Source: Candidatus Edwardsbacteria bacterium (GTDB lineage: Bacteria; Edwardsbacteria; AC1; EtOH8). From it: DNA of 64,000 nucleotides. The position numbers and the translations under genes are program-made. The DNA lies in the NCBI GenBank assembly GCA_020053305.1, contig JAGVNJ010000074.1, positions 7,348 through 71,347 on the forward strand. Direction: 5' to 3'. The notes under the pieces were generated by a model. It ran no database searches. It saw nothing but the letters and a program-made list of their open reading frames with translations, and was not told the DNA's origin. Below, one piece after another: positions 1 through 64,000 of the stretch. Within the stretch, counting starts at the first letter, position 1; each line of letters begins with the position of its first letter.

Positions 1-135
1 CCGCACGGCAAGGTGTACGGCGGCCAGGTGGCGGCGCCCATCTGCCGCAATATAATGAAGCGGATCATCAGCCTGCCGGGAGGTTTCGCCCAGGACCTGA
101 TGACCAACAATGCGGGGTTAAATACGAAATTGTGA
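1..135 (+). CDS. 3' end of a penicillin-binding protein transpeptidase (FtsI-like), partial
   Basis: In-frame from nt 1 to TGA at 133-135. The peptide ...YGGQVAAPICRNIMKRII... resembles a PBP C-terminus, and its position just upstream of murE is the canonical dcw order. Confidence 0.5.
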   Translation, partial: PHGKVYGGQVAAPICRNIMKRIISLPGGFAQDLMTNNAGLNTKL

Positions 136-1598
136 TGAAGGTAAAAGAGCTCATAAAATCCTGCCCCGATCAGATCGTCTCCCGGTCAGCGCTGCCGGAG
201 GGGATGGAGATCAGCGGGATGCATTATGATTCCCGGAGGATAGAGGCGGGAAATTTGTTCTTCGCCATCTCCGGCTACCAGTCCGACGGCAACCAGTTCG
301 TCGGACAGGCCCTGGCCAACGGGGCCGGCCTGGTCGTCAGCGAGAGCAACAGAATATCGGACGATATCCCCTGGATCAAAGTGGCCAATTGCCGCCGGGC
401 CATGGCCCTGATGTCGGCGGCCTTTCTGGGCCGGCCGGCGGACCAGCTGGATATGATCGCGGTGACCGGCACCGCCGGGAAGACCACCACCACCTATCTG
501 CTGCGCTCCATAATGGAATCGGCCGGCAGGAAGACCGGTCTTTTGGGCACCATCAGCTACTGGATACGGGATGAAAAATTCTCGGCCCCCAACACCACTC
601 CGGAATCGCTGGACCTCCAGGATCTGCTGTCCCGGATGGTCAGAGCCGGAGCCGATACCGCCATCATGGAGGCCTCGTCGCACGGCATCGAGCTGGACAG
701 GGTGGCAGGCATAAATTTTTCCACGGCAGTTTTCACCAACTTCTCCCAGGACCACCTGGATTTCCACAGGGATATGGAAAGCTACCTGAAAGCCAAGCTG
801 AAGCTGTTCCACAACCTGTGGGGTGAGGCCACAGCGGTGATCAACCTGGATGATCCGGCGGCCGGCCGGGTCAGGGAAGCGGTCAAAACCAAAACCCTGA
901 CCTTCGGAATAGACAGCCCGGCTGATATCAGGGCTGATAAAATTATCAGCAATCCGCAGGGTTCGGAGTTTGAATTAAAAACAAGCGATCGGACGATAGA
1001 AATAAAACTGGCTATAGCCGGCCGGCATAATATTTACAACGCTCTGGCGGCCGCGGCCGCGGCTTTGTCCCGCGGCAGATCGCCGGAGGATATCAAAGCC
1101 GGGCTGGAGAAGGTCAACAGCGTGGCCGGGAGGTTCGAGCCGGTGAGCCTGGGTCAGGATTTTTCGGTGATAGTGGATTATGCCCATACCCCCCAGGAGC
1201 TGGAGCACCTCCTGGATGCGGCCCGGGAGCTTAAACCCCAAAGGATCATAACCGTGTTCGGCTGCGGGGGCGACCGCGACCGCAGCAAGCGCCCCCTGAT
1301 GGGCCGGGCGGTGGCCAAAAATTCCGACATAGTGGTCGTAACTTCGGACAACCCGCGAACCGAGGACCCGGACCAGATCATCAACGATATTCTGCCCGGC
1401 CTGTCCGGCCGGGAATATATCCTGTTTCCCGATCGCAAGGAGGCCATATACAAATCCATCGAACTGGCCCAAAAAGGGGACATGGTGATCATCGCCGGCA
1501 AAGGCCACGAGGATTATCAGATACTGGGGGCAGTTAAGGTCCATTTTGACGACCGGGAGATCGCCGGGGAAGCCCTGAAGCAAAGGCTGGGCGCCTGA
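132..1598 (+). CDS. murE: UDP-N-acetylmuramoyl-L-alanyl-D-glutamate--2,6-diaminopimelate ligase
   Basis: Mur ligase P-loop GTAGKTTTT and a DNPR motif, in dcw order. The ATG at 135 forms a TGATG overlap with the upstream stop; the GTG at 132 is the alternative start. Confidence 0.9.
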   Translation: MMKVKELIKSCPDQIVSRSALPEGMEISGMHYDSRRIEAGNLFFAISGYQSDGNQFVGQALANGAGLVVSESNRISDDIPWIKVANCRRAMALMSAAFLGRPADQLDMIAVTGTAGKTTTTYLLRSIMESAGRKTGLLGTISYWIRDEKFSAPNTTPESLDLQDLLSRMVRAGADTAIMEASSHGIELDRVAGINFSTAVFTNFSQDHLDFHRDMESYLKAKLKLFHNLWGEATAVINLDDPAAGRVREAVKTKTLTFGIDSPADIRADKIISNPQGSEFELKTSDRTIEIKLAIAGRHNIYNALAAAAAALSRGRSPEDIKAGLEKVNSVAGRFEPVSLGQDFSVIVDYAHTPQELEHLLDAARELKPQRIITVFGCGGDRDRSKRPLMGRAVAKNSDIVVVTSDNPRTEDPDQIINDILPGLSGREYILFPDRKEAIYKSIELAQKGDMVIIAGKGHEDYQILGAVKVHFDDREIAGEALKQRLGA

Positions 1599-2950
1599 TG
1601 GAGAGCATGAGCCTGTCGGAGATAGCCCGGGCGGTGGGCGGGAACCTTTCCGGCCCGAATGGCCTGGCCCAAGGGGTCAGCATCGACTCCCGCACCATTA
1701 AACCGGGGGAGCTGTTCGTAGCCATAAAAGGACCCAATTTCGACGGGCAGGAATTTATAACCCAGGCAATCGGGAGCGGGGCCTCAGGGATCATAGCCTC
1801 CGGAAACATTGACCTGAAAGGCGAAAAAAATCCCGGACTGATCAAGGTGTCCGACACTCTCGGGGCGCTGAAGGAGCTGGCTTATTTTTACCGGAAAAAA
1901 TACCATCCCAAAATGATAGGCATCACCGGCACCAACGGCAAGACCTCGGTCAAGGAGATGACGGCGGCCATACTTTCCGCCAGATACAACGTCCTCAAGA
2001 ACCAAGGGAACCTGAACAACCAGTACGGCATTCCGCTGTCGCTGTTCAGACTCAGCGGAGAACACCAGATCGGGGTGATGGAGCTGGGGATGAGCGCCCT
2101 GGGCGAGATTGCCGATCTGTGCCGCCTGGTGGAGCCGGAGATCGGGATAATAACCAACGTGGGCGAGGGCCATACCCTGTTTCTGAAAGACCTGCCGACG
2201 GTGGGCCGGGCCAAGGGGGAACTGTTGGAGGCCCTTCCCAAAGGGGGGCTGGCGGTGGTCAACGGCGATGATGCCAACGTAATGCTCCAGACCGCCAGAA
2301 CCAGGGCCAAAATCATCAAGTTCGGGCTGGGCGATGATTGCCATTACAGGGCCCAGCAGATAAATTACCGCCCGGACGGGACCTCCTTCATAGTGAACGG
2401 ACAGAGGGTCATCATCAGGCAACCGGGACTGCACAATGTTTACAATTGCCTGGCGGCCATTGCTGCCGGGGAGGCCCTGGGGGTGGATATCAAAAGCGCT
2501 GCCGAAAAGCTGGCCGGGCTGAAACCAACCCCCATGCGTCTGGAGATAATACAAGCCGGCAAATTCACCATTATCAACGATGCCTATAATGCCAACCCGC
2601 CATCGATGAGGGCGGCCATCAAAGTGCTGGGTTCAATGGATGCCTCACGCCGGAAGGTTGCCATCCTGGGGGAGATGCTGGAGCTGGGGGAGATCGAAAA
2701 ATTGAGGCATCACGACATCGGGGTCTTTGCAGCGGAGCATGCCGACCTGGTGGTGGCAGTAGGCCGGCTGGGGGACCACATTCACCAGGGAGCCTCCAGC
2801 GTGAAGAAGAACAGCCGCCATTATCAGGATAATGCCGCTTTGATAGCCGAGCTGGGAACCATCTTGAAAAAGGGAGACCTGATCCTGGTAAAAGCCTCCC
2901 GGGGAGGGCATTTTGAGGAAATCGTCAACGCCATAAAAGGATTATCATAA
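1598..2950 (+). CDS. murF: UDP-N-acetylmuramoyl-tripeptide--D-alanyl-D-alanine ligase
   Basis: GITGTNGKTS P-loop and the Mur ligase middle and C-terminal domains. There is a 1-nt overlap with murE (TGATG). Confidence 0.9.
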   Translation: MESMSLSEIARAVGGNLSGPNGLAQGVSIDSRTIKPGELFVAIKGPNFDGQEFITQAIGSGASGIIASGNIDLKGEKNPGLIKVSDTLGALKELAYFYRKKYHPKMIGITGTNGKTSVKEMTAAILSARYNVLKNQGNLNNQYGIPLSLFRLSGEHQIGVMELGMSALGEIADLCRLVEPEIGIITNVGEGHTLFLKDLPTVGRAKGELLEALPKGGLAVVNGDDANVMLQTARTRAKIIKFGLGDDCHYRAQQINYRPDGTSFIVNGQRVIIRQPGLHNVYNCLAAIAAGEALGVDIKSAAEKLAGLKPTPMRLEIIQAGKFTIINDAYNANPPSMRAAIKVLGSMDASRRKVAILGEMLELGEIEKLRHHDIGVFAAEHADLVVAVGRLGDHIHQGASSVKKNSRHYQDNAALIAELGTILKKGDLILVKASRGGHFEEIVNAIKGLS

Positions 2951-4039
2951 ATGCTGTATCTGCTGTTATATCCCTTGGCCGATAAGATCCACTTCTTCAA
3001 TCTGTTCCGTTATATCACCTTCCGTTCGGCCTATGCCCTGGTGACGGCGCTGCTGATATCCTTCCTGATAGGGCCCTACATGATCCGGTGGCTTAAAAAA
3101 CTAAGGATCGGAGATACCGGCCGGGAGGACGCCCCGGACCACCATAAAAAAAAGGCCGGCACCCCCACCATGGGCGGGTTGATAATCCTGGCGGCCATAA
3201 TGATCCCGGTGCTATTATGGGCCGACTTAAGCAACCGTTACATCCAGATAGCCTCGCTGGCCACCCTGTGCCTGGGGGCCATCGGCTTCAGCGACGATTA
3301 CCTGAAGGTTGTCAAGAAACAGCCCAAGGGTCTGGTGGGCAGGAAAAAGCTGGCCGGCCAGATCGCCCTGTCGCTGGTGATAGGAGCCATTCTGGTCATC
3401 TATCCGTTGAACCCGGAGTTCGCCACCAAGACCAATTTTCTGTTCTTTAAAAATATCTTCGTCGATCTGGCCTGGTGGCTGTTCATTCCTTTTGTGGTGA
3501 TGGTCATAGTGGGGACCTCCAATGCCGTCAACCTGACCGACGGCCTGGACGGTCTGGCTATCGGGGTGGTGCTGTTCGCCGCCGCGGCCTATGCCGTGAT
3601 GTGCTATTTTGCCGGGAATTACAAGCTGGCCAGCTATCTCAACATCATATTCATGAAGGGCTCGGGAGAGCTGACCGTATTCTGTTCGGCCATTGTCGGG
3701 GCTTCGCTGGGCTTCCTGTGGTATAACGCCCATCCGGCCGAGATCATGATGGGCGACACCGGGTCGCTGGCCCTGGGCGGGGCCATAGGCACCACCGCCG
3801 TTCTGATCAAGCAGGAGATACTGCTGCTGATCGTGGGCGGGGTATTCGTGATGGAGGCCCTGTCGGTGATCCTGCAGGTGGCTTCCTTCAAACTGACCGG
3901 AAAACGGATCTTCAGAATGGCCCCCATCCACCATCATTTTACCATGAAAGGCTGGAGCGAGGAAAAGATAGTCACCCGCTTCTGGATAATAGCCCTGATC
4001 TGCGCCCTGGTGGCCCTCAGCACCCTGAAGATAAGATAG
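2951..4039 (+). CDS. mraY: phospho-N-acetylmuramoyl-pentapeptide transferase
   Basis: Polytopic membrane protein with the MraY signature stretches (NAVNLTDGLDGLA, MGDTGSLALGG), in dcw position. Confidence 0.95.
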   Translation: MLYLLLYPLADKIHFFNLFRYITFRSAYALVTALLISFLIGPYMIRWLKKLRIGDTGREDAPDHHKKKAGTPTMGGLIILAAIMIPVLLWADLSNRYIQIASLATLCLGAIGFSDDYLKVVKKQPKGLVGRKKLAGQIALSLVIGAILVIYPLNPEFATKTNFLFFKNIFVDLAWWLFIPFVVMVIVGTSNAVNLTDGLDGLAIGVVLFAAAAYAVMCYFAGNYKLASYLNIIFMKGSGELTVFCSAIVGASLGFLWYNAHPAEIMMGDTGSLALGGAIGTTAVLIKQEILLLIVGGVFVMEALSVILQVASFKLTGKRIFRMAPIHHHFTMKGWSEEKIVTRFWIIALICALVALSTLKIR

Positions 4040-4040
4040 A

Positions 4041-5405
4041 ATGAAACTCGATCTGGCAAATAAAAAAGTTTCGGTGATCGGCCTGGCCCGCAGCGGGATG
4101 GCGGCGGTGAGGCTTTTAAAAAAATCCGGGGCGGATGTCTTTGTCTCCGAGTTTAAAAACATTGCCCCCGAAGATTTGAAAGAGCTGGATAATTTGGGCG
4201 TGGTTCATGAAGCAGGAGGGCACACCGAAAAGCTGCTTGACAGCCGGATGATAGCGATCAGCCCGGGGGTCCGTACCGATATTCCGATCTTACAAAAGGC
4301 CGCCAAGATGGGCATCGAAGTGATCGGCGAAGTGGAGCTGGCTTACCGGGCCACCGGATCCCGGATCATCGCAGTCACCGGGACCAACGGCAAATCCACC
4401 ACTGTCTCCATGATCGGCAATATCCTTAAAGAATCGGGGAGGGATGTGCATATCGGCGGAAACCTGGCCCCGGGGAAACCCCTGTGCCAGCTGGCTATGG
4501 AAACCAAGCCCGATAGCATCATAGTGGCCGAGGTCAGCACTTTTCAGATAGAGACCATAAAGACATTCAAACCCTACATCGGCGTGGTGACCAATATCTC
4601 GCCGGACCACCTGGACCGGCACCCCGATTTTGAAAGCTATGCCCGGCTCAAAGGGGAGCTGTTGAAAAACCAGGATGAAACCGACCATTCGGTTCTGAAC
4701 CTGGATGATGCCAATGTTCAGAAATATTGCAGCGGGTACCGGGGAAAAAGGCTGGAATTCAGCCTGATAAAAACCGTGGATAACGGTTCTTGGTGGGACG
4801 GCCAAAACCTCAATATATCGCAGAATAAGATAAGCGATAAAGTTTTGGATACGGCAGAGCTCAAAGTTCCGGGGAAACATAACATCGCCAATGCCCTGGC
4901 GGCGATGGCCGCGACATCGGTCCTCAACGTTTCTTCGTCAGACATGGCGGCAGGGTTGGCCTCCTTCAAGGGAGTGCCGCACCGCCTGGAGGAAGTGGCG
5001 ATGATCAACGATGTCCGGTATATAAACAACTCCATGTGCACCAATAATGAGGCCGGGATAAATTCTCTGCGGGCCGTTGAAGGCCCTTTGGTGGTGATAG
5101 CCGGCGGCAAGGAGAAAGGGACCGACCTTTCCGGTTTCATGGCCGAGATTTCTAAGCGGGCCCGGGCAGCGGTGCTGATAGGCGAGGCCAGGGAAAGACT
5201 CAAAGCCGAACTGGATTCTCTGGGCTTCAGCAAGGTTATTTTGGCCGGCAATATGTCCGATGCCGTCAAGCGGGCATCCCGACAGGCCAAAGCCGGCGAT
5301 GCGGTGATACTGGCGCCGGGCTGCGCCAGCTTCGACATGTTCGTGGATTTTGAGGACCGGGGGGAGCAGTTCAAACAGGCGGTTCATGATTTGGAGAGCA
5401 GATGA
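4041..5405 (+). CDS. murD: UDP-N-acetylmuramoylalanine--D-glutamate ligase
   Basis: N-terminal Rossmann segment followed by a GTNGKSTT P-loop; Mur ligase. Confidence 0.9.
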   Translation: MKLDLANKKVSVIGLARSGMAAVRLLKKSGADVFVSEFKNIAPEDLKELDNLGVVHEAGGHTEKLLDSRMIAISPGVRTDIPILQKAAKMGIEVIGEVELAYRATGSRIIAVTGTNGKSTTVSMIGNILKESGRDVHIGGNLAPGKPLCQLAMETKPDSIIVAEVSTFQIETIKTFKPYIGVVTNISPDHLDRHPDFESYARLKGELLKNQDETDHSVLNLDDANVQKYCSGYRGKRLEFSLIKTVDNGSWWDGQNLNISQNKISDKVLDTAELKVPGKHNIANALAAMAATSVLNVSSSDMAAGLASFKGVPHRLEEVAMINDVRYINNSMCTNNEAGINSLRAVEGPLVVIAGGKEKGTDLSGFMAEISKRARAAVLIGEARERLKAELDSLGFSKVILAGNMSDAVKRASRQAKAGDAVILAPGCASFDMFVDFEDRGEQFKQAVHDLESR

Positions 5406-6637
5406 ACAGCAGGGGCGGAGAAATAGACCATTACCTATTGGTGGCGGTGCTGGTGCTGACCGGATTCGGGCTGATCATGAGCTTCAGCGCCGGGGGCTTC
5501 ATGTCCGGCAGTTCGGCCAAATTCTCCAATGACAGCCTGTTCTTTTTCAAGCGGGAGCTGATAAGGGTGGCCTTGGCCCTGGTGTTTTTCCTGGTAGCCC
5601 TCAATATCAATTACCGGAAATTAAGGAGCCTGATAGTCCCGTTCTTCGGGGCGATGCTGGGGGCGATGCTGCTTACCCTGCTTCTGGCCCAGTCGGTCAG
5701 GGGATCCCGCAGCTGGATAATGGGGATACAGCCGGTGGAGATCGCCCGGATCGCCTTGGTGTTGTTTTTGGCCGACTTCATAGACAAAAAGGGCGAAGAT
5801 TTCAAAAAAATAAAGGTCGGATATATTCCGGGGGTGGCGGCGGTGGGTTTGCTGGCGGTGATCATTGGCCTGCAGCCCGATTTCGGAAGCGCCATGGCGT
5901 TGTCGATCCTGGGCTATACCATGCTGTTCCTGGGCGGGGCCAACCTGCTGGCCTGGGCGGGCGGGCTGGGCCTGGCCTCAGTTCTTTTTGTTACCGCAGC
6001 CCTGACCCAAAAGCATGTGCTGGGCCGGCTGACCGGATTCTGGTGGGGGCTTACCAGGCCCGAGGAACTGGGGGCTTTGATCGGCTCCTCCTCCGGGCAT
6101 GTTAAAAATACCCTGATACAGGCCCATCAGTCCATCCTGGGTATCGGCTCCGGCGGGTTTTTTGGGGTGGGACTGGGACAGAGCCGGCAGAAGTTCCTGT
6201 TCGTCAGCGAGGCCCACACCGATTTCATATACTCCATCATCGGGGAGGAGGGCGGGCTTCTGTTCGCCGGGATAATCATGCTGGTCTTTCTGGTCATTCT
6301 GTGGCGGGGGATAAAACTATCGCTGCAATTGAGCGACCGGTTCGAGTCCCTGACGGTGCTGGGATTGAGCTGCGGGATATTCATCTATGCGGTCATCAAC
6401 ATCAGCGTGGCGCTGGGGATCTTTCCGATCACCGGCCTGCCCCTGCCTTTTCTAAGCTACGGCGGCTCGGCCCTGGTGGCCAATGCGGCCTCGGTGGGTT
6501 TGATACTGAACATCTCAAAGCACCGGGGGGAAAAATCCGGACAAACCTTTATCAGGAAGAACAATGGAGTTAGCGATAGCCGGTGGAGGGACGGGAGGTC
6601 ATCTCTATCCTGGTCTGGCCGTAGCCGCCGCCGTTAA
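5402..6637 (+). CDS. ftsW: peptidoglycan glycosyltransferase / cell division protein FtsW (SEDS family)
   Basis: Ten-TM SEDS-like protein between murD and murG. It has a 4-nt overlap with murD and an Arg-rich C-terminal tail that overlaps murG by 74 nt. Confidence 0.85.
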   Translation: MNSRGGEIDHYLLVAVLVLTGFGLIMSFSAGGFMSGSSAKFSNDSLFFFKRELIRVALALVFFLVALNINYRKLRSLIVPFFGAMLGAMLLTLLLAQSVRGSRSWIMGIQPVEIARIALVLFLADFIDKKGEDFKKIKVGYIPGVAAVGLLAVIIGLQPDFGSAMALSILGYTMLFLGGANLLAWAGGLGLASVLFVTAALTQKHVLGRLTGFWWGLTRPEELGALIGSSSGHVKNTLIQAHQSILGIGSGGFFGVGLGQSRQKFLFVSEAHTDFIYSIIGEEGGLLFAGIIMLVFLVILWRGIKLSLQLSDRFESLTVLGLSCGIFIYAVINISVALGIFPITGLPLPFLSYGGSALVANAASVGLILNISKHRGEKSGQTFIRKNNGVSDSRWRDGRSSLSWSGRSRRR

Positions 6638-7664
6638 GCAGGCGGATACTCAAGCCAAGATCACGTTTTATGGCACCAAGCAGGGCATAGAATCGCGGGT
6701 GCTACCGGGGATGGGCTATGATCTCAAATATATTTCTGCCAAGGGATTTTTGGGTAAAGGCTGGACAGACAAAATATTTTCCCCTCTCTGGATGGCAGCT
6801 GGCGTCTGGCAATCGCTCTTTTATATGGCCAGGAACCGCCCGGATGTGGTTCTGGGCACCGGCGGTTACGTTTCGGCCCCCCCGGTGGTGGCGGCCTGGA
6901 TGTTAAGAATCCCGGTATCCCTGCTGGCCCTGGATGTGATGCCCAGTCAAGCGGTGCGGTTCCTGGCCAGGTTTGCCGATCAGATATACGGCGGTTTTCC
7001 GGAATGCGCCCGGCACCTAATCCCCAAGTCCCAGGTGATATTCACCGGAAATCCCATCAGGCCGGAGATCGGAAGAATAACCAGAGGCCAGGGGGCGGTC
7101 CGGTTCGGGCTGGAAGAAAACAAAAAGACCATCCTGATATCCGGCGGGAGCCAGGGAGCCCACAGCATCAATATTTCGGTGCTGGATTCTTTGAAGATAC
7201 TCGATCAGGTCGGAAGGCTTAAGGAAATCCAGATAATATTTCAGACCGGCAAAAAAGATCATGGCCAGGCGACGGAAGCCGTCAAACGTTTTGCAACAAA
7301 AATAAAAGTCCTGCCCTATATCGACGAAATGCCTTACGCCCTGGCGGCCGCCGACCTGGTGATCAGCCGCTCCGGGGCCGGGATTTCGGAAACCCTGGCC
7401 TGCGGCCTGCCCTCGATACTGATACCGTATCCTTATGCCGCCAGCAATCACCAGGAATACAATGCCAAAAGTCTGGAAAAAGTCGGTGCAGCAGAAATGA
7501 TATTGGACAAGGATATGAACGGGCAAGTGTTGGCGGAAAAAATCACTAAAATTCTATTCGACCAGGACAGATATCACCAAATGGCCATCGCCTCCAAATC
7601 CCTGGCCCGGCCGGAAGCAGCAGGGAAAATTGCCGAAAATTTATTAAGAATTGCGGGAAAATAA
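6564..7664 (+). CDS. murG: undecaprenyldiphospho-muramoylpentapeptide beta-N-acetylglucosaminyltransferase
   Basis: N-terminus MELAIAGGGTGGHLYPGLAVA is the canonical MurG G-loop; GT28 family. Confidence 0.9.
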   Translation: MELAIAGGGTGGHLYPGLAVAAAVKQADTQAKITFYGTKQGIESRVLPGMGYDLKYISAKGFLGKGWTDKIFSPLWMAAGVWQSLFYMARNRPDVVLGTGGYVSAPPVVAAWMLRIPVSLLALDVMPSQAVRFLARFADQIYGGFPECARHLIPKSQVIFTGNPIRPEIGRITRGQGAVRFGLEENKKTILISGGSQGAHSINISVLDSLKILDQVGRLKEIQIIFQTGKKDHGQATEAVKRFATKIKVLPYIDEMPYALAAADLVISRSGAGISETLACGLPSILIPYPYAASNHQEYNAKSLEKVGAAEMILDKDMNGQVLAEKITKILFDQDRYHQMAIASKSLARPEAAGKIAENLLRIAGK

Positions 7665-9025
7665 TGTTCGGAAAGATCAAAAAGATACATTTCGTGGGCA
7701 TCGGCGGAATAGGCATGAGCGGGATCGCCGAGGTGCTGCTAAATCTTGGCTACCAGGTCTCCGGCTCCGACCTCAAATTTTCCGAGGTGACCGAGCACCT
7801 GCAACAGTTGGGGGCCACCATCGTGGAGGGGCACCGGGCGGAGAATGTGGGCCAGGCCGAAGTGGTGGTCACCTCGTCGGCGGTTCACGATGATAACCCC
7901 GAGGTCAGGGCGGCTCATGAGAAAAAGATCCCGGTGATCCGCCGGGCCGAGATGCTGGCGGAGCTGATGCGGCTCAAAGTGGGCATCGGGATCGCCGGGA
8001 CCCACGGCAAGACCTCCACCACCTCCATGATCGGCCAGGTGCTGACCCAGGCCGGTCTGGATCCCACCCTGGTCATCGGCGGAAAGGTCCGCTCATTAGG
8101 CAGCAACGCCAAGCTGGGCACCGGAGAATATCTGGTGGCCGAGGCCGACGAGTTCGACCGTTCTTTTTTGAAGCTGGCCCCGGTGATAGCGGTGATCACC
8201 ACCATCGAAGCGGAGCACCTGGACTGCTACAAGGATCTGGACGAGATCAAGAACGCCTTTGTGGAGTTCGCCAACAAGGTGCCGTTCTACGGCGCCATCA
8301 TCGCCTGCCTGGACGAGCGGGGGGTGCAGGCCATCATGCCGCGTCTGGAAAAAAGGTGCATAACCTACGGCCTGTCATCGCAGGCCGACCTGCAGGCCCG
8401 GGATATAAAATTCGACGGGATGAAGACCAGCTTCGAGGCGCACAACGGCAAGGGGCTTATGGGCAACATCAACCTGAACCAGCCCGGAATCCATAATGTC
8501 AAGAATTCGCTGGCCGCCATCGCGGTGGGCCTGGATATGGAGATTCCCTTTGAGAAGATCGCCCAAGCCCTGGCGGAGTTCAACGGGGTCTACCGCCGGT
8601 TTGAGATAAAGGGCGAGAGAAACGGGGTGCTGGTGATCGACGATTACGGACATCATCCCACCGAGATCGAGGCCACCCTCAAAGCCGCCAAGGACGGTTT
8701 TTCCCGCCGGGTGGTGGCGGTGTTCCAGCCCCACCTGTACAGCAGGACCAGGGATTTTCACACCGAATTCGGAGGGGCTTTCTTCCAGGCCGACCTGCTG
8801 CTGGTCACCGACATCTACCCGGCCCGGGAAGCCCCGATCCAGGGGGTAAGCGGCGAGCTGATCGCCAAAGCGGCCAGGGAAAAGGGCCACCGCAATGTCC
8901 ATTATATTGCCGATAAAAAAAATATCCCGGGCGAACTGGAAAAATTGGTCAAACCCAACGATATCGTGATCACCCTGGGGGCCGGGGATATCAATAAATA
9001 CGGGGAAGAATTTCTTAAGAAATGA
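7664..9025 (+). CDS. murC: UDP-N-acetylmuramate--L-alanine ligase
   Basis: GIAGTHGKTSTTS P-loop; Mur ligase. There is a 1-nt overlap with murG. Confidence 0.9.
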   Translation: MFGKIKKIHFVGIGGIGMSGIAEVLLNLGYQVSGSDLKFSEVTEHLQQLGATIVEGHRAENVGQAEVVVTSSAVHDDNPEVRAAHEKKIPVIRRAEMLAELMRLKVGIGIAGTHGKTSTTSMIGQVLTQAGLDPTLVIGGKVRSLGSNAKLGTGEYLVAEADEFDRSFLKLAPVIAVITTIEAEHLDCYKDLDEIKNAFVEFANKVPFYGAIIACLDERGVQAIMPRLEKRCITYGLSSQADLQARDIKFDGMKTSFEAHNGKGLMGNINLNQPGIHNVKNSLAAIAVGLDMEIPFEKIAQALAEFNGVYRRFEIKGERNGVLVIDDYGHHPTEIEATLKAAKDGFSRRVVAVFQPHLYSRTRDFHTEFGGAFFQADLLLVTDIYPAREAPIQGVSGELIAKAAREKGHRNVHYIADKKNIPGELEKLVKPNDIVITLGAGDINKYGEEFLKK

Positions 9026-9933
9026 AAATCTCATCCGATATATTGAAACAACTGGCCGCCAAGGCCAAAGGGCAGTGCCGTTTCAGCGAGCCGATGTCCC
9101 GCCATACCTCCTTCAGGATAGGCGGGCCGGCCGACCTGCTGGTGATCCCGGCCGATGAACCCGACCTGCAGAACCTGCTGGCCGGGATACATAAGTCAAG
9201 GATCCCGTATATGATCCTGGGAAACGGCACCAACCTGCTGGTGCTGGACGGCGGCATTCGGGGCGTGGTGATCAAGATGACCTCAGGGTTCCGGCAGCTG
9301 GACAGAAAGGAAAACACCCTTAAGGTCGGCGCCGGATACGCCCTTCCCCGCCTGGTGGAGGGGGCGGCCGAAATGAGCCTGGCTGGGCTGGAGTGGGGAG
9401 TGGGCATCCCGGGTTCGCTGGGCGGGGCGCTGGTGATGAATGCCGGGGCCTACGGCGGCCAGATGTCCGACATAGTCAAAAAGGTCTGGGGATACACCCC
9501 CTCCGGCGACCGGCTGACCCTGCGGCCCGGCCAGATAAATTTCGGCTACCGGCATTCCGAATATCCCGATGGTTTTGTGATCGCCGGCGCCGAACTGGAG
9601 ATGCAGGCGGGCAAAAAGACCAGGATAAAATCCGCCATGGAACAGTGGATGGGAAAAAGGCAGAGGAACCAGCCGCTGAGCCTGCCCTCGGCCGGCTGCA
9701 TCTTCAAAAATCCCGCCAACGACTCCGCCCGCCGGCTGATAGGGGTGGCCGGACTTAAGGGCAAAAAGGCAGGCGGGGCAAAGGTCTCCAGCAAGCATGC
9801 CAACTTCATTATCAATGATGGCGGGGCCAAAGCGGCCGATGTATTGAAGCTGATCGATATCATAAAGGAAAGAACCCATAAATCTGTCGGAATTGAACTG
9901 ACCCCCGAGGTCAAGACCGTCGGGGAGCCATGA
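9022..9933 (+). CDS. murB: UDP-N-acetylenolpyruvoylglucosamine reductase
   Basis: FAD-binding PCMH-type N-terminus and a MurB C-terminal domain. It sits where ddl usually lies. Confidence 0.85.
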   Translation: MKISSDILKQLAAKAKGQCRFSEPMSRHTSFRIGGPADLLVIPADEPDLQNLLAGIHKSRIPYMILGNGTNLLVLDGGIRGVVIKMTSGFRQLDRKENTLKVGAGYALPRLVEGAAEMSLAGLEWGVGIPGSLGGALVMNAGAYGGQMSDIVKKVWGYTPSGDRLTLRPGQINFGYRHSEYPDGFVIAGAELEMQAGKKTRIKSAMEQWMGKRQRNQPLSLPSAGCIFKNPANDSARRLIGVAGLKGKKAGGAKVSSKHANFIINDGGAKAADVLKLIDIIKERTHKSVGIELTPEVKTVGEP

Positions 9934-10721
9934 CCGCCTATTTCGACCGGAAGAGCGCCGGGCGGCTGCGTAAAAAACGCCGGCAAAAAGGGAAGCTGAA
10001 AGCCATATTGGTTCTGATCATCTTTTCGGTAATGCTGGCCGCCGGATTCTACGGGTATAAGCAGGGCCTCAAAAAAGGCATCTTTAATATCAAACAGGTC
10101 AATGTCAAAGGAAATCGGATGGCCGATACCGGCGGGATCATGGAAATAGTTGGAGACCTGAACGGCCGAGTCCTCTGGAGGGCAGGGTATAAAAAGATCG
10201 CGGCCCGGGTCCGCCAAAAATATCCGGCGGTAAAAAGATCCACATTCACAGTGTGGCCCTGGAGGATAGTGGATCTCCGTATCACCGAGCGGAAGCCCCT
10301 GGCCGAACTGCAGCACGATGGCCAGCTGGTTATAGACGCTGAAGGAGTGGTCTTCAGGACCAGTCTGATGCCCGCTGACAGCTACAGGGAAAAGCTTCCC
10401 CGGTTAAGGACCAGCGGCGCTGGCCCGGAGGGCATCTGGCGGGCCCTGCGTCTGATAGAATCGGCTCCCTGGGTGGAGAGCCAGTGGCTGTTCGATCCGT
10501 CCGACCAGAACGATATAAAACTGTGGCTGCCGGGAGGGGTGGCTGTTCATTTCGGCAACGGTCACTTCAAAAGGGAATGGCAGAAGCTGGGAGAGGTGCT
10601 GGAAAACCTGAAGAACGAAAATCTTACTGTTACCGAGATAGACCTGCGTTTCAACGGACAGGCTATCATCAAAGGACAGGCGCTGGTCCAGGGACAAAAA
10701 GATAAAACGGGAAGCAATTAA
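9930..10721 (+). CDS. ftsQ: cell division protein FtsQ/DivIB
   Basis: Basic N-terminus, a single TM segment, then a POTRA-like domain; located between murB and ftsA. Confidence 0.7.
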   Translation: MTAYFDRKSAGRLRKKRRQKGKLKAILVLIIFSVMLAAGFYGYKQGLKKGIFNIKQVNVKGNRMADTGGIMEIVGDLNGRVLWRAGYKKIAARVRQKYPAVKRSTFTVWPWRIVDLRITERKPLAELQHDGQLVIDAEGVVFRTSLMPADSYREKLPRLRTSGAGPEGIWRALRLIESAPWVESQWLFDPSDQNDIKLWLPGGVAVHFGNGHFKREWQKLGEVLENLKNENLTVTEIDLRFNGQAIIKGQALVQGQKDKTGSN

Positions 10722-10771
10722 AAATATTTTTCATAAATAAATACTCAAGATCATCATTAAGGAGGCCGGAA

Positions 10772-12001
10772 ATGGCTAATACAATCGTGGGTTTAGATCT
10801 GGGCACCACCAAGATCGCCTGCATAATCGCCGAGGTCGACAGGGATCAGCTTAAAATAGTAGGGGTGGGCACCTGCTCCTCGGAGGAGGGTCTGCGGCGG
10901 GGGGTGGTGGTCAACCTGGAGAAGACCGCCCGGTCCATAGAGAAGGCGGTCTCCGAGGCCGAGCTGATGGCCGGGGTCAAGATAAACTCGGTCTATGCCG
11001 GCATCGCCGGGGATCATATCCGCTCCATCAATTCGCGGGGGGTGATCGCGGTCTCCCGGGGGGGCAACGAGATCTCCCAGGCCGACGTGGACCGGGTGAT
11101 CGACGCCGCCCAGGCGGTGGCCATCCCCATGGATCGGGAGATCCTGCACGTGATTCCCCAGGGCTTCATCGTCGACGATCAGAAGGGCATCAAGGATCCC
11201 ATCGGAATGGCCGGGGTGCGGCTGGAGGTGGAGGTCCATATAGTCACCGGGGCGGTGGCCTCGGCCGAGAACATCTACAAAAGCATCAAACGGGCGGGGC
11301 TCAAGGTGGACGACCTGGTGCTGCAGCCGCTGGCCTCCAGCTATGCGGTGCTGACCCCGGACGAGAAGGCCCTGGGGGTGGCGCTGCTGGACATCGGGGG
11401 CGGGACCACCGACATCGCCATGTTTTTCGAGGATTCCATCCGCCACACCGCGGTGATAGGACTGGGCGGCAACAACCTGACCAGCGATATCGCCATCGGC
11501 CTCCGGACCCCCACCGATCAGGCCGAGAGCATCAAAAAGAAATACGGCTGCGCCACCCTGTCGCAGGTCAAGGAGGACGAGATGATCGGGGTGTTCGGGG
11601 TGGCCGGGCGCGAGGAGCGGGAGGTGTCCCGCCAGGTGCTGGCCCAGATAATCGAACCCCGGATGGAGGAGATATTCAGCCTGGCCAGCCGGGAGATCAA
11701 GCGCTCCGACTACGGCGAGATGCTGGGGGCCGGGGTGGTCCTGACCGGCGGGGCGGCCAAGCTTCCCGGGTGCGCCTCCCTGGCGGAGCAGGTGTTCAAC
11801 CAACCGGCCAGGGTGGGCGAGCCGCGCGGCATCAGCGGGGTGGTGGACCTGATCAAGGACCCGATGTACGCCACCGGGGTGGGGCTGGTGCTCTACGGCT
11901 ACGAGCGGAGGTTCAAGAATGACTCGATAGACGAGAGCAATCCCTTCGAATCGATCCTGAGCAAGATGAAGGGCTGGTTCGGCGACCTTTTCAACGGTTA
12001 A
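10772..12001 (+). CDS. ftsA: cell division protein FtsA
   Basis: Actin/Hsp70-fold ATPase motifs (VGLDLGTTKI, DIGGGTTD). An AGGAGG Shine-Dalgarno sits at 10757-10762. Confidence 0.9.
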   Translation: MANTIVGLDLGTTKIACIIAEVDRDQLKIVGVGTCSSEEGLRRGVVVNLEKTARSIEKAVSEAELMAGVKINSVYAGIAGDHIRSINSRGVIAVSRGGNEISQADVDRVIDAAQAVAIPMDREILHVIPQGFIVDDQKGIKDPIGMAGVRLEVEVHIVTGAVASAENIYKSIKRAGLKVDDLVLQPLASSYAVLTPDEKALGVALLDIGGGTTDIAMFFEDSIRHTAVIGLGGNNLTSDIAIGLRTPTDQAESIKKKYGCATLSQVKEDEMIGVFGVAGREEREVSRQVLAQIIEPRMEEIFSLASREIKRSDYGEMLGAGVVLTGGAAKLPGCASLAEQVFNQPARVGEPRGISGVVDLIKDPMYATGVGLVLYGYERRFKNDSIDESNPFESILSKMKGWFGDLFNG

Positions 12002-12056
12002 AATAAAATCATATATAATCCGTTATCAGGGAAAACGAAAATCAGGAGGTCCGATC

Positions 12057-13331
12057 ATGGCCGAGCAGATAAAACTTTTGGAACAGCAGATCGCCGAGGC
12101 GATCGCCGAGCCCTTGTACGGCATCATTCAGAACGAACCCAAGAAATCAAATAAAGGAGAAGAGAGTATGCTGGAATTCGAAGAGGATGTTATCAGCGAA
12201 CGCTGCAACATCAAGGTGGTGGGAGTGGGCGGCGGAGGCGGCAACGCCGTCAACCGGATGGTGGAGGCCGGCCTGAACGGGGTGGACTTCATCGCCGTCA
12301 ATACCGACCTGCAGGTGCTGAGGAAATCCCTGGCCGGCCAGAAACTGCAGATCGGGCACAAGCTGACCAGGGGCCTGGGATCGGGCGGCAATCCCGAGAT
12401 CGGGCGCCGGGCCTTCGAGGAGGACAAGGCCCGGGTGGCCGAGATGATCTCGGGCAGCGACATGCTGTTCATCACCGCCGGGATGGGCGGGGGCACCGGA
12501 ACCGGGGCCGCCCCGATGGTGGCCGATCTGGCCCGGGAGATGAACATCCTGACTGTGGCGGTGGTCACCAAGCCCTTCGAATGGGAGGGCCGCAAGAGGA
12601 TCCTGCAGTCCGAGGAGGGCATCCGGGACCTGAAGGAACGGGTGGACACCCTGATCGTCATCCCCAACCAGCGGGTGCTGTCAGTGGTGGGCAAACAGAC
12701 CAAGCTGACCGAATCTTTCCGAATCATAGACGACGTGCTGCTCAAGGCCACCCGCGGCATCTCCGACCTGATCACCGTTCCCGGACTGGTCAACGTGGAC
12801 TTCGCCGACGTCCGCGCGGTGATGCTGGAGCGGGGCGACGCCCTGATGGGGGTGGGAATCGGCACCGGCGAGAACCGCTCCATCACTGCGGCCGAGGAGG
12901 CCATCGCCAACACCCTGCTGGAGGGGGTTTCCATCAAGGGGGCCAAGGCCATTTTGCTGAACATCTCGGCCTCGGATGAGATGACTCTGACCGAGGTCAA
13001 CGAGGTGGCCTCGGTTATCCGCAGCGCGGCCGGCGAGGAGGCCAACCTGATCTTCGGAACGGTGATAGATCCCGAGGCCGGGGACAATATGAGCGTGACG
13101 GTGATAGCCACCGGCCTGGGCAACGGCGCACCCAAGATGGAGAAGGATCTTCCCGACAACAACCGGATAGATTTCCCCCAGTCCTTCCGCAAGGAGAACC
13201 TGGCTCCGGGGACCTTCCAGCGCAAGGAACAGCGCTCCAACATCCAGACCATTGTCACCAAAGGCCAGGTCAGCGCGGTAAAGCAGGACGATTTGGAGAT
13301 ACCCACCTACATGCGCCGCCTGATGGACTGA
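12057..13331 (+). CDS. ftsZ: cell division GTPase FtsZ
   Basis: Tubulin signature GGGTGTG, the NTDLQ motif and a C-terminal FtsA-binding peptide (DLEIPTYMRR). A Shine-Dalgarno lies at 12044-12049. An alternative ATG at 12168 is also preceded by GGAG. Confidence 0.95.
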   Translation: MAEQIKLLEQQIAEAIAEPLYGIIQNEPKKSNKGEESMLEFEEDVISERCNIKVVGVGGGGGNAVNRMVEAGLNGVDFIAVNTDLQVLRKSLAGQKLQIGHKLTRGLGSGGNPEIGRRAFEEDKARVAEMISGSDMLFITAGMGGGTGTGAAPMVADLAREMNILTVAVVTKPFEWEGRKRILQSEEGIRDLKERVDTLIVIPNQRVLSVVGKQTKLTESFRIIDDVLLKATRGISDLITVPGLVNVDFADVRAVMLERGDALMGVGIGTGENRSITAAEEAIANTLLEGVSIKGAKAILLNISASDEMTLTEVNEVASVIRSAAGEEANLIFGTVIDPEAGDNMSVTVIATGLGNGAPKMEKDLPDNNRIDFPQSFRKENLAPGTFQRKEQRSNIQTIVTKGQVSAVKQDDLEIPTYMRRLMD

Positions 13332-13424
13332 TCCCGGTTCACGGATAACGGATAATAGGGTAAAGATGTAATAATCCAGGGCTGTCTGCTATCTCTTCGG
13401 CAGACGGCCGGAAGTGGTTTGATC

Positions 13425-13515
13425 TCTTCTTTATTTGACCTCACCCCTCCGCCATTAGCAGGTGGTCCATATAGGCGGGCAAGCTGCCCCTCTTCTATTA
13501 AAACAGGAGAGGGGT
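13425..13515. repeat. gene-less copy of DUF559-module end (TTGACCTCACCCCT + CCCCTCT..AGAGGGG hairpin)
   Basis: The 14-mer TTGACCTCACCCCT is identical at 13425 and 53745. The hairpin CCCCTCT(14 nt)AGAGGGG at 13477-13504 matches those flanking the DUF559 genes. Confidence 0.5.
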
Positions 13516-13636
13516 TTTGTATGCCCGGTGGTTTGACCACCCCCGTCCCTCCCCGCAACGGAGAGGGCTTTTGTATTCCCTTCCCGAGGCGGGAAGAGGC
13601 AGGGGTTGGGTCCGTATCACCACGACCGCCAAACGA

Positions 13637-13664
13637 GTCATTCCTGTGCAAACAGGAATCCAGG
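13637..13664. repeat. dispersed hairpin GTCATTCC-N12-GGAATCCAGG (copy 1)
   Basis: GTCATTCCTGTGCAAACAGGAATCCAGG; a second copy is at 28649-28676. Confidence 0.5.
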
Positions 13665-13722
13665 CCTATATCATTGCCAATTTATAGGGGTGATTAGTGA
13701 GTCGCCCGTACCACCAATTACC

Positions 13723-13752
13723 GTAGGGACACGGCATGCCGTTCGTCCCTAC
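13723..13752. repeat. REP-like palindrome GTAGGGACACGGCATGCCGTTCGTCCCTAC
   Basis: 8-bp terminal arms GTAGGGAC/GTCCCTAC with an internal palindromic core ACGGCATGCCGT. Confidence 0.6.
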
Positions 13753-13921
13753 ATGCATGCCCGGCAGGTTTGACCGCCCCCCTCCCCATGGGGAAGTATT
13801 TTTATTTCCCCCTTGATCTCCCCAAAAATATTTAAAAAATCTTCATATGGGTCATTGACAAATTTTAATAAATTGTATTAGTATAATTACCTGGCAATGT
13901 CTATATCATACATCTGAATTT

Positions 13922-13949
13922 GCAGGGGCAGGATGCATACTGCCCCTGC
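13922..13949. repeat. REP-like palindrome GCAGGGGCAGGATGCATACTGCCCCTGC
   Basis: Near-perfect 28-nt palindrome centred on ATGCAT; a 37-nt near-identical copy lies inside the RAYT gene. Confidence 0.7.
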
Positions 13950-14026
13950 GGGTACAAAACATAGAAATCAAATTGTCATGTCCGTAAACAATTCCAAACA
14001 TAAACGTCGTTCTATCCGCCTGCCAA

Positions 14027-14076
14027 CCTCACCCATCTCCCTCTCCTAATGCTTTAGGAGAGGGAGATGGGTGAGG
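14027..14076. repeat. 50-nt perfect hairpin (23-bp stem) of the CCTCACCC..CCCTCTCC family, inserted at RAYT 5' end
   Basis: CCTCACCCATCTCCCTCTCCTAA-tgct-TTAGGAGAGGGAGATGGGTGAGG. A TAA inside the right arm terminates the in-frame upstream RAYT reading frame. Confidence 0.75.
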
Positions 14077-14148
14077 TAAGGGGCGTATTACATAACAATC
14101 TGCGCCCAAGACCGCAAATGTATATTTGGTGCAATCGCCGATGGGCGG

Positions 14149-14583
14149 ATGGTATTAAACCCATTCGGCGAAATTGCCCGAAACGAATGGGTTAAAACCG
14201 GCGAATTACGGCCCTATGTCATTCCGGATGTATTTGTGATTATGCCGAATCATATTCATGGAATATTGATAATAACCGATGATGACCATTGTAGGGGCAC
14301 GATGCATCGTGCCCCTACGGGTACGACCGAACGTTTTGGCAAACCTGTCGCCGGATCATTGCCGACCATCATCCGTTGTTACACCGCGGCGGTGACCCGC
14401 CAGATAAATAAATTGCGCAATACCCCGGGCCATAAAATATGGCAACGTAATTATTACGAACACATCATCCGCAACGATAAATCATACGATAAAATCAGAC
14501 AATACATCATGGAAAACCCGCTGTATTGGCCGCAGGATGAGGAAAATCCCAACCGAGCAATTCCTAAAAACGCCATATCATAA
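14149..14583 (+). CDS. REP-associated tyrosine transposase (RAYT / IS200-like HUH Y1), probably 5'-truncated
   Basis: HUH motif (IMPNHIHGILII) and a C-terminal catalytic Tyr region (NYYEHIIRNDKSYDKIRQYIMENPLYW). The first beta-strand (..AYYITICAQDRKCIFG) is encoded in-frame upstream of the ATG but is cut off by a stop inside an inserted 50-bp hairpin. Confidence 0.7.
   Translation: MVLNPFGEIARNEWVKTGELRPYVIPDVFVIMPNHIHGILIITDDDHCRGTMHRAPTGTTERFGKPVAGSLPTIIRCYTAAVTRQINKLRNTPGHKIWQRNYYEHIIRNDKSYDKIRQYIMENPLYWPQDEENPNRAIPKNAIS
14291..14318. repeat. perfect 28-nt REP-like palindrome GTAGGGGCACGATGCATCGTGCCCCTAC inside RAYT coding sequence
   Basis: Perfect palindrome. It is translated as ..HCRGTMHRAPTGT.. 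between the HUH and Tyr motifs. Confidence 0.75.
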
Positions 14584-14589
14584 CAGGTC

Positions 14590-15870
14590 GTGAAAACCTT
14601 AATATTCATAATATTTACGGTCCTTTCTCTTCCCACCTTAGCCGTTGCCTCCTTTGAAGAGATCCAGACCGATGCCCGGCTCTACGGCCTGGCCGGGGCC
14701 GGGGTAGCGCTATCCGATATGACCGGCAGCGACCTGTATAATCCGGCCCTTCCGGCTCTGGCAGGCGACCTCTCGGCCTCCAGCGGCAGTTCGATTCCCT
14801 TCGGCTTGATGGACCTGACGGCTTTCTCCGGCGCCTATGCCCATCGTAAAGATAAAATAGGTGTGGGCGCAATGCTGGCTACTATGGGCGGCCGTCTTTA
14901 CCGGGAAAATATTTTAAAAGGGGCCTTCTCCTGCCTCCTGATAGATGAAGCGGCGGTGGGAGTTTCCCTTAACTGCTATCAGCTGAACATCGAAAGGTAC
15001 GGCTCGGCGGCCGGAATGGGGCTGGACCTGGGATTGCTGGGCAAACCGGCAGAATGGCTGGCGCTGGGAATGAAGGCCGCAAACGTGAACCGGCCGACCA
15101 TCGGCCAAAATGGTGAGGAGATCTCGCAAAGCCTTTCGCTGGGCGGGGCGGTGGAGCCCTTGGATGAAATTACATTATCCTGGGAACTGTATTGCCAGCG
15201 GGATTGGCCCTGCCAGGTCCGCATCGGGCAGGAATACCGCTATCGTAATCTGTTAGTCCTTCGGGCCGGATTCTGCGATCGGCCCAATGCGTCCAGCCTG
15301 GGCTTCGGGGTGATCCATAGGAATTTAAGGCTGGATTATGCCGTCAGGACCCACCCCGATCTGGGGCTATCGCACTGCCTGAGCCTGAACTATATCACCC
15401 AGAGGATATTTGCCAGACCGGAGGAGGTCAGGATAGAGGAGGCCCCAACCGTAAAAATCCTCGAAAAGATAGACCCCAACAGCGCTTCGTTCGATGACCT
15501 CAGTCTTTTGCCGGGCATCGGGCCCCAATCGGCCGCGGATATCATCTCTTTTCGCGACAGCATCGGGCCGTTCAAATATCTAGATGACCTGGCCGAAGTC
15601 AAGGGAATCGGCCGGGCGATGCTGGAGAGAATGGCTCCGTATGTGACGCTGGAATACAAACCCTACATCCCGCTCATTATCAACATCAACCAGGCATCGG
15701 CCCGGGAATTGGCCGCCCTGCCGGGCATCGGGCCCAAAGCTGCCGGGGACATTGCCGCCTACCGCCAGGAGAACGGACCATTCCGGAACCTGGAGGATAT
15801 AATGAACGTCAAAGGCATCGGGCGGAGGACCTACGAAGCGATAAAGAATCTTATCACCATCGGGCCATGA
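14590..15870 (+). CDS. secreted/outer-membrane beta-barrel-like protein with two C-terminal ComEA-type helix-hairpin-helix DNA-binding motifs
   Basis: Signal peptide and a Gly/aromatic-rich N-terminal domain. Two HhH motifs (LLPGIGPQSAADIISFR...VKGIGRAMLERM and LPGIGPKAAGDIAAYR...VKGIGRRTYEAI) are typical of ComEA. Confidence 0.6.
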   Translation: MKTLIFIIFTVLSLPTLAVASFEEIQTDARLYGLAGAGVALSDMTGSDLYNPALPALAGDLSASSGSSIPFGLMDLTAFSGAYAHRKDKIGVGAMLATMGGRLYRENILKGAFSCLLIDEAAVGVSLNCYQLNIERYGSAAGMGLDLGLLGKPAEWLALGMKAANVNRPTIGQNGEEISQSLSLGGAVEPLDEITLSWELYCQRDWPCQVRIGQEYRYRNLLVLRAGFCDRPNASSLGFGVIHRNLRLDYAVRTHPDLGLSHCLSLNYITQRIFARPEEVRIEEAPTVKILEKIDPNSASFDDLSLLPGIGPQSAADIISFRDSIGPFKYLDDLAEVKGIGRAMLERMAPYVTLEYKPYIPLIININQASARELAALPGIGPKAAGDIAAYRQENGPFRNLEDIMNVKGIGRRTYEAIKNLITIGP

Positions 15871-17741
15871 ATAAATTCCTGAAGGGCCTGGCGATGCTGG
15901 CAATTTACTTGAATGCCGGGGCTCAGGAGATGCCCGACATCGAGGACGAGCAGGCTTCGCAGGACCTTGCCGAGCAGATGATCTATCTGCAGGAGCACCC
16001 GGTAAATCTCGATCATGCCGATCTTGAACAGCTGATGGCCATTCCGGCGATCACTCCCTATCAGGCCCTCCGTCTGGACCGATACTTAAAAAGCCATCCC
16101 AAATTGAGCGATCCGTTCATTCTGGTCAGGGATTCCATTTTGGACCTGCGGACCGTGGAATCCTTGCTGCCTTATATCTGCCTTGATTCCTATTCCCCGG
16201 CCCAAAGCGCCAAATTAAAGTTCTCCACCAGGCTGCAGCGAAAGTGGCCGGACGCCGAGGGCATTGCCGACGGCAGTTTTCACGGTTCGCCGCTGGAGAG
16301 CCACACCCGGATGCGGTTTCGCCCGGATAAAAACTGGGAGGTATTCGGACAATGCCAGCATGATGTGGGCGAGCCGGCCTGGAACGATTATTGTTCGGGC
16401 AATCTATGGTGGTCGGCTGGCGGGGGTAAGAGGCAAATAATACTTGGGGATTATCAGATGAGGATCGGGGAGGGGCTGCTGTTCGGCGGCAGCTCGCCCC
16501 GCATATTCTCCAGCCACTGGTCCGGCTCGGCCCGGATTGACGCGGCAGAGGTTCGCCCGTATTTTTCCTCTCATGAATACAGGGGTTTACGGGGGCTCTG
16601 CCTAAAATATCCATTAGGTGATAACCTAAACGTCATTGGTTTTGTCTCCCGGCGGCAGATGGATGCCAAAACAGATTCGCTGGGCCAGATAACCGGCATC
16701 TATGACGACGGATATCACCGCAGCGATGGGGAGCTGGAAAGGAAAAACAATTCGGCCGAAACCATCTTTGGCGGACGGGTGGGCCTAAGTGCCAACCGCT
16801 CCTGCGATATCGGGATAACCGGCTATAACCGGTCCTTTGATAAAACGACGGTCGAAGGGTTATATAACTCTTTCCTGATAAGCCTGGATGCCAGGACCGT
16901 AAGGGATAAAAACCGAGTCTCGCTTGAACTGGCCAAGGGAGAGGGGGCGGTCGGCGGGTATAGCGGGGAGATCGGTTTTATGGTGCGGGATTATGCCGGC
17001 CGAATCAATTTTTACGGATATTCCCCGGAATTCAAGCCCCCCCGCTTTAATTCGGACAATTATTTCGGCGGTGATGATGAAAAGGGGGTCACCATCGCCG
17101 GATCGTATCGGGCTCCGTTGGGCTTTGATATTTCGGCCATATATAACCAATTCCATCCCTGGCAGCCGTTTCCCATTTCATCCCAGGGTTATCGGGGTTT
17201 TCGCTACGAAGCCAGGCTGGATAAAAAAATATTCCAAGGTCTTCTGGCCGATCTTCGGATCAGATCCCTGCAGAAAGAATATTTTAACGATGGACAATCC
17301 GTCGATCCGTTACACCATACCTCGAACTTTACCCTCAAGACCGGGTTGCGTTGGCAATTGGCAAAAAATTACAGCGCCGGCAGCAGGTACCAAACATCCT
17401 TTTTCGGGGATTCCCGGTACGATGCCAAGAGCCGCGGCGAAATAATATCCTTAGCTGTAAAAGCCCAGCTGCCTAATGATCTCACAATCCAAATGCAATC
17501 GGTTTTTCATCACGCACCCAGTTACGATGCCAGACTCTACCTGGCGGAGCCGGAGCTTAGGTCCGGGGGGAGCTTTCACGGCTACTGGGGCCTGGGGCGG
17601 CGGGATGTTTTATTTTTGAGATATGCTTTGGGCCGTACCGGGGCTTTTTATCTGAAAATAGCCAGGCAGATAAGGGATTACCAGGGCCAGATTACTAAAA
17701 ACACTGAGCTGGGAATCGAACTGGAATTTTTGTTAAAATAG
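15867..17741 (+). CDS. helix-hairpin-helix domain protein with large predicted outer-membrane beta-barrel
   Basis: Signal-like N-terminus, then a ComEA-like HhH (VNLDHADLEQLMAIPAITPYQALRLDRY), then about 500 aa rich in Y/G/R alternating strands. It has a 4-nt overlap with the upstream gene. Confidence 0.55.
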   Translation: MNKFLKGLAMLAIYLNAGAQEMPDIEDEQASQDLAEQMIYLQEHPVNLDHADLEQLMAIPAITPYQALRLDRYLKSHPKLSDPFILVRDSILDLRTVESLLPYICLDSYSPAQSAKLKFSTRLQRKWPDAEGIADGSFHGSPLESHTRMRFRPDKNWEVFGQCQHDVGEPAWNDYCSGNLWWSAGGGKRQIILGDYQMRIGEGLLFGGSSPRIFSSHWSGSARIDAAEVRPYFSSHEYRGLRGLCLKYPLGDNLNVIGFVSRRQMDAKTDSLGQITGIYDDGYHRSDGELERKNNSAETIFGGRVGLSANRSCDIGITGYNRSFDKTTVEGLYNSFLISLDARTVRDKNRVSLELAKGEGAVGGYSGEIGFMVRDYAGRINFYGYSPEFKPPRFNSDNYFGGDDEKGVTIAGSYRAPLGFDISAIYNQFHPWQPFPISSQGYRGFRYEARLDKKIFQGLLADLRIRSLQKEYFNDGQSVDPLHHTSNFTLKTGLRWQLAKNYSAGSRYQTSFFGDSRYDAKSRGEIISLAVKAQLPNDLTIQMQSVFHHAPSYDARLYLAEPELRSGGSFHGYWGLGRRDVLFLRYALGRTGAFYLKIARQIRDYQGQITKNTELGIELEFLLK

Positions 17742-17796
17742 ATCCGATTTTATGTTATAATAACGCACTTAGTTAAAGACCGAAAGGGACCGGTTT

Positions 17797-18993
17797 ATGA
17801 CAGAAGACAGGAGACAAATAGAAGGCAAAGAGCATGAGCTGAGAGAGGCGGAGGCCAGGCTCGGTCCGAACAATCCCGAATTGCTTCCCTTGCTAAAAGA
17901 ACTAGCGGAAACCTATACCCACTGGGGAAGGTTTTCTTTGGCCGATCGCCTGTACCGCAAAGCCCTGAAGATAACCATCACGGAATCAGGCCCGGAGAGC
18001 CTGGAGGTTGCCTCTTGTTTTAATAATGTGGCCGTTTTGTGCAGCATTCAGGGGCGTTATTATGAGGCTCTGCCGTTTTATGAGAAATCCCTCAAGCTGA
18101 ATAAAAAACTGGCCGAACGCGATGTCTTGGCACAGGCCAGATTGATGGCCAATATCGGGACGGTCTACAAAATCCTGGGGCGGAACGCCCAGGCCGAGGA
18201 AATTTTGCTGAAAGCCAGGGAAATCTTCCAAAAGGAATCCGGCGGCAATAATCCAATGCTGGCGGGAATACTGATAAATCTGGCCGGGCTGTATCGCGAT
18301 CTGAACCGTCTGCCGGCGGCCGAGTCCCTATGTAATACCACCATCGAGATGTCATTGAATGCCTACGGCCCCGAGCATCCACAAATAGCCTTATGTTATA
18401 ATAACCTGGCCGAGGTTTACGCGGCCCAGGGAAGGATGAACGAGGCCGAGGAGCTGTATCTGAAAGCCATAGAAATCAAGGAAAAGGTACAGGGCCCTGA
18501 GCATCCGGAGATCGCAATGTATCTCAACAACCTGGGCGACCTCTACCGATCGCAGCAAAAATTTATGGAGGCCGAAACCATCTACCGCCGGGCTTTGGAG
18601 ATAGACGAGATCCATTTGCCCCAGGAAAGCCCGACCATGGCCACCACCTATAAAAACCTGGCCACCCTTTCTTCGGTCCAGGGTTATTATGATAAAGCCG
18701 AGGCCTATTATCTCCGGGCCATCTCCATTTATGAACGCACTTTGGGGCCGGATCATCCCGAGGTGGCGGAGCCCCTGGTTCGGCTGGCGGAGTTGATGCA
18801 CGGGCAGGGCCGGAACAACGAGGCCGAGGCCCTGTGCTACCGTTCGATGGCCATCTGGCAGAAGGGGTATGGGCCCAAACACATCAAGGTGGGGGAGATG
18901 CTGAAGATGCTGTCCAAATTGTGCTTTGCCCAGGAAAAGATGTCCGAGGGAGAGGCGTTTTTAAAGCAGGCCTTTGAGATAAAAACAAACTAA
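17797..18993 (+). CDS. tetratricopeptide (TPR_10/TPR_12-like) repeat protein
   Basis: At least eight tandem 42-aa repeats of the form ..A.CYNNLA.VY..QGRY.EAE.LY.KALEI. Confidence 0.8.
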   Translation: MTEDRRQIEGKEHELREAEARLGPNNPELLPLLKELAETYTHWGRFSLADRLYRKALKITITESGPESLEVASCFNNVAVLCSIQGRYYEALPFYEKSLKLNKKLAERDVLAQARLMANIGTVYKILGRNAQAEEILLKAREIFQKESGGNNPMLAGILINLAGLYRDLNRLPAAESLCNTTIEMSLNAYGPEHPQIALCYNNLAEVYAAQGRMNEAEELYLKAIEIKEKVQGPEHPEIAMYLNNLGDLYRSQQKFMEAETIYRRALEIDEIHLPQESPTMATTYKNLATLSSVQGYYDKAEAYYLRAISIYERTLGPDHPEVAEPLVRLAELMHGQGRNNEAEALCYRSMAIWQKGYGPKHIKVGEMLKMLSKLCFAQEKMSEGEAFLKQAFEIKTN

Positions 18994-19012
18994 AGCTTTT
19001 AAGGAGGTTCCC

Positions 19013-19759
19013 ATGCACCGAGTCTTGATGTCGGCGTTGATTTTCCTCATTATTGTTTTGTCTCCATACAGCAAAGCATATTCACAAACTGTAGCACCCG
19101 ATAGCGGTTCTATCCAGCAAATAGAAACAGAGGGTTTAAATCCCGAACCTCAAGCGCCAGTTGCCGCAATAGCCGATAGCATTGCCGTTATCAAACCTTT
19201 CGCACCCTCCCTGCGGTTGGAGGGTTTCAGTATGTATAATTTTGCCGCGGCCTACTTCTACAGTCGCCAGAAAATGACCGGGCTTGTTTGGTGGGACGAG
19301 ACCAGCTATGAGTACACCTATACCACAACGATTTTTGCAGCCGGGGCGAGCTGGAATTACCTGATAAATAACGGGCTTTCTTTGGGCGGCAGCTTGGGGC
19401 TTGTCAACATCGGGACATCCAGATCCGGCGGGCCGGAATCATATTACTATTCCGATTATTCCAACAACTCCTCCATGACCCTGATCGGGCCGAGAATTGC
19501 CCAGTATTTTGGAAACAAGAACAGCAAATTCATGCCCTTCGTGGCCGGCGAGATGGATATCATTACAACCTCATATGGAAGCTATGGCGACAGCGAGACT
19601 ATTTTTCGAGTGGGCGGCGGCGTGATCATCAAACTTGTTCCCAGCGTGGGTCTGTCTATCGGCCTGGATTATCTTAAAATAGAGGATCAGAAGAACACCG
19701 TGAATGTAATGGGCACTATGGGGTTGGTCTGCATGCCTTTCGACCTAAAAAATCAATAA
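19013..19759 (+). CDS. putative outer-membrane beta-barrel protein
   Basis: Signal peptide, alternating hydrophobic and aromatic beta-strands, Gly-rich loops, and a C-terminus ending CMPF. Confidence 0.5.
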   Translation: MHRVLMSALIFLIIVLSPYSKAYSQTVAPDSGSIQQIETEGLNPEPQAPVAAIADSIAVIKPFAPSLRLEGFSMYNFAAAYFYSRQKMTGLVWWDETSYEYTYTTTIFAAGASWNYLINNGLSLGGSLGLVNIGTSRSGGPESYYYSDYSNNSSMTLIGPRIAQYFGNKNSKFMPFVAGEMDIITTSYGSYGDSETIFRVGGGVIIKLVPSVGLSIGLDYLKIEDQKNTVNVMGTMGLVCMPFDLKNQ

Positions 19760-19774
19760 TCAGGAGTCGTAATA

Positions 19775-21121
19775 GTGATAACAATTCTGGCTACGTTATT
19801 CGTTCTGGGGATCATGGTGTTTGTCCACGAGCTGGGCCATTTCTATGTGGCCAAGAAGGTGGGCATCAGGGTATTAAAATTCTCCCTGGGGTTCGGTCCC
19901 AAATTGTTCGGATTCAAAAAAGGCGACACCCAATATCTGATCTCGGCCCTCCCCCTGGGAGGATATGTGAAACTGGACGGGGAGGAGGCTTTTGAAGAAA
20001 ATTATATCGCCAAGCCGGGCGATTATATGGCCGCCCCCTGGTGGGGCCGGGTGCTGATGGCCCTGGCCGGACCGATGGCCAACCTGCTTACGGCCTTTCT
20101 GATATTCATCATGCTGGGGCTGGTGGGATTCAACGCTCCGGATTATTCCACTTCGGTCGGCAAGGTGGAACTCGGCAGCCTGGCCCAGCAGGCGGGCATA
20201 AGCGAAGGCGATCGGATTATCGCCGTAAGCGATCGGGAAATTAAAACCTGGCACGGCCTGTGGCAGGAACTGCAGACCGAGAGTACAGCAGACTCGTTAT
20301 CCCTCACCTTGGACCGGGCGGGAGAAAGGAAAGTTCTTAATATTCCCTCATCCCGACGGATGAAATTTTTAGAGGGTATCGAGCCGGCGGTGCCGGCTCA
20401 ATTGGGAGAGGTCTATCCCAGCCTGCCGGCCTACCAGGCCGGGCTTAACGCCGGGGACATCATCCTGGCCATTGATGATAAGCCGGTAAAGACCTGGGAC
20501 GGCATGAGGGAGATCATCAACCAGAATGCCGGGCGGGAGACCAAGCTGCTGGTCGAGAGGGGCTCAGATACCTTCAGTGTCAGGATCACACCGGTGGAAC
20601 AGGATTATCCGGGGCAGGGTTCCGTCGGGGTGATTGGAGTCACCGCCCCGGTGTTCGGGAGCTATAAGCTGCGGCTGGGACTTTGGGCCTCGATCGCCAA
20701 TGCCACGGTCAGCACCGGAAGCTTGGTGGCCCGGACTTACGGCGTATTGTACAAGATCGTGGTAAAGCCCTCCTCGGCCAAACAGCTGGGCGGCATTCTG
20801 ATGATAGGAGAGATGGCCGGGAGCACCGCCAAAAAAGGCTTCAGCGACCTGATGCTGCTGGTGGCGCTACTTTCCATCAGTTTGATGGTTCTCAATCTCC
20901 TGCCTCTGCCGGTGTTGGACGGGGGCGTGATATTCTTCAGCCTGCTGGAGGGAATAAGAAAAAAGACCCTGCCGGTCAAGGTGCAGGTGGTCATCCAGCA
21001 GATCGGGATCGCCATTCTGATCATGCTGATGCTGTTCACCATTCTTAACGACGGAATGAAGATATTCAGCCGGCACTCGGCGGTCAAGAAGAACAGCCTG
21101 CAGATCGAACAGACCAAATAA
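19775..21121 (+). CDS. rseP: site-2 zinc metalloprotease RseP (M50 family)
   Basis: HELGHF zinc motif in TM1, two PDZ segments, and a C-terminal LDGG motif. Confidence 0.85.
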   Translation: MITILATLFVLGIMVFVHELGHFYVAKKVGIRVLKFSLGFGPKLFGFKKGDTQYLISALPLGGYVKLDGEEAFEENYIAKPGDYMAAPWWGRVLMALAGPMANLLTAFLIFIMLGLVGFNAPDYSTSVGKVELGSLAQQAGISEGDRIIAVSDREIKTWHGLWQELQTESTADSLSLTLDRAGERKVLNIPSSRRMKFLEGIEPAVPAQLGEVYPSLPAYQAGLNAGDIILAIDDKPVKTWDGMREIINQNAGRETKLLVERGSDTFSVRITPVEQDYPGQGSVGVIGVTAPVFGSYKLRLGLWASIANATVSTGSLVARTYGVLYKIVVKPSSAKQLGGILMIGEMAGSTAKKGFSDLMLLVALLSISLMVLNLLPLPVLDGGVIFFSLLEGIRKKTLPVKVQVVIQQIGIAILIMLMLFTILNDGMKIFSRHSAVKKNSLQIEQTK

Positions 21122-21196
21122 ATAGGCCGGGAGCGGCCAATAGCAGCCGACTGCGCCAAGGCTGTTTATTATTGGTAAACGTTAAAAGAGCATGTA

Positions 21197-23146
21197 ATGA
21201 AAGATTTATTGAAAATTCTGGAAAAGAAAAAAATTACTTTGCCGGATGACATTTTCGCTCTGCTCAACAATTGCAAAAACATCTCTGTTTTCGATTCTGT
21301 TGAGCAATTGGCAAGTGCTGCCGTTGGCGGCGAGAACAACAAAACTTTTGAAGTTAAGTACGACATTCCAGGGAAAGGGGAATACATCGAAGCAATAATC
21401 CACCGGGTAACCAATGGTATTTCCGCTAATTATATAGAGCCCTATATGCGCCGGCGGGACCCCGGCACCATGTCCATAGCAGATGCCCTGCCCAGCGATA
21501 AAAAGAGGTTTAAAGAGGAATTTGGGTATGAATTTCAATTGCTTAAATCAGAAACATTAAATTGGCTAAGAAAGCAGGACTTGGCCGTTTTTTTCTATTT
21601 TGCCGGAAGGGAAAAAATCGGCGTGGGAGGAATGGCCATTGCCCCGGCAAATGCCGGTTTTTTTGCCATGGGGTTAGCGATGTTGCAAAGCATCACTCCT
21701 GTTGTCAATTTACCGGAGGATTTTGCTATTGATTCTGTAATATATGTTGCCCCGACTTTTAGGCACACCCATTTTAAAGGCAGGCAGGTAGTTGTTCACA
21801 ACCGATCAGAAAACCGGCACGAAATTTATGCCTATAACCTATATCCGGGGCCAAGCGCCAAGAAAGGGTTGTATGGAGTATTATTGACAAAAGGGGAGAA
21901 AGAAGGATGGATCACTGCCCATTGCTCCACAGTTCAAGTAGTGAGCCCCTACGACAATTTAACAACTTTTATGCATGAAGGGGCAAGCGGCGGAGGAAAG
22001 AGCGAAATGCTGCAGCATATAGTAAGGGAGCAGGATGGTCAGGTTTTAATCGGGCAAAATATAGTGACCGGTGAAAAAAGGCTTATCAACCTGCCCCTTT
22101 TCTGCTTGTTTAATCCTGTTACCGATGATATGGCCCTCTGTCATCCATCAATCCAGTCGGATAGCGGAAAATTGACGGTTTTAGACGCAGAGAATGCTTG
22201 GTTTATTCGGGTTGACAGCATTAATGAATATGGAGACGATCCTTTCCTTGAAAAAATAACCATCAACCCCAAAAAGCCGTTGTTATTTTTGAATATTAAA
22301 TCTAAACCAGAGTGTACGGCGTTGATATGGGACCATATCGAAGATGAACCAGGAAAAAGATGCCCCAACCCCAGGGTAATTCTTCCAAGGGATGTTGTGC
22401 CCGGCGTTATCAGTAAACCCATTACAGTGGATGTCCGGAGTTTTGGCGTGCGCACTCCTCCCTGTTCAAAGGTTAGCCCCAGCTATGGTATTATCGGATT
22501 ATTCCATATCCTGCCGCCGTCATTAGCCTGGTTATGGAGGCTCGTTTCGCCCAGAGGCCATGCAAATCCGAGCATTGTGGGAGGCGGGGGAATGGAATCG
22601 GAAGGAGTCGGTTCGTATTGGCCTTTTGCGACCGGCAAGAGGGCGACCCATGCAAATATAATTCTTGAACAGATTATACAAACCCCGCGGATGAGATATA
22701 TTTTAGTGCCTAATCAGCACATTGGCGTTTGGAAGGTAGGCTTCAAACCACAGCTTTTAATGCGCGAATACCTCACACGCAGGGGAAATGCAAAATTAAG
22801 GAGCGACCAGTACCAAGAGGCCAGATGCCCCCTGTTGGGTTATGAATTGAACTATCTTACCATTGAAGGGGCAAAAATACCTTCGCGGTTTCTTCAGGTT
22901 CACCGGCAGAGCGAAGTCGGTAATGAAGGGTATGATGCCGGAGCACGGGTTTTATATGATTTTTTTAAAAATGAGTTGCAGAACTATCTGACGCCGGAAT
23001 TATCTGTTACCGGAAGAATGATAATTGAGGCATGTATGTCGGGCGCAACAGCTGAAGACTACAATTCGATAATACCAATGCATTACCAGTACTCATTCTT
23101 AACAATGGATGATTATGAACTTAGCAATAACAATACTTGGTACTAA
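21197..23146 (+). CDS. hypothetical P-loop protein with HprK/PEPCK-like Walker A (GASGGGKSE) and an LIG motif
   Basis: Markedly lower GC than its surroundings. The GxSGxGKSE motif matches the HPr kinase P-loop, and the spacing to a following VLIGQN resembles the PEPCK kinase-2 LIGDDEH motif. Confidence 0.5.
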   Translation: MKDLLKILEKKKITLPDDIFALLNNCKNISVFDSVEQLASAAVGGENNKTFEVKYDIPGKGEYIEAIIHRVTNGISANYIEPYMRRRDPGTMSIADALPSDKKRFKEEFGYEFQLLKSETLNWLRKQDLAVFFYFAGREKIGVGGMAIAPANAGFFAMGLAMLQSITPVVNLPEDFAIDSVIYVAPTFRHTHFKGRQVVVHNRSENRHEIYAYNLYPGPSAKKGLYGVLLTKGEKEGWITAHCSTVQVVSPYDNLTTFMHEGASGGGKSEMLQHIVREQDGQVLIGQNIVTGEKRLINLPLFCLFNPVTDDMALCHPSIQSDSGKLTVLDAENAWFIRVDSINEYGDDPFLEKITINPKKPLLFLNIKSKPECTALIWDHIEDEPGKRCPNPRVILPRDVVPGVISKPITVDVRSFGVRTPPCSKVSPSYGIIGLFHILPPSLAWLWRLVSPRGHANPSIVGGGGMESEGVGSYWPFATGKRATHANIILEQIIQTPRMRYILVPNQHIGVWKVGFKPQLLMREYLTRRGNAKLRSDQYQEARCPLLGYELNYLTIEGAKIPSRFLQVHRQSEVGNEGYDAGARVLYDFFKNELQNYLTPELSVTGRMIIEACMSGATAEDYNSIIPMHYQYSFLTMDDYELSNNNTWY

Positions 23147-23347
23147 AGGCGATTTTGAACATGGTAAAAGAGGAAAATAAAATTCAGAAACAGGCATAGC
23201 TGTTGCAGACAGAGTTGTCTCGGCAGACACTGGCTTAAACAATTCGTCGGCTTTGATTATTGTTGACTTTTATATATCAAGATTGTTATAATTCAAATCC
23301 TGTTTACTTTATAAAACAACAAAATTACATATATCGGGAGGGATGTT

Positions 23348-25432
23348 TTGAAGAATTATACTGCGGACAAGATCCACAACATTGTATTGGCCGGCCACGG
23401 CGGTTGCGGTAAGACCACCCTGGCCGAGGCCATGGTTCATGTCGGCAACCCCACCGGGCGCCTGGGACGGGTGGACGACGGCAACTCCATCTTTGATTTC
23501 GACATCGATGAGACCACCCGCAAGATATCCATCTTCTCATCCCTGGCGGCCTGCGAACACCAGGACCACAAGCTGAATGTGATAGACACCCCGGGCTATG
23601 CCGATTTTGCCGGCGAGGTCAAGGCCGGAATGCGGGTGGCCGACTGCGTGATCATCGTGGCCCAGGGGGTGGCCGGGATAGAGGTGGGCACCGACAAGTG
23701 CTGGAAGTATTCGGACGAGCTGAAGCTTCCCCGGGCCATCTTTCTGACCCGCCTGCTGAAGGAGCATTCCGATTTTTATAAATCGCTGGACCAGGCCCGC
23801 GATATGTTCGGCCATCAGGCGGTGCCCCTGACCCTGCCCATCGGCGACCAGCTGAACCTGAAGGGAGTGGTCGATCTCACGATTATGAAAGCCTTTCTCG
23901 AGAGTGAGGGAAAATCCACCATCGGCGAGATACCGGGCGAGATGGCCGGCAAAGCCAAGGAATATCGTGACAAGCTGGTGGAGGCGGTGGCCGAATCCGA
24001 TGATAACCTGATGGAGAAATTTTTGAACGGCGATAGCCTGACCGACCAGGAAGTATCCGATGGTTTAAAAACAGCCATTAGAAAAGGGAGCCTGATCCCG
24101 GTGTTCGCCGGCGACGGTTACTTCCAGGTGGGGGTCAACGCCCTGTTGAACTCCATTGCGGCCTTCTTCCCGACGGCGGCCGATACCGAAGAAGTGGTTG
24201 CCAAAAAAGCCGGCAGCGATGAGGAAATAATCATCAAGTGCGATTCGGCCGGAACCCCGGTGCTGTTCATGTTCAAGACCTTTATCGAACCCCATGCCGG
24301 AAATCTGAATTATTTCCGGATGTATTCCGGCACGCTGGAGCCGGGGATAGAGCTTTATAACGCCTCACTCAGCAAGGCGGAAAAATTCGGACAGTTCTAC
24401 TTTCCCAACGGAAAAGACCGCATCGACGCCCCCAAGATCAGTTGCGGCGATATCGGCATCGCCGTAAAACTGAAGGAATCGGGCACCGGCGACACCATCA
24501 GCACCAAGAATAACCAGATAATTCTGCCGGAGACCGTACTGCCCAAGCCGTCGATATCGGTGGCGGTGGAGGCAAAATCCAAGGACGACGAGGGCAAGAT
24601 ATCGGTGGGCCTGTCCCGCCTTAATGAGGAGGATCCCACCTTCACCTACGGCTTTGTCCCCGAGATCCGGCAGACCCTGATCAACGGCCTGGGCGAACTG
24701 CATTTGGACATCATGGTGGGGCGGTTGAAGAGGAAGTTCGGGGTGGAGGTCACCATCATCAAGCCCCGGATACCCTACCGCGAGACCATCTCCAAGAAAG
24801 TGGAGATCCAGGGCAAGCACAAGAAACAATCGGGCGGACACGGCCAGTACGGGGACGTCTGGCTGCGCCTGGAGCCGCTGCCCCGGGGCGGAGGCTTCGA
24901 GTTCGTGGACGAGGTGGTGGGCGGGGTGGTGCCCGGCAACTTCATTCCCTCGGTGGAGAAGGGCGTCAAGGCGGCCATGCTGGAAGGGGCGGTGGCGGGC
25001 TACCACATCGTGGACCTGAAGGCGGCCATATATTTCGGCTCCTATCACCCGGTGGACTCCTCCGGAACCAGCTTCGAGATCGCCGGTTCCATGGCCCTCA
25101 AGAAGGGCGTGCTGGACGCCTCTCCGGTTCTGCTGGAGCCCATCATGAAACTGGAGGTGGCCATCCCCGAGGAATTCGCCGGACAGGTGATGGGCGACCT
25201 CAACTCCCGCCGGGGCCGCATCAGCGGCATGGATTCGGCCAAGGGCATGCAGGTGATCAAAGCCACCGTGCCTCAGGGCGAGATGTACAAGTATTCCACC
25301 TCTCTGCGCTCCATGACCCAGGGCCGGGGCAACTTCGAGATGGAGTTTTCTCATTACGACCCGGTGCCTTTCGAGGCCACCCAGAAGATCATAGAAGAGG
25401 CCAAGAAGGAAAAGGAAGAGAAGCAAAAATAA
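23348..25432 (+). CDS. elongation factor G family protein (EF-G paralog with degenerate G motifs)
   Basis: Full EF-G domain layout. The motifs diverge from canon: G1 is AGHGGCGKTT, G3 is DTPGY (catalytic His to Tyr), G4 NKxD is replaced by TRLL, and G5 SAK is lost. Confidence 0.8.
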   Translation: MKNYTADKIHNIVLAGHGGCGKTTLAEAMVHVGNPTGRLGRVDDGNSIFDFDIDETTRKISIFSSLAACEHQDHKLNVIDTPGYADFAGEVKAGMRVADCVIIVAQGVAGIEVGTDKCWKYSDELKLPRAIFLTRLLKEHSDFYKSLDQARDMFGHQAVPLTLPIGDQLNLKGVVDLTIMKAFLESEGKSTIGEIPGEMAGKAKEYRDKLVEAVAESDDNLMEKFLNGDSLTDQEVSDGLKTAIRKGSLIPVFAGDGYFQVGVNALLNSIAAFFPTAADTEEVVAKKAGSDEEIIIKCDSAGTPVLFMFKTFIEPHAGNLNYFRMYSGTLEPGIELYNASLSKAEKFGQFYFPNGKDRIDAPKISCGDIGIAVKLKESGTGDTISTKNNQIILPETVLPKPSISVAVEAKSKDDEGKISVGLSRLNEEDPTFTYGFVPEIRQTLINGLGELHLDIMVGRLKRKFGVEVTIIKPRIPYRETISKKVEIQGKHKKQSGGHGQYGDVWLRLEPLPRGGGFEFVDEVVGGVVPGNFIPSVEKGVKAAMLEGAVAGYHIVDLKAAIYFGSYHPVDSSGTSFEIAGSMALKKGVLDASPVLLEPIMKLEVAIPEEFAGQVMGDLNSRRGRISGMDSAKGMQVIKATVPQGEMYKYSTSLRSMTQGRGNFEMEFSHYDPVPFEATQKIIEEAKKEKEEKQK

Positions 25433-25451
25433 TTCCACACAATCAAAAAAA

Positions 25452-25480
25452 CGGGGCGATAAGATCGCCTCGTTTTTTCT
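25452..25480 (+). terminator. rho-independent terminator after EF-G paralog
   Basis: Stem GGGGCGAT/ATCGCCTC followed by TTTTTT. A second small hairpin with a T-run lies at 25485-25500. Confidence 0.7.
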
Positions 25481-25563
25481 TGAAAGCCGGGCTTTTTTGC
25501 AGTAATATTCAATAAGGTGGATAGCAGAGAAATAATGGTTGTGGTAGTTTTAATGAGGCGTAA

Positions 25564-26082
25564 ATGAAAAATAAGATCGCCATAGTTGCTTCGGAAATGA
25601 TAGAACGCTCTATTTTTGTAATAAGAGGGCATAAAGTGATGTTGGATGCCGATCTGGCCAAACTTTACGGGGTGGAGACAAAAGCGCTTAACCGGGCCGT
25701 GAAAAGGAACATTGAACGTTTTCCCGGCGATTTCCTGTTCAGACTTACTACCGCCGAAACTGATAATTTGAGGAGCCAAATTGGCACCTCAAGTTGGGGT
25801 GGCAAAAGATACTTACCCCATGCCTTTACCGAGCAGGGAGTAGCCATGCTTTCAGGTGTTCTTAAAAGCAAAAGAGCCGTAAACGTAAATATTGAAATAA
25901 TGCGGGCATTTGTAAAAATGCGTAAAATGCTTATCTCTCACGATGAACTTGCTCAAAAAGTGACGGACATGGAAAAGCGGTACGACGGAAATTTCAGAAT
26001 GGTTTTCAACGCCATAAAACAATTGATAGAACCTCCGGCCATAAAAAGAAACCCCATCGGATTCAGGTCCGATAAAAAGTAA
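25564..26082 (+). CDS. ORF6N (KilA-N-like) domain DNA-binding protein
   Basis: Conserved ORF6N stretch ..VMLDADLAKLYGVETKALNRAVKRNIERFPGDFLFRLT..SQ.GTSSWGGKRYLPHAFTEQGVAMLSGVLKS.. Confidence 0.75.
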   Translation: MKNKIAIVASEMIERSIFVIRGHKVMLDADLAKLYGVETKALNRAVKRNIERFPGDFLFRLTTAETDNLRSQIGTSSWGGKRYLPHAFTEQGVAMLSGVLKSKRAVNVNIEIMRAFVKMRKMLISHDELAQKVTDMEKRYDGNFRMVFNAIKQLIEPPAIKRNPIGFRSDKK

Positions 26083-26098
26083 TCAAAATGGACAGTAA

Positions 26099-27097
26099 AT
26101 GATCAAACCCAAAATAGCCATCATCTTCACCGGCGGGACCATCTCCATGAAGTCCAGCAAAAAAAGCGGGGGCGCGGTGCCGGCCTTCAAGGGGCGGGAC
26201 ATTCTAAAGCTCCTGCCGGTGATAAATAAAAGCTTCAAGATAGAGGTCCATGACTTCGGGCAATATCCCGGCCCTCATATCACCCCGGAGATGATGCTGG
26301 AGATATCCCGGATCGCCAAGAAATATCTGGTCCGGCCCGATATCAAAGGCCTGGTCGTCACCCACGGTACCGATACCCTGGAGGAGACGGCCTACTTTTT
26401 AGACCTGGCCATATTCTCTCCCAAGCCGGTGGTGGTGGTGGGGGCCATGAAGGACTGCACCGAGCTGGGCTGGGACGGACCGGCCAACCTGATGGGCGCC
26501 GCCCGGACGGCGATTTCGCCCGATGCCCGAAACAAAGGGATCCTGGTATTTCTGAACAACACCATCAATTCGGCCGGGGAGGTCACCAAGACCAGCACCG
26601 ATTCCTTCGAGACCTTCCGCAGCCCCGACCTGGGGCCATTGGGCTGGGTGGACCAGGACCGGGTGCTGTTCTACCGCCAGCCGATGTACCGCGAGCATTA
26701 CGAAGTCAAAAAGATACAGCCCCGGGTGGATCTTTTTAAAATGGCGGTGGGAATGGACTCCCGCCTTGTCAAATACGCGGTCGATTCCGGGGCCAAAGGG
26801 CTGGTGATCGAGGGCATGGGCCGGGGGAATATTCCGCCCGATGTAGTGCCCGGGATAGAGTACGCCATTGCTAAAAAGATCCCGGTCATCCTTTGTTCCC
26901 GCTGCATCGGGGGAAGGGTGCTGGGAACTTATGCCTACCCAGGCGGCGGTGCCCAGCTGATCAAGAAAGGCGTCATCCTGGGAGGGCACCTGCCGGGGCA
27001 GAAGGCCCGGATAAAATTGATGATCCTACAGGGGAAAGATATGTCAATACTTCAGATCAAGAAGGCCTTTGAATGCCGGGAATATTTCTGCGCTTAA
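26099..27097 (+). CDS. L-asparaginase (type I) / asparaginase-glutaminase family
   Basis: The N-terminal IAIIFTGGTISM matches the asparaginase threonine motif (TGGTI); the length is typical. Confidence 0.8.
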   Translation: MIKPKIAIIFTGGTISMKSSKKSGGAVPAFKGRDILKLLPVINKSFKIEVHDFGQYPGPHITPEMMLEISRIAKKYLVRPDIKGLVVTHGTDTLEETAYFLDLAIFSPKPVVVVGAMKDCTELGWDGPANLMGAARTAISPDARNKGILVFLNNTINSAGEVTKTSTDSFETFRSPDLGPLGWVDQDRVLFYRQPMYREHYEVKKIQPRVDLFKMAVGMDSRLVKYAVDSGAKGLVIEGMGRGNIPPDVVPGIEYAIAKKIPVILCSRCIGGRVLGTYAYPGGGAQLIKKGVILGGHLPGQKARIKLMILQGKDMSILQIKKAFECREYFCA

Positions 27098-27104
27098 GGA
27101 GAGA

Positions 27105-28505
27105 ATGGATTATAACCAGGTAAATAACCATATTCTAAAAAAAATGGTTTCTATCGTCGGAGAGAAATATCTGATAACCCTGGACGGCGACAAGGAGCCC
27201 TATTCCCACGACGAGACACTGCACCACAAATTCATGCCGGCGGTGGTGGTCAAACCGGGAAATACGGCAGAGGTATCAGCCATAATGAAACTGGCCAATG
27301 CCGAAAAGATCCCGCTTACCCCCAGGGGCGCCGGCACCGGATTGTCGGGCGGGGCTCTGCCGGTGTGCGGCGGCATCCTTCTGTCACTGGAGAGGTTCGA
27401 CAAGATTCTGGAGATCGACGAAGAGAACCTGATGGCGGTTACCCAGCCGGCGGTGATCACCGGGCAGTTGCAGAAGGCGGTCGAGGAGAAGGGACTGTTC
27501 TACCCGCCGGATCCGGCCAGTTTGGATTCCTGTTCCATCGGCGGCAATATCGCCGAGAACGCCGGGGGTGCCAGAGCCTTCAAGTACGGGGTCACTCGCC
27601 ATTATCTCTGCGGCCTGGAGGCGGTCTGGCCCAACGGCGATATCTCCCGGCTGGGGGGCAGGATCATCAAGGATGTTTCTGGCTACGACCTGATGCATCT
27701 AATATGCGGATCGGAGGGGACCCTGGCCATCATTACCGAGATCACCTTGAGGCTGCTGCCAAAGCCGAAGGTCCAGGCTGACCTCCTGATCCCATTCTCA
27801 TCCATCGAGGATGCGGTTAAAGCCACCAATGCCGTGATTCGGGAAAGGATAATCCCCGCCACCATGGAATTCATGGAAAAGAAGGCCATTTTGGCAGCCG
27901 AAGCCTTTTTGGAGAAGAAGGCGCCCTACCGGGAAGCCGAGGCTCATCTGCTGGTCCAGCTGGACGGCGAGGCCCGGGAGGACCTGCAGAAGATCTACGA
28001 AAGGATAGGGGAGATAGTCTCCGACTACGGCGCACTGGATGTGCTGGTGGCCGAGGACCGGCCGTCACAGGAACGGCTGTGGGATATCCGCCGCTCCCTG
28101 TCAGAAGCGCTGACCGCCAAAAGCCCGGTCCGGGAGCGGGAGGACGTGGTGGTACCCAAGTCAAAAATACCGCAGCTTTTTAAGGAACTGGAACTTTTGC
28201 AGAAGAAATATTCCATGGAAATCGTTTCCTTCGGGCACATCGGAGACGGCAATATCCATGTAAACATCCTCAAAGGGGAATCTCAGACAGAAAAATGGCA
28301 GGAGATTCTGCCCGGTCTGCTTGACGAAATGTTCAAAAAGGTGGTGGAACTGGGGGGGACCATCTCCGGGGAGCACGGCATCGGCTATGTCAAGAAAAAA
28401 TACCTGCCTTTGGCGGTGGATGCCCCGGCCTTGGCCATGATGAAAGCCGTTAAACGGGCCATTGACCCGCAGAATATATTGAATCCGGAGAAGATATTTC
28501 TTTAA
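27105..28505 (+). CDS. FAD-linked oxidase (GlcD / D-lactate dehydrogenase family)
   Basis: PCMH-type FAD-binding domain (PRGAGTGLSGGA) and a C-terminal FAD-oxidase domain. The start is placed at the ATG at 27105, preceded by AAGGAGAG; the ORF-track start at 27069 would overlap the asparaginase gene. Confidence 0.75.
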   Translation: MDYNQVNNHILKKMVSIVGEKYLITLDGDKEPYSHDETLHHKFMPAVVVKPGNTAEVSAIMKLANAEKIPLTPRGAGTGLSGGALPVCGGILLSLERFDKILEIDEENLMAVTQPAVITGQLQKAVEEKGLFYPPDPASLDSCSIGGNIAENAGGARAFKYGVTRHYLCGLEAVWPNGDISRLGGRIIKDVSGYDLMHLICGSEGTLAIITEITLRLLPKPKVQADLLIPFSSIEDAVKATNAVIRERIIPATMEFMEKKAILAAEAFLEKKAPYREAEAHLLVQLDGEAREDLQKIYERIGEIVSDYGALDVLVAEDRPSQERLWDIRRSLSEALTAKSPVREREDVVVPKSKIPQLFKELELLQKKYSMEIVSFGHIGDGNIHVNILKGESQTEKWQEILPGLLDEMFKKVVELGGTISGEHGIGYVKKKYLPLAVDAPALAMMKAVKRAIDPQNILNPEKIFL

Positions 28506-28648
28506 TACCTTTCCCCACGCTTGCGCCCCGCCACACTTCGACTATGACTTTGGCCAACTCTGTCCGGCGGCTCAGTGCCCGGCGGGGCTACAGCGCGCAG
28601 GCACGAAAGACGCGGAACGACGCGAAAAATATTTTCCGTTGCCCAATC

Positions 28649-28676
28649 GTCATTCCCATGAAAATGGGAATCCAGG
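28649..28676. repeat. dispersed hairpin GTCATTCC-N12-GGAATCCAGG (copy 2)
   Basis: GTCATTCCCATGAAAATGGGAATCCAGG, immediately upstream of the AT-rich beta-propeller gene. Confidence 0.5.
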
Positions 28677-28709
28677 TAAAAGATGTTTATAAATAATAAG
28701 GGATAGACC

Positions 28710-29951
28710 ATGATCCAAATATTAAAATATCTCAGTTTAGCAACAATACTTGGCATTTGGAGCCTTTATGGCAATAATTATCTTTTTGCGGCCGAACAGC
28801 CTGATAGCGAAGCCGTTCATACAGTTTGGACCAGCCCGGAGTTGGACGGGGATGTGTTGGAGTTGTTCTTTAGTCCTGATACAAATATTCTATATCCCAA
28901 TAAAGCATTGATATTTAGAGAAACATATTGGTATAAGTTAGTTTATTTTAACAGTGGTGGCGGCATAGTTAAAACGACAACATTAGCAACAAGAAGCGAA
29001 AAATCTTGGGATATACCATGGGCAATTAGCTGGACGCCTGATGGTAAGAAGTTCTGCGTTTCAAGTCAATATATAGGCTCAGCAAGCAGGTATGATATAC
29101 GATACAAATATATTGTTTATGACGAAGCTGGTACGGAATTGCTTTTTAAAAGTAATGCAGGTATCACCAATGAAATCAGCCCTGACGGGAAATACATATT
29201 GACCGTTAACGGGGGTAAGGGAATGGTTGAATTATATGACGACAAAGGCAGGTTGATAAAAGCCATTGATAAACCGATTGGATATGGTGAAGGTATTGGT
29301 CCTACGGGCAAGGTACAATTTGCTGGCAATAAAATATTCGTCTTAATGGAAGATATGAAACCGAAGTATAGTTTTTATGCTATAGATCAAAAAGGAAAAT
29401 TATTATTCAAATTAGAGAATATTAATGGTCGTGAAGAAGTCGCTGATTTCATAGCCTCAAACAAAGGTGATTTTATTGTTTTAAATTCGGGGAATCCCTA
29501 TAAGGGGGATTTAAGAAAATATAATAATAACGGTAAAATGGTGTGGCAAATAAATACGGAAGTAGGGCAACTAGGACTTGTGCTAAGTGCTAATGATAAA
29601 TACCTTTTTGCATATACTGACGGTGTTTGTTTTATGGTCAATACGGATACAGGTGAATTTGTACGAATACAGGATAGAAGAATTGGTACCAGCGGAAGAA
29701 AGGTAATAGTTTTTGATAATGGTACTGCGATGTTCACTCAAAATGAAAATAATTTGGCATTTATTAATAAAGATGGGCAATTTGAAATGGAAGAAATGCC
29801 GGGTTTGCCATTTTCAAGATATATTAATTTAAAAAGGGGCATATTTATTAGTATAGAATCCAAATACGATGAGCTTCAAAAAATGATAATTAAAAAAGCA
29901 GGCTCGAAATATATTGATAGGTTAAAGAAAGTAAGCGGTGACTCAAAATAG
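28710..29951 (+). CDS. secreted beta-propeller-like repeat protein (PD40/WD40-like), hypothetical
   Basis: Signal peptide and repeated ..SPDGKY..V.. blades; AT-rich relative to flanks. Confidence 0.5.
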   Translation: MIQILKYLSLATILGIWSLYGNNYLFAAEQPDSEAVHTVWTSPELDGDVLELFFSPDTNILYPNKALIFRETYWYKLVYFNSGGGIVKTTTLATRSEKSWDIPWAISWTPDGKKFCVSSQYIGSASRYDIRYKYIVYDEAGTELLFKSNAGITNEISPDGKYILTVNGGKGMVELYDDKGRLIKAIDKPIGYGEGIGPTGKVQFAGNKIFVLMEDMKPKYSFYAIDQKGKLLFKLENINGREEVADFIASNKGDFIVLNSGNPYKGDLRKYNNNGKMVWQINTEVGQLGLVLSANDKYLFAYTDGVCFMVNTDTGEFVRIQDRRIGTSGRKVIVFDNGTAMFTQNENNLAFINKDGQFEMEEMPGLPFSRYINLKRGIFISIESKYDELQKMIIKKAGSKYIDRLKKVSGDSK

Positions 29952-30579
29952 AGATAAAATAAAAATCCCTGAATCGGCCATTCGCCGCCTGTCTATGTAT
30001 TTCCATCACCTGGCCTCCCTGAAGGAGCTGGGCGTGGTCACCATCTCATCCCGGGAGATCGCCTCGGTATATGGACTAGAACCGTTCCAGGTGAGAAAGG
30101 ATCTATCCTATTTCGGGGCCTTTGGCCGCCGGGGCCGGGGGTACAATGTCGCCAAACTGATGGACAAACTGGGCGCTATCCTGGGATTGGATCGCAGTTG
30201 GAATATGTGCCTGGTGGGGGCCGGCAATATCGGACTGGCCATGTACCGCTATCAGGACTTCAAACAGCGGGGCTTCAACATCGTGGCGGTGTTTGATTCC
30301 GATCCCAAAAAGGAGGGTCAGACACTCAAACCGGGGATGACCATTCAACCGATGGACCAGATCGAACAGACCGTCAGCCAAAAAAAGATCCAAATAGGCA
30401 TTATAGCCGTGCCGCCCCAGGCCGCCCAGGCGGCGGTCGACAGGCTGATCAATGCCGGTATTAAAGCCATCCTGTTCTTCCCCTCCAGCCAGGTTTCGGT
30501 AACAAAGGGGATCGCTTTACGGAGGGTCAACCTGGGTCTGGATCTGGAATTTCTCAGTTATTCGCTTACCAATAATTAA
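29938..30579 (+). CDS. rex: redox-sensing transcriptional repressor Rex
   Basis: N-terminal winged helix (IPESAIRRLSMYFHHL) and a Rossmann motif GAGNIG. Confidence 0.85.
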   Translation: MTQNRDKIKIPESAIRRLSMYFHHLASLKELGVVTISSREIASVYGLEPFQVRKDLSYFGAFGRRGRGYNVAKLMDKLGAILGLDRSWNMCLVGAGNIGLAMYRYQDFKQRGFNIVAVFDSDPKKEGQTLKPGMTIQPMDQIEQTVSQKKIQIGIIAVPPQAAQAAVDRLINAGIKAILFFPSSQVSVTKGIALRRVNLGLDLEFLSYSLTNN

Positions 30580-30590
30580 ATATAAGGATT

Positions 30591-31976
30591 TTGCATCAAA
30601 TGGATCAGCATATCGTCATCATCGGCGGGGGCCCGGCGGGATACGTGGGGGCCATCAGGGCCGCCCAGCTGGGGGCCAAGGTTACTTTGATTGAAAAAGA
30701 CACTTTGGGCGGAACCTGCCTTAACGTGGGCTGTATCCCCACCAAGGCCCTGCTGGCATCGGCCGCTATCATGCAGCATATCAAGACCGCCGGGCAGTTC
30801 GGGATCAAATCGGAAGGCATCAGTTTCAATTGGGCTGAGATCCAAAAACGGAAGGACCGGGTGGTCAAAAAAGCCACTGCCGGGGTGGGCATGCTCCTGA
30901 GATCCCGGCAGGTGGAGGTCATAAAAGACTCGGCCCGCCTTTCAGGAACGGGAAAGATACTGCTGGAATCCGAAGGCCGAGAGGTCAAATACGATAAATT
31001 ACTGATAGCCACCGGCTCACAGCCGGTGACACCGCCCATCCCCGGAATCGACCTGCCCGGCGTCTTGGACAGCACCGGATCCCTGGCGTTGGATGAAATA
31101 CCGGAAAATATTTTGATCATCGGCGGCGGGGTGATCGGCTGTGAGATGGCTGAGATATTCAGCACTTTCGGCTCGAAGGTGACCATGGTCGAGATGATGC
31201 CCCAGCTGATCCCAGGGGAGGACTTGGAGGCAGTGGAAGTGCTGTATAAAGCGCTGGTCAAAAAAGGGATGGATATTAAGCTGGGCACCCGGGTGAACGG
31301 CCTTATACAAAAAGGACATTTGCTCACTGCCGAAGTGATCGAAAAAGATGGAAGCAAAATAAATATTGAGGCCGCCAAGGTGTTGGTTTCAGTGGGCCGC
31401 AAAGCATCGATTCAGGGCCTGGGGTTGGAGGAGGCCGGGATCGCCCTTGAAAAAGGCTACATCAAGGTCAACGACCGGATGGAATCCAATGTTCCCGGCG
31501 TATATGCGGCCGGGGACTGCATCGGCGGATGGCTGCTGGCCCATGTGGCTTCACGCGAAGCGGAGATAGCGGTGGAGAACATGCTGGGGCATGATACCAT
31601 CATGCAATACCATGCCGTGCCCCGCTGCGTCTATACCCATCCGGAGATAGCCTCGGCGGGTGGGCCGGCCGCCCGGCAGGCGGATAAAGATATCCTAACC
31701 GGCAAGTTTCCCTTCTCGGCCAGCGGCAAGGCCAGCTGTATTGGAGAACTGGAGGGTTTTGTCAAGATCATGGCCGACAGGGAAACCCATCAACTTCTGG
31801 GGTGCGTTATCGCCGGGCCCAATGCCACCGAGCTGATCTCCGAGGCCTCGCTGGCCATATCCAGCAGGCTCAAGCTTGAGGACATGATCCAAACCATACA
31901 TTCCCACCCCACCCTCCACGAGTCGCTCCAGGAGGCGGCGCTCAATGCGCTGGGCCGGGCCATTCACCTGCCCTGA
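30591..31976 (+). CDS. lpdA: dihydrolipoyl dehydrogenase
   Basis: GGGPAGY FAD motif, the redox-active disulfide GGTCLNVGCIPTK, and the HPT dimerisation motif. Confidence 0.9.
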   Translation: MHQMDQHIVIIGGGPAGYVGAIRAAQLGAKVTLIEKDTLGGTCLNVGCIPTKALLASAAIMQHIKTAGQFGIKSEGISFNWAEIQKRKDRVVKKATAGVGMLLRSRQVEVIKDSARLSGTGKILLESEGREVKYDKLLIATGSQPVTPPIPGIDLPGVLDSTGSLALDEIPENILIIGGGVIGCEMAEIFSTFGSKVTMVEMMPQLIPGEDLEAVEVLYKALVKKGMDIKLGTRVNGLIQKGHLLTAEVIEKDGSKINIEAAKVLVSVGRKASIQGLGLEEAGIALEKGYIKVNDRMESNVPGVYAAGDCIGGWLLAHVASREAEIAVENMLGHDTIMQYHAVPRCVYTHPEIASAGGPAARQADKDILTGKFPFSASGKASCIGELEGFVKIMADRETHQLLGCVIAGPNATELISEASLAISSRLKLEDMIQTIHSHPTLHESLQEAALNALGRAIHLP

Positions 31977-31991
31977 AGACAAAGGAGTCCC

Positions 31992-33476
31992 ATGAAAAAG
32001 AACATCCTGGCATTTTCCCTGCTGGCCTTTTTTTCCTGCAGCAGCCCGCAGCAGCAGACCTTGCGGATAGCCATCAGCGAAGGACTGATCAGCTTTGACC
32101 CCCATACCCAGGACGAGCTGGTCACCATGGAGGTTCTGGGCAATGTCTACGAAACCCTGGTATCTTTCGATGTCGACATGCAATTCGTGCCGATGCTGTG
32201 CACCGGATACAGCAACGTCACCGACCGGGCCTGGCGTTTTTATATCAGGCCGGGGGTGAAATTCCATAACGGTAAATCCCTGTCGGCGGCGGATGTCATC
32301 TACAGCCTGGGCCGGGCCAGGAACCACCGGGCATCGGTCTTTAAAAGCATGCTGGCCGGGATCGATAGTATACAAAAAGTGGACAGCCTGACCGTCGAGA
32401 TATCAACCGCCAAACCGCGCCCCAACCTGATAAACACCCTGGCCATGATAAGCATCATCCCCGCCCAATCCGATCCGGCAAAACAGCCGGTAGGCACCGG
32501 GCCCTATTCCGTCGCTGTATTCAATGGCCGGGATATCCTGTATCTGGACAAGTTCAAGAGTTATTGGGGCGAGGAGCCGTTCTTCAATAAAGCGGAGTTC
32601 CATATAATCCCGGAGGATTCCCTGCGGGTGGAAAAACTGCTGAGCGGCAAGATGGATATCGATGCCAATGTCATGGAAAACTACCGCACCAGGCTGTCCG
32701 GCGATGACAAGATAAACCTGGTGACCAAGCCGGGCGCCACCATTACCATCTTAGGGTTGAATACCTCTGGCAAATTCAATGACAATCCTCTATCCGATAT
32801 CCGGCTGCGCCAGGCGATATCCCTGGCCCTAAACCGCCGGGAGATGGTCGCCAAAGCCTGCCACGGACACGCTGTTCCCGCCAACCAGATAGCAACCCAG
32901 GCCATATTCGGCTATGATCCGGACCTTCCTGAAATTGAGCAGAATATTGAAAAAGCCCGCCTGCTTATTCGCCACTTGAAAGCGCCCGATCCGATCGAAC
33001 TGACCATAATGGTATCGACCGCCGCCTGGTTCGAAGGACAGATCCTGGCGGAATTCCTGGCGCCCATAGGAGTAAAGCTGACGGTAGACACACTATCGTG
33101 GACGGAATTGTATAATTCCATCGAGTCCGGGCAGGCAAAATTTTATCTGATGGGTTTTGCTTACAGTTTCGGAGATGCCAGCGAACTGTTAAACGATATG
33201 GTCCATTCCAAAAGCGGCACCCAGGATTTCGGCATCCGCAACCTGGCGGGGTACATTAATCCCAAACTTGATCAAATCATCGAACAGGCCGACCGCGAGT
33301 TTGATCCGGCCAGGCGTAAGCAGTTACTGCAGGAGGCCATCAGGATAACGACCAACGACCTTCCCTTTATCCCCCTGTATATCCGGGACAGCAGCTACGG
33401 ATTGCGCCAGGGCCTGGCCTGGCAGCAGAAGACAGCTTCGGTTATGCTGGTCAAAGAGATCCACCCTCAAAAATAA
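31992..33476 (+). CDS. ABC-type periplasmic solute-binding protein, family 5 (peptide/nickel type), lipoprotein
   Basis: Lipobox (FFSC) and the SBP_bac_5 architecture. No adjacent permease or ATPase genes. Confidence 0.8.
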   Translation: MKKNILAFSLLAFFSCSSPQQQTLRIAISEGLISFDPHTQDELVTMEVLGNVYETLVSFDVDMQFVPMLCTGYSNVTDRAWRFYIRPGVKFHNGKSLSAADVIYSLGRARNHRASVFKSMLAGIDSIQKVDSLTVEISTAKPRPNLINTLAMISIIPAQSDPAKQPVGTGPYSVAVFNGRDILYLDKFKSYWGEEPFFNKAEFHIIPEDSLRVEKLLSGKMDIDANVMENYRTRLSGDDKINLVTKPGATITILGLNTSGKFNDNPLSDIRLRQAISLALNRREMVAKACHGHAVPANQIATQAIFGYDPDLPEIEQNIEKARLLIRHLKAPDPIELTIMVSTAAWFEGQILAEFLAPIGVKLTVDTLSWTELYNSIESGQAKFYLMGFAYSFGDASELLNDMVHSKSGTQDFGIRNLAGYINPKLDQIIEQADREFDPARRKQLLQEAIRITTNDLPFIPLYIRDSSYGLRQGLAWQQKTASVMLVKEIHPQK

Positions 33477-33496
33477 TCTGTGATGGAGTTAGACCG

Positions 33497-34972
33497 ATGT
33501 TGAGAAGAATCACGGCAATATTACTAATAGGCCTGCTATGCACCTGCGCCAGGAGCAACAACCATGGCGGGCTTCTGCTTTTGGCCATGGAGGACGAGCT
33601 GATAACCCTTGATCCCTATCTGCATGATGACAGCATCGCTCATTCGATACTCGGTAATATTTATGATGCTTTGGTCAGCTTCGACCAGGATATGAAGGTG
33701 GAGCCGGCCCTGGCCATCGGATGGGAAAATCCCGACGACCTCACTTGGAGGTTCATCCTTCGTCCGGGGGTTTACTTTCATAACGGCCGGGAATTCACGT
33801 CAGCGGATGTCAAATACAGCCTGGAAAGGGCCAGACAGGGCAAGGTCTGTCATTACCTCTCCACAATCCAGGGCATCACTGTCATTGATAAATTGACCAT
33901 AGAAATAAAAACCAGCAAACCATCGCCGATCTTATTGAATAAACTGACCTTCATCGCCATTATGCCGGTGAATACCGAGACCCCGGTTACCAGGCCGACC
34001 GGAACGGGGCCCTATCATTTTATAAAACAACTGGCCGGGGACCAGATAGAATTGAAAGCCAACGAAAAATACTGGAAAGGAAAACCGGTGGTTAAACGGG
34101 CGGTTTTCAAGATCATTCCCGACGAACAGACTCGTTTACAGGCTCTGCTTGACGGCCGGGTGCAATTGATCCGTGATGTGGACAAGAACAAGGCCGAACA
34201 AAACCGCGCCAATCCAAAAATATATTTTGTCACCAGCCCCGGCCTGGGGGTCAGCATGCTGGGCATTAATTTCCTTGGGAAAGGCGCCCTATCGAACCGG
34301 AAAGCACGGGAGGCCATTTATTGGGCGATAGATCCGGAGGAGGCCGTAAGAGCCTCCGGCTGGGACGCCCTGCCGATAGATCAGCTGGTTTCACCATACA
34401 TCGTAGGATATAACCCCGACATCGCGGCCCAACGCCCCGACATTGGCAGGGCAAAAAAGTGCTTGGCTGCGGCGGGGTATCCTGACGGGTTTTCGATCAC
34501 CCTGGAAATGTCAAAAACGGCCGCTGCCACCACCGGGGACATTCTGGTCCAGCAGCTGGGCGGGATCGGGATTAAAGTAAAGCTGGTTGGATTGGATTGG
34601 TCCGATTTATCCGGGCGCCTTTACCAAAAGAAGATTCCCTTCTTTCTGGTGGGCTGGTCCTGCGGTTCGGGGGATGCTTCGGATTTTTTTGACGCCTGCC
34701 TGCACAGCTCGGATGAAAAAAATTACGGAAGCGCCAACTGGGGGAACTATCGCAACCGCAAACTTGACGAGATAATAGAAAAAAGCAATCAGGTATTGGA
34801 CAATAAGGAACGGATAGAATTGTTGAAAAAAGCCATGACTATGGCTATGGCTGATTACCCGTTCATTCCGATATTTGCCAGGAACAGGGTCTATGGCGCT
34901 GATAAAAACATCGTGTTTATCCCCAGACAGGACGGGAGGATCAAACTGTTCGAAATATATTACAAGTTATAA
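33497..34972 (+). CDS. ABC-type periplasmic solute-binding protein, family 5 (paralog)
   Basis: Lipobox LLCTC. It is collinear with the upstream SBP (shared segments such as LTWRFILRPGVYFHNG and GTGPY). Confidence 0.8.
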   Translation: MLRRITAILLIGLLCTCARSNNHGGLLLLAMEDELITLDPYLHDDSIAHSILGNIYDALVSFDQDMKVEPALAIGWENPDDLTWRFILRPGVYFHNGREFTSADVKYSLERARQGKVCHYLSTIQGITVIDKLTIEIKTSKPSPILLNKLTFIAIMPVNTETPVTRPTGTGPYHFIKQLAGDQIELKANEKYWKGKPVVKRAVFKIIPDEQTRLQALLDGRVQLIRDVDKNKAEQNRANPKIYFVTSPGLGVSMLGINFLGKGALSNRKAREAIYWAIDPEEAVRASGWDALPIDQLVSPYIVGYNPDIAAQRPDIGRAKKCLAAAGYPDGFSITLEMSKTAAATTGDILVQQLGGIGIKVKLVGLDWSDLSGRLYQKKIPFFLVGWSCGSGDASDFFDACLHSSDEKNYGSANWGNYRNRKLDEIIEKSNQVLDNKERIELLKKAMTMAMADYPFIPIFARNRVYGADKNIVFIPRQDGRIKLFEIYYKL

Positions 34973-35009
34973 AATTATTATACTGGCTACATATCTATAA
35001 ACACAGACG

Positions 35010-36509
35010 ATGTTTAAAAGCATAAAAATAAAACTGGCCATAGCTGCCAGCCTGCTGGTGATAATAATCATATCGGTGTACTCGCTGGTTTCTGTCATGA
35101 CCCGGCGGGAGCAGTTGAAAAAAGAGATACAGGCCGGGGTTGTCTCCTTTGCCCAGATGACCGTGGCTCCCATCTGCCAGAACTATTATGTTTATTATAC
35201 CTCCGGGTACTTCAAGTTCAGGGGCTTATTGGCCAATTATTTCAAGATGAACGACAACATTGTCGAAATCCAGATCATAGATGTTAGCGGCGTGGTTATG
35301 TTCGATTCCCGGCAGATGGATATGGAGCGTTCCGGCATCATTCGGAAGCCCGAATCATATGAACCGGACCTGATGGAGAGGGTGAAAAGGCTGGACCTGA
35401 GCCATAAAATAATCCGCTCTGCCGACAACCAGGAGATAATTTCGGTGGTTATGCCCTATATTGAAGAATGGGGCCGCCATAGATTATCGGTAAGGTTTGT
35501 GGGATCCTTCGCGGCCCTGGGCTATCTGGCCCGTAGCAGTTTAAATCAGGTTTTGATTACCGGCATTATATTTGTATTGCTGGGGAGCCTGCTGGCATAT
35601 TTTATGGCCAAGAGCATTACCGATCCCATCCACCAGCTTACGGTTGCGGCCCGGGATATCGGCGCCGGAAAGCTGGACCATGAAGTGGCGGTCAAAACAG
35701 ATGATGAGATCGGTTCCCTGGCCGATAATTTTAATATCATGACCAGGCAGCTGAAAGGCAATCTGGAGGCCCTGTCCGAGTCCTACGATCGTTTGTCCCA
35801 GGCCAATGCCGAACTGATGGAGCTGGACCGGTTGAAAAGCAACTTCATCGCCAATGTTTCCCATGAGCTTAAAACCCCCCTGACCACTATTTCGGGATAT
35901 GCCGATTATCTGGCCATGGAAAAACTGGGCCCCCTGACCGAGACCCAGCGCAAGGGCATCGATGTAATGAGAAGGAACATCAGGCGGCTGACCAGACAGA
36001 TTAAGGACCTGCTGGATTTCATTACCATCGAGTCCGGACACTTCATCATCGAACAAAAGCCATTCGATATTCGAGCGCTTTTCGAGGAGACGGCCGCCAA
36101 TTACCAGGCGGAGCTGGACAAGAAAAAACTGGAGCTGATCATCGTGGCACCGGAAGCGGTGAATGTCATAGGCGACCGGGAAAGGATACTGCAGGTGGTG
36201 GATAATCTGGTAATGAATGCCCTAAAATTCACTTCTAAGGGGCACATAAAACTAACTGCCGAGGCTGGGCCGGACGGCAAAGCCCGAATCGAAGTATCCG
36301 ATACCGGTGTCGGTATCCCCCAGGAATCGGTCCCCCGGATATTTGAGAGGTTTCACCAGCTGGACGGCTCATCCACCAGGAAATATGGCGGAGTGGGTTT
36401 GGGTCTGGCCATCGTCAAATCTATTCTGGATGCCCATCAAAGCGCCGTCGAAGTCACCAGCCGGTCCGGGAAGGGCAGCAGTTTTACTTTTAAATTGCCG
36501 TTAGAATAA
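35010..36509 (+). CDS. sensor histidine kinase (TM-sensor-TM-HAMP-HisKA-HATPase_c)
   Basis: H-box SHELKTPLTTI and the N, G1 and G2 boxes (DTGVGIP, GGVGLGLAI), with a HAMP domain after TM2. Confidence 0.85.
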   Translation: MFKSIKIKLAIAASLLVIIIISVYSLVSVMTRREQLKKEIQAGVVSFAQMTVAPICQNYYVYYTSGYFKFRGLLANYFKMNDNIVEIQIIDVSGVVMFDSRQMDMERSGIIRKPESYEPDLMERVKRLDLSHKIIRSADNQEIISVVMPYIEEWGRHRLSVRFVGSFAALGYLARSSLNQVLITGIIFVLLGSLLAYFMAKSITDPIHQLTVAARDIGAGKLDHEVAVKTDDEIGSLADNFNIMTRQLKGNLEALSESYDRLSQANAELMELDRLKSNFIANVSHELKTPLTTISGYADYLAMEKLGPLTETQRKGIDVMRRNIRRLTRQIKDLLDFITIESGHFIIEQKPFDIRALFEETAANYQAELDKKKLELIIVAPEAVNVIGDRERILQVVDNLVMNALKFTSKGHIKLTAEAGPDGKARIEVSDTGVGIPQESVPRIFERFHQLDGSSTRKYGGVGLGLAIVKSILDAHQSAVEVTSRSGKGSSFTFKLPLE

Positions 36510-36525
36510 TCAATGGAGGAGCGCT

Positions 36526-36924
36526 ATGCCACCAGATGCTTTGGGTAGGTCCATCATTTTAGCAGTGGACGACGAAGAAGATATTTTAGGGCTGGTTAAA
36601 ATGGTATTGGAGGAAGCCGGTTACACGGTGATAACCGCGCTTTCGGGCCACCAGGCCCTGCAGACACTATACCATACCAAGCCGGACCTGATATTGCTGG
36701 ATATCATGATGCCGGAGCTGGACGGCATGGAATTGATCAAGATACTGAAGATCATGGATTTCTCAGCTATGATTCCGATAGCCATGCTGACGGCCAAAAC
36801 AGATTTCAGCGATCGTATGGCAGCCATTCAGGAGAATGCCGTAGATTACATCTGCAAACCATTTACTCCCCCCGAATTGGTTAAAAGGGTGAAAGAAATC
36901 CTAAAAGGTGGAAACAACAAATAA
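36526..36924 (+). CDS. single-domain response regulator (CheY-like receiver)
   Basis: REC motifs: LAVDDEEDI, the phospho-acceptor in LLDIMMPELDG, and a conserved K in ICKPF. Confidence 0.8.
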   Translation: MPPDALGRSIILAVDDEEDILGLVKMVLEEAGYTVITALSGHQALQTLYHTKPDLILLDIMMPELDGMELIKILKIMDFSAMIPIAMLTAKTDFSDRMAAIQENAVDYICKPFTPPELVKRVKEILKGGNNK

Positions 36925-37109
36925 CGGTATCCAGTTTTGGTTCCTGAATTGGTATTAAATATGCATATAATATGATTTTGGCAGTTATAAATAAATATCT
37001 CCCAAATATTATCTATCAAGCTAACTGGGTGTTTCATTAAGTTTTGCCGGGAATATAATTATTAACAATAAATCTTATTTATAATAAAATGATATAAAAA
37101 GCGATAACT

Positions 37110-37131
37110 CGAATATAGATATTTATATTCG
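37110..37131. promoter_or_regulatory. candidate operator: 8-bp inverted repeat CGAATATA-N6-TATATTCG about 30 bp upstream of the c-di-GMP gene
   Basis: Perfect 8-bp arms inside an AT-rich spacer. Confidence 0.35.
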
Positions 37132-37159
37132 CAAATCACATGATTTAAGGCAGACAACT

Positions 37160-39829
37160 ATGTCCAAAGCTCAGATATTGGTAGTAGAGGATGAGCGAAT
37201 TGTAGCTTCCGACATCGAAAAACGATTGAAAAAGCTGGGCTACAATGTGCTGGAGTTGGTTACATCCGGCGAAGAGGCTGTGGAAAAGGCAAAAAATATC
37301 CTGCCGGATCTGGTGTTGATGGATATAGTCTTAAAGGGGGGTATGGATGGGATCTCAGCGGCAGATACAATCCATACCCTTCTTAATATTCCGGTGATCT
37401 TTTTGACGGCTTACGCCGATCCCGATACATTGTCCAGGGCTAAAAAATCCGAGCCTTACGGATATCTGATCAAGCCATTCGAGGAACGGGAGCTGATCGC
37501 GGTAATAGAGATTGCCTTAGAAAGGCACAGGAATGTCTCCAAGCTGAAGGACAAGGAAAAGCATTTTCGTTTCCTGATAGAGAACGGCTCGGATATCATA
37601 CTGGTTATTGACAGCAATGGGGTCTTTGAATACGGCTCTCCTTCAATCGAAAATATTCTGGGCTATAAGCCTGAGGACTACCTGGGCAAAGGGGGGAGGG
37701 ACTTCATCCATCCCGACGATGCCGACGGCATCAGAAGCACCCTGGAGAAAAGGAAAAAGACCCCCGGCGTTTCCCCGGCCTTCGAAGTGAGGGCCAGGCA
37801 CAAGAATGGGAGCTGGCGATTTTTCGAAGCTATTGCCAACAATATGTTGAACGATCCCGAGGTCTCGGGGATCGTGATAAACGCCAGGGATATCACCGAC
37901 AGAAAAATAGCCGAGGAGGGCCTCAGCAAGGCCCATCAGGAGCTTAAGGCAATATTTGAAGCCCTGCCCGACATGTTCTTCCTGCTGGATAATGAGGGCA
38001 CCATCCTGGACTACAACACCAGCCGGCTTTCGGATCTGCTGGTGCCGCCCGAGAGATTTCTGGGCAAGATGATCCGGGAGATCCTGCCGGAACCTGCCGC
38101 CGGGATCGTCGGGCAGGCCCTGCGTGAGGTAAGGGAGAAGGGCGTGTTGACGGTCACGGAGTATTCCCTGACCAAGGATGGTGAGCAGGACTTCTACGAG
38201 GCCCGGCTGTTGCCCCTGCAGGCTTCACAGATCATCGCCATAGTGAGGAAGATCACCGACCGGAAGAGGGCGGAGGAAAAACAGCGCAAATACTCCGGCA
38301 ACCTGGATTTTCTGTCCAAAACGGCCATGGATTTCGTCAGGATGCCGGCCGAGCAGGACCTTTTCAGATATATCGCCCAAAAGGTGAAATCGGTAACCGG
38401 AAACTCCTTAGTGATAGCCAGTTCCTTCGACGAGGCCTCGGGGATGCTTCAGGTAAAACATATCATGGGAATAGAGGAGCATTATCACGATATTTTGAAA
38501 CTCATCAAGGCGGACCCGGTAGGCATGTTCTTCAAGATCAGCCGTGAAGCAAAGGAGGCCTATCTCTCCGGCAAGGTGATCGATGCCCCGATAAACCTGT
38601 ATGAACTTAGCTTCAGAAAAATATCTAAAAAAGTTTGCAGCAAAATCGAATCCCTGTTGGCCATAAAGAACATCTTTACCATAGGATTGTGTCATAGCGA
38701 TGTTCTGTTCGGCAATATCGCCATATTGTCATCCAACCCTGCCCCGCTGTTTGATGCCAGCCTGGTGGAAACATTCTCCAATCAGGCGTCGGTCGCACTG
38801 CAGAGGCGCAAGGCCGAGGACCAGCTTAAATATATCAGCCTGCACGATCCTCTGACCGGGCTCTATAACCGGGCCTTTTTTGAGGAGGAGATGCGCCGGC
38901 TGGATATGGAAAGGATTAACTCGGTGGGCCTGATAATGTGCGACGTGGACGGTCTGAAACTGGTCAACGATATCATGGGCCACAAGACCGGCGACGGTCT
39001 GTTGATGGCGGTCTCCGGCATAATCAGGGACGCCTGCCGGAAGGGCGACTTAGTGTCCCGGCTGGGCGGGGATGAATTTGCGGTATTGCTGCCTAATATC
39101 ACTCCGGCTGTTCTGGACGGCATATGTCACAGGATAAAGCATACCATCCATACCTACAACGCCGAAAATCCCGAACTTCCCTTAAGCCTGTCAATCGGCC
39201 ACACCTTGCGCAGCCAGGATAATGTGAGCATTACCGACCTTTTCAAGGAAGCTGATAATATCATGTACCGGCAGAAGCTGGACAACCACGATCTGCTGAT
39301 CCAGAACTTCATCAAGGCCCTCAAGACCCGGGGAGTGATCTCCGAAGGAAAGGTGGCCCGGCTGGAGAACCTGATAACCCATTTCGCCATGACCATGGGG
39401 TTGTCGGAGATCGACATCAAAGGGTTGAAACTGCTGGCCCGCTTCTCCGATATCGGCAAGATAGGAATTTCCGACAGGATATTGTTGAAATCCAAGTCGC
39501 TGGTGCCCGGCGAGACGGCTGAAATGAAGCGGCATTGCGAGATAGGTTACCATGTGGCCCTGTTCTCCCCGGACCTGATCCCGGTGGCCGAACTGATCCT
39601 GAAACATCATGAATGGTGGAACGGGCAGGGGTATCCCCTGGGCTTGTCCGGCGGGGATATTCCCCTGGAGTGCCGGATGCTGGCCATAACGGAAGCCTAC
39701 GAAGCCATGACCAGAGACAGGCCGCATAGCAAGGCTATGAGCCACGAAGAGTCTCTTGCCGAACTGAAGAAATTTGCCGGGACCCAGTTCGATCCCTTCC
39801 TGGTCGAAAAATTCATCGATATATTCTGA
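37160..39829 (+). CDS. response regulator with REC-PAS-PAS-GAF-like-GGDEF-HD-GYP domains (c-di-GMP turnover)
   Basis: REC (VVEDE..LMDI), PAS segments, GGDEF (RLGGDEFAVLL) and HD-GYP (HHEWWNGQGYPLGL). Confidence 0.85.
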   Translation: MSKAQILVVEDERIVASDIEKRLKKLGYNVLELVTSGEEAVEKAKNILPDLVLMDIVLKGGMDGISAADTIHTLLNIPVIFLTAYADPDTLSRAKKSEPYGYLIKPFEERELIAVIEIALERHRNVSKLKDKEKHFRFLIENGSDIILVIDSNGVFEYGSPSIENILGYKPEDYLGKGGRDFIHPDDADGIRSTLEKRKKTPGVSPAFEVRARHKNGSWRFFEAIANNMLNDPEVSGIVINARDITDRKIAEEGLSKAHQELKAIFEALPDMFFLLDNEGTILDYNTSRLSDLLVPPERFLGKMIREILPEPAAGIVGQALREVREKGVLTVTEYSLTKDGEQDFYEARLLPLQASQIIAIVRKITDRKRAEEKQRKYSGNLDFLSKTAMDFVRMPAEQDLFRYIAQKVKSVTGNSLVIASSFDEASGMLQVKHIMGIEEHYHDILKLIKADPVGMFFKISREAKEAYLSGKVIDAPINLYELSFRKISKKVCSKIESLLAIKNIFTIGLCHSDVLFGNIAILSSNPAPLFDASLVETFSNQASVALQRRKAEDQLKYISLHDPLTGLYNRAFFEEEMRRLDMERINSVGLIMCDVDGLKLVNDIMGHKTGDGLLMAVSGIIRDACRKGDLVSRLGGDEFAVLLPNITPAVLDGICHRIKHTIHTYNAENPELPLSLSIGHTLRSQDNVSITDLFKEADNIMYRQKLDNHDLLIQNFIKALKTRGVISEGKVARLENLITHFAMTMGLSEIDIKGLKLLARFSDIGKIGISDRILLKSKSLVPGETAEMKRHCEIGYHVALFSPDLIPVAELILKHHEWWNGQGYPLGLSGGDIPLECRMLAITEAYEAMTRDRPHSKAMSHEESLAELKKFAGTQFDPFLVEKFIDIF

Positions 39830-39850
39830 ATCGCCCCGCATCCTTTTTTA

Positions 39851-39884
39851 GCGCGGCCCTGCCATACCAGGGGCCGCTTTTTTC
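39851..39884 (+). terminator. rho-independent terminator
   Basis: Stem GCGGCCCTG....CAGGGGCCGC followed by TTTTTT. Confidence 0.65.
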
Positions 39885-39980
39885 AGTGATATGTTTTAAG
39901 GATTGAATAAATACGGAAATATATTGTATAATGCTTAAGATAAACATCCCCTTAACCAGACTGCAAAACGGAGGAAGAAA

Positions 39981-40892
39981 ATGACGGTCAGCAATTATTA
40001 TCTTGAGCATTGGATAGACGAGATCCACCTGCACGGTGTTAAAAAGACGGTGGTCAGCACCCAGACCAAGTACCAGAAAATTGACATCGTGGACACCCAT
40101 AATTACGGGCGCTGCCTGTTCCTTGACGAAAGGATGCAGAGCTCGGAGCGCGATTCCTTCATCTACCACGAGGCGCTGGTACACCCTCCTCTGTTGCTGC
40201 ATCCCGATCCCAGGAAGGTGATGATCGTGGGCGGCGGCGAGGGCGAGACCCTGCGTGACATACTAAAGCACAAATCGGTCAAACAGGTGGTGATGGTGGA
40301 CATCGACAAGGAACTGGTGGAGTTCTGCAAGAAGGAGTTGCCGCAGTGGGCCGGTGGGGCTTTCAAGGACCGTCGCTCCCAGGTGCGTTATATGGATGCC
40401 CGGGCCTACCTGCAGAAGACCAGGGAGACCTTCGATGCGATAATCATCGACCTGACCGAGCCCATAGAGGGCGGGCCTTCGTTCAAGCTTTACACCCGGG
40501 AGTTCTACCGGTTGCTGAACCGGCGGCTTTCGCCGCAGGGCCTGATCTCCCTGCAGGCCGGCACCACCCGCAGCGGCGATACCCAGATGCTGACCTCCAT
40601 CGCCCGCACCATCTCCGGCGCCTTCCCGGTCACCAGGATATACCAGGTGATAATCCCCTCCTTCGGCCTGCCCTGGGGGTTTATTTTGGGATCCAAAGGC
40701 GCCGATCCCCTGGTCTATTCCCCGGCCCAGATCGACACTTTGATAAAAAAACGGGGGCTTAAAAAACTGGATTACTATGACGGCATCACCCATTTAAGCA
40801 TGTTCGCTTTGCCGAAATACCTGCGCAAAGATTTCGATAAACAGCAGAGAGTGATAACCGACAAGAACCTGCTGACCGCCAAGTTCGCCTAA
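39981..40892 (+). CDS. speE: spermidine synthase (polyamine aminopropyltransferase)
   Basis: SAM-binding motif VMIVGGGEGETLRD and acidic motifs DIDKELVEFCKK and IIIDLTEP. Confidence 0.85.
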   Translation: MTVSNYYLEHWIDEIHLHGVKKTVVSTQTKYQKIDIVDTHNYGRCLFLDERMQSSERDSFIYHEALVHPPLLLHPDPRKVMIVGGGEGETLRDILKHKSVKQVVMVDIDKELVEFCKKELPQWAGGAFKDRRSQVRYMDARAYLQKTRETFDAIIIDLTEPIEGGPSFKLYTREFYRLLNRRLSPQGLISLQAGTTRSGDTQMLTSIARTISGAFPVTRIYQVIIPSFGLPWGFILGSKGADPLVYSPAQIDTLIKKRGLKKLDYYDGITHLSMFALPKYLRKDFDKQQRVITDKNLLTAKFA

Positions 40893-40990
40893 TCTTTAAA
40901 CCATAAAAACACTAAGGCCCAAAAGTAATTATTAAAAAGAATGATATAATAATTCAGTATTGTCTTGTTGGCAAAATAAAATATCTGAAA

Positions 40991-42466
40991 ATGAAACACC
41001 GCACATCGCCACATAATTCGCCCCAAAGCCGGGCGCCGCTGTTCGACGCCCTGGCAAAATACATCAAACAGCCCAAGGTGCCGTTCCACACCCCCGGCCA
41101 CAAGCAGGGTAAGGGGATTGATAAGGCCTGGCGCCGGCTGGTGGGCGATGACATCTTCAGGATGGACCTGACGGTGCTGCCCGAGACAGACTGTTTGTTC
41201 CACCCCACCGGTGTCATCAAGCAGGCCCAGGCCTTGGCGGCCGGGGCCTATCATGCCGATAAAAGCTATTTTCTTATCAACGGCTCCACCGGCGGCAACC
41301 TGAGCATGCTGATGGGGGTGCTGTTTCCCGGAGACAGGATCATCGTTCCCCGCCATACCCATAAATCGGTGATAGCCGGGCTGATTATGTCCGGAGCCCT
41401 GCCCATCTACATCCATCCCGAGGTCAATCAGGAATGGGGCCTTATCCTGAACGTCTCGCCCGAAGTGGTGGAGAAGGCCCTGATCAAAAATCCCGATGCC
41501 CGGGCGGTATTCGTCTCCTCGCCCACCTATCATGGCATATGCTGCGACCTGGGGAAGATTGTCAAGCTCTCCCATCTCAACGACCGGATAGTGATGGTGG
41601 ATCAGGCTCATGGGCCGCACCTGTTGTTTCATCCCTCACTGCCCGCCTCGGCCATGGAGGCCGGGGCCGATATCTGCGTGGAGAGCTCGCACAAGATAAT
41701 CTCTGGGCTGACCCAGGCCTCCATGCTGCACGTCAAGGGCCCCAACATTGATATCCGCGATCTGGAGGAGGTGCTGCTGCTGACGCAGAGCACCAGCCCA
41801 TCATACCTGCTGCTGACCTCGCTGGACCTGGCTCGGCGCCAGATGGCCCTGGAGGGGCGGAATCTTTTGGAAAAATCCATCGCCATCTCTGTCAAACTGC
41901 GCAGCTCCATCAATAAGATAAAAGGACTGTACTGCCTGAATCCCGAGGACGTCAAGCCGTTCAAGCTTGATCCCACCAAACTCACCGTCTTTGTGGACAA
42001 GCTCGGGCTTACCGGATACCAAGCCAGCAAGATATTAAATCAAAAGTACGACATCCAGGCCGAGATGGCCGACTGGGACCATGTGGCCTTCATCTTCTCC
42101 ATAGCCGACGGGCAGTCCGAGGCCGATAGTTTGTTGCGGGCCCTGAAAGCCCTGGCCTCGTCGCACTATGGCCGCGGTCCGCTGCAAAAACTCGATATCC
42201 AGTTTCCCTCCAATTATCCCGCCATGTCGCTGACCCCGCGCGAAGCCTTTTTCGCTACTTACAAGATGGTCAAACTGAAAGAAGCGGTGGGGGAGATATC
42301 CACCGAGTTCTTCACCGTTTACCCGCCGGGGATCCCGGTGATCGTTCCCGGTGAGCGCATTACCCACGAGGCGGTGGAATATCTGGAAACCATGAAGCGT
42401 TTGGGAGCGATACTGGTGGGCCCGGAATCCGGCCAGCCGGGGAGGATCAGGGTGGTGGCGCAATAA
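40991..42466 (+). CDS. Orn/Lys/Arg decarboxylase family-1 PLP enzyme, probably arginine decarboxylase (Bacillus SpeA type)
   Basis: The N-terminal ..PLFDAL..VPFHTPGHKQGKG matches the OKR_DC_1 family, and SSHK is a PLP-lysine context. Being adjacent to speE supports a polyamine role. Confidence 0.8.
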   Translation: MKHRTSPHNSPQSRAPLFDALAKYIKQPKVPFHTPGHKQGKGIDKAWRRLVGDDIFRMDLTVLPETDCLFHPTGVIKQAQALAAGAYHADKSYFLINGSTGGNLSMLMGVLFPGDRIIVPRHTHKSVIAGLIMSGALPIYIHPEVNQEWGLILNVSPEVVEKALIKNPDARAVFVSSPTYHGICCDLGKIVKLSHLNDRIVMVDQAHGPHLLFHPSLPASAMEAGADICVESSHKIISGLTQASMLHVKGPNIDIRDLEEVLLLTQSTSPSYLLLTSLDLARRQMALEGRNLLEKSIAISVKLRSSINKIKGLYCLNPEDVKPFKLDPTKLTVFVDKLGLTGYQASKILNQKYDIQAEMADWDHVAFIFSIADGQSEADSLLRALKALASSHYGRGPLQKLDIQFPSNYPAMSLTPREAFFATYKMVKLKEAVGEISTEFFTVYPPGIPVIVPGERITHEAVEYLETMKRLGAILVGPESGQPGRIRVVAQ

Positions 42467-42537
42467 GGATAATGGGGACAGGATTATGGGAGATGGGGAT
42501 CTTATTTAAGGAAATAGAGATTATTGGGATTGGATAG
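42467..42537. repeat. three copies of GGAT(A/T)AT(T)GGGA motif upstream of promoter
   Basis: GGATAATGGGGA (42467), GGATTATGGGAGA (42481) and AGATTATTGGGATTGGATAG (42518). Confidence 0.4.
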
Positions 42538-42556
42538 TCTGAAAACAGGAGGGGGC

Positions 42557-42585
42557 TTGACAAATCGGGATTTTGGAGCGATAAT
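42557..42585 (+). promoter_or_regulatory. consensus sigma70-type promoter: TTGACA, 17-nt spacer, GATAAT
   Basis: Exact -35 TTGACA (42557-42562), 17-nt spacer, -10 GATAAT (42580-42585). Confidence 0.6.
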
Positions 42586-42627
42586 TCAGCTGTGCGACAA
42601 AACGAAAACAAAAAAAAGGAGATTAAA

Positions 42628-42738
42628 ATGTGTAATTCCTGCGGATGCGGCAGCAAGCTGACCTATAAGTGTGAAAAATGCGGCCAAACATCCAATCTGC
42701 CCAAGGAATGTTGCGGCCAGCCTATGAAAAAACAGTAA
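42628..42738 (+). CDS. 36-aa cysteine-rich small protein (zinc-ribbon-like, CxxCxC..CxxC..CC); missed by ORF track
   Basis: AGGAG 6 nt upstream of the ATG. Translation: MCNSCGCGSKLTYKCEKCGQTSNLPKECCGQPMKKQ. It is preceded by a consensus promoter and followed by an intrinsic terminator. Confidence 0.5.
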   Translation: MCNSCGCGSKLTYKCEKCGQTSNLPKECCGQPMKKQ

Positions 42739-42751
42739 GATCGGCATTTTT

Positions 42752-42787
42752 AAAGCGATAGCTGAATTTTCGGCTATCGCTTTTTTC
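42752..42787 (+). terminator. rho-independent terminator
   Basis: Stem GCGATAGC/GCTATCGC with a 10-nt loop, followed by TTTTTT. Confidence 0.7.
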
Positions 42788-42801
42788 ATTCCAGTTAACA
42801 C

Positions 42802-42830
42802 TTGACAATTAATGTAATTTGGTATAACAT
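42802..42830 (+). promoter_or_regulatory. sigma70-like promoter: TTGACA, 17-nt spacer, TAACAT
   Basis: TTGACA at 42802-42807; the -10 candidate is TAACAT (or an overlapping TATAAC). Confidence 0.45.
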
Positions 42831-42865
42831 TCGAACCTTGAGTTTTAACCGCAGATGAGGACCAC

Positions 42866-43087
42866 ATGGATAAGATCACCAAGGATATGACCATCATGGA
42901 AGTGGTCAACAAATATCCCCAGAGTATAAAGGTGTTTTTCGAGCACGGACTTTTCTGCATAGGCTGCAACGTGGCCTACCGCGAGACAGTGGAACAGGGG
43001 GCGATGGCTCATGGCTTGGACGTCAGCGAACTGATGGACAGGCTGAACGAGACGGTCAATAATCCCGATCCGGCGGAGAAGAAGTAG
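42866..43087 (+). CDS. DUF1858 (hybrid-cluster-protein-associated redox disulfide) domain protein
   Basis: Conserved ..TIMEVVNKYPQ...F..HGL.CIGC....ETVEQGA..HG.D of DUF1858 over 73 aa. Confidence 0.7.
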   Translation: MDKITKDMTIMEVVNKYPQSIKVFFEHGLFCIGCNVAYRETVEQGAMAHGLDVSELMDRLNETVNNPDPAEKK

Positions 43088-43101
43088 TCTGATATCATTG
43101 T

Positions 43102-43134
43102 AAAAAGCAGCCTGTGAAACAGGCTGCTTTTTTG
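43102..43134 (+). terminator. rho-independent terminator
   Basis: Stem GCAGCCTGT/ACAGGCTGC followed by a T-run. Confidence 0.7.
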
Positions 43135-43195
43135 TTTGACTTAAACTGTAGAATACTTTAAAATAAAAGACACAAACAGTAATGGAAAGGCGAGT

Positions 43196-44224
43196 ATGAA
43201 AAAAGTAAAAATACTTCCAATATTATTATTTCTATTTCTGTCACCTGCTGCCGGACTGGCCCAGGTTTTGGATGCGGAAGGCCGGGTCCAGGAGGTTGAT
43301 TCGGTCAGGATATTGATACTCCGAGCCGACAAGGCATATAACGATAAGGATTACGAGGGATCGGCCCAAGCCTACATAGCCCTGTTGCTGCATAAGCCCG
43401 GTTACGGGATGGCAGCTTATAGCGTAGCCTGCAACTACAGTTTGATGAACAGGAAAAAAGAAGCCATTAAATGGCTGGAACAGGCGGTGGAATGGGGTTT
43501 TTACGGTTTTGAAAAGGATACTGATCTTAATAACATCAGCAACACCGGACAATATAAGAAAATCCTGGCTCGGGCCCGCAAGTTGATAGCAGAATTGAGA
43601 CCCAAGATTGACAAGCCGGTGGTGGAACTTCCTCAAGACTACGACTCCACTAAAACCTATGGCCTGCTGGTATGCCTGCACGGTTACAGCGATAATCCCA
43701 GCTACTTCATACAAACCCTGGCCGGAGTTCCCCAGCAGTTGGGCTATATTGTAGCGGCGCCTTATGGGCAGGAAATCCTGGGCAAGGAGAGTTTTGGTTG
43801 GGGCAACTCGGAGGAAACAGAAAGGAACGTGCTGGCAGCAGTAACGGAGGTACAGGCCAAATATAAGATTGATCCCGCCAAGATAATACTAATGGGCTTT
43901 TCCCAGGGCGCATCCCGGACCTACTACACCGGCACAAAAAATGCCGGCCTTTTCAAGGGCATTATTCCTATAGCCGGGCGCTATGATTATGATTCGACAG
44001 TGGTCCAGTTCCTGCCCCGCAGCCGGGTGAACGGACTTAAAGTCTTTATCATGGTAGGGCAGCTGGATAATGAGAAGTTTATCAGCGCTAACCAATTAGC
44101 AGTGAAGTTTTTCATGACGGCTGGGGTCACTGTCAGTTTGAACGTCTACGCCGGAATTGGGCATACCCTGTTACCCAATAAAAAGGAGGAACTGCAGCGA
44201 GCCATCGAGTGGGTGGAGAAGTGA
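43196..44224 (+). CDS. secreted alpha/beta-hydrolase (phospholipase/carboxylesterase-type) with N-terminal TPR-like segment
   Basis: Signal peptide; LVCLHGYSDN and the nucleophile elbow GFSQGAS (GxSxG); a His near the C-terminus (GIGHTL). Confidence 0.65.
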   Translation: MKKVKILPILLFLFLSPAAGLAQVLDAEGRVQEVDSVRILILRADKAYNDKDYEGSAQAYIALLLHKPGYGMAAYSVACNYSLMNRKKEAIKWLEQAVEWGFYGFEKDTDLNNISNTGQYKKILARARKLIAELRPKIDKPVVELPQDYDSTKTYGLLVCLHGYSDNPSYFIQTLAGVPQQLGYIVAAPYGQEILGKESFGWGNSEETERNVLAAVTEVQAKYKIDPAKIILMGFSQGASRTYYTGTKNAGLFKGIIPIAGRYDYDSTVVQFLPRSRVNGLKVFIMVGQLDNEKFISANQLAVKFFMTAGVTVSLNVYAGIGHTLLPNKKEELQRAIEWVEK

Positions 44225-44322
44225 TGAAAGTTTCCAAGGACTGCTGAGGCAAGCCGATGAGTTGATTGCCAAGCTAAACCAAGCTCTGCCCGAGGAGGCG
44301 GCAAAAAAATGATCCAGGATTT

Positions 44323-44360
44323 AAAAAGCCCGGTCCTTTTGGGACCGGGCTTTTTGTTTT
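44323..44360. terminator. bidirectional rho-independent terminator between convergent genes
   Basis: AAAAAGCCCGGTCC-TTTT-GGGACCGGGCTTTTT: a perfect 13-bp stem with A-runs and T-runs on both sides. Confidence 0.75.
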
Positions 44361-44366
44361 AATCAT

Positions 44367-45092
44367 TCAGATTTTATCCAAAACCTCTGGCAGTTCGGCA
44401 ATGCTTTTTATGACTGGGCAATCACCCGATCCTTGGCCCTCAGGGGAGATCCAAACCGCCTTGATCCCGGCCGCCTGCGCCCCCAGAATGTCATTCTCCC
44501 AGCTGTCCCCCGCATGTACCGTCTGCCTCCGATCGGCCCCCAGCTCCCGGAGGGCCGTTTCAAAAATTGCGGCATCGGGCTTACGGATGATGGTCTCGTC
44601 AGAGAACAGGGCGCTCTTAAAATATCCTAATATATCATAATCCCCGAGAAGTTTCCGGAGCGTAATTCCCGGGGTTCTTCCGGTATTACAGATCAATCCC
44701 ATCTTATAACCGCGGGAAGCCAACTGATCCAAGGTCTCCCGGGCGCCTGCGATCAGCCGGGGGCGGAATTGCAGAACGGCACCGGAGTAGATCTCTGCAA
44801 TTGACTGGAACTGGCTTTGGTTCAGGGAGGTCAATAAATTGTCATTTATCAACCCGATAAAAAGCCGGGCTTGATCAGTAAAGGCCAGGTCCCGGGCTTT
44901 ACCCCATAAGGTCGAACACTCCCGCCAGATTTTTTCGTGGGCGCAGTGAATATTATTGATATCGATCCCGGGCTGTATTTGCGACAGCAAAGAATGGATG
45001 TTTTTCACCCGGTATTCGGTCCGCCTGCTGTCCAGCTCCGGAGAATCGGCGATCAATGTTTCCCATAGATCAAAGGTGATGAACCTGCCCAT
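44367..45092 (-). CDS. HAD-superfamily hydrolase (subfamily IA, haloacid-dehalogenase-like)
   Basis: Motif I FITFDLWETLI, motif II ICNTGRT, motif III K, motif IV GDSWENDI. The start is at ATG 45090-45092 (MGRFITFD), 1 nt after the upstream gene's TAG; the ORF-track start at TTG 45197 is unlikely. Confidence 0.7.
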   Translation of the reverse strand: MGRFITFDLWETLIADSPELDSRRTEYRVKNIHSLLSQIQPGIDINNIHCAHEKIWRECSTLWGKARDLAFTDQARLFIGLINDNLLTSLNQSQFQSIAEIYSGAVLQFRPRLIAGARETLDQLASRGYKMGLICNTGRTPGITLRKLLGDYDILGYFKSALFSDETIIRKPDAAIFETALRELGADRRQTVHAGDSWENDILGAQAAGIKAVWISPEGQGSGDCPVIKSIAELPEVLDKI

Positions 45093-45093
45093 G

Positions 45094-47001
45094 CTAGGCC
45101 AGGCCCTCCAAAACCGAGGAAAGGGCCTTGACCTTGGCGGGGCCCAAGGGGGCGGAGTTGGCGGTAAGATTGAAAAGCAGCAGGGTGATATCCTCAAAAT
45201 CCGTCCGGCAGACGGAGTTGGCCTGGTATTTTTTTACGGCCTCAAATATCCCTTTCAACCGGCCCTGGTTGTACCTGAAAGCCACGGCCAGGGCCGTGAA
45301 ACTGGGGTCGTTATCGGTCAGTTTCATCTCCTGGAAAATAACGGAGATCGGCCGCCCGGAGAGGACATCGTTATGGACCTTATATTCCAGCTTGACCTGG
45401 GCGAAGATGGCGTCGTTGGTGACCTCCGGGTTGAGCAGACAGCGGTCCCCGATGCTGTAAAAGAGGGATTTTATCTGATCTCCGGGGATGTTCAGTTTTT
45501 CAGCCAGTTCGGAGACGGCCTTCAGGCGCATCTGGCGCAGGGCCCGGCTGGTGCGGTCGAATATCCGGAGCTTGGGTCCGAACCCGGGGATGGTCTTGAT
45601 GGCCTGTTCGATCCGGTTGTATATCTCCTCGTCATTCCAATTCTCCCGTTTGATTCCGAACAGGGTCTTGCGGTCGATCCAGATATCAATGATCGATATC
45701 TCCTGCTGCTGTTCCTTGCCGTTCTGGATATTGGTCATGATGTTGGGCTTGTCCGGCATGGCGGCCGAGAATCCCGGCACCGAGGTCAGGGCCCCCACCA
45801 CCTCCAGCCCGAAACCCTTGTCGTTGCCGGAGGCCACAATTATAACTTTGAAATGGTCCGGGGCGTGGGGGTGGATATAGCCCTGGGGGATCTTAATATC
45901 CTTCTCCTCGTCTATCATCAGCGGGACTATTTTGCGGCGGATCAGCTCCACTCCCGGGGTAGGGCCCAGGGTCTCCTTTTGCGAGGGGATCTCCCGGATA
46001 GCTTCAGCCAGTTTATCCTGAAGATCCCGGGCTATCGGCCTCTCCTGCTGATCGGTCAGTTCTATGTGAAAGACCGACAGTTTGTCGGCGGTGAAGTAGG
46101 CATAATCGTCATAACGGTGGTTCTGGGCCACCAGCTCGTTTATCAATCTCATCAATCGTTCGAAGGTGATGCTCTGTTCCTTGGTGATGACCGTCACTCC
46201 GGTCAGGGTCTTGCTGTTGTATTGCACCTGTTGGAAAGAAATTTCCAGCGAAGATCGCCCGGCCCGGATATTCTTCTTCATGACATAATTGCTCAGGATC
46301 TGTTCGGCCACGGATTCCAGGGTGCGTTGGTTGATGTATGATTCATGCCGTGACATGAAGAATTTCAGGGCCTCGCCGCTGTCGCCCATGATCTCCTTCA
46401 GGTCATCGGCCGGCAGCTTGCCCCGCAGCTGGTCGGTGACGGTGGTGAAAGCATAGAGCTTCCTGGCCTCCTGGCGCTGCAGGGTCCTTTTGGCGGCATC
46501 CTCGGAGGCGATGATGCTCAGCCTTTCCTGGATCTTGGCCCGGGCGATATCCAGGGCCTTCTGGGTCAAATGGGGCGACAATTCCACCTCCATCAGCACC
46601 ACCCCCAGTTTCTCCCGGTTCCTCCGCAGAATAAAACCATGGGTGTAAGCAATGTTCAACCCGGCCTCATGCACCGTCCCCAAGCAGGCATCAGCCAGCC
46701 CGGCCCAGTCGGGGGCCAGCACTCCGAACAACAGGGACGGCAGATCGTTATCGCTCTTTTCCACCGATACTTTCTCGGTTATCACATGGGACATACCGGG
46801 CAGCATATCCTCCTCGCGCAGCAGGCGTATCAGAATCGCCCTCTCCTGGGCGGTCAGCCTTCCGGCATAGGCGGTGCCGCGGGTGATCATCCGGTTAAAA
46901 CCGGCTATCTGCCTGTGGGTCAGGGACAGATGGGACAGATGGGAAAAAATCTGTGATAATCTCATATGGGTCAATGATACCATCTTATATTTTAAAGTCA
47001 A
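45094..47001 (-). CDS. hypothetical protein with about four ACT-like regulatory domains
   Basis: Repeated beta-alpha-beta-beta-alpha-beta ACT-like blocks, e.g. LLFGVLAPDWAGLADACLGTVHEAGLNIAYTHGF, KVIIVASGNDKGFGLEVVGAL and ISVIFQEM..FTALAVAF. No catalytic motif was recognised. Confidence 0.45.
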   Translation of the reverse strand: MTLKYKMVSLTHMRLSQIFSHLSHLSLTHRQIAGFNRMITRGTAYAGRLTAQERAILIRLLREEDMLPGMSHVITEKVSVEKSDNDLPSLLFGVLAPDWAGLADACLGTVHEAGLNIAYTHGFILRRNREKLGVVLMEVELSPHLTQKALDIARAKIQERLSIIASEDAAKRTLQRQEARKLYAFTTVTDQLRGKLPADDLKEIMGDSGEALKFFMSRHESYINQRTLESVAEQILSNYVMKKNIRAGRSSLEISFQQVQYNSKTLTGVTVITKEQSITFERLMRLINELVAQNHRYDDYAYFTADKLSVFHIELTDQQERPIARDLQDKLAEAIREIPSQKETLGPTPGVELIRRKIVPLMIDEEKDIKIPQGYIHPHAPDHFKVIIVASGNDKGFGLEVVGALTSVPGFSAAMPDKPNIMTNIQNGKEQQQEISIIDIWIDRKTLFGIKRENWNDEEIYNRIEQAIKTIPGFGPKLRIFDRTSRALRQMRLKAVSELAEKLNIPGDQIKSLFYSIGDRCLLNPEVTNDAIFAQVKLEYKVHNDVLSGRPISVIFQEMKLTDNDPSFTALAVAFRYNQGRLKGIFEAVKKYQANSVCRTDFEDITLLLFNLTANSAPLGPAKVKALSSVLEGLA

Positions 47002-47111
47002 GAAAAAAACGGAAATTAAAAAATCTTGCGGGCTTTGTTGCCGGGACTTTTTTGCTTGATTTTTATGCCGTTTTAGTGTATTCTATCAAGAGATTTTAGT
47101 TTCGTAATTGA

Positions 47112-47984
47112 ATGACAGATTTGTATTTAGCCCGAAATCAAAACAAAACAATCTTTGAGGCGATAAAAGATATGAATACCGAGAAAGTCACCACCCGGAC
47201 CCTGCTCAAGATGAAGAAAAAGGGTGAAAAGATAGCCTGTCTTACGGCTTATGATTATCTGACGGCCCGGCTGCTGGACGAGTGCGGGATAGACCTGATC
47301 CTGGTGGGTGATTCGGCGGCCATGGTCTTCGCCGGGTACGAGAACACCCTGCCGATAACCATGGAGGCCATGCTCTACCATACCGCCGCGGTCAAGCGGG
47401 GCGTCAAGCGGGCCATGGTGGTGGCCGACATGCCGTTCCTCTCCTACCAGACCTCGATAGCTGACGCCGCCCAGAATGCCGGACGATTCCTCAAGGAATC
47501 CGGGGCCGAGGCGGTCAAGATCGAGGGCGGCCGGGTGGCGGCCCCCATCGTCAAGAATCTGGTGGAGCGCGGCATACCGGTGATGGGCCACCTGGGGCTG
47601 ACCCCCCAGTCCATCCACAAGTTCGGGGGCTACCAGCTGCAGGCCAAGGACAAGGAGTCGGCCGAGCGCCTGATGGCGGCGGCCAAGGCCCTGGAGAACG
47701 CCGGGTGTTTCGCCATCGTGCTGGAGAAGATCCCCTATCAGGTGGCCCAGGAGGTCAGCCGGGAGCTGAGCATTCCCACCATCGGCATCGGGGCCGGGCC
47801 GTACTGCGACGGGCAGATACTGGTGGTGGACGACATGGAGGGACGCTACGAGGGCTTCGAGGCCAAGTTCGTCCGCAGGTATGCCGACCTGGCCGGACAG
47901 ATGAGGACGGCCTTTAAGGCCTATCACAAGGACGTCAAGGAGAAATCCTTCCCCTCGCTGGACGAGAGCTTTTCCCAGGAATAG
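47112..47984 (+). CDS. panB: 3-methyl-2-oxobutanoate hydroxymethyltransferase
   Basis: LTAYDY..A.L.DE.GID.ILVGDS and GHLGLTPQS motifs. The start may be the internal ATG at 47172. Confidence 0.9.
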   Translation: MTDLYLARNQNKTIFEAIKDMNTEKVTTRTLLKMKKKGEKIACLTAYDYLTARLLDECGIDLILVGDSAAMVFAGYENTLPITMEAMLYHTAAVKRGVKRAMVVADMPFLSYQTSIADAAQNAGRFLKESGAEAVKIEGGRVAAPIVKNLVERGIPVMGHLGLTPQSIHKFGGYQLQAKDKESAERLMAAAKALENAGCFAIVLEKIPYQVAQEVSRELSIPTIGIGAGPYCDGQILVVDDMEGRYEGFEAKFVRRYADLAGQMRTAFKAYHKDVKEKSFPSLDESFSQE

Positions 47985-48030
47985 ATCCGACCCCTCCCTG
48001 CCCTCCCCCGGTGGGAGAGGGATTGTTATT

Positions 48031-48882
48031 GTGAGTATGAAAATAATTAAAACTATAAAACAACTCCGGCAGGCCATCGCTATTCAGAAAAAACGGGGTA
48101 GGCGAATAGGCTTTGTGCCCACCATGGGGGCCTTGCACGAGGGGCATCTGTCACTGATCCGGCTGGCTAAGAAGAATTCCGACTTCGTCGTAGTCTCCAT
48201 CTTCGTTAACCCCACCCAGTTCGGGCCCAAAGAAGATTTCAAAAAATATCCCCGCGATCTGAAGAAGGATGCGGCGCTCTGCCAGACCGCCGGGGCCGAC
48301 CTGATATTTTCGCCCTTCACTGAAGAGATCTATCCCAAAGGGTTTTCCACCTATGTCAACGTGGAAGGCCTGACCCAAGGGTTGTGCGGGGCTTCGCGGC
48401 CCGGGCATTTTAAGGGCGTGGCCACGGTGGTCAGCAAGTTGTTCAACATCGTTCAGCCGGATGTGGCTGTCTTCGGGCAGAAGGACGCCCAGCAGCTGGC
48501 GGTGATCAGACGAATGACGGCGGACCTGGACCTGTCGGTGAAGATCATTGGCGCGCCCATAATCCGGGAGCGGGACGGCCTGGCCATGAGCTCGCGCAAT
48601 GCGTATCTGACGCTGGAAGAACGAGCGGAGGCGACGACGCTGTATAGGGCTCTTCAGTTGGCGGGAAGCATGGCACAAAGCGGAAAGCGAAAAGCGGATA
48701 GCGTGAAGCGGGAAATGGCGAAATTGTTATACCGCGATGCGCCGCTGGGGGAGATTGATTATATCGAGATAGTGGATAATGAGACTTTGAAGCCTGTGAA
48801 ACAGGTTCAGAAAAATACATTGGTCGCGCTAGCAGTGAAATTTCCGAATGCAAGATTAATTGACAACATCGTACTTGCCTGA
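48031..48882 (+). CDS. panC: pantoate--beta-alanine ligase
   Basis: GFVPTMGALHEGHLSLI HIGH-type motif, and FGQKDAQQ. Confidence 0.9.
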   Translation: MSMKIIKTIKQLRQAIAIQKKRGRRIGFVPTMGALHEGHLSLIRLAKKNSDFVVVSIFVNPTQFGPKEDFKKYPRDLKKDAALCQTAGADLIFSPFTEEIYPKGFSTYVNVEGLTQGLCGASRPGHFKGVATVVSKLFNIVQPDVAVFGQKDAQQLAVIRRMTADLDLSVKIIGAPIIRERDGLAMSSRNAYLTLEERAEATTLYRALQLAGSMAQSGKRKADSVKREMAKLLYRDAPLGEIDYIEIVDNETLKPVKQVQKNTLVALAVKFPNARLIDNIVLA

Positions 48883-48902
48883 TGACGGGATGAATTCATT
48901 CT

Positions 48903-48996
48903 GTCATTGCGAGAAAACTTCAAAGCAGAGCAGACGAAGCAATCTGGACAATAGGGGATTGCTTCATCAGTCGGATAAAAGTCGGTTCGCAATGAC
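48903..48996. mobile_element. 94-bp gene-less MITE-like copy of the GIY-YIG element termini
   Basis: GTCATTGCGAG-N-CGAAGCAATC-N11-GGATTGCTTCA-N-TCGCAATGAC: two nested perfect inverted repeats identical to the ends flanking both GIY-YIG genes. Confidence 0.65.
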
Positions 48997-49029
48997 CACT
49001 GGTAAATTATAAATCAACAAAAGGATAAT

Positions 49030-49392
49030 ATGTTTCGTATCCTCTGTAAATCCAAGATCCACCGGGCCACCCTAAGCGGGGCCAACCTGCATTACGAGGG
49101 TTCCATCGCCATAGATGAGGCGCTGATCGAGGCGGCTGATATCCTGCCCAACGAGATCGTGCAGGTGGTGAACATCAACAACGGGAACCGTTTTGAGACC
49201 TATGTGATCAAGGCTCCCAGAAGGTCCGGCACCATCACCCTTAACGGGGCGGCGGCCCGCTTGGGCCTGCCCGGCGACAAGGTTATCGTCATCTCCTCCT
49301 GCTACAAAGAGGATGCCGAGGCCAGAAAGCACCAGCCGAAGATCGTCTGCGTGGACGACAGGAATCGCATCGCCAAAAAGACCAAGCTATGA
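49030..49392 (+). CDS. panD: aspartate 1-decarboxylase
   Basis: The N-terminal [30 protein letters not shown] includes the self-processing G-S site. Confidence 0.9.
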
Positions 49393-50129
49393 CCAGGGAC
49401 TGCATCTGCCTGATCTTGGCGGCGGGCCAGGGCACCCGGATGAAGTCCGACCTGGCCAAGGTGCTGCATCCCCTGTGCGGAAAGCCGTTGGTGGAGCATG
49501 TGGTACGCTCGGCCCAGAAGGCCGGTGTGGCCAGGACCGTGGTCATCGTCGGCCACCAGGCCGACCAGGTCAAAGCGGCGCTGAAGGATTTGGACATAGA
49601 GTTCGTACTTCAGGCCGAGCAGAAGGGCACCGGCCACGCAGTGATGCAGGCCCTGCCCATCATAGAGAAATTTGCCGGCGAACTGCTGGTGCTTTACGGC
49701 GACGTGCCGATGATCAAACCCGAGACCATTGTCTCATTGCTGAAAAGTCATAGAGATGAGCGCAACGCCTGCACCATGCTAAGCACGGTCATAGACCAGC
49801 CCGGGGGCTACGGCCGGGTGATCCGGGATGCCGATGGCTTCGTCACCAAGATAGTGGAGGCCAGGGACGCTTCGCCGGAAGAGCTGGCGGTCAAGGAGAT
49901 CAACCCGGCCATCTATTCCTTCGAGAACCAGAAATTGGTGGCGGCCCTGGGCGAATTGGCACCCAACAACAAGCAGGGCGAATATTACCTGACCGACGTG
50001 ATCGGGATATTCAGGTCAAAGGAAATGAAGATCGCGGCCCAGGTGGTGGCCGACAGCCGGGAGGTGCTGGGCATCAATACCCCCCAAGAGCTGGCGGAGT
50101 GCGAGGAATACCTTCGTCGTCAACAATAG
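49389..50129 (+). CDS. sugar-phosphate nucleotidyltransferase resembling the GlmU N-terminal uridyltransferase domain (no LbH acetyltransferase domain)
   Basis: [31 protein letters not shown] closely matches the GlmU N-terminus. At 246 aa it ends before any hexapeptide-repeat domain. There is a 4-nt overlap with panD. Confidence 0.75.
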
Positions 50130-50147
50130 CAATCAACCCGACTTTTA

Positions 50148-50530
50148 GTCATTGTGTAACGAAGCAATCTTCTTGTTGACTTTCAAACCATGGGACGCGA
50201 GTATTATTTCTATATAATGTCAAACAAATGGAACTCGGCATTATATTCAGGCGTGACCAACAATCTCAAGCGCCGCATAGTGGAGCATAAGCAAAAGCGT
50301 CCCGGAAGTTTTACTTCGCGTTATAATATTACAAAACTTGTTTATTTTGAGATATTCAATAATCCCAGGGATGCCATCAAAAGAGAGAAGCAGATCAAGG
50401 CTGGCCCGCGAAAGCAGAAGCAAGAGTTGATCGAAAGCATCAATCCGAAATACAGTGATCTATCAGAGAACCTATAAATAGCCCGGCGGGGATTGCTTCG
50501 TCGCATTCTTTTGAAGCTCCTCGCAATGAC
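50148..50530. mobile_element. TIR-bounded GIY-YIG mini-element, copy 1
   Basis: Left end GTCATTGTGTAACGAAGCAATC (50148-50169); right end GGATTGCTTCG..(20 nt)..TCGCAATGAC (50490-50530). The extended match CTTTTAGTCATTG/CAATGACTAAAAG makes the termini inverted repeats. Confidence 0.65.
50190..50477 (+). CDS. GIY-YIG nuclease domain protein (COG2827/UPF0213-like)
   Basis: YYFYIM...LYSGVTNNLKRRIVEH...KLVYFE.F......REKQIK: GIY-YIG motifs with the catalytic Arg and Glu. Confidence 0.8.
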   Translation: MGREYYFYIMSNKWNSALYSGVTNNLKRRIVEHKQKRPGSFTSRYNITKLVYFEIFNNPRDAIKREKQIKAGPRKQKQELIESINPKYSDLSENL

Positions 50531-50551
50531 TAAAAGCGATAAAATAAAGAG

Positions 50552-51022
50552 ATGTCAACAGCAGATTTGAAAAACCGTCCGGCCAAGACCGGCCGCAACA
50601 GATACCTGCCTCTGGCGGTGATATTCCTGGTCGTCGTCCTGGCGGTCATCGGCGGCTCGGTCTACATGCGCTGGCGGCAGAACCGGCAGGCCGATCTCAA
50701 GCAGAGAAAGGCCCAGATCCGGATAGAGGTGCTTAACGGCACCAAGAAAAGCGGGCTGGCCCAGGAAGTGGCCCAGCAGCTGCGGGACAGCGGCTTCGAC
50801 GTGGTGGACATCGCCAATGCCGAGAACGACAGCTTCCCGGAGACGGTGGTGGTGGACCGGGCCGACGACGGCCAGAGCAACGCCATTTTGGTGGCCAAAG
50901 AACTCAAATGCAAAAACATAATACCACAAATAGAACCAACATCATTATTGGAGGTTACAGTAATAATTGGCCAAGATCATCTTAAAGAAAAGAAAAAAGG
51001 CTTCCTCGGCATCAGTTTCTGA
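50552..51022 (+). CDS. LytR_C (LytR/CpsA/Psr C-terminal) domain protein, membrane-anchored
   Basis: N-terminal TM segment, then IRIEVLNGTKKSGLAQEVAQQLRDSGFDVVDIANAEN...TVVV. Confidence 0.7.
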   Translation: MSTADLKNRPAKTGRNRYLPLAVIFLVVVLAVIGGSVYMRWRQNRQADLKQRKAQIRIEVLNGTKKSGLAQEVAQQLRDSGFDVVDIANAENDSFPETVVVDRADDGQSNAILVAKELKCKNIIPQIEPTSLLEVTVIIGQDHLKEKKKGFLGISF

Positions 51023-51491
51023 TGTCTTGAAGAAGAAGCCCGCAGCAAGGTCCAAGATCAAACCCGGCACCGCCAAGGCCAAGAGCCTGGCCCGGGAAAA
51101 GCCGGCGGCGCCCAAAGCGAAAGCCCCGGCCAAGGCCCGGGTGGTCAGCCCCGGGCAGCAGCTGGCCCGGGAAATAGCCCAGCTGACCCTCAACCGGAAG
51201 GCTTTCGATGTGACGGTGCTGGACGTCAGGGGGCTTTCCACCGCCACCGACTTCTTCGTGATCGCCTCCGGCGCCACCGACATCCAGATCCGGGCCATCC
51301 GCCGGGCCATCGAGGAGGGTCTGCTTCCCAAGGGCATCAAGGCCCTGCATATCGAGGGCGAGAAGACGGCCTCCTGGCTGCTGATGGATTACGTGGACGT
51401 GGTGGTGCACATCATGCAGCCCCGGGTGCGCGACTATTACAACCTGGAAGCCCTATGGGGCGACGCGCCCAGCGAAGAGATAAAAGATTAG
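50967..51491 (+). CDS. rsfS: ribosomal silencing factor RsfS (Iojap) with Lys/Ala-rich N-terminal extension
   Basis: The C-terminal 115 aa match RsfS (DVTVLDVRGLSTATDFFVIASG...SWLLMDYVDVVVHIMQP). The first 58 aa are K/A/P-rich and overlap the LytR_C gene; a GTG at 51141 would give a canonical-length RsfS. Confidence 0.75.
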   Translation: MAKIILKKRKKASSASVSDVLKKKPAARSKIKPGTAKAKSLAREKPAAPKAKAPAKARVVSPGQQLAREIAQLTLNRKAFDVTVLDVRGLSTATDFFVIASGATDIQIRAIRRAIEEGLLPKGIKALHIEGEKTASWLLMDYVDVVVHIMQPRVRDYYNLEALWGDAPSEEIKD

Positions 51492-51569
51492 CTTTTACTG
51501 ATAACCGCTGCCAGCCTTACTTCTTTGAGGCACTGATAAAGCGATCCAGTTATAAGTAAAGCACGAAAA

Positions 51570-51969
51570 GTCATTGCGAGTATACTTCCCTGATAAACAA
51601 ATGAAGCAATCCATTTATCATGTTTGGCAAAAAATATTTTGTATATATTCTGGCCAGCAAGAAAAACGGGACTTTGTATGTCGGGGTTACAAACGATCTT
51701 AAGCGCAGGGTGGCCGAACACAGAAACGGAGTGATCCCTGGCTTTGCGAAAAGATATAAAACCTTTTTACTGGTTCATTTTGAAGCGTTTGATGAACCGA
51801 GATTTGCTATTGCTATGGAAAAGCAGTTGAAGGCCGGGTCACGGGCAAATAAAATAAGACTTGTAGAACGGGATAATCCCGATTGGCTCGATCTGTTTGA
51901 AAAGATATAATACAAAGTTGTTATTTGTGGATTGCTTCGTTAGCTATATAAAATCATTCTCGCAATGAC
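51570..51969. mobile_element. TIR-bounded GIY-YIG mini-element, copy 2
   Basis: Left end GTCATTGCGAG..(21)..GAAGCAATC (51570-51611); right end GGATTGCTTCG..(20)..TCGCAATGAC (51929-51969). Confidence 0.65.
51620..51910 (+). CDS. GIY-YIG nuclease domain protein (paralog)
   Basis: KYFVYILASKKNGTLYVGVTNDLKRRVAEH...REKQLK; divergent from copy 1 but collinear with it. Confidence 0.8.
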   Translation: MFGKKYFVYILASKKNGTLYVGVTNDLKRRVAEHRNGVIPGFAKRYKTFLLVHFEAFDEPRFAIAMEKQLKAGSRANKIRLVERDNPDWLDLFEKI

Positions 51970-52038
51970 AGAGGGACAATTTATTTATTATACCCAGAAT
52001 AATATTTCACAAAGACAAAATAGATTGTTTCACAAGTA

Positions 52039-52064
52039 GGGCAATGATGTCGTTTCGCAATGAC
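52039..52064. repeat. solo remnant of GIY-YIG element end (GGGCAATGAtgtcgtTTCGCAATGAC)
   Basis: Matches the right-end motif TCGCAATGAC; lies 15 bp upstream of argS. Confidence 0.4.
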
Positions 52065-52078
52065 GAAAAAGAAAGTTT

Positions 52079-53725
52079 ATGATAAAAGACTACCTGCGTA
52101 AAAATATTTCCCAAACCATCGAGCAGACTCTGGGACTAACGATCGATCCTTCCCAGATCGGGCTGGAGAAGCCCAAACAGGACGGCCACGGCGACTGGTC
52201 CACCAATATCGCCCTGAACCTGTCCAAAAGCCTGAAGGAGAACCCCCGGAAGCTGGCCGACCAGATCACGGCCTCCCTGAAGCTTGATCCCGAGCTGGTG
52301 TCCCAGACGGAGGTGGCCGGGCCGGGATTCATAAACTTCAAGCTGGCTTCGGGCTGGCTGTACAGCGAGCTGGTGACCCTGCTGGACAAGAAAAATTCCT
52401 TCGGCTGCTGTGATCACGGGAAAGGGGAAAAGGTTCAGGTGGAGTTCGTCTCGGTAAATCCCACCGGGCCGTTGCACGTGGGCCACGGGCGGGGAGCCTT
52501 CGTGGGCGATGCCATCGCCCGGCTTCTGCAGTGCGTGGGCTACCAGGTCCACCGGGAGTATTACATAAACGACGCCGGCAACCAGATAGACAAGCTGGGC
52601 CGCTCGGTGCTGGCCCGTTTGAACGAGCGGTGGGGTCGGCCCTTTGAATTTCCCGAGGGCGGCTACCAGGGCGAGTATCTAAAAGGTTTTGCCGACCAGC
52701 TGGATTCCGAACAGGGGGACCGGCTAAAAGCCCTTTCATCAGACGAACTGCTGGCAGAGGTCACCAGGATCTCACGGGACGGCATGCTGGAGAACCTGAA
52801 GCTGTCGTTAAAGGACCTGAAGGTGGAGTTCGATGAATGGTTTTCCGAGGTCGGCCTGGTGGAATCCGGGGCCATCAGTAGATCATTGGAAGAACTGAAG
52901 AAGAAGGGCTACCTCTACGAGCAGGATGGAGCGCAGTTCTTCAAGGCCAGCGAGTTCGGGGACGAGAAGGACCGGGTGGTGATCAAGTCCACAGGGGAAC
53001 ACACCTATTTTGCCGCCGACATCGCCTATCTGCTGAATAAGTTCGGCCGGGGCTTTAAAAGACTGATCTACGTCTGGGGGGCCGACCATCACGGCGACGT
53101 TCCCCGCATGAAGGGCGCGGCCCAGGCGCTGGGGCATGATCCCGATTCGCTGGAGTTCATCCTGATGCAGATGGTCCGCCTGATCGAGGAGGGCCGGGAG
53201 GTCAAGTTCTCCAAACGCAGCGGGGTGATAGTCACCCTGGATGAACTGCGGGACGAGGTGGGGCCGGACGTGATGCGGTATTTCTTTCTGATGCGGCGCA
53301 GCGAAAGCCAGTTCGATTTCGACCTGGACCTGGCCCGCAAGCACTCCGACGAGAACCCGGTCTTTTACGTTCAGTACGCCCACGCCCGGATCTGCAGCAT
53401 CATCGACCACGCCCGGGAGAAGGGCATCAACCGGGCCAAGAGCGACCTGGCTCTGCTGAAGGAGAAGGAGGAGATCAACCTGATCAAGGCCCTGCTGGAA
53501 TTTTCCGAGGTGGTGCTGGGGGCGGCCATGGCCCGGGAGCCGCACCGCCTGCCGACCTACCTGCAGGACCTGGCCGGGGTGTTCCATACTTTTTATCACC
53601 AGCACCGGGTGGTGACCGAAGACGCCGGACTGACCCAGGCCCGGCTTGACCTGTGCGACGCCGCCCGGATAGTGTTCGCCAACGGGTTGAGTCTGCTGGG
53701 GGTCAGCGCCCCGGAGAAGATGTGA
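52079..53725 (+). CDS. argS: arginine--tRNA ligase
   Basis: Class-I HIGH motif (PTGPLHVGHGRG), an ArgS N-terminal domain, and a C-terminal DALR anticodon-binding region. Confidence 0.9.
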   Translation: MIKDYLRKNISQTIEQTLGLTIDPSQIGLEKPKQDGHGDWSTNIALNLSKSLKENPRKLADQITASLKLDPELVSQTEVAGPGFINFKLASGWLYSELVTLLDKKNSFGCCDHGKGEKVQVEFVSVNPTGPLHVGHGRGAFVGDAIARLLQCVGYQVHREYYINDAGNQIDKLGRSVLARLNERWGRPFEFPEGGYQGEYLKGFADQLDSEQGDRLKALSSDELLAEVTRISRDGMLENLKLSLKDLKVEFDEWFSEVGLVESGAISRSLEELKKKGYLYEQDGAQFFKASEFGDEKDRVVIKSTGEHTYFAADIAYLLNKFGRGFKRLIYVWGADHHGDVPRMKGAAQALGHDPDSLEFILMQMVRLIEEGREVKFSKRSGVIVTLDELRDEVGPDVMRYFFLMRRSESQFDFDLDLARKHSDENPVFYVQYAHARICSIIDHAREKGINRAKSDLALLKEKEEINLIKALLEFSEVVLGAAMAREPHRLPTYLQDLAGVFHTFYHQHRVVTEDAGLTQARLDLCDAARIVFANGLSLLGVSAPEKM

Positions 53726-53744
53726 CCAGAATCCCAGCCCAAAG

Positions 53745-54266
53745 TTGACCTCACCCCTGCCCCTCTCCAAAGGCATTTGGAGAGGGAGGTTGTAATGAGT
53801 AAAAGCATTTATGGCAAGTACAAAGAATTTTGGTGTCAGCACCGGCCGCCGGATCAAGAACGAAAAACTAGAAATGGCCAAACAAATGCGGCGGGAGATG
53901 ACCTATGCCGAGCGGTGTTTTTGGAACGGGGTCAGGGGCCGCAAACTGCATGGCTTGAAGTTCCGCCGCCAGCAGATCATAGACGGGTTTATAGCTGATT
54001 TCTATTGTAATGAGTTAAGGCTGATTGTTGAGATAGACGGCGGTGTTCATGAGACCCAGAAGGATTACGATAAACTGCGCGACAGGATAATCAGCCGGAA
54101 TGAAATTAAAGTGATCCGGTTTTCCAACGAGTTAGTCGTAGACCAGTTTGATACTGTGGCCAGACGTATTGGTGAACTACGTCCTCCCTCGCCAGGTTTA
54201 CCTGGAGAGAGCCTGCACCGAGATGGCCACAATAAATGACAAACGAAAGTGGGCAGGGGTGAGGTC
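53745..54266. mobile_element. DUF559 endonuclease module bounded by 16-bp inverted repeats and hairpins
   Basis: TTGACCTCACCCCTGCCC (53745-53762) and its reverse complement GGGCAGGGGTGAGGTC (54251-54266). Internal hairpins CCCCTCTCCAAAggcaTTTGGAGAGGG and CCTCCCTCgCCAGGtttaCCTGGAGAGAG sit at the two ends of the gene. Confidence 0.55.
53874..54239 (+). CDS. DUF559 (Vsr/PD-(D/E)xK-like) endonuclease domain protein
   Basis: ..AKQMRREMTYAERCFWNGVRGRKLHGLKFRRQQIIDGFIADFYCNELRLIVEIDGGVHE.. is canonical DUF559. The start is set at the internal ATG 53874; the ORF-track start is 53811. The C-terminal tail PPSPGLPGESLHRDGHNK is encoded by hairpin DNA. Confidence 0.75.
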   Translation: MAKQMRREMTYAERCFWNGVRGRKLHGLKFRRQQIIDGFIADFYCNELRLIVEIDGGVHETQKDYDKLRDRIISRNEIKVIRFSNELVVDQFDTVARRIGELRPPSPGLPGESLHRDGHNK

Positions 54267-54947
54267 GAAACCATGAGCTTAAAAACCAATTACATAGGCC
54301 ACGACTCCCAGTACAAACGTTTCAAGGCCGAGGGAATGAACGGCTGGAACGACGAGGAGACCTGGCAGGCGTGGAAGACGGAAATACTTGCACTGATCGC
54401 TTCGGATGGTTTCCCGAAGTCTGGCAAAGTACTGGAGTTGGGATGCGGGGCCGGAGATGTGGCCCTGTTGTTTGCGGAAAAGGGATATCAGGTCTCGGGC
54501 ATTGACATCGCTCCAACTGCCATCGAGTGGGCCAGGGAGAAAGCTATCAGGGCAGGCCTGAGAGCGGAGTTTGAAGTTGGTGACGTTACGAATTTGGGAA
54601 GATGGGAAAACGGGACGTTTGATATTGTGGTCGACGGGCATTGTCTGCATTGCATAATCGGGAAGGACAGGTCCGAGGTCCTGAAAGAAACATACCGGGT
54701 ATTGAAACCGGGCGGGATATTCTATGTAAGCACCATGTGCGGGGAGCCCAAGGAACCGGAAGTGTTGAAGAATTATGATCCAGAATCACGTTGCATGGTA
54801 TATAGTGGTGTGGCCGGAAGGTATTTCGGCAGGGCGGAGGATATCATCAAAGAGATAGAGAAAGCAGGGTTCAAGATCAGACGGCACGAAGTACGGGGAA
54901 ATAACGATACGCAGGACGATTTGATCGTGCTTGCGATAAAACAATAA
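54249..54947 (+). CDS. class I SAM-dependent methyltransferase
   Basis: Motif I VLELGCGAGDVA, motif II DIVVD, and a post-I acidic residue (GIDIA). Confidence 0.75.
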   Translation: MGRGEVETMSLKTNYIGHDSQYKRFKAEGMNGWNDEETWQAWKTEILALIASDGFPKSGKVLELGCGAGDVALLFAEKGYQVSGIDIAPTAIEWAREKAIRAGLRAEFEVGDVTNLGRWENGTFDIVVDGHCLHCIIGKDRSEVLKETYRVLKPGGIFYVSTMCGEPKEPEVLKNYDPESRCMVYSGVAGRYFGRAEDIIKEIEKAGFKIRRHEVRGNNDTQDDLIVLAIKQ

Positions 54948-54976
54948 TTCTTAAGTCATTTTTGGGGAGATAAAAA

Positions 54977-56290
54977 TTGACCCAAAAGAACATTAAATGG
55001 ATTTCTGAAGAAATGCCATTGTTGGTCGAAAAGGGCATAGTATCCGACCAGCAATCAAAGGCGATACTGGAACACTTCGCCCAACAGAACATTAAAAAAC
55101 CCAACACCGCAATTGTGGCCTTCAGCATAATCGGTTCAACTTTGCTGGCAGCAGGCATAATTCTAATATTAGCGCATAACTGGTCTAATTTATCTCGGGC
55201 AATCAGGATATGTATTTCTTATCTTCCATTAGTTGTTTCACAAATAATTGGCTTTTGGGTAATCATCAAAAAGAGGGATTCAATCGCCTGGACAGAGGGA
55301 ATTGCTGCCTTTGGATTTTTATCTATTGGCGCGACATTATCCCTTGTAAGCCAAACCTATCATATCCAAGGTGATTTCAGATCCTTTATATTTAATTGGA
55401 TGTTACTTGGCTTTCCACTGGTATATTTATACCGGTCAACTACAGCAGCTGTTTTCTACATAGTGAGCCTAACTGCCTGGGCAATAGCAGAGAAAGTTGC
55501 ACTCCATGGTTCATTAGGGTACTGGCCTTTGATCGCGTTGATAGTACCATACTATATAATGAGATTTAATAATGATATTCACAGTAAGATTGTAACAATA
55601 ATTGGTTGGTTCCTTTCTATAAGTTTAATATTCGGCGTATTTTGGGCAATTAACGATATAACTGAGGGTTTTAAAGTAATTTCACTAATAGCGCTGTTTC
55701 TGGGTTTTCTTTCAATCGGGCTGTTGTATTTTAAAGACGAAGAATCGTTTTGGATGGTACCTTTTTCAAGGGTTGGATTACTTGGTTTGTCGGTAGTTTA
55801 TGTGGTCTTGTCATATAGAGATGTCTGGAAGCACCTATCTTTTACGCAAAGACCTGAAGTAATGAATGCTGTTGGATTATTGAAAACAGGAAATATAACA
55901 ATCTCGATATTATTGCCGATCTTATCAATAATTCTAATTTACAAATCAGTTAAAATAAAGAAATGGCCCATTCTATTGTACTCTATTGGCTTGCCAGTTG
56001 CCTTAATTGGTTTTACCTTATCAGACAATGATTTGGGCAGAGTTATAATTACATCAGGATTCAATTTGTATGTATTGCTTTGCGGTCTTTTGTATTTGAT
56101 TCGAGGCATAAAATACAATTCAGGAAAATCAATGAATTATGGCTTTGTAATGATTGCAGCAATTGTAATACTCAGATTTTTTGATGCGGATCTAACTTTC
56201 ATTGCACGGGGTTTAGTATTTATTGTACTAGGCATAAGTTTTCTTGGGGCAAATATCTACCTGGCCAAGAGAAAGGCGAGAATAAAATGA
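54977..56290 (+). CDS. polytopic membrane protein (DUF2157-like, possibly fused to DUF4401-like)
   Basis: Soluble N-terminal helix pair (..LLVEKGIVSDQQSKAILEHF) followed by about 11 TM segments; AT-rich. Confidence 0.45.
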   Translation: MTQKNIKWISEEMPLLVEKGIVSDQQSKAILEHFAQQNIKKPNTAIVAFSIIGSTLLAAGIILILAHNWSNLSRAIRICISYLPLVVSQIIGFWVIIKKRDSIAWTEGIAAFGFLSIGATLSLVSQTYHIQGDFRSFIFNWMLLGFPLVYLYRSTTAAVFYIVSLTAWAIAEKVALHGSLGYWPLIALIVPYYIMRFNNDIHSKIVTIIGWFLSISLIFGVFWAINDITEGFKVISLIALFLGFLSIGLLYFKDEESFWMVPFSRVGLLGLSVVYVVLSYRDVWKHLSFTQRPEVMNAVGLLKTGNITISILLPILSIILIYKSVKIKKWPILLYSIGLPVALIGFTLSDNDLGRVIITSGFNLYVLLCGLLYLIRGIKYNSGKSMNYGFVMIAAIVILRFFDADLTFIARGLVFIVLGISFLGANIYLAKRKARIK

Positions 56291-56838
56291 AAAACAAAAT
56301 TTTTGTTGTTATTTTGACGATAGTGTCCATTGCGCAGCTATACATTCCCGCAACAATAATATTTAAAAGCGAGGCCATCCTTAAAAAAGGATCAAAATAT
56401 CTTTTCAAGACCGCTCCGATAGATCCAACGGATGCATTCCGAGGCAAGTATGTCCAGCTTGCATTTGAAGCAGACAGTCTGATTGTTGAAGATTGGAGGA
56501 AAAATAATTATAATCGTATTCAATATTTAAACATTGTTAAAGATGACTTAGGATATGTCAAACTGACAGGGTTAGCAGAAAAAATACCAAGCGCCGGCGA
56601 CTACATTAAAGTGAAAATCCGTTATATTGCTAATAGTGTAGCTTACTTCAATTATCCATTTGATAGATTTTACCTGGAAGAAGGAATGGCTGAAAAAGCG
56701 GAAGAATTATACAGGAAGGACAACATCAGTGGTAAGCAAGATAGTTACGCAGTAGTGAGAGTCCAGTCAGGTTCTGCACTGATCGAAGATCTTTGGATAG
56801 GCGGGAAACCAATCAAGGAATCGTTAAAAGAGAAATAA
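56287..56838 (+). CDS. GDYXXLXY-like domain protein, secreted/membrane-anchored
   Basis: N-terminal TM or signal segment, and GDYIKVKIRY near the centre. It overlaps the upstream membrane protein by 4 nt; this pairing is known for DUF2157/GDYXXLXY. Confidence 0.4.
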   Translation: MKNKIFVVILTIVSIAQLYIPATIIFKSEAILKKGSKYLFKTAPIDPTDAFRGKYVQLAFEADSLIVEDWRKNNYNRIQYLNIVKDDLGYVKLTGLAEKIPSAGDYIKVKIRYIANSVAYFNYPFDRFYLEEGMAEKAEELYRKDNISGKQDSYAVVRVQSGSALIEDLWIGGKPIKESLKEK

Positions 56839-56842
56839 AGCC

Positions 56843-57868
56843 ATGCGTTACAAAGATGCGGGCGTCAACATTGACGCCGGGACCGAATCGGTCCAAAGAA
56901 TAAAAAAACTGGTCCGCTCCACCTTCACCAAGAATGTGCTGACCGACATCGGCGGGTTTGGGGCCCTGTTCGACGGCTCGCTGAAGGGCTACCGGGAGCC
57001 GGTGCTGGTCTCCTCCTGTGACGGGGTGGGCACCAAACTCAAAGTGGCCCTGATGGCCAACAAGCACGACACGGTGGGGCAGGACCTGGTCAACCACTGC
57101 GTCAACGATATATTGGTGCAGGGGGCCAGGCCGCTGTTCTTCCTGGACTACGCCGCCTTCGGCCGGCTGGACCCCAGGATCCTGGAGCAGGTGGTAAAGG
57201 GTTTTGCCAAGGCCTGCCAGGAGAACGGCTGTTCGCTGATCGGCGGGGAGACCGCCGAGATGCCCGGCATGTATGCCATCGGGGATTACGACCTGGCGGG
57301 GTTCATCGTGGGGGTGGTGGAGAAGAAGACGCTGATCACCGGGAGGAGCATCAAACCCGGCGACGTGGTGGTCGGACTGTCCACCAACGGTCTGCAGACC
57401 AACGGCTATTCGCTGGCCCGCAAGGTCCTTTTTGAAAAATGCAGATACCAGACCAACACTTATCTTCCGGAAATAAAATCCACCGTGGGAGAGGCCTTGC
57501 TCAAGGTTCATCCGTCCTTCCTGGGGCCTGTCTCTCCGCTGTTGGACAAGGACCTGATCAAGGGCATGTCCCATATCACCGGCGGGGGATTTTTGGACAA
57601 CATCCCCCGGGTTCTGCCGGAGAAATGCGGAGTGGAGATATCCCTCGGCTCCTGGCCGGCCCTGCCGATATTCGAGCTTCTCCAGAAAAAGGGGAGAGTC
57701 CCGCAGGATGACATGTACCGGACGTTCAACATGGGGATCGGGTTTATTTTGATAGTGGCCGAGCGGGATGCCAACGAAACGTTAAAAATGTTGAAAAGGT
57801 TTAAAATGTTCAAGCCGTATGTGATCGGCCGGGTGGTAAAGGGAAACAAGAAAGTGAAGTTGGTGTAG
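56843..57868 (+). CDS. purM: phosphoribosylformylglycinamidine cyclo-ligase (AIR synthetase)
   Basis: MRYKDAGVNIDAG..., DIGGFGALF and SSCDGVGTKL. Confidence 0.9.
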   Translation: MRYKDAGVNIDAGTESVQRIKKLVRSTFTKNVLTDIGGFGALFDGSLKGYREPVLVSSCDGVGTKLKVALMANKHDTVGQDLVNHCVNDILVQGARPLFFLDYAAFGRLDPRILEQVVKGFAKACQENGCSLIGGETAEMPGMYAIGDYDLAGFIVGVVEKKTLITGRSIKPGDVVVGLSTNGLQTNGYSLARKVLFEKCRYQTNTYLPEIKSTVGEALLKVHPSFLGPVSPLLDKDLIKGMSHITGGGFLDNIPRVLPEKCGVEISLGSWPALPIFELLQKKGRVPQDDMYRTFNMGIGFILIVAERDANETLKMLKRFKMFKPYVIGRVVKGNKKVKLV

Positions 57869-57941
57869 CCCTAATTCGTTTACAGTATTCAAGGCAAAAA
57901 CAATATCCGCTATCTGCAAAATTAGATGAAAGGGATAATAC

Positions 57942-58565
57942 GTGAAGCATTGGCAGTTTGCTTTAATAAGCAGCATAGTAGGTATGCTTATAGTGTATTT
58001 TATAATGCCATACGTTGACAAAATAACCCAGAATCTAATGAAGATGATAATTAATAATGTTAAACCTATACGCATCCAATTTTTTGGGAATTTAAGAAAA
58101 AAGAAATTATTCAAGCCAAATATATTTATTATTGAATTGTTTGTTTTTATTTGTATATTTATAAGCATATTTTCATATATGAATCTGAAGGAACTTAAAA
58201 CACGTACACAATTGGCACAAAGCAAGTATAACAGCAGCGATTCAATTGGGGTCTTTCTAAACAAATCATTGCCCAGTATGATGGATAGCTTATATGGAAC
58301 AGCCACAAAGATTTTGGCTATAAATATTGTTCTGTTACTATTATTCATCTATCAAAGAGCCGTGGCGTTATTGCTTCTAACAATGCTAAACAACTTTAAA
58401 AATAAAAAACTAGAGTTACTTAAAACCGCTATTAGCGAAAAAGATTTCGTTGTGTTTGATTTTAAGTGGGGGTCAATTAATAGTTTCGACGACTATAATA
58501 ATTTATGCGGAGAATTAGATATTTATATAAGTAAATTTCCAAATAATGAAACGCCCAGTGTTTAA
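57942..58565 (+). CDS. hypothetical membrane protein (AT-rich island)
   Basis: Long ORF with about three TM helices. GC is far below neighbours and there are no recognisable motifs. Confidence 0.35.
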   Translation: MKHWQFALISSIVGMLIVYFIMPYVDKITQNLMKMIINNVKPIRIQFFGNLRKKKLFKPNIFIIELFVFICIFISIFSYMNLKELKTRTQLAQSKYNSSDSIGVFLNKSLPSMMDSLYGTATKILAINIVLLLLFIYQRAVALLLLTMLNNFKNKKLELLKTAISEKDFVVFDFKWGSINSFDDYNNLCGELDIYISKFPNNETPSV

Positions 58566-58571
58566 TATTTA

Positions 58572-59450
58572 ATGCCCATGAAAATCCTCGTCAACGAAAA
58601 AGCCCAGGAAATAGCAACCGGTTCGCTGGTGTCCGATGCCGCCCGGCTTTACAAGGACAACGCCGATATCTTTATCCGCAACGGATTTCCTTGCGGCCAG
58701 GACATCAAACTGGAGGACGGCGACCGGTTGGTGCTGATCAAAAAGGGCGAGATGCCCAAGCGTGAGGAGCTGGAGCATCTCTTAATGGCCCGGCATACTC
58801 CCGGCGTCCACGAGCGGTTGAAGAACGCCACAGTGGGCATCGCTGGGTGCGGCGGGCTGGGATCCACCGCCGCTGTGGCCCTGGCCCGGGCGGGGATCGG
58901 CAAACTGATCATTGCCGATCATGATGTGGTGGAGCCGTCCAACCTAAACCGCCAGCAGTATTTTGTGGAGCACATCGGGAAACCCAAGGTGGAGGCTCTC
59001 AAGGAGATCATCCAAAAGGCCAATCCCTTCGCCGTGGTGGAGTGCCATCAGGTGAAAATAACCACGGCCAATGTGGCCGAGCTTTTCAGTACGGCAGGCG
59101 TTATCGTGGAGGCCTTCGACCTGGCCGACCAGAAGCTGATGCTGGCCGAGGCGGTCCAGAAACAAATGCCGAACAAACCGCTGGTGATCGGCAACGGCAT
59201 GGCCGGCTGGGGCGACAACAATCTTTTGAAGACCAGAAAAGCGGGAAATATCCACATCTGCGGGGACGAGATCAGCGAGGCCGGGCCGGGCATGGGCCTG
59301 ATGGCTCCCCGGGTGGGCATTGCCGCCTGCATGGAGGCCAACCAGGTGCTGGAGATACTGCTGGGGCCCGATCCCCGGATCCAAAGCTTCATAGAACAGG
59401 ATAAGCAGAATATTTTGAATATAAAAAAAGCCAAAGGTGAGAGATGCTGA
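58572..59450 (+). CDS. ThiF/MoeB-family E1-like adenylyltransferase with N-terminal ThiS/MoaD-like beta-grasp domain
   Basis: Rossmann motif GIAGCGGLGS, and ..DHDVVEPSNLNRQ. The first 60 aa or so (KILVNEKAQEI..LEDGDRLVLIKKG) resemble ThiS but lack the terminal GG. Confidence 0.8.
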   Translation: MPMKILVNEKAQEIATGSLVSDAARLYKDNADIFIRNGFPCGQDIKLEDGDRLVLIKKGEMPKREELEHLLMARHTPGVHERLKNATVGIAGCGGLGSTAAVALARAGIGKLIIADHDVVEPSNLNRQQYFVEHIGKPKVEALKEIIQKANPFAVVECHQVKITTANVAELFSTAGVIVEAFDLADQKLMLAEAVQKQMPNKPLVIGNGMAGWGDNNLLKTRKAGNIHICGDEISEAGPGMGLMAPRVGIAACMEANQVLEILLGPDPRIQSFIEQDKQNILNIKKAKGERC

Positions 59451-59641
59451 AGGTCAACGGGCAGGACCATCCCTGGCACCCTGGGCTGACCGTGGCCCGG
59501 CTGTTAAAGGAGAAGAATTACATATTCCACGCCATCATCGTCAGGGTCAACGATAAATATGTTCCCAGCGAGGAATACGACAAGACCGCCATCAACGACG
59601 GCGACGACATCCAGGCCATACATCTGATAACCGGCGGCTGA
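59444..59641 (+). CDS. ThiS/MoaD-family sulfur-carrier protein (ends -GG)
   Basis: 65 aa, MLKVNGQD...INDGDDIQAIHLITGG. It overlaps the E1-like gene by 7 nt. Confidence 0.7.
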   Translation: MLKVNGQDHPWHPGLTVARLLKEKNYIFHAIIVRVNDKYVPSEEYDKTAINDGDDIQAIHLITGG

Positions 59642-59648
59642 TCGCATC

Positions 59649-60812
59649 ATGCGCTCTTGGATGATCTTCATATTCATTTCCCTGGCCATACTGATATACG
59701 CCCTGGTCAATTTCTATATTTTCACCAAGGGATGGCAGTCATTGGATGGCGTCCGGCGGGAATGGCGGCTGGCCTACGCGATCGTCTTCATCACCTTGGC
59801 TTTGTCATTGATCGCCGGACGGTTTTTGGAGCGGGCCGGCAGTAATGCCTTCAATGATGTCCTGATCTGGATCGGCTCGTTCTGGCTGGCGGTGATGCTG
59901 TATGGGTTCCTGGCCTCGGCGTTGTCCGATGTCCTGGTTTTGGCGGCAAACCTGTTTAAGGTTAAGACACTCCAGTTTCTGCTGACCGGTACCGCCGGAA
60001 AATTGTGGACATTCATTGCTGTAGCCGGGCTGATATTGGTCATAACCGTTGCCGGATTTTTCAACGCCTGCAATGTCCGGGTCAAAAAGCTGAAACTGGA
60101 CATACCTAAAAGTGCCGGACAGTTCAAACAGCTGAACATCACCATGGCCTCGGACATCCACCTGGGCACCATCATCGGCAACGGGCGGCTGGGAAGGCTG
60201 GTGGACAAGATCAACGCCACCGATCCGGACCTGGTCATTTTAGCCGGGGATATCGTGGACGAGGACATCGGTCCGGTGATCCGCCGGGACATGGGAAAGA
60301 AGCTCAAGGAAATAAAAGCCCGCTACGGGGTGATCGGCATCACCGGCAACCACGAGTATATCGGCGGGGTGAAAAAGGCGGGGGAATATCTGGAGGCCCA
60401 CGGCATCAAAATGCTGCTGGACGACAAGGTGCAGATCGCCGATGCCCTGTGGATCGTGGGTCGCAAGGACCGCAGCGGCGCCCGGTTCGACGGAAGCCCC
60501 AGAAAACCGCTCAAGGATATTCTCTCCGGCAGCGATCAAAAATTGCCGGTGATCCTGCTGGACCATCAGCCGTTCGAACTGCAGGATGCCTCAGCCAACG
60601 GAATCGACCTTCAGCTGTCGGGCCACACCCATCACGGCCAGCTGTGGCCGTTGAATTTCATCACCAACCGGGTCTATGAAAAGAGCTGGGGATATCTAAA
60701 GAAAGCAAACACCCATTATTACATCTCCAGCGGGGTCGGCACCTGGGGTCCGCCGGTGCGGACCGGGAACCACCCGGAGATCATCAGCATTAAAATAAAT
60801 TTCACCAAATAA
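59649..60812 (+). CDS. membrane-anchored calcineurin-like metallophosphoesterase
   Basis: About five N-terminal TM helices, then MASDIHLG, LAGDIVDE, GNHEY and SGHTHHGQ motifs. Confidence 0.8.
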   Translation: MRSWMIFIFISLAILIYALVNFYIFTKGWQSLDGVRREWRLAYAIVFITLALSLIAGRFLERAGSNAFNDVLIWIGSFWLAVMLYGFLASALSDVLVLAANLFKVKTLQFLLTGTAGKLWTFIAVAGLILVITVAGFFNACNVRVKKLKLDIPKSAGQFKQLNITMASDIHLGTIIGNGRLGRLVDKINATDPDLVILAGDIVDEDIGPVIRRDMGKKLKEIKARYGVIGITGNHEYIGGVKKAGEYLEAHGIKMLLDDKVQIADALWIVGRKDRSGARFDGSPRKPLKDILSGSDQKLPVILLDHQPFELQDASANGIDLQLSGHTHHGQLWPLNFITNRVYEKSWGYLKKANTHYYISSGVGTWGPPVRTGNHPEIISIKINFTK

Positions 60813-60835
60813 TAAATCGGGGATTTTTCAGACAG

Positions 60836-61810
60836 ATGTTATCAGACCAATTCGGCAGAAAAGTGAACTACCTCCGGGTGTCGGTCACCGACCGCTGTAA
60901 CCTGCGTTGCCGCTACTGCATCCCGGCGGAAGGAGTGTCATTAAAGAAGCACGAAGACCTGCTGAGCTTCGAGGAGATAGAGACCATCGTCCGGGCGGGG
61001 GTGGGACTGGGCATCAACAAGGTCAGGCTGACCGGTGGCGAGCCTCTGTTGCGCAAGGGTTTTTCGGAGCTGGTGAAAAAACTGGCGGCCATCGAGGGTC
61101 TCGAGGACCTGGCCCTGACCACCAACGGCATTTTACTTGGAGCCATGGCCTGGGAACTGAAGAAGACCGGCATCAAGAGGGTCAACGTCAGCCTGGACAC
61201 CTTAAGGCCCGAACGTTTCAATCGGATGACCGGCAGCGACCAGTGGCAGCAGGCCAAGGAGGGGTTCGAGACGGTCCTGGCGGCAGGGTTCGAACAGGTC
61301 AAGCTGAATGTGGTGGTCATCGCCGGCTACAACGACGACGAGATCGATGATTTCGTGGAATATATCATGGTTAAAAAGGCACAACTCAGGTTCATAGAAT
61401 TCATGCCGGTGGGAAACCATCACTGGAAAAATGAAATGGTGCTGCCCTCCAAGGGGATCATCGAAAGGATCAACCAGAAGCACCATATCGTATCATTGCC
61501 GCCTCTGAAAAATTCGATCGTCGAGGAATATCAGATAGTAGGCAGCCCGGCCACGGTGGGATTCATTTCCCCCATGTCTCATTCCTTCTGCCACGGCTGC
61601 AATCGCCTGCGTTTGACCGCGGACGGCTTCCTGAAACCCTGCCTGGCCTCCAAATATGAGGTCAATATCAAGGTCCCGGTAAGGGCCGGGCACGCCGGAA
61701 ACGAACTGCGGCGGGTGTTCTACGAGGCCATGAGATTGAAGCCCAAGGCCCACAAGATGGACCAGGGGTTCTCGGACAATACCCGCCATATGGCCGAGGT
61801 GGGAGGGTGA
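60836..61810 (+). CDS. moaA: GTP 3',8-cyclase (molybdenum cofactor biosynthesis protein A)
   Basis: Radical-SAM CNLRCRYC cluster, a second C-terminal Cys cluster ([18 protein letters not shown]) and GGEPLL. Confidence 0.9.
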
Positions 61811-62322
61811 TTTTGAAAAGCAAAAATAAAAAATTAAATATTAAAAACAAACGGAGCTTGTCGCATATCGACAAAAAAGGCCAGGCCAAGATGGTGGATG
61901 TCACCAAAAAAGTTAAGACCCAGCGGACGGCCGTGGCCTCCGGCCGGGTGAAGATGAAGCCGGCCACATTGGACCTGATCGCAAAAAACAAATTGACCAA
62001 GGGCGATGTGCTGGGCGTGGCCCGGATCGCCGGCATTCAGGCGGCCAAGAGGACCCATGAGCTGATCCCGCTCTGCCACCCGCTGGCTTTGACCCAGGTG
62101 GACGTGGAATGCAAATTGGACAGGAAAAGGTCAATAGTCGAAGTGACCAGCACCGTGCGCTGCGCCGACCGCACCGGGGTGGAGATGGAGGCCCTGACCG
62201 CGGCGGCGGTGGCCTGCCTGACCATCTACGACATGGCCAAGGCGGCGGACAAGGGGATGGTGATCTCGGAGATCAAACTGCTGGTGAAACGGGGAGGGAA
62301 GAGTGGGGATTGGAAGATATGA
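61807..62322 (+). CDS. moaC: cyclic pyranopterin monophosphate synthase
   Basis: [21 protein letters not shown] and IPLCHP..L motifs. Confidence 0.9.
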
Positions 62323-62326
62323 AAGT

Positions 62327-62786
62327 CCCCTCTGGGCAAGAGGGGATTTAGGGGTGTGTTCATGAAAATCTACTACAATGCCAAACTAAAAGAGAAAGCC
62401 CGCCAGCTGCGGAATAACAGCACTAAAGCAGAGATCCGGCTTTGGCAGCATCTCAGAGGCAAAAAGGTAATGGGCTATGATTTTCACCGGCAAAAGCCGA
62501 TAGGCAATTATATTGCCGATTTTTTCTGTCCCAAATTGAATTTAGCAATAGAGGTTGACGGATACACCCATAGTTTTGAAGAGGTCGTTAAGAAGGATCA
62601 TAAAAAACAGGGCTATCTTGAGGATCTGGGTCTAACAGTTATGCGTTTTAAGGATGAAGAGGTTTTTTATGATATCGATTCGGTGTTGAATGGGATCAAG
62701 CAGTACATAATTGGACACACCCCTCGTTCCCCTCTTTGTAGAGGGGAGGAACACACCCCTAACCCCTCTTATTAGAGGGGAATAGA
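62327..62786. mobile_element. DUF559 endonuclease module with 11-bp inverted repeats and CCCCTCT/AGAGGGG hairpins
   Basis: Left end: CCCCTCTgggcaAGAGGGG followed by AGGGGTGTGTT (62350-62360). Right end: AACACACCCCT (62750-62760), flanked by CCCCTCTttgtAGAGGGG and CCCCTCTtattAGAGGGG. The stop codon lies inside the last hairpin. Confidence 0.55.
62356..62775 (+). CDS. DUF559 (Vsr/PD-(D/E)xK-like) endonuclease domain protein (paralog)
   Basis: ..AKLKEKARQLRNNSTKAEIRLWQHLRGKKVMGYDFHRQKPIGNYIADFFCPKLNLAIEVDGYTH..; the ATG at 62362 is the probable start. The C-terminal tail GHTPRSPLCRGEEHTPNPSY is encoded by hairpins. Confidence 0.75.
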   Translation: MFMKIYYNAKLKEKARQLRNNSTKAEIRLWQHLRGKKVMGYDFHRQKPIGNYIADFFCPKLNLAIEVDGYTHSFEEVVKKDHKKQGYLEDLGLTVMRFKDEEVFYDIDSVLNGIKQYIIGHTPRSPLCRGEEHTPNPSY

Positions 62787-62792
62787 AAGCAT

Positions 62793-63227
62793 ATGGGCAA
62801 AATAATTTCCATAAATATCAGCACCCATAAAGGGCAGAAGAAACATCAGATTGATTTCGCTGTCCTGAAAGAGAACCACGGGATAGAGGGCGATGCCCAT
62901 GCCGGGGACTGGCACCGCCAGGTGAGCCTTTTGGCACAGGAGAGCGTGGATAAGATGCGGGGCAAGGGAGTGGAACTGCATCCCGGGGATTTTGCCGAGA
63001 ACCTGACGGTGGAGAATATTGAACTAAGTAATTTGAAAATTGGACAAAGATTGAAAATCGGTTCGGAGGTAATTTTGGTGATAACCCAAATAGGCAAGGA
63101 GTGCCATAACGACTGCGCTATAAAACAGCAGGTGGGCGATTGCGTGATGCCGCGGGAGGGCGTGTTTGCCAGGGTGATAAAAGGCGGGGAGATCAAAACA
63201 GGCAACCAAATCAATTTTGAAATTTAA
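62793..63227 (+). CDS. MOSC domain protein
   Basis: ..HKGQKK....A.L...GIEGDAHAG.WHRQVSLLA.E.. beta-barrel with a conserved Cys (CHNDC). Confidence 0.75.
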   Translation: MGKIISINISTHKGQKKHQIDFAVLKENHGIEGDAHAGDWHRQVSLLAQESVDKMRGKGVELHPGDFAENLTVENIELSNLKIGQRLKIGSEVILVITQIGKECHNDCAIKQQVGDCVMPREGVFARVIKGGEIKTGNQINFEI

Positions 63228-63732
63228 AATGCAAAATTTAAAATTTAAAACAGCTATACTTACCATCAGCGATAAAGGCGCAGCCGGACAGCGGGAGGAC
63301 CTTTCCGGCCCGGCCATCAAAGAAATGCTGTCCAGCCTGGATGCCGAGATCGTGGCCGCCGAGATCATTCCCGATGAAAGAATACTGATCTCCGAAAGGT
63401 TGATGCACTACGCCGACAAGGCCTGCTGCGATCTGGTGCTGACCACCGGGGGCACCGGCTTTTCGCCCCGTGATGTCACTCCCGAGGCCACCCGGGAGGT
63501 GATCGACCGCCTGGTGCCGGGAATTCCCGAGGCCATGCGGGCGGCCGGTCTGTCCCAGACCCCGATGGCCATGATCTCCCGGGCGGCGGCCGGCATCCGG
63601 GGCCGGACCCTGATCATCAACCTTCCCGGCAGCGTCAAGGCGGTGAAAGAGAACCTGGAGGTGATCCTGCCGGTGCTGCCCCACGCCATCGAGATCCTGC
63701 GGGGCGATGCAGGCGAGTGCGGGCGGAACTAA
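63217..63732 (+). CDS. mogA: molybdopterin adenylyltransferase MogA/MoaB
   Basis: AILTISDKGAAGQREDLSGP, the LVLTTGGTGFSPRDVTPEAT GGTG motif, and IINLPGS. Confidence 0.85.
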   Translation: MKFKMQNLKFKTAILTISDKGAAGQREDLSGPAIKEMLSSLDAEIVAAEIIPDERILISERLMHYADKACCDLVLTTGGTGFSPRDVTPEATREVIDRLVPGIPEAMRAAGLSQTPMAMISRAAAGIRGRTLIINLPGSVKAVKENLEVILPVLPHAIEILRGDAGECGRN

Positions 63733-63733
63733 A

Positions 63734-64000
63734 ATGAAAAAATGGAAGAGTTGGCCCTTTTGGTTACGTGGAATTGTAGTAGCTGAAATATTATACATTT
63801 TATTTTTTGCCACAACTATTTTTATTGATAGTAAGTATCCGTGTGGCGATCCGGTTACAATTATACCTATGGCCATTGGGGTCATAATAGCAAGTATTTT
63901 ATCGATAAGTTCAAGTAGCAATATATTTGCATTTAGCGCGCTGTTTTTTAATTTAATCATTTGTGGTCTTTTGGGTGCATTGATAGGTAAGTTTGTTTGG
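63734..64000 (+). CDS. hypothetical membrane protein, partial (runs off window)
   Basis: AT-rich ORF with hydrophobic helices; truncated at the window end. Confidence 0.3.
   Translation, partial: MKKWKSWPFWLRGIVVAEILYILFFATTIFIDSKYPCGDPVTIIPMAIGVIIASILSISSSSNIFAFSALFFNLIICGLLGALIGKFVW

Follow-up and report, generated by a model that had tools for sequence, protein, structure and literature searches.

The window (the whole 64-kb stretch of DNA analyzed here) carries two genes for predicted DUF559 nucleases, both flanked by intrastrand triplex motifs (TMs), and further TM copies near ftsZ and a RAYT-like gene. The features are as follows.

13435–13612, plus strand: degenerate TM cluster in the ftsZ-RAYT spacer, from the 14-mer TTGACCTCACCCCT to AGGGGTTGGGTC
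14026–14077, unstranded: stand-alone double TM palindrome of the copy-1 type, ACCTCACCCATCTCCCTCTCCTAA / TTAGGAGAGGGAGATGGGTGAGGT, 24-bp perfect stem
53745–53789, minus strand: left TM of copy 1, BoxC-like (inverted repeat, hairpin, TM finder, fold)
53811–54239, plus strand: DUF559 copy 1, predicted Vsr-like PD-(D/E)xK nuclease gene, 142 aa, domain at residues 20–120
54186–54211, plus strand: right TM hairpin of copy 1, CCCTCGCCAGG - TTTA - CCTGGAGAGAG (sequence, alignment, fold)
54210–54250, plus strand: insert of approximately 41 nt, AGCCTGCACCGAGATGG...CGAAAGTG, which parts the right hairpin from its third strand (alignment)
54251–54266, plus strand: third strand (box) of the right TM, GGGCAGGGGTGAGGTC, which is also the right arm of the 16-nt inverted repeat
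62326–62357, plus strand: TM left of copy 2, TCCCCTCT-gggca-AGAGGGGA, spacer ttt, third strand AGGGGTGT (TM finder)
62362–62775, plus strand: DUF559 copy 2, YcjD-like, between moaC and the MOSC gene (tblastn, ORF)
62717–62747 and 62753–62780, minus strand: two tandem TMs right of copy 2 (sequence, TM finder, fold)

Copy 1 is a member of DUF559 (Pfam PF04480, E = 1.9e-32, 111.8 bits against a gathering cut-off of 20.6) and matches PDB 3HRL in sequence (E = 1e-14). A Foldseek search with the predicted model (pLDDT 80.6) gave target-length-normalized TM-scores of 0.83 for 3HRL and 0.68 for 3R3P, the homing endonuclease I-Bth0305I, which is the best functionally characterized structural match. Residues of catalytic type (D63, E74, D76, and H80) are invariant in 28 sequences. 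Copy 1, a predicted nuclease, adopts a Vsr-like fold in the model, and the acidic and histidine residues typical of such folds are conserved. Copy 2 is 36.5% identical to copy 1 and matches NCBIfam PRK09767 (E = 9.5e-22). The copy 1 ORF runs through the 3' hairpin, as the preliminary description of this DNA had recognized, so that the right TM and the insert encode a C-terminal tail (...PPSPGLPGESLHRDGHNK); the predicted model shows no structure for this tail and scores it with low confidence. The tail of copy 2 (...HTPRSPLCRGEEHTPNPSY) is likewise encoded by TMs.

The gene at 53811–54239 is bracketed by two C-arm/G-arm hairpins and by a perfect 16-nt inverted repeat, GACCTCACCCCTGCCC (53747–53762) and GGGCAGGGGTGAGGTC, whose arms are 100% complementary. 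Its presence had been claimed correctly, except that the left arm was given with two leading T's that lie outside the repeat (the right side reads TCGACC), and it exceeds chance expectation: the 14-mer has four matches at up to two mismatches against 0.52 expected, and CCCTCTCC-N(3-20)-GGAGAGGG has two matches against 0 in 100 shuffles. The left hairpin has an 11-bp perfect stem (53761–53771 / 53776–53786) and a DNA folding energy of -12.8 kcal/mol (z = -3.9). Read on the minus strand, the third-strand complement, or box, GACCTCACCCCT (53747–53758) is followed by a GC spacer and the hairpin CCCTCTCCAAA / TTTGGAGAGGG (53761–53786); the TM finder matched 53749–53786 on the minus strand with 0 third-strand mismatches, and this TM is kept in the related loci L001, L002, L003, and L128. 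Long hairpins had been described at both gene ends; both are present, but the right one is imperfect and weaker than the left, and the 89-nt right end folds with a z of only -1.7.

Only the 41-nt insert keeps the right TM of copy 1 from being matched by the TM finder. The TM is uninterrupted in L001, L002, and L003, where the purine arm aligns as CCTGGAGAGGG with the third strand immediately next to it. L001, L002, L003, and L128 lack the insert, which was also traced through the tails of P0001–P0003, and a search of all fetched loci found a homologous insert at the same TM position in L004. In the window it contains the DUF559 stop codon (54237–54239). A hammerhead-like reading of the insert was dropped, as the window copy does not preserve the CUGANGA core and no Rfam ribozyme was found there; Rfam searches of the whole window at gathering scores, and of the two repeat regions with E values up to 10, returned only sub-threshold miRNA-like hairpin noise.

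The modules flanking DUF559 are BoxC / PIT / TM repeats, which have already been described (PMC4666352). Under the names BoxC, PIT, and TM_ECO, they are treated by Holder et al. (2015, NAR 43:10126; PMC4666352), citing Bergler (1992) and Hoyne and Maher (2000); in each, a loop joins a pyrimidine arm to a purine arm, and a G-rich third strand repeats the purine arm in mirror image. The window repeats share the layout of published TM_ECO, CCCTCTCCC..GGGAGAGGG..GGGGTGAGGG. Known since 1992, TMs have been reported from more than 260 genomes and nearly all bacterial phyla; they form stable triplexes in vitro and have been linked to genome and locus rearrangement, including in E. coli (PMC4666352). 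The same source gives them no assigned enzyme, mobility mechanism, or function; its 2015 survey never found a transposase, integrase, or other mobility gene beside TMs and does not mention ycjD.

C-rich homopyrimidine arm/loop/purine arm hairpins were found at 53761–53786, 62327–62345, 62730–62747, 62764–62780, and 14026–14077. A mirror-image G-rich third block, scored as lying within a few nucleotides and carrying G for G and A or T for A relative to the purine arm, accompanies them with 0–1 mismatches at 53749–53786 (minus), 62326–62357 (plus), 62717–62747 (minus), 62753–62780 (minus), and 14024–14077. The TM left of copy 2 had 0 mismatches in the TM finder and a fold z of -3.2, and the tandem TMs on the right have boxes (GGACACACCCCT and GAACACACCCCT) oriented toward the gene. 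In all, the TM finder returned eight TMs in the window against 0–1 in shuffled windows, and the motif is dispersed over five sites in the 64 kb. Elsewhere, there are at least 120 TM loci from many phyla in genome contigs and at least 120 in viral contigs; a 25-base TM pattern matched at least 120 loci where, by our estimate, approximately 0.06 would be expected in 596 Gb. Judged from their layout and computed hairpin energies, the window copies are putative triplex formers.

Packaging of DUF559 between hairpin repeats, proposed in the preliminary description for copy 1, holds well beyond it: copy 2 also lies between TMs, and TMs are found within 250 nt of DUF559 in 68 of 80 metagenomic loci (85%), a set made up of those most closely related to copy 1 and not phylogenetically independent. 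Across the 80 loci, TM density is 6.3 per kb around DUF559, whereas the remainder of these contigs has 0.12 per kb and other non-coding DNA 0.24 per kb, an enrichment of 26–53 times according to the background used. C-arm hairpins occupy both flanks in 41/80 loci and one flank in 24/80, with a density of 4.55 per kb near DUF559 versus 0.115 per kb elsewhere. In E. coli K-12, the ycjD stop codon lies inside a C-arm hairpin, TM_ECO no. 9 comes after it in the fabI-ycjD spacer, and the gene is followed by a duplicate of its own 3' end. Searches of the literature on DUF559, COG2852, ycjD, and triplex follow-ups found no paper that links DUF559 to TMs. The association of DUF559 with TMs is strong, one-sided, and cross-phylum, and we found no published description of it.

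Several cassettes behave as inserted DNA, with the DUF559 gene and its TMs inserted as a unit. Direct target duplications of 33–70 bp lie immediately outside the TMs at independent loci: 60/70 nt of the 3' end of the upstream gene in L003, 50/50 and 44/50 from the ATG of radA in L004 and L005, respectively, 31/33 from the ATG of the downstream gene in L143, and 45/51 in L142. Only approximately 3/110 solo TMs have long flanking duplications, so these are not a general property of TMs. The copy-1 cassette family is found in two contexts, argS|MTase and a different gene context in L003. Polymorphism, which had been suggested as a check, was found at the moaC|MOSC slot: DUF559 is present in the window and L212 and missing, with TMs kept, from L210, L211, L213, L214, and L215, a distribution that fits gain or loss. 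Across genomes, this slot holds DUF559, a 66-nt spacer with a GTAG-like REP, or nothing. In the E. coli fabI-sapF interval, ycjD and eefRABCD are alternative occupants (PMC12817139); the ycjD allele is carried by 3346/5426 E. coli genomes, with A/B1/C as ycjD-positive lineages and B2, among others, as ycjD-negative.

The earlier suggestion of a mobile unit with defined termini is thus partly upheld, in that gene and repeats insert together but the ends are neither fixed nor specific to DUF559. The DUF559 loci have no fixed terminal inverted repeat. Among 73 loci, only 24 have an inverted repeat of 12 nt or longer and 34 a direct one; with flanks that can be either inverted or direct, the cassettes have no uniform termini. 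TM orientation around DUF559 showed no bias in the 80 loci. A transposon or MITE was rejected on the same grounds, given the lack of constant terminal inverted repeats and target duplications that vary between 33 and 70 bp rather than being short and fixed. Copy 1 itself is an old insertion, vertically inherited, degenerate at its right end, and not recently mobile. It is syntenic in four related metagenome contigs, with 76%–77% amino acid identity in three contigs of the same synteny, and related proteins are labeled Candidatus Edwardsbacteria. Since copy 1 was inherited vertically with its synteny, movement is rare at best.

We propose that the DUF559 gene and its TMs may form a nuclease-plus-cognate-repeat cassette with a layout like that of RAYT-REP, a reading to which we give a probability of roughly 0.4. 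The identity of the repeats, the nuclease fold, the approximately 50-fold TM enrichment, the target duplications, the occupied and empty alleles, and the age of copy 1 are shown here; any action of DUF559 on TMs, and its manner, is an inference, as follows. The Vsr-like nuclease would recognize or nick the non-B structure (hairpin or triplex) of TMs, and the breaks would be repaired by recombination with other TM-bearing loci. Repair would multiply TMs, preferentially near the nuclease gene, and would occasionally copy the gene to a new site or TM-bounded slot, with insertion sometimes leaving long target duplications. The cassette ends would be tolerated in operons, the TGACC at the left closing the upstream gene with a stop codon and the G-rich arm serving as a ribosome-binding site just 5' of the next start codon. 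Whether YcjD-type DUF559 proteins more generally are the missing enzyme of BoxC / PIT / TM, i.e., structure-specific Vsr-like nickases that drive the spread and rearrangements of these repeats, is more doubtful.

If this broader reading is correct, RAYT-REP would have a second, independently evolved counterpart in which a domesticated nuclease, here of the PD-(D/E)xK fold, is paired with a genome-wide repeat and inserts with unusually long target duplications. The association gives two orphans, the TM repeats and DUF559 (one of the commonest orphan nuclease families, ycjD included), candidate partners that are testable in E. coli. A DUF559-TM link would also explain the 'PSP...GEG' tails on many DUF559 ORFs and the presence of DUF559 among predicted inversion targets (PMC9881135).

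The window repeats and BoxC/PIT/TM_ECO share the three-block layout, a 1–7 nt spacer, near-identical sequence (CCCTCTCC / GGAGAGGG / GGGGTGAGG), occurrence singly or in inverted pairs, and a range over many phyla; the difference is that the window motifs bracket a nuclease gene, whereas no class of genes has been linked to the published ones. E. coli YcjD (b1289) and N. gonorrhoeae NGO0050 (PDB: 3HRL) belong to the same DUF559 family as the window proteins, although their identity to copy 1 is approximately 36% or less. The ycjD locus shares the hairpin at the stop codon, the 3'-end duplicate, TM_ECO, and presence or absence among strains, but the alternative E. coli allele is a 7.8-kb efflux operon and not an empty spacer. 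With I-Bth0305I (EDxHD / Vsr-like, 3R3P) and free-standing homing endonuclease genes, DUF559 shares a fold match, a small selfish-looking gene, and occupied and empty alleles at one chromosomal slot (moaC|MOSC). Unlike these, it is not in an intron or intein, its presumed target is a dispersed repeat instead of one conserved gene, and its insertions with 33–70 bp target duplications are foreign to classical homing. RAYT-REP/REPIN systems were reportedly also treated by Bertels and Rainey in 2011 and by Nunvar in 2010.

The REPtron is a RAYT (TnpA_REP) gene flanked by cognate REP/REPIN (Quentin et al., 2018; PMC6006769). Like the cassettes, it pairs a nuclease gene present once or a few times with a short structured repeat that both flanks the gene and is scattered through the genome in many more copies; in both, repeats can insert into the nuclease gene, and the distribution is patchy and cross-phylum; a gene flanked by dispersed repeats is found in the window and the 80 loci. 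DUF559, however, is a Vsr-like PD-(D/E)xK protein of predicted activity and not an HUH-Y1 transposase, and TMs read ...GGGGTGAGG, with no GTAG/GTGG foot and with triplex rather than simple hairpin symmetry.

An unlikely alternative to this cassette is that TMs are spread by host processes or another enzyme and that DUF559, a repair or defense gene, was merely caught in unstable spacers; on this view, TMs would be recombinogenic and fragile, and small dispensable genes would accumulate and survive between them. The rearrangements of TM loci reported in E. coli (PMC4666352) and the varied contents of TM-bounded slots (a GTAG-like REP spacer, nothing, or DUF559; eefRABCD or ycjD) agree with it. 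So does the one-sidedness of the association, since DUF559 lies near only 2 of 120 listed genomic TM loci (approximately 98% of sampled copies are without it) and 0 of 120 listed TM-bearing viral contigs, from which it follows that TMs persist and spread without DUF559 in cis. The same figures overturn the idea that the flanks are DUF559-specific termini: they are generic BoxC/PIT/TM repeats of nearly all phyla, and 118/120 listed copies have no DUF559 nearby, an outcome that the preliminary description had itself named, as the second of its two, as refuting. A passive role, however, accounts poorly for the flanking of 85% of this DUF559 subfamily at 26–53 times background, and no protein family besides the rare DUF559 recurs beside TMs in the 120 listed genomic loci. 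Other small nuclease genes nearby (GIY-YIG in L002 and PDDEXK_3 in L004) have inverted repeats unlike TMs. TM stem type tracks DUF559 similarity weakly (49.9% versus 47.5% identity, p ~0.004), a link that could be explained by shared ancestry.

It is less probable still that the hairpins are cis-regulatory or insulating, controlling the nuclease gene by sequestration of the ribosome-binding site in the G-arm, by mRNA stability, or by stop/start signals (which would let a toxic gene sit inside an operon), with TMs elsewhere unrelated. The hairpins do peak 0–50 nt from the DUF559 domain ends, and the G-rich arm of the left TM, GGAGAGGGAGG, is Shine-Dalgarno-like and lies 5' of the DUF559 start in relatives. 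Upstream ORFs terminate in the TGA of TGACC, and GGGGTGAGG lies 5' of the downstream gene start; in relatives, the TGA that stops DUF559 and the GTG that starts the methyltransferase gene both fall within it, and in the window, the right-TM third strand ends 7 nt 5' of the methyltransferase ATG (54274). A promoter/terminator scan found none at the repeat ends of copy 1, and no terminator-like site (G+C-rich hairpin plus T run) occurs in 53500–54500; copy 1 is therefore probably co-transcribed with its neighbors. But approximately three TMs per DUF559 gene, in either orientation and often degenerate, are a poor fit to a precise regulatory element, and of 33 distant DUF559 homologs on viral contigs, only one has a TM. 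Regulation also leaves the target duplications and the occupied and empty alleles unexplained, and PIT elements had shown neither promoter nor terminator activity in earlier studies cited there (PMC4666352).

The flanks might instead be REP/REPINs mobilized in trans by the RAYT-like HUH-Y1 transposase gene at approximately 14 kb, with DUF559 as cargo, but this is very improbable. TM copies do lie beside and inside that gene, and inverted TM doublets with 40–110 bp spacers occur in other genomes. The 14-mer had been reported to recur at 13425 in a gene-less context; it does recur, but at 13435–13448, amid degenerate TM copies in the ftsZ-RAYT spacer, approximately 540 nt upstream of the RAYT-like pseudogene. 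That gene scores below the family cut-off (NCBIfam REP_Tyr_transpos, E = 4.4e-17; 62 bits against 80), and the palindrome at 14026–14077 (dG -30.4, z -11) sits in its 5' part, where it replaces seven codons and introduces two stop codons; the intact relative P0121 reads RRSIRLPEYDYLREGAYYITICAQ at this site. Its own cognate repeats are GTAG double-foot palindromes distinct from TMs, inside and upstream of the gene (14291–14318), in a pattern that fits subclass-2.4 (PMC6006769), whereas TMs have no GT[AG]G foot. The disruption by a TM, the separate GTAG repeats, and a search of 1.2 Mb of TM or DUF559 loci that turned up no RAYT led to the rejection of RAYT as the TM mobilizer. Lastly, G+C-rich palindromes lying near a small gene by accident of composition would suit the right-end fold, which alone is not significant, but are already refuted by the shuffles (0 hairpin matches against 2 and 0–1 TMs against 8), the enrichment around DUF559, and the 25-base pattern found at least 120 times.

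DUF559 copy 1 lies between argS and a SAM-methyltransferase gene and shares the 64-kb window with a second DUF559 gene and two further repeat sites. The repeats are triplex motifs (TMs), each made of a pyrimidine arm, a loop, a purine arm and a mirror G-rich third strand, the "box".

13435–13612: degenerate TM cluster
14026–14077: TM palindrome with a 24-bp stem, inside a RAYT-like gene
52079–53725, + strand: argS, upstream neighbor of copy 1
53811–54239, + strand: DUF559 copy 1, 142-aa ORF (Pfam PF04480, 111.8 bits, E = 1.9e-32)
ATG at 54274, + strand: SAM-methyltransferase gene, downstream neighbor of copy 1
62362–62775: DUF559 copy 2, between moaC and a MOSC gene, 36.5% identical to copy 1

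The 16-nt perfect inverted repeat that the preliminary description placed around the copy 1 ORF was recovered (GACCTCACCCCTGCCC at 53747–53762, complement at 54251–54266). Hairpins had been described at both ends and both are present, but only the left stem is perfect: CCCTCTCCAAA / TTTGGAGAGGG (53761–53786) has an 11-bp stem directly inside the left inverted-repeat arm, with a DNA ΔG of −12.8 kcal/mol (z = −3.9), and the right hairpin near the 3′ end, CCCTCGCCAGG-TTTA-CCTGGAGAGAG (about 54186–54211), is imperfect. As also described, the ORF runs through the 3′ hairpin, which gives the protein a tail, PPSPGLPGESLHRDGHNK, that is without structure in the AlphaFold model. These motifs occur far more often than expected by chance. 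The 14-mer reported to recur elsewhere does have a second site, but at 13435 rather than 13425. Flanks of this kind extend to copy 2, where the module again consists of a box, GAACACACCCCT, and a CCCCTCT / AGAGGGG hairpin; the region 62326–62780 has one TM to the left of the gene and two to the right, and the boxes point towards the gene, the opposite of the arrangement at copy 1.

By sequence comparison, the window modules are identical in layout and almost identical in sequence to TM_ECO, CCCTCTCCC-loop-GGGAGAGGG-NN-GGGGTGAGGG (Holder et al., 2015; PMC4666352), elements formerly named BoxC or PIT elements. In that study, the box mirrors the purine arm and serves as third strand in an intrastrand purine-motif triplex, and one G/C-rich motif, present in >260 genomes, formed a stable triplex in vitro. 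A TM finder (C/T arm, loop of 3–16 nt, exact purine arm, spacer of 0–7 nt and mirror third strand with ≤1 mismatch) returned eight matches in the window, all at or around copies 1 and 2, 13435–13612 and 14026–14077, and 0–1 matches in shuffled windows. Apart from the two DUF559 loci, the cluster and the palindrome are the only clear repeat copies in the 64 kb.

The association was assessed in 80 metagenomic loci holding relatives of copy 1 (38%–77% identity), with the flank defined as 250 nt. A full TM was found near DUF559 at 68/80 loci, at a density of 6.3 per kb compared with 0.12 per kb elsewhere on the same contigs and 0.24 per kb in other, crudely defined, non-coding DNA. Perfect-stem C-arm hairpins were present in both flanks at 41 loci and in one flank at 24 (4.55 per kb near DUF559 versus 0.115 per kb elsewhere on the same contigs), with a peak 0–50 nt from the ends of the DUF559 domain. 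There are about three TMs per gene, without orientation bias, and many homologs carry N- or C-terminal "PSP...GEG" tails that are translated TMs. Proteins annotated as DUF559 domain-containing are 14-fold enriched among predicted inversion targets (PMC9881135), which fits this association. Among distant DUF559 genes on viral contigs a TM was found in 1/33, so the link is specific to some subfamilies. The defined termini proposed for the unit did not hold up; some loci have their longest shared flank repeat in inverted and others in direct orientation, and the terminal-repeat architecture is therefore not uniform.

TMs themselves are widespread. A 25-base pattern, ACCTCACCC N2–6 CCCTCTCC N4–14 GGAGAGGG, for which we estimate a chance expectation of about 0.06 matches, was found at at least 120 loci in genome_contigs; the matches listed come from Cyanobacteria, Bacteroidota, Chloroflexota, Alphaproteobacteria, Patescibacteria, Verrucomicrobiota, Acidobacteriota, Ignavibacteria and others. 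DUF559 was near the TM in 2/120 of these listed matches (L031 and L035), one of which, L035, has the layout of copy 1: TM(+), DUF559, TM(−). No other protein family recurred beside the TMs among the 120. Inverted TM doublets with spacers of 40–110 bp occur at several loci; in Cyanobacteria (L021, L043, L047, L095 and L100) the TMs are nested within larger palindromic elements (TATAGCGGTTTTCGGTTGAG...), and in L043, L100 and other loci a small extra hairpin separates the third strand from the purine arm. The same pattern is present on at least 120 viral contigs (IMG/VR, L249–L368), some with three to five copies, and DUF559 was near none of the 120 listed matches; TMs could pass from host to host on phages or prophages. 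The alternative that the flanks are generic repeats independent of DUF559 is thus largely right for the TMs, which mostly occur without the gene, but not for the DUF559 genes, which are not independent of TMs.

Independent DUF559 loci have direct target duplications of variable length (33–70 bp) immediately beyond their TMs, and these are evidence that the gene and its repeats are inserted DNA.

Direct target duplications at DUF559 loci (locus: coordinates of the two copies; matching positions; duplicated sequence)
L003: 145–214 / 694–763; 60/70 nt; 3′ end of upstream gene
L004: 2867–2916 / 3540–3589; 50/50 nt; first 50 nt of radA, from the exact ATG
L005: 2885–2934 / 3390–3439; 44/50 nt; radA segment as in L004
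L143: 798–830 / 1382–1414; 31/33 nt; from the ATG of the downstream gene
L142: 1454–1504 / 2120–2169; 45/51 nt; non-repeat flanking sequence

Twice, in independent cases, the exact ATG of the downstream gene is where the duplication begins. The upstream gene at L003 encodes a C-terminus that may be urocanase-like. At L003 and L004 the upstream duplicate terminates in the TGA of the element's TGACC, and at L003, L004, L005 and L143 the downstream duplicate starts within a few to ~20 nt of the right TM end. The native target at L143, GAAAACTTCATCC, is similar to the box GAAAACCTCACCC. Long flanking duplications are rare at solo TMs (about 3/110).

Among solved structures, the copy 1 protein is closest to 3HRL (E = 1e-14), an "endonuclease-like protein" whose function is unknown. 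The AlphaFold model (pLDDT 80.6) matched, in order, 3HRL, 3R3P (the catalytic domain of the homing endonuclease I-Bth0305I) and the Vsr-like domains of PvuRts1I and AbaSI; D63, E74, D76 and H80 are invariant across 28 diverse sequences. We tentatively favor, with a probability of roughly 40%, a partnership in which the putative nuclease would act on TM structures, and repair of the resulting breaks would spread TMs and might occasionally move the DUF559 gene. Two observations count against it: TMs mostly lack DUF559 in cis, and the flank architecture is heterogeneous. A rather unlikely alternative is that a dispensable gene was passively captured in unstable TM spacers, and a cis-regulatory or insulating role of the hairpins appears improbable.

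At the moaC–MOSC slot, alignment of alleles places the variable segment between the TMs, and all alleles retain the left TCCCCTCTGGG... and the right box plus CCCTCCCC-GATGC-GGAGAGGG TM. DUF559 occupies the slot in the window and in L212 (GCA_031082425.1), which are 85% identical in both the DUF559 and the MOSC proteins. It is missing from L210 (the contig of L001) and L211 (MOSC 87% identical to that of the window, 69-nt spacer), and from L213 (88%) and L214 and L215 (81%), where the 136-nt spacer contains a GTAG-like palindrome. MOSC identity alone gives conflicting signals on gain versus loss. In E. coli K-12, the DUF559 gene ycjD (b1289; L208, NC_000913.3 1351040–1351830) encodes a protein ending ...RSPSP*, and its stop codon lies within the loop of a degenerate C-arm hairpin. 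A ~60-nt copy of its own 3′ end (~50 matches) follows, and next to it, in the fabI–ycjD spacer, is TM_ECO no. 9; neither ycjD nor fabI is mentioned in PMC4666352. The fabI–sapF interval holds ycjD exactly in the phylogroups without eefRABCD (PMC12817139, 2026). The ycjD allele is present in 3346/5426 complete genomes, and in the other listed genomes fabI-side homology stops ~40 nt before the TM.

The argS-DUF559-methyltransferase synteny recurs in L001, L002 and L128 (DUF559 proteins 76%–77% identical), and L003 carries the cassette (81%) among other neighboring genes. The argS stop codon falls on the TGA of a degenerate TGACC box, and in the relatives the DUF559 stop TGA and methyltransferase start GTG both lie within GGGGTGAGG. 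The right end in L001, L002 and L003, CCCTCGCCAG(G/A)TTTA(C/T)CTGGAGAGGG-GCAGGGGTGAGGTC, is an inverted copy of the entire left end, making a terminal repeat of ~43 nt there; in the window, ~41 extra nt (54210–54250) separate the right hairpin from GGGCAGGGGTGAGGTC. Copy 1 is a cassette of old standing, inherited vertically and damaged at its right end. A homologous 41–44-nt insert, AGCCTGCACyGAG...CGAA(A)GTG, sits between the purine arm and third strand of two unrelated TMs (window 54210–54250; L004 about 3056–3100); it had no Rfam match and may be a tiny TM-targeting element. The right TM of L128 (3381–3420) matches that of L001 except for one G fewer, which puts DUF559 and the methyltransferase in one stop-free frame (2992–4086); the fusion is either genuine or an artifact of assembly. 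In L003, L006 and L007 the contig or stored stretch ends 65–275 nt upstream of DUF559, at or near TMs, which is what one expects if TMs break short-read assemblies.

REPINs driven by a RAYT (HUH-Y1) transposase and carrying DUF559 as cargo are a very improbable explanation. With the palindrome removed, the ORF at 13979–14583 matched NCBIfam REP_Tyr_transpos (E = 4.4e-17; 62 bits, below the cut-off of 80). Intact relatives read RRSIRLPEYDYLREGAYYITICAQ, and in P0121, a protein 88% identical to the window gene, the corresponding seven codons encode EYDYLRE; in the window they are swapped for a 54-nt TM palindrome containing two stop codons, so this HUH-Y1-type gene is probably a pseudogene. GTAG/CTAC "double-foot" REP palindromes (GTAGGGGCACGATG / CATCGTGCCCCTAC) lie in frame within it (14291–14318, coding CRGTMHRAPT) and upstream (13922–13949 and about 13717–13750), the subclass-2.4 pattern of Quentin et al. 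(2018). This REPtron-like arrangement is separate from the TMs, and the gene was ruled out as the DUF559/TM partner because it is TM-disrupted and its own GTAG repeats differ. Within one window, RAYT therefore pairs with GTAG-REPs and DUF559 with TMs. In layout, a nuclease gene among its cognate repeats, the DUF559 cassette resembles a REPtron, but it differs in its PD-(D/E)xK nuclease and triplex motifs. Chance is a negligible explanation for the association of DUF559 with TMs.

Other small nuclease genes have different inverted repeats of their own: a 96-aa GIY-YIG gene (L002, 1840–2250) is flanked by TCATTGCGAG...CGAAGCAATCCA, and a 124-aa PDDEXK_3 gene (L004, 5450–5930) by CACAGATGGCACAGAT / ATCTGTGCAATCTGTG. 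Flanking repeats may be a general feature of nuclease cassettes.

Follow-up and report, generated by a model that had tools for sequence, protein, structure and literature searches.

Introduction

DUF559 proteins form a very large family of Vsr-like nucleases. The BoxC/PIT/TM repeats, with which we compare a DUF559 locus here, have been known in E. coli since 1992, were shown to form intrastrand triplexes and mark unstable loci (PMC4666352). The first description of BoxC came with the work on envM (= fabI; Bergler 1992), and envM adjoins ycjD, a gene of the DUF559 family. Each BoxC/PIT/TMECO element consists of a C-rich arm, a loop, a G-rich arm, a short second loop and a second G-rich block that follows the purine-motif triplet rules, with highly conserved stems and variable loops (Hoyne & Maher 2000, 2002; Holder et al. 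2015, PMC4666352). The elements are intergenic, dispersed, multicopy, free of strand bias and widely distributed; they come in two unit types that differ in their second loop (TTA-like or CCG-like), and inverted pairs always mix the two types (PMC4666352). According to literature cited in the same study, purine-motif triplexes cannot form in RNA. This last systematic study of the repeats states that a mobility activity was never found adjoining them (PMC4666352).

Other systems offer partial parallels. In the RAYT/REP-REPIN system, a small nuclease gene is flanked by inverted short structured repeats that are commoner as gene-less singlets and doublets, and the gene, so far as PMC5581495 describes the RAYT side, typically occurs once per genome and is passed on vertically under purifying selection. 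Homing endonuclease genes are present or absent at a conserved host site and patchy across phyla, and the EDxHD homing endonuclease I-Bth0305I (3R3P) recognises a pseudopalindromic target core (PMC3239194). Autonomous transposons with MITEs are discrete modules with structured inverted ends, accompanied by numerous short derivatives that have lost the gene but retain both ends with their left/right asymmetry. In the literature on DUF559/PF04480/ycjD, on REPIN/RAYT with Vsr and on intrastrand triplexes with nucleases, we found no publication that links DUF559 to these repeats. Here, we describe a DUF559 gene nested between inverted triplex-type repeats and compare its organization with each of these systems.

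Results

Anatomy of the module

The locus lies in a 64-kb stretch of DNA, the whole of which was analysed (the window). A sequence-only reading had described a DUF559 module inserted between moaC (61807-62322, + strand) and a MOSC-domain gene (62793-63227, + strand) of a Moco operon, and the module is present at that place with small corrections, occupying 62326-62782 (+ strand) and including an extra, second 3′ unit. Its ends were set by cross-locus homology breaks, at the T/CCCCTCT junction on the left and at the end of AGAGGGGAA on the right, using a boundary rule taken from the similar module pairs in different contexts that are described below. The 5′ unit begins with a hairpin at 62326-62346 (+ strand; pyrimidine arm (T)CCCCTCT, loop GGGCA, purine arm AGAGGGG(A)) and continues with the third-strand block AGGGGTGTGTT at 62350-62360 (+ strand), in which GGGGTGT at 62351-57 fits the purine-motif triplex rule against AGAGGGG. 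The nuclease gene, co-oriented with moaC, encodes 137 aa and occupies 62362-62775 (+ strand); its reading frame could open at GTG 62356 or ATG 62362, and ATG 62362 is the likely start because homologues begin with MKIYYN.

Two further units close the module. The first, at 62714-62747 (+ strand), is composed of the third-strand complement GACACACCCCT, a CGT spacer and the hairpin TCCCCTCT-TTGT-AGAGGGGA. The second, at 62750-62782 (+ strand), is composed of AACACACCCCT, an AA spacer and the hairpin CCCCTCT-TATT-AGAGGGG(AA), and its opposite strand reads AGAGGGG-TTA-GGGGTGT. As had been noticed from the sequence, the end of the gene lies within these units: they encode the C-terminal tail GHTPRSPLCRGEEHTPNPSY, so that for its last ~17 residues translation runs on through the 3′ units, and the stop codon TAG (62773-62775) sits in the loop/3′ arm of the last hairpin.

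The 11-mer AACACACCCCT had been read as an inverted terminal repeat of the module. The inverted copies are present, one on the minus strand at 62350-62360 and one at 62750-62760, while the additional downstream copy at 62714-62724 carries one mismatch. The 11-mer is not an independent terminal repeat, and corresponds to the putative third strand of an intrastrand-triplex motif. In the window, CCCCTCT-loop-AGAGGGG occurs exactly three times (62327-62345, 62729-62746 and 62763-62780) where none is expected by chance (0/100 shuffles), and all three units fit a three-block triplex layout of pyrimidine arm, purine arm and G-rich third block. The single-strand hairpins fold better than 200/200 shuffles (z about -3.5). 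Besides the module's own three, the 64-kb window contains no strict type-2 unit, as we call units with CCCCTCT/AGAGGGG/GGGGTGT blocks, leaving few visible nuclease substrates nearby. No Rfam family reached its gathering threshold in the whole window, matches around the module stayed at chance level, and no direct repeat (target-site duplication) was found flanking the window copy. An intrinsic terminator was considered and ruled out, as no T-run follows the G+C-rich stems on the + strand.

No promoter-like site was found in front of the DUF559 gene. In 40 of 47 relatives the gene points the same way as the gene upstream of it, and moaC is the probable source of read-through transcription. The sequence AGGGG, located 7 nt before the ATG inside the third-strand block, probably doubles as the ribosome-binding site, judging by its position (the unit-to-start distance has a median of about 10 nt in 65 loci).

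The nuclease

The protein matches Pfam DUF559 (PF04480), where it scores 110.3 bits and the cut-off is 20.6 bits (E = 5.6e-32; profile positions 2-107 of 109), PRK09767 (E = 9.5e-22) and the PDB sequences 3HRL (E = 1.9e-21) and 3R3P (E = 1.1e-3). Its AF2 model (pLDDT 83.6; tail residues 122-133 disordered) aligns in Foldseek to 3HRL (TM 0.91), 3R3P (TM 0.81) and 1VSR (TM 0.56), and the Pfam, PDB and fold matches together include Vsr, the R2 endonuclease domain, TnsA and I-Bth0305I. The model agrees with a Vsr-like alpha/beta nuclease fold of the PD-(D/E)XK type. Residues D53, E64, D66 and H70 are invariant across 25 diverse homologues and are the predicted catalytic acidic/His residues; members of this 25-sequence alignment (A1) are 57-66% identical to the window protein across phyla, and their occurrence is patchy. 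E. coli YcjD and N. gonorrhoeae NGO0050 (PDB 3HRL) belong to the same DUF559 family, but their sequence identity to the window protein is modest. With I-Bth0305I the protein shares the Vsr-like catalytic fold, but not that enzyme's long N-terminal DNA-binding region. In 120 homologues, among them proteins of Nitrospirota, Bacteroidota, Elusimicrobiota and TA06, the tail takes the form HTPxSPLxRGE or HTPNPSQEG, and these two peptides are one DNA read in different frames.

Gene-bearing modules in other genomes

We analysed 80 metagenomic loci that were chosen by protein similarity alone (52-89% identity). A unit was located within 120 nt upstream of the gene at 63 of 73 assessable loci (86%), at a median of ~10 nt from the start, and at the 3′ end at 59 of 71 (83%), where it usually overlapped the last codons. 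Units were found on both sides of the gene at 47 of 64 loci and on neither side at 3. We also compared module pairs that are 81-95% identical over 420-500 nt and lie in unrelated contexts, with at least 600 nt of flank available, and in these pairs the homology stops exactly at T/CCCCTCT and at the outer edge of AGAGGGGAA. Because homology ends exactly at the outer hairpin edges, the gene and its units form a discrete ~0.44-kb module. The frequencies of flanking units and the near-identical copies in unrelated contexts bear out the proposal, made from the window sequence, that this is an element family and not chance. No direct repeat (target-site duplication) flanked the nine module pairs examined, we came upon no case of a gene-bearing module with a recent insertion polymorphism, and a search for phage carriage in 2.9 million viral contigs returned only 5 motif matches and no close DUF559.

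The repeat unit as a triplex motif

The unit is laid out as CCCCTCT, a loop, AGAGGGG, 3-5 nt and GGGGTGT, with AACACACCCCT as the third block, and type-2 units satisfy the three-block rule (G.G-C, T.A-T or A.A-T triplets). The two stem arms covary, with 347 cases of CCCCTCT/AGAGGGG, 22 of CCCTCCT/AGGAGGG and 1 mixed. The third block covaries with the stem in turn: CACACCCC accompanies 298 of the first type, and CACCTCCC accompanies 21 of the 22 of the second. At protein-selected loci, a 7/7 purine-motif third strand was present on one side of 146 of 164 hairpins, compared to 1 of 164 control positions. Variant-stem units showed no clean mapping onto one DUF559 protein subclade. The units have no strand bias relative to transcription (41:47) and lie in convergent contexts (44) more often than in divergent ones (18), which suggests that they act at the DNA level rather than the RNA level.

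The covariation and the third-strand counts give good support to the reading of the unit as an intrastrand triplex motif, of the purine-motif type, like the BoxC/PIT/TMECO repeats of E. coli. The block layout, the conserved stems and variable loops, the dispersed multicopy intergenic distribution over many taxa, the lack of strand bias and the two unit types (A and B, with different second loops) mixed within inverted pairs are all shared with the published repeats. In contrast, type-2 stems have 7 nt where the published stems have 9 nt (CCCTCNCCC/GGGNGAGGG), to which the units of a second module in the window (module 1) are closer; the literal TMECO pattern CCCTCNCCC N3-6 GGGNGAGGG N3 GGGNGAGGG has no match in the type-2 unit with its 7-nt blocks; and the units described here come mainly from non-proteobacterial phyla. 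By sequence, the type-2 unit is a different subfamily of the same structural class as TMECO. A GTAG/CGTC tag beside the palindrome is absent from the unit consensus. Palindromes with GTAG tags do occur elsewhere in these genomes and are different repeats.

Gene-less units and pairs

A genome scan found units at at least 120 loci across many phyla, mainly non-proteobacterial, and identical units recur in hundreds of unrelated loci and phyla. In 814 kb, we counted 249 units, made up of 28 inverted pairs, 16 units that flank DUF559 and 177 in neither class, mostly solos; 11 closely spaced unit pairs had the opposite (R-L) order. DUF559 adjoins only about 6% of the units, about 94% have no DUF559 nearby, and roughly a quarter of the inverted pairs are occupied by a DUF559 gene. 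The asymmetric inverted pairs that have no gene are 6-37 bp apart. Their halves differ, the second loop having 4 nt in one and 2-3 nt in the other, and their polarity is that of the gene-bearing copies. The inverted ends are common to the long gene-bearing and the short gene-less forms. Among ORFs within 80 nt of a unit, DUF559 is the sole recurrent family (10 members; other clusters have at most 2), and no RAYT-like ORF was found near type-2 units in 1.1 Mb of unit-centred sequence. The gene-bearing copy stands to the gene-less units much as an autonomous element stands to its MITEs, or a RAYT gene to REPINs.

History of the window copy

The moaC-DUF559-MOSC order and the units are kept in the orthologues L001, L002, L003-L008 and L129; the shared gene order is accompanied by conserved flanking repeats, and not by unrelated flanks. 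At dS of 0.5-1.07 the gene has a dN/dS of 0.10-0.13, similar to the neighbouring genes. Stems are invariant among L001, L002 and L129 and loops differ, and the number of 3′ units varies from two in the window to three in L001 and one in L003. The moaC-MOSC spacer of related genomes had been suggested as the place to look for an empty site, and empty sites were found there: in L212/213 (Candidatus Edwardsbacteria RIFOXYD12), L214 and L216, moaC is followed directly by MOSC across a 136-155 nt spacer without DUF559, and relative to these genomes the module is an insertion in the operon. The site is occupied in the window, L001-L008 and L129, and empty in L212-L217. The empty spacers carry other repeats and no intact type-2 pair. 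The earlier proposal of an evolving element family stands, with the refinement that the window copy has not been recently mobile. As these comparisons of sequence indicate, it is an old copy, vertically inherited with the operon under purifying selection in this Edwardsbacteria-like lineage.

Module 1 and other repeats in the window

The paralogous DUF559 module 1 occupies 53747-54266 (+ strand; ORF 53811-54239) between argS and a methyltransferase gene, and its DUF559 shows 36% identity. An inverted repeat of 16 nt without mismatches, GACCTCACCCCTGCCC, lies at 53747-62 and 54251-66, a hairpin occupies 53761-86, and the module is orthologous in L209-L211. Its units (CCCTCTCC/GGAGAGGG/GGGTGAGG) are of the triplex type. 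The two modules had been described as paralogues with a conserved hairpin architecture; the paralogy and the relatedness of the units are real, but the geometry is mirrored, with third-strand blocks that face the gene in the 62326-62782 module and lie outermost in module 1. On this evidence, DUF559 as a whole has no single fixed architecture. A RAYT-like ORF is located at 14080-14583 (NF047646, E = 2.4e-14) and adjoins a 24+24-nt palindrome whose arms resemble module-1 units.

E. coli ycjD and BoxC

The stop codon of ycjD lies in a degenerate unit, and a TMECO/BoxC element is located 167 nt downstream of the gene. The locus is organized only partly like the window module, as there is no triplex unit upstream of ycjD. 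The BoxC 55-mer near ycjD has a median of 18 copies per genome; the median is 18 in genomes with ycjD versus 9 in those without it (p = 4e-9), a contrast that is real but confounded by phylogroup, and no more than suggestive. The gene is present in phylogroups A/B1/C and is replaced by eefRABCD elsewhere (PMC12817139), and we found it absent from 38% of E. coli genomes.

Discussion

The evidence gives good support to the conclusion that a DUF559 nuclease gene nested in inverted repeats makes up a discrete selfish module of wide distribution, and that 62326-62782 is one fixed copy of it. How such a module would spread can be proposed from genomic association, and we hold the following mechanism to be probable with modest confidence. 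The nuclease would recognise its own flanking motifs, either folded or as a pseudo-palindromic pair, and cut at or beside them. The break could then be repaired by copying from a gene-bearing copy, in a homing-like gene conversion for which the ~30-bp units would supply the homology, or the module could move by cut-and-insert. Either route would carry the gene to further motif sites and help the motif population to stay uniform. Having no promoter of its own, the gene would depend on read-through from the host gene that precedes it (moaC in the window), with the AGGGG of the third-strand block serving as its ribosome-binding site, and the C-terminal tail, together with the stop codon inside a hairpin, would be incidental read-through of the 3′ units.

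Compared to the known systems, the module combines shared and distinct features. Like a RAYT gene, it has a small nuclease gene between inverted short structured repeats that are commoner as gene-less singlets and doublets, and a gene that typically occurs once per genome, is inherited vertically and evolves under purifying selection. Unlike in the RAYT/REP-REPIN system, the protein is PD-(D/E)XK Vsr-like and not an HUH Y1 (IS200-like) transposase, the type-2 repeat has a triplex third strand and no GTAG/CGTC tag, and the gene fills the doublet with almost no spacer and lacks a promoter of its own. With homing endonuclease genes it shares presence or absence at a conserved host site and a patchy distribution across phyla, but it is not located in an intron or intein, it presumably targets a repeat with many copies and not a unique conserved gene, and the window copy has persisted under purifying selection without decay. 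With autonomous transposons and MITEs it shares the discrete module, the structured inverted ends and the many short derivatives with both ends and the same left/right asymmetry, but it has no known transposase family and no target-site duplication. It differs from IS200/IS605 elements, which have subterminal hairpins, in that its ends are inverted and not same-strand.

An unlikely competitor is that DUF559 is a domesticated structure-specific repair or maintenance nuclease that moves nothing and processes repeat hairpins or triplexes that can stall replication. The gene would stay linked to the motif pair through functional coupling and would reach new contexts via motif-mediated recombination and horizontal transfer. 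Vertical inheritance at a fixed site under strong purifying selection, the kinship with the repair enzyme Vsr, the lack of target-site duplication at the module ends and a gene that looks single-copy per genome in E. coli and Marinoscillum species are all consistent with it. However, a repair gene needs neither base-for-base bounding by the motifs nor the A/B polarity of the gene-less pairs, and this gene is dispensable in close relatives and in more than a third of E. coli genomes. The 57-66% identity across phyla, together with the patchy occurrence, fits the transfer of a selfish unit.

We give still less credence to the possibility that a RAYT-type HUH transposase, or host replication or recombination, mobilises the repeats, with DUF559 as a frequent passenger or preferred neighbour, or that DUF559 is a free-standing homing endonuclease parasitising existing repeat pairs without a part in their spread. 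The window does encode a RAYT-like ORF beside a palindrome resembling module-1 units, the great majority of units have no DUF559 nearby, and the partial occupancy of inverted pairs is as expected of a homing gene with many targets. Against this, DUF559 is the only recurrent family beside type-2 units in 0.8-1.1 Mb of unit-centred sequence, with no RAYT-like ORF among their neighbours; the units lack the tags of RAYT-associated REPs; and a passenger would not be the sole cargo, nor would it take up all the space of the pair, from the first base that follows GGGGTGTGT as far as ACACACCCCT. The RAYT was rejected as mobiliser of type-2 units, since none is adjacent to them in that unit-centred sequence; the window's RAYT-like ORF sits by a different palindrome. 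The pure-homing variant overlaps with the selfish-module mechanism that we prefer.

Finally, it is very improbable that the hairpins are RNA-level signals (terminators, or processing or stabilising stem-loops) of the Moco operon with convergent or chance likeness elsewhere, because, although they are stable, sit between genes that are transcribed together and reach into the regions where the ORF starts and stops, they have no T-tract on the coding strand and no Rfam match, are equally common in both orientations to transcription, carry a third block that covaries with the stems by the purine-motif triplex rule, recur identically in hundreds of unrelated loci and phyla, and resemble PIT elements, which are described in PMC4666352, from Hoyne & Maher, as having no promoter or terminator activity.

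Under the selfish-module reading, the BoxC-type repeats gain a first candidate partner enzyme, DUF559, in place of the mobility gene that published work did not find associated with them (PMC4666352). The nesting of DUF559 in inverted triplex motifs, from candidate phyla to the E. coli ycjD-BoxC locus, connects the nuclease family and the repeats. We tentatively propose, as an idea that could well prove wrong, that DUF559 proteins including YcjD are the missing partner nucleases of BoxC/PIT/TM repeats. Nuclease and repeats would then constitute a new class of prokaryotic mobile or self-maintaining element, with ends recognised via a folded triplex or hairpin and a Vsr-like nuclease as the sole protein, and an independent second partnership of the RAYT/REPIN kind. 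If confirmed, a structure-recognising nuclease-repeat partnership would stand beside RAYT/REPIN, and hundreds of thousands of spurious peptide tails of the 'HTPLSPLxRGE' type would acquire an annotation rule. The YcjD-BoxC question is testable in a model organism.

A GIY-YIG gene at 51620-51910 in the window is likewise nested in inverted repeats of its own, and hints that small nucleases with private repeats may be a general theme.

RESULTS

The DUF559 module carries a triplex-type unit at each end

Reading of the region bore out the layout that the sequence-only reading had given for 62327-62786. CCCCTCT-loop-AGAGGGG occurs only three times in the window (62327-45, 62729-46 and 62763-80), with none expected by chance (100 shuffles). 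The adjoining block is AACACACCCCT in the 5′ unit (62350-60, minus strand) and in the second 3′ unit (62750-60), and GACACACCCCT, the same block with one mismatch, at 62714-24. The DUF559 reading frame runs from ATG 62362 to TAG 62773-75 (E = 5.6e-32) between moaC and a MOSC-domain gene, in the operon order moaA-moaC-DUF559-MOSC-mog, and the two downstream units encode its final ~17 codons and stop.

We found that the unit's blocks covary. The stem was CCCCTCT/AGAGGGG in 347 cases, CCCTCCT/AGGAGGG in 22 and mixed in one, while the adjacent block was CACACCCC with the CCCCTCT type and CACCTCCC with 21/22 of the CCCTCCT type. The purine strand of the unit reads AGAGGGG-N3-5-GGGGTGT, and GGGGTGT folded back antiparallel on AGAGGGG gives four G.G, then T.A, G.G and T.A; the variant GGGAGGT fits AGGAGGG likewise. 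Among 164 distinct hairpins from protein-selected loci, 146 had a third strand that fits at all seven positions (7/7) on one side and one side only, compared to 1/164 at control positions. By these pairings, the unit obeys the purine-motif intrastrand triplex rule.

The same layout is apparent in the E. coli BoxC repeat (PIT element, TMECO), which has the pattern CCCTCNCCC N3-6 GGGNGAGGG N3 GGGNGAGGG and 23 copies in MG1655 (Holder et al. 2015, PMC4666352). TMECO elements form triplexes in vitro, lack strand bias and are associated with unstable loci; their second loop is TTA in type A and CCG in type B, and five A+B pairs in inverted orientation occur. According to the same paper, remnants of a transposase or integrase were never found near them (PMC4666352). 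The unit of the module at 62327-62786 (type 2) belongs to a shorter-stem subfamily of this structural class, and the unit of module 1, the window's paralogous DUF559 module, is closer to TMECO (CCCTCTCC/GGAGAGGG/GGGTGAGG). Given this three-block layout, the 'terminal inverted repeat' of the sequence-only reading is present, but as the third strand of the triplex motif rather than as an independent terminal repeat.

Gene and units form a discrete module

The 120 best homologues came from Nitrospirota, Bacteroidota, Elusimicrobiota, TA06, a Rickettsiales MAG and others, and their C-terminal tails read HTPxSPLxRGE, HTPNPSQEG or HTP alone. These tails are one DNA stretch (CACACCCCT..CCCCTCT..AGAGGGG) translated in different frames, and the region's conservation is therefore at the DNA level. 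The tail that the window's 3′ units encode comes out as disordered in the predicted structure; both the tail and the in-hairpin stop codon would therefore be incidental.

We surveyed the flanks of 80 metagenomic loci picked by protein similarity alone. A unit lay within 120 nt upstream of DUF559 in 63 of 73 assessable loci (hairpin, then GGGGTGTGT; median ~10 nt before the start) and at the 3′ end in 59 of 71, where it mostly overlapped the last codons. Both ends carried units in 47/64 loci, and neither end in 3/64. The upstream gene was co-oriented in 40/47 cases and the downstream gene in 45/58. Together with the absence of a promoter-like site before the window gene, the mostly co-oriented upstream gene fits expression by read-through, in which the unit's AGGGG could act as the ribosome-binding site.

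We compared these loci pairwise, with flanking sequence of 600 nt or more to either side. Many pairs were 81-95% identical over 420-500 nt, with homology that broke off precisely at T|CCCCTCT (left) and AGAGGGG(A)A| (right) (for example L149/L158, L158/L177, L136/L158, L131/L149, L158/L193 and L153/L163), whereas true orthologous pairs aligned on through their flanks (L146/L150, L161/L162 and L136/L177). Because homology breaks at the outer unit edges, the gene and its two units make up a discrete module of ~0.44 kb that recurs in genomic contexts unrelated to each other. Target-site duplications were not visible at the ends of the module pairs compared.

Most units stand without the gene

With one genome taken per species, the pattern ACACCCCT-N1-5-CCCCTCT-N3-8-AGAGGGG matched at least 120 loci, often several per genome; those listed include Nitrospirota, anammox Planctomycetota, Flavobacteriaceae, Glassbacteria, Gemmatimonadales, Ignavibacteria, Omnitrophota, Nitrospinota, Patescibacteria and others. 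The 814 kb of listed loci held 249 units: 28 inverted pairs, whose third-strand blocks face inward over a gap of 6-37 bp, 16 units at the flanks of DUF559 genes, and 177 that were neither and mostly solo. Eleven close pairs with the reverse (R-L) arrangement were also counted. Gene-less pairs have the same end asymmetry as gene-bearing modules: their halves consistently differ in the second loop (4 nt, such as TTAT/TAAT, versus 2-3 nt, such as CTG/CCG/GCA), with the same polarity.

In the listed loci, DUF559 was the sole recurrent family among reading frames starting or ending within 80 nt of a unit, with 10 members; every other cluster had at most two. No RAYT-like frame was present in 1.1 Mb of unit loci, and both unit and DUF559 gene were essentially absent from the viral contigs searched. 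The data show that one DUF559 clade is specifically and physically coupled, across phyla, to a single subfamily of triplex motifs.

Units lie between convergent genes more often than divergent ones (44 versus 18), and showed no orientation bias relative to flanking co-directional genes (41:47). An RNA-level role for the units is unlikely because they lack strand bias, form no terminator and covary by a DNA-only triplex rule.

Separately, several units lie within one continuous ferredoxin-like reading frame in a Nitrospirae MAG (JACRHB010000216; L032, 4120-5140), recalling the way Rickettsia palindromic elements insert in frame. In anammox loci (Brocadiaceae/Planctomycetota; L019, L048, L075, L079, L106 and L108), a conserved GATTGAAATTCCT..TTAAA regularly follows inverted unit pairs by ~10 nt, which suggests either that the pairs belong to a larger composite repeat or that they sit at a preferred target.

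The window copy is old and selected

The close relatives of the window protein are all sited between moaC and a MOSC gene: L129 (89% identity), P0003 (86%), P0004 (85%; a Candidatus Edwardsbacteria MAG) and P0018, on 13 contigs (73%). The sequence-only reading would have been contradicted by this gene order with unrelated flanks; instead, the flanking units are conserved, with constant stems and GGGGTGT block, variable loops and one to three 3′ units. Against these orthologues, DUF559 has a dN/dS of 0.10-0.13 at dS 0.5-1.07, in the same range as moaA, moaC, MOSC and mog. The gene has therefore been passed down together with the operon, by vertical descent and under purifying selection.

The spacer comparison proposed by that reading also yielded moaC-MOSC spacers of 136-155 nt without DUF559, in L212/213 (Edwardsbacteria RIFOXYD12_FULL_50_11; MOSC 81% identical), L214 (75%) and L216 (68%). 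These hold other palindromic repeats. The 13 nt right after the moaC stop in L212 equal the window's (AAGTCCCCTCTGGG, the first hairpin's 5′ arm), which suggests secondary loss there.

The palindromes at these 'empty' sites are GTAG-tagged (GTAGGGGCG...CGCCC) and fill intergenic spacers across the lineage. The three spacers also contain module-1-like triplex-type units (such as GACCCCTCCCTGCCCTCCCC-loop-GGAGAGGG), found further at 13435-13570 and 47985-48021 of the window. The MOSC-mog interval is variable too, since it holds an inserted AAA_15/AAA_21 ATPase gene in L212 (2935-4443) and an unannotated 306-aa frame in L002 (4878-5798).

E. coli ycjD lies beside a BoxC element

E. coli K-12 ycjD, a DUF559 gene, sits between fabI and sapF, with its stop codon inside a degenerate unit (CCCTCTCCC-TGAAAGA-GCGAGGGGG). 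The element CCCCTCGCCCCTC-TGG-GGAGAGGG-TTA-GGGTGAGGGG, 167 nt downstream, is TMECO no. 9 (fabI-ycjD), listed without comment (Table S2, PMC4666352); BoxC was first described in a paper on envM (= fabI) (PMC4666352). The BoxC 55-mer has a median of 18 occurrences per E. coli genome. Of 5426 complete genomes, 3378 have ycjD, as a single copy. In an evenly spaced sample of genomes, BoxC-like places numbered a median of 18 with ycjD (range 10-24; n = 37) and 9 without (range 1-18; n = 23; p = 4e-9), a comparison confounded by phylogroup: the fabI-sapF site holds ycjD in groups A/B1/C and eefRABCD in others (PMC12817139).

At the K-12 locus (L242, 1351150-1351480), ~45 nt of the ycjD 3′ end (GGAGACGGTGCTGGAGAATATTC...) are duplicated ~110 nt downstream, between ycjD and the BoxC element; immediately before the ycjD start is a perfect 17-bp palindrome (TCACCTCATTCTGACAA).

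DISCUSSION

Two solved structures are nearest to the window protein: the N. gonorrhoeae DUF559 protein 3HRL (E = 1.9e-21; TM 0.91) and the homing endonuclease I-Bth0305I, in its catalytic domain (E = 1.1e-3; TM 0.81). RAP-domain proteins, Vsr, the R2 retrotransposon endonuclease and TnsA come next. D53, E64, D66 and H70 are invariant among 25 diverse homologues. I-Bth0305I targets a pseudopalindromic core (PMC3239194), which sets a precedent for action by a Vsr-like enzyme on a symmetric site like GGGGTGTGT...ACACACCCC.

The DUF559 nuclease probably acts on its own motifs, and the module would propagate by break-induced copying or by cut-and-insert. DUF559 may spread the repeats as a RAYT or transposase would. 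Alternatively, it may merely invade repeat pairs by homing, or may serve the host by processing repeat structures. We see in DUF559 and its repeats a partnership of nuclease and repeat akin to RAYT/REPIN or homing systems, with a substantial chance that the coupling is more than a variant of one. The triplex repeat class and the DUF559 family were already known separately; their coupling was not found in the searchable literature, and the main text of PMC4666352 nowhere mentions ycjD or any endonuclease.

Other nuclease and repeat modules of the window

Module 1 (53747-54266; reading frame 53811-54239) encodes a protein 36% identical to that of module 2, carries a perfect 16-nt inverted repeat and a hairpin of its own, and is orthologous in relatives (argS-DUF559-methyltransferase order). 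Its geometry is mirrored, with third-strand blocks outermost; thus, of the 'conserved architecture' earlier ascribed to the two modules, the unit type is shared and the layout is not. P0135 (151 aa), 62% identical to the module 1 protein and encoded outside the window, is probably a third DUF559 gene on this contig, since its contig and the one given for the window proteins P0001 and P0241 are both 76,185 nt long.

A 96-aa GIY-YIG nuclease gene (51620-51910, plus strand; Pfam E = 1.2e-15) lies between rsfS and argS within a two-tier inverted repeat (51570-51969; GTCATTGCGAG / CTCGCAATGAC and GAAGCAATCCA / TGGATTGCTTC), a module that L209 and L210 also carry. Together with both DUF559 genes, it makes three small stand-alone nuclease genes in 12 kb, each co-oriented, between housekeeping genes and with private inverted repeats.

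A RAYT-like frame within 14026-14583 matches NF047646 below cut-off (E = 2.4e-14) and PDB 4ER8 (E = 1.3e-3). It is open back to 14080, straight after a stop codon within a perfect 24+24-nt palindrome (14026-14077) that has third-strand-like blocks on both sides (ACCTCACCC...GGGTGAGGT), and the gene was probably 5′-truncated by this palindromic repeat.
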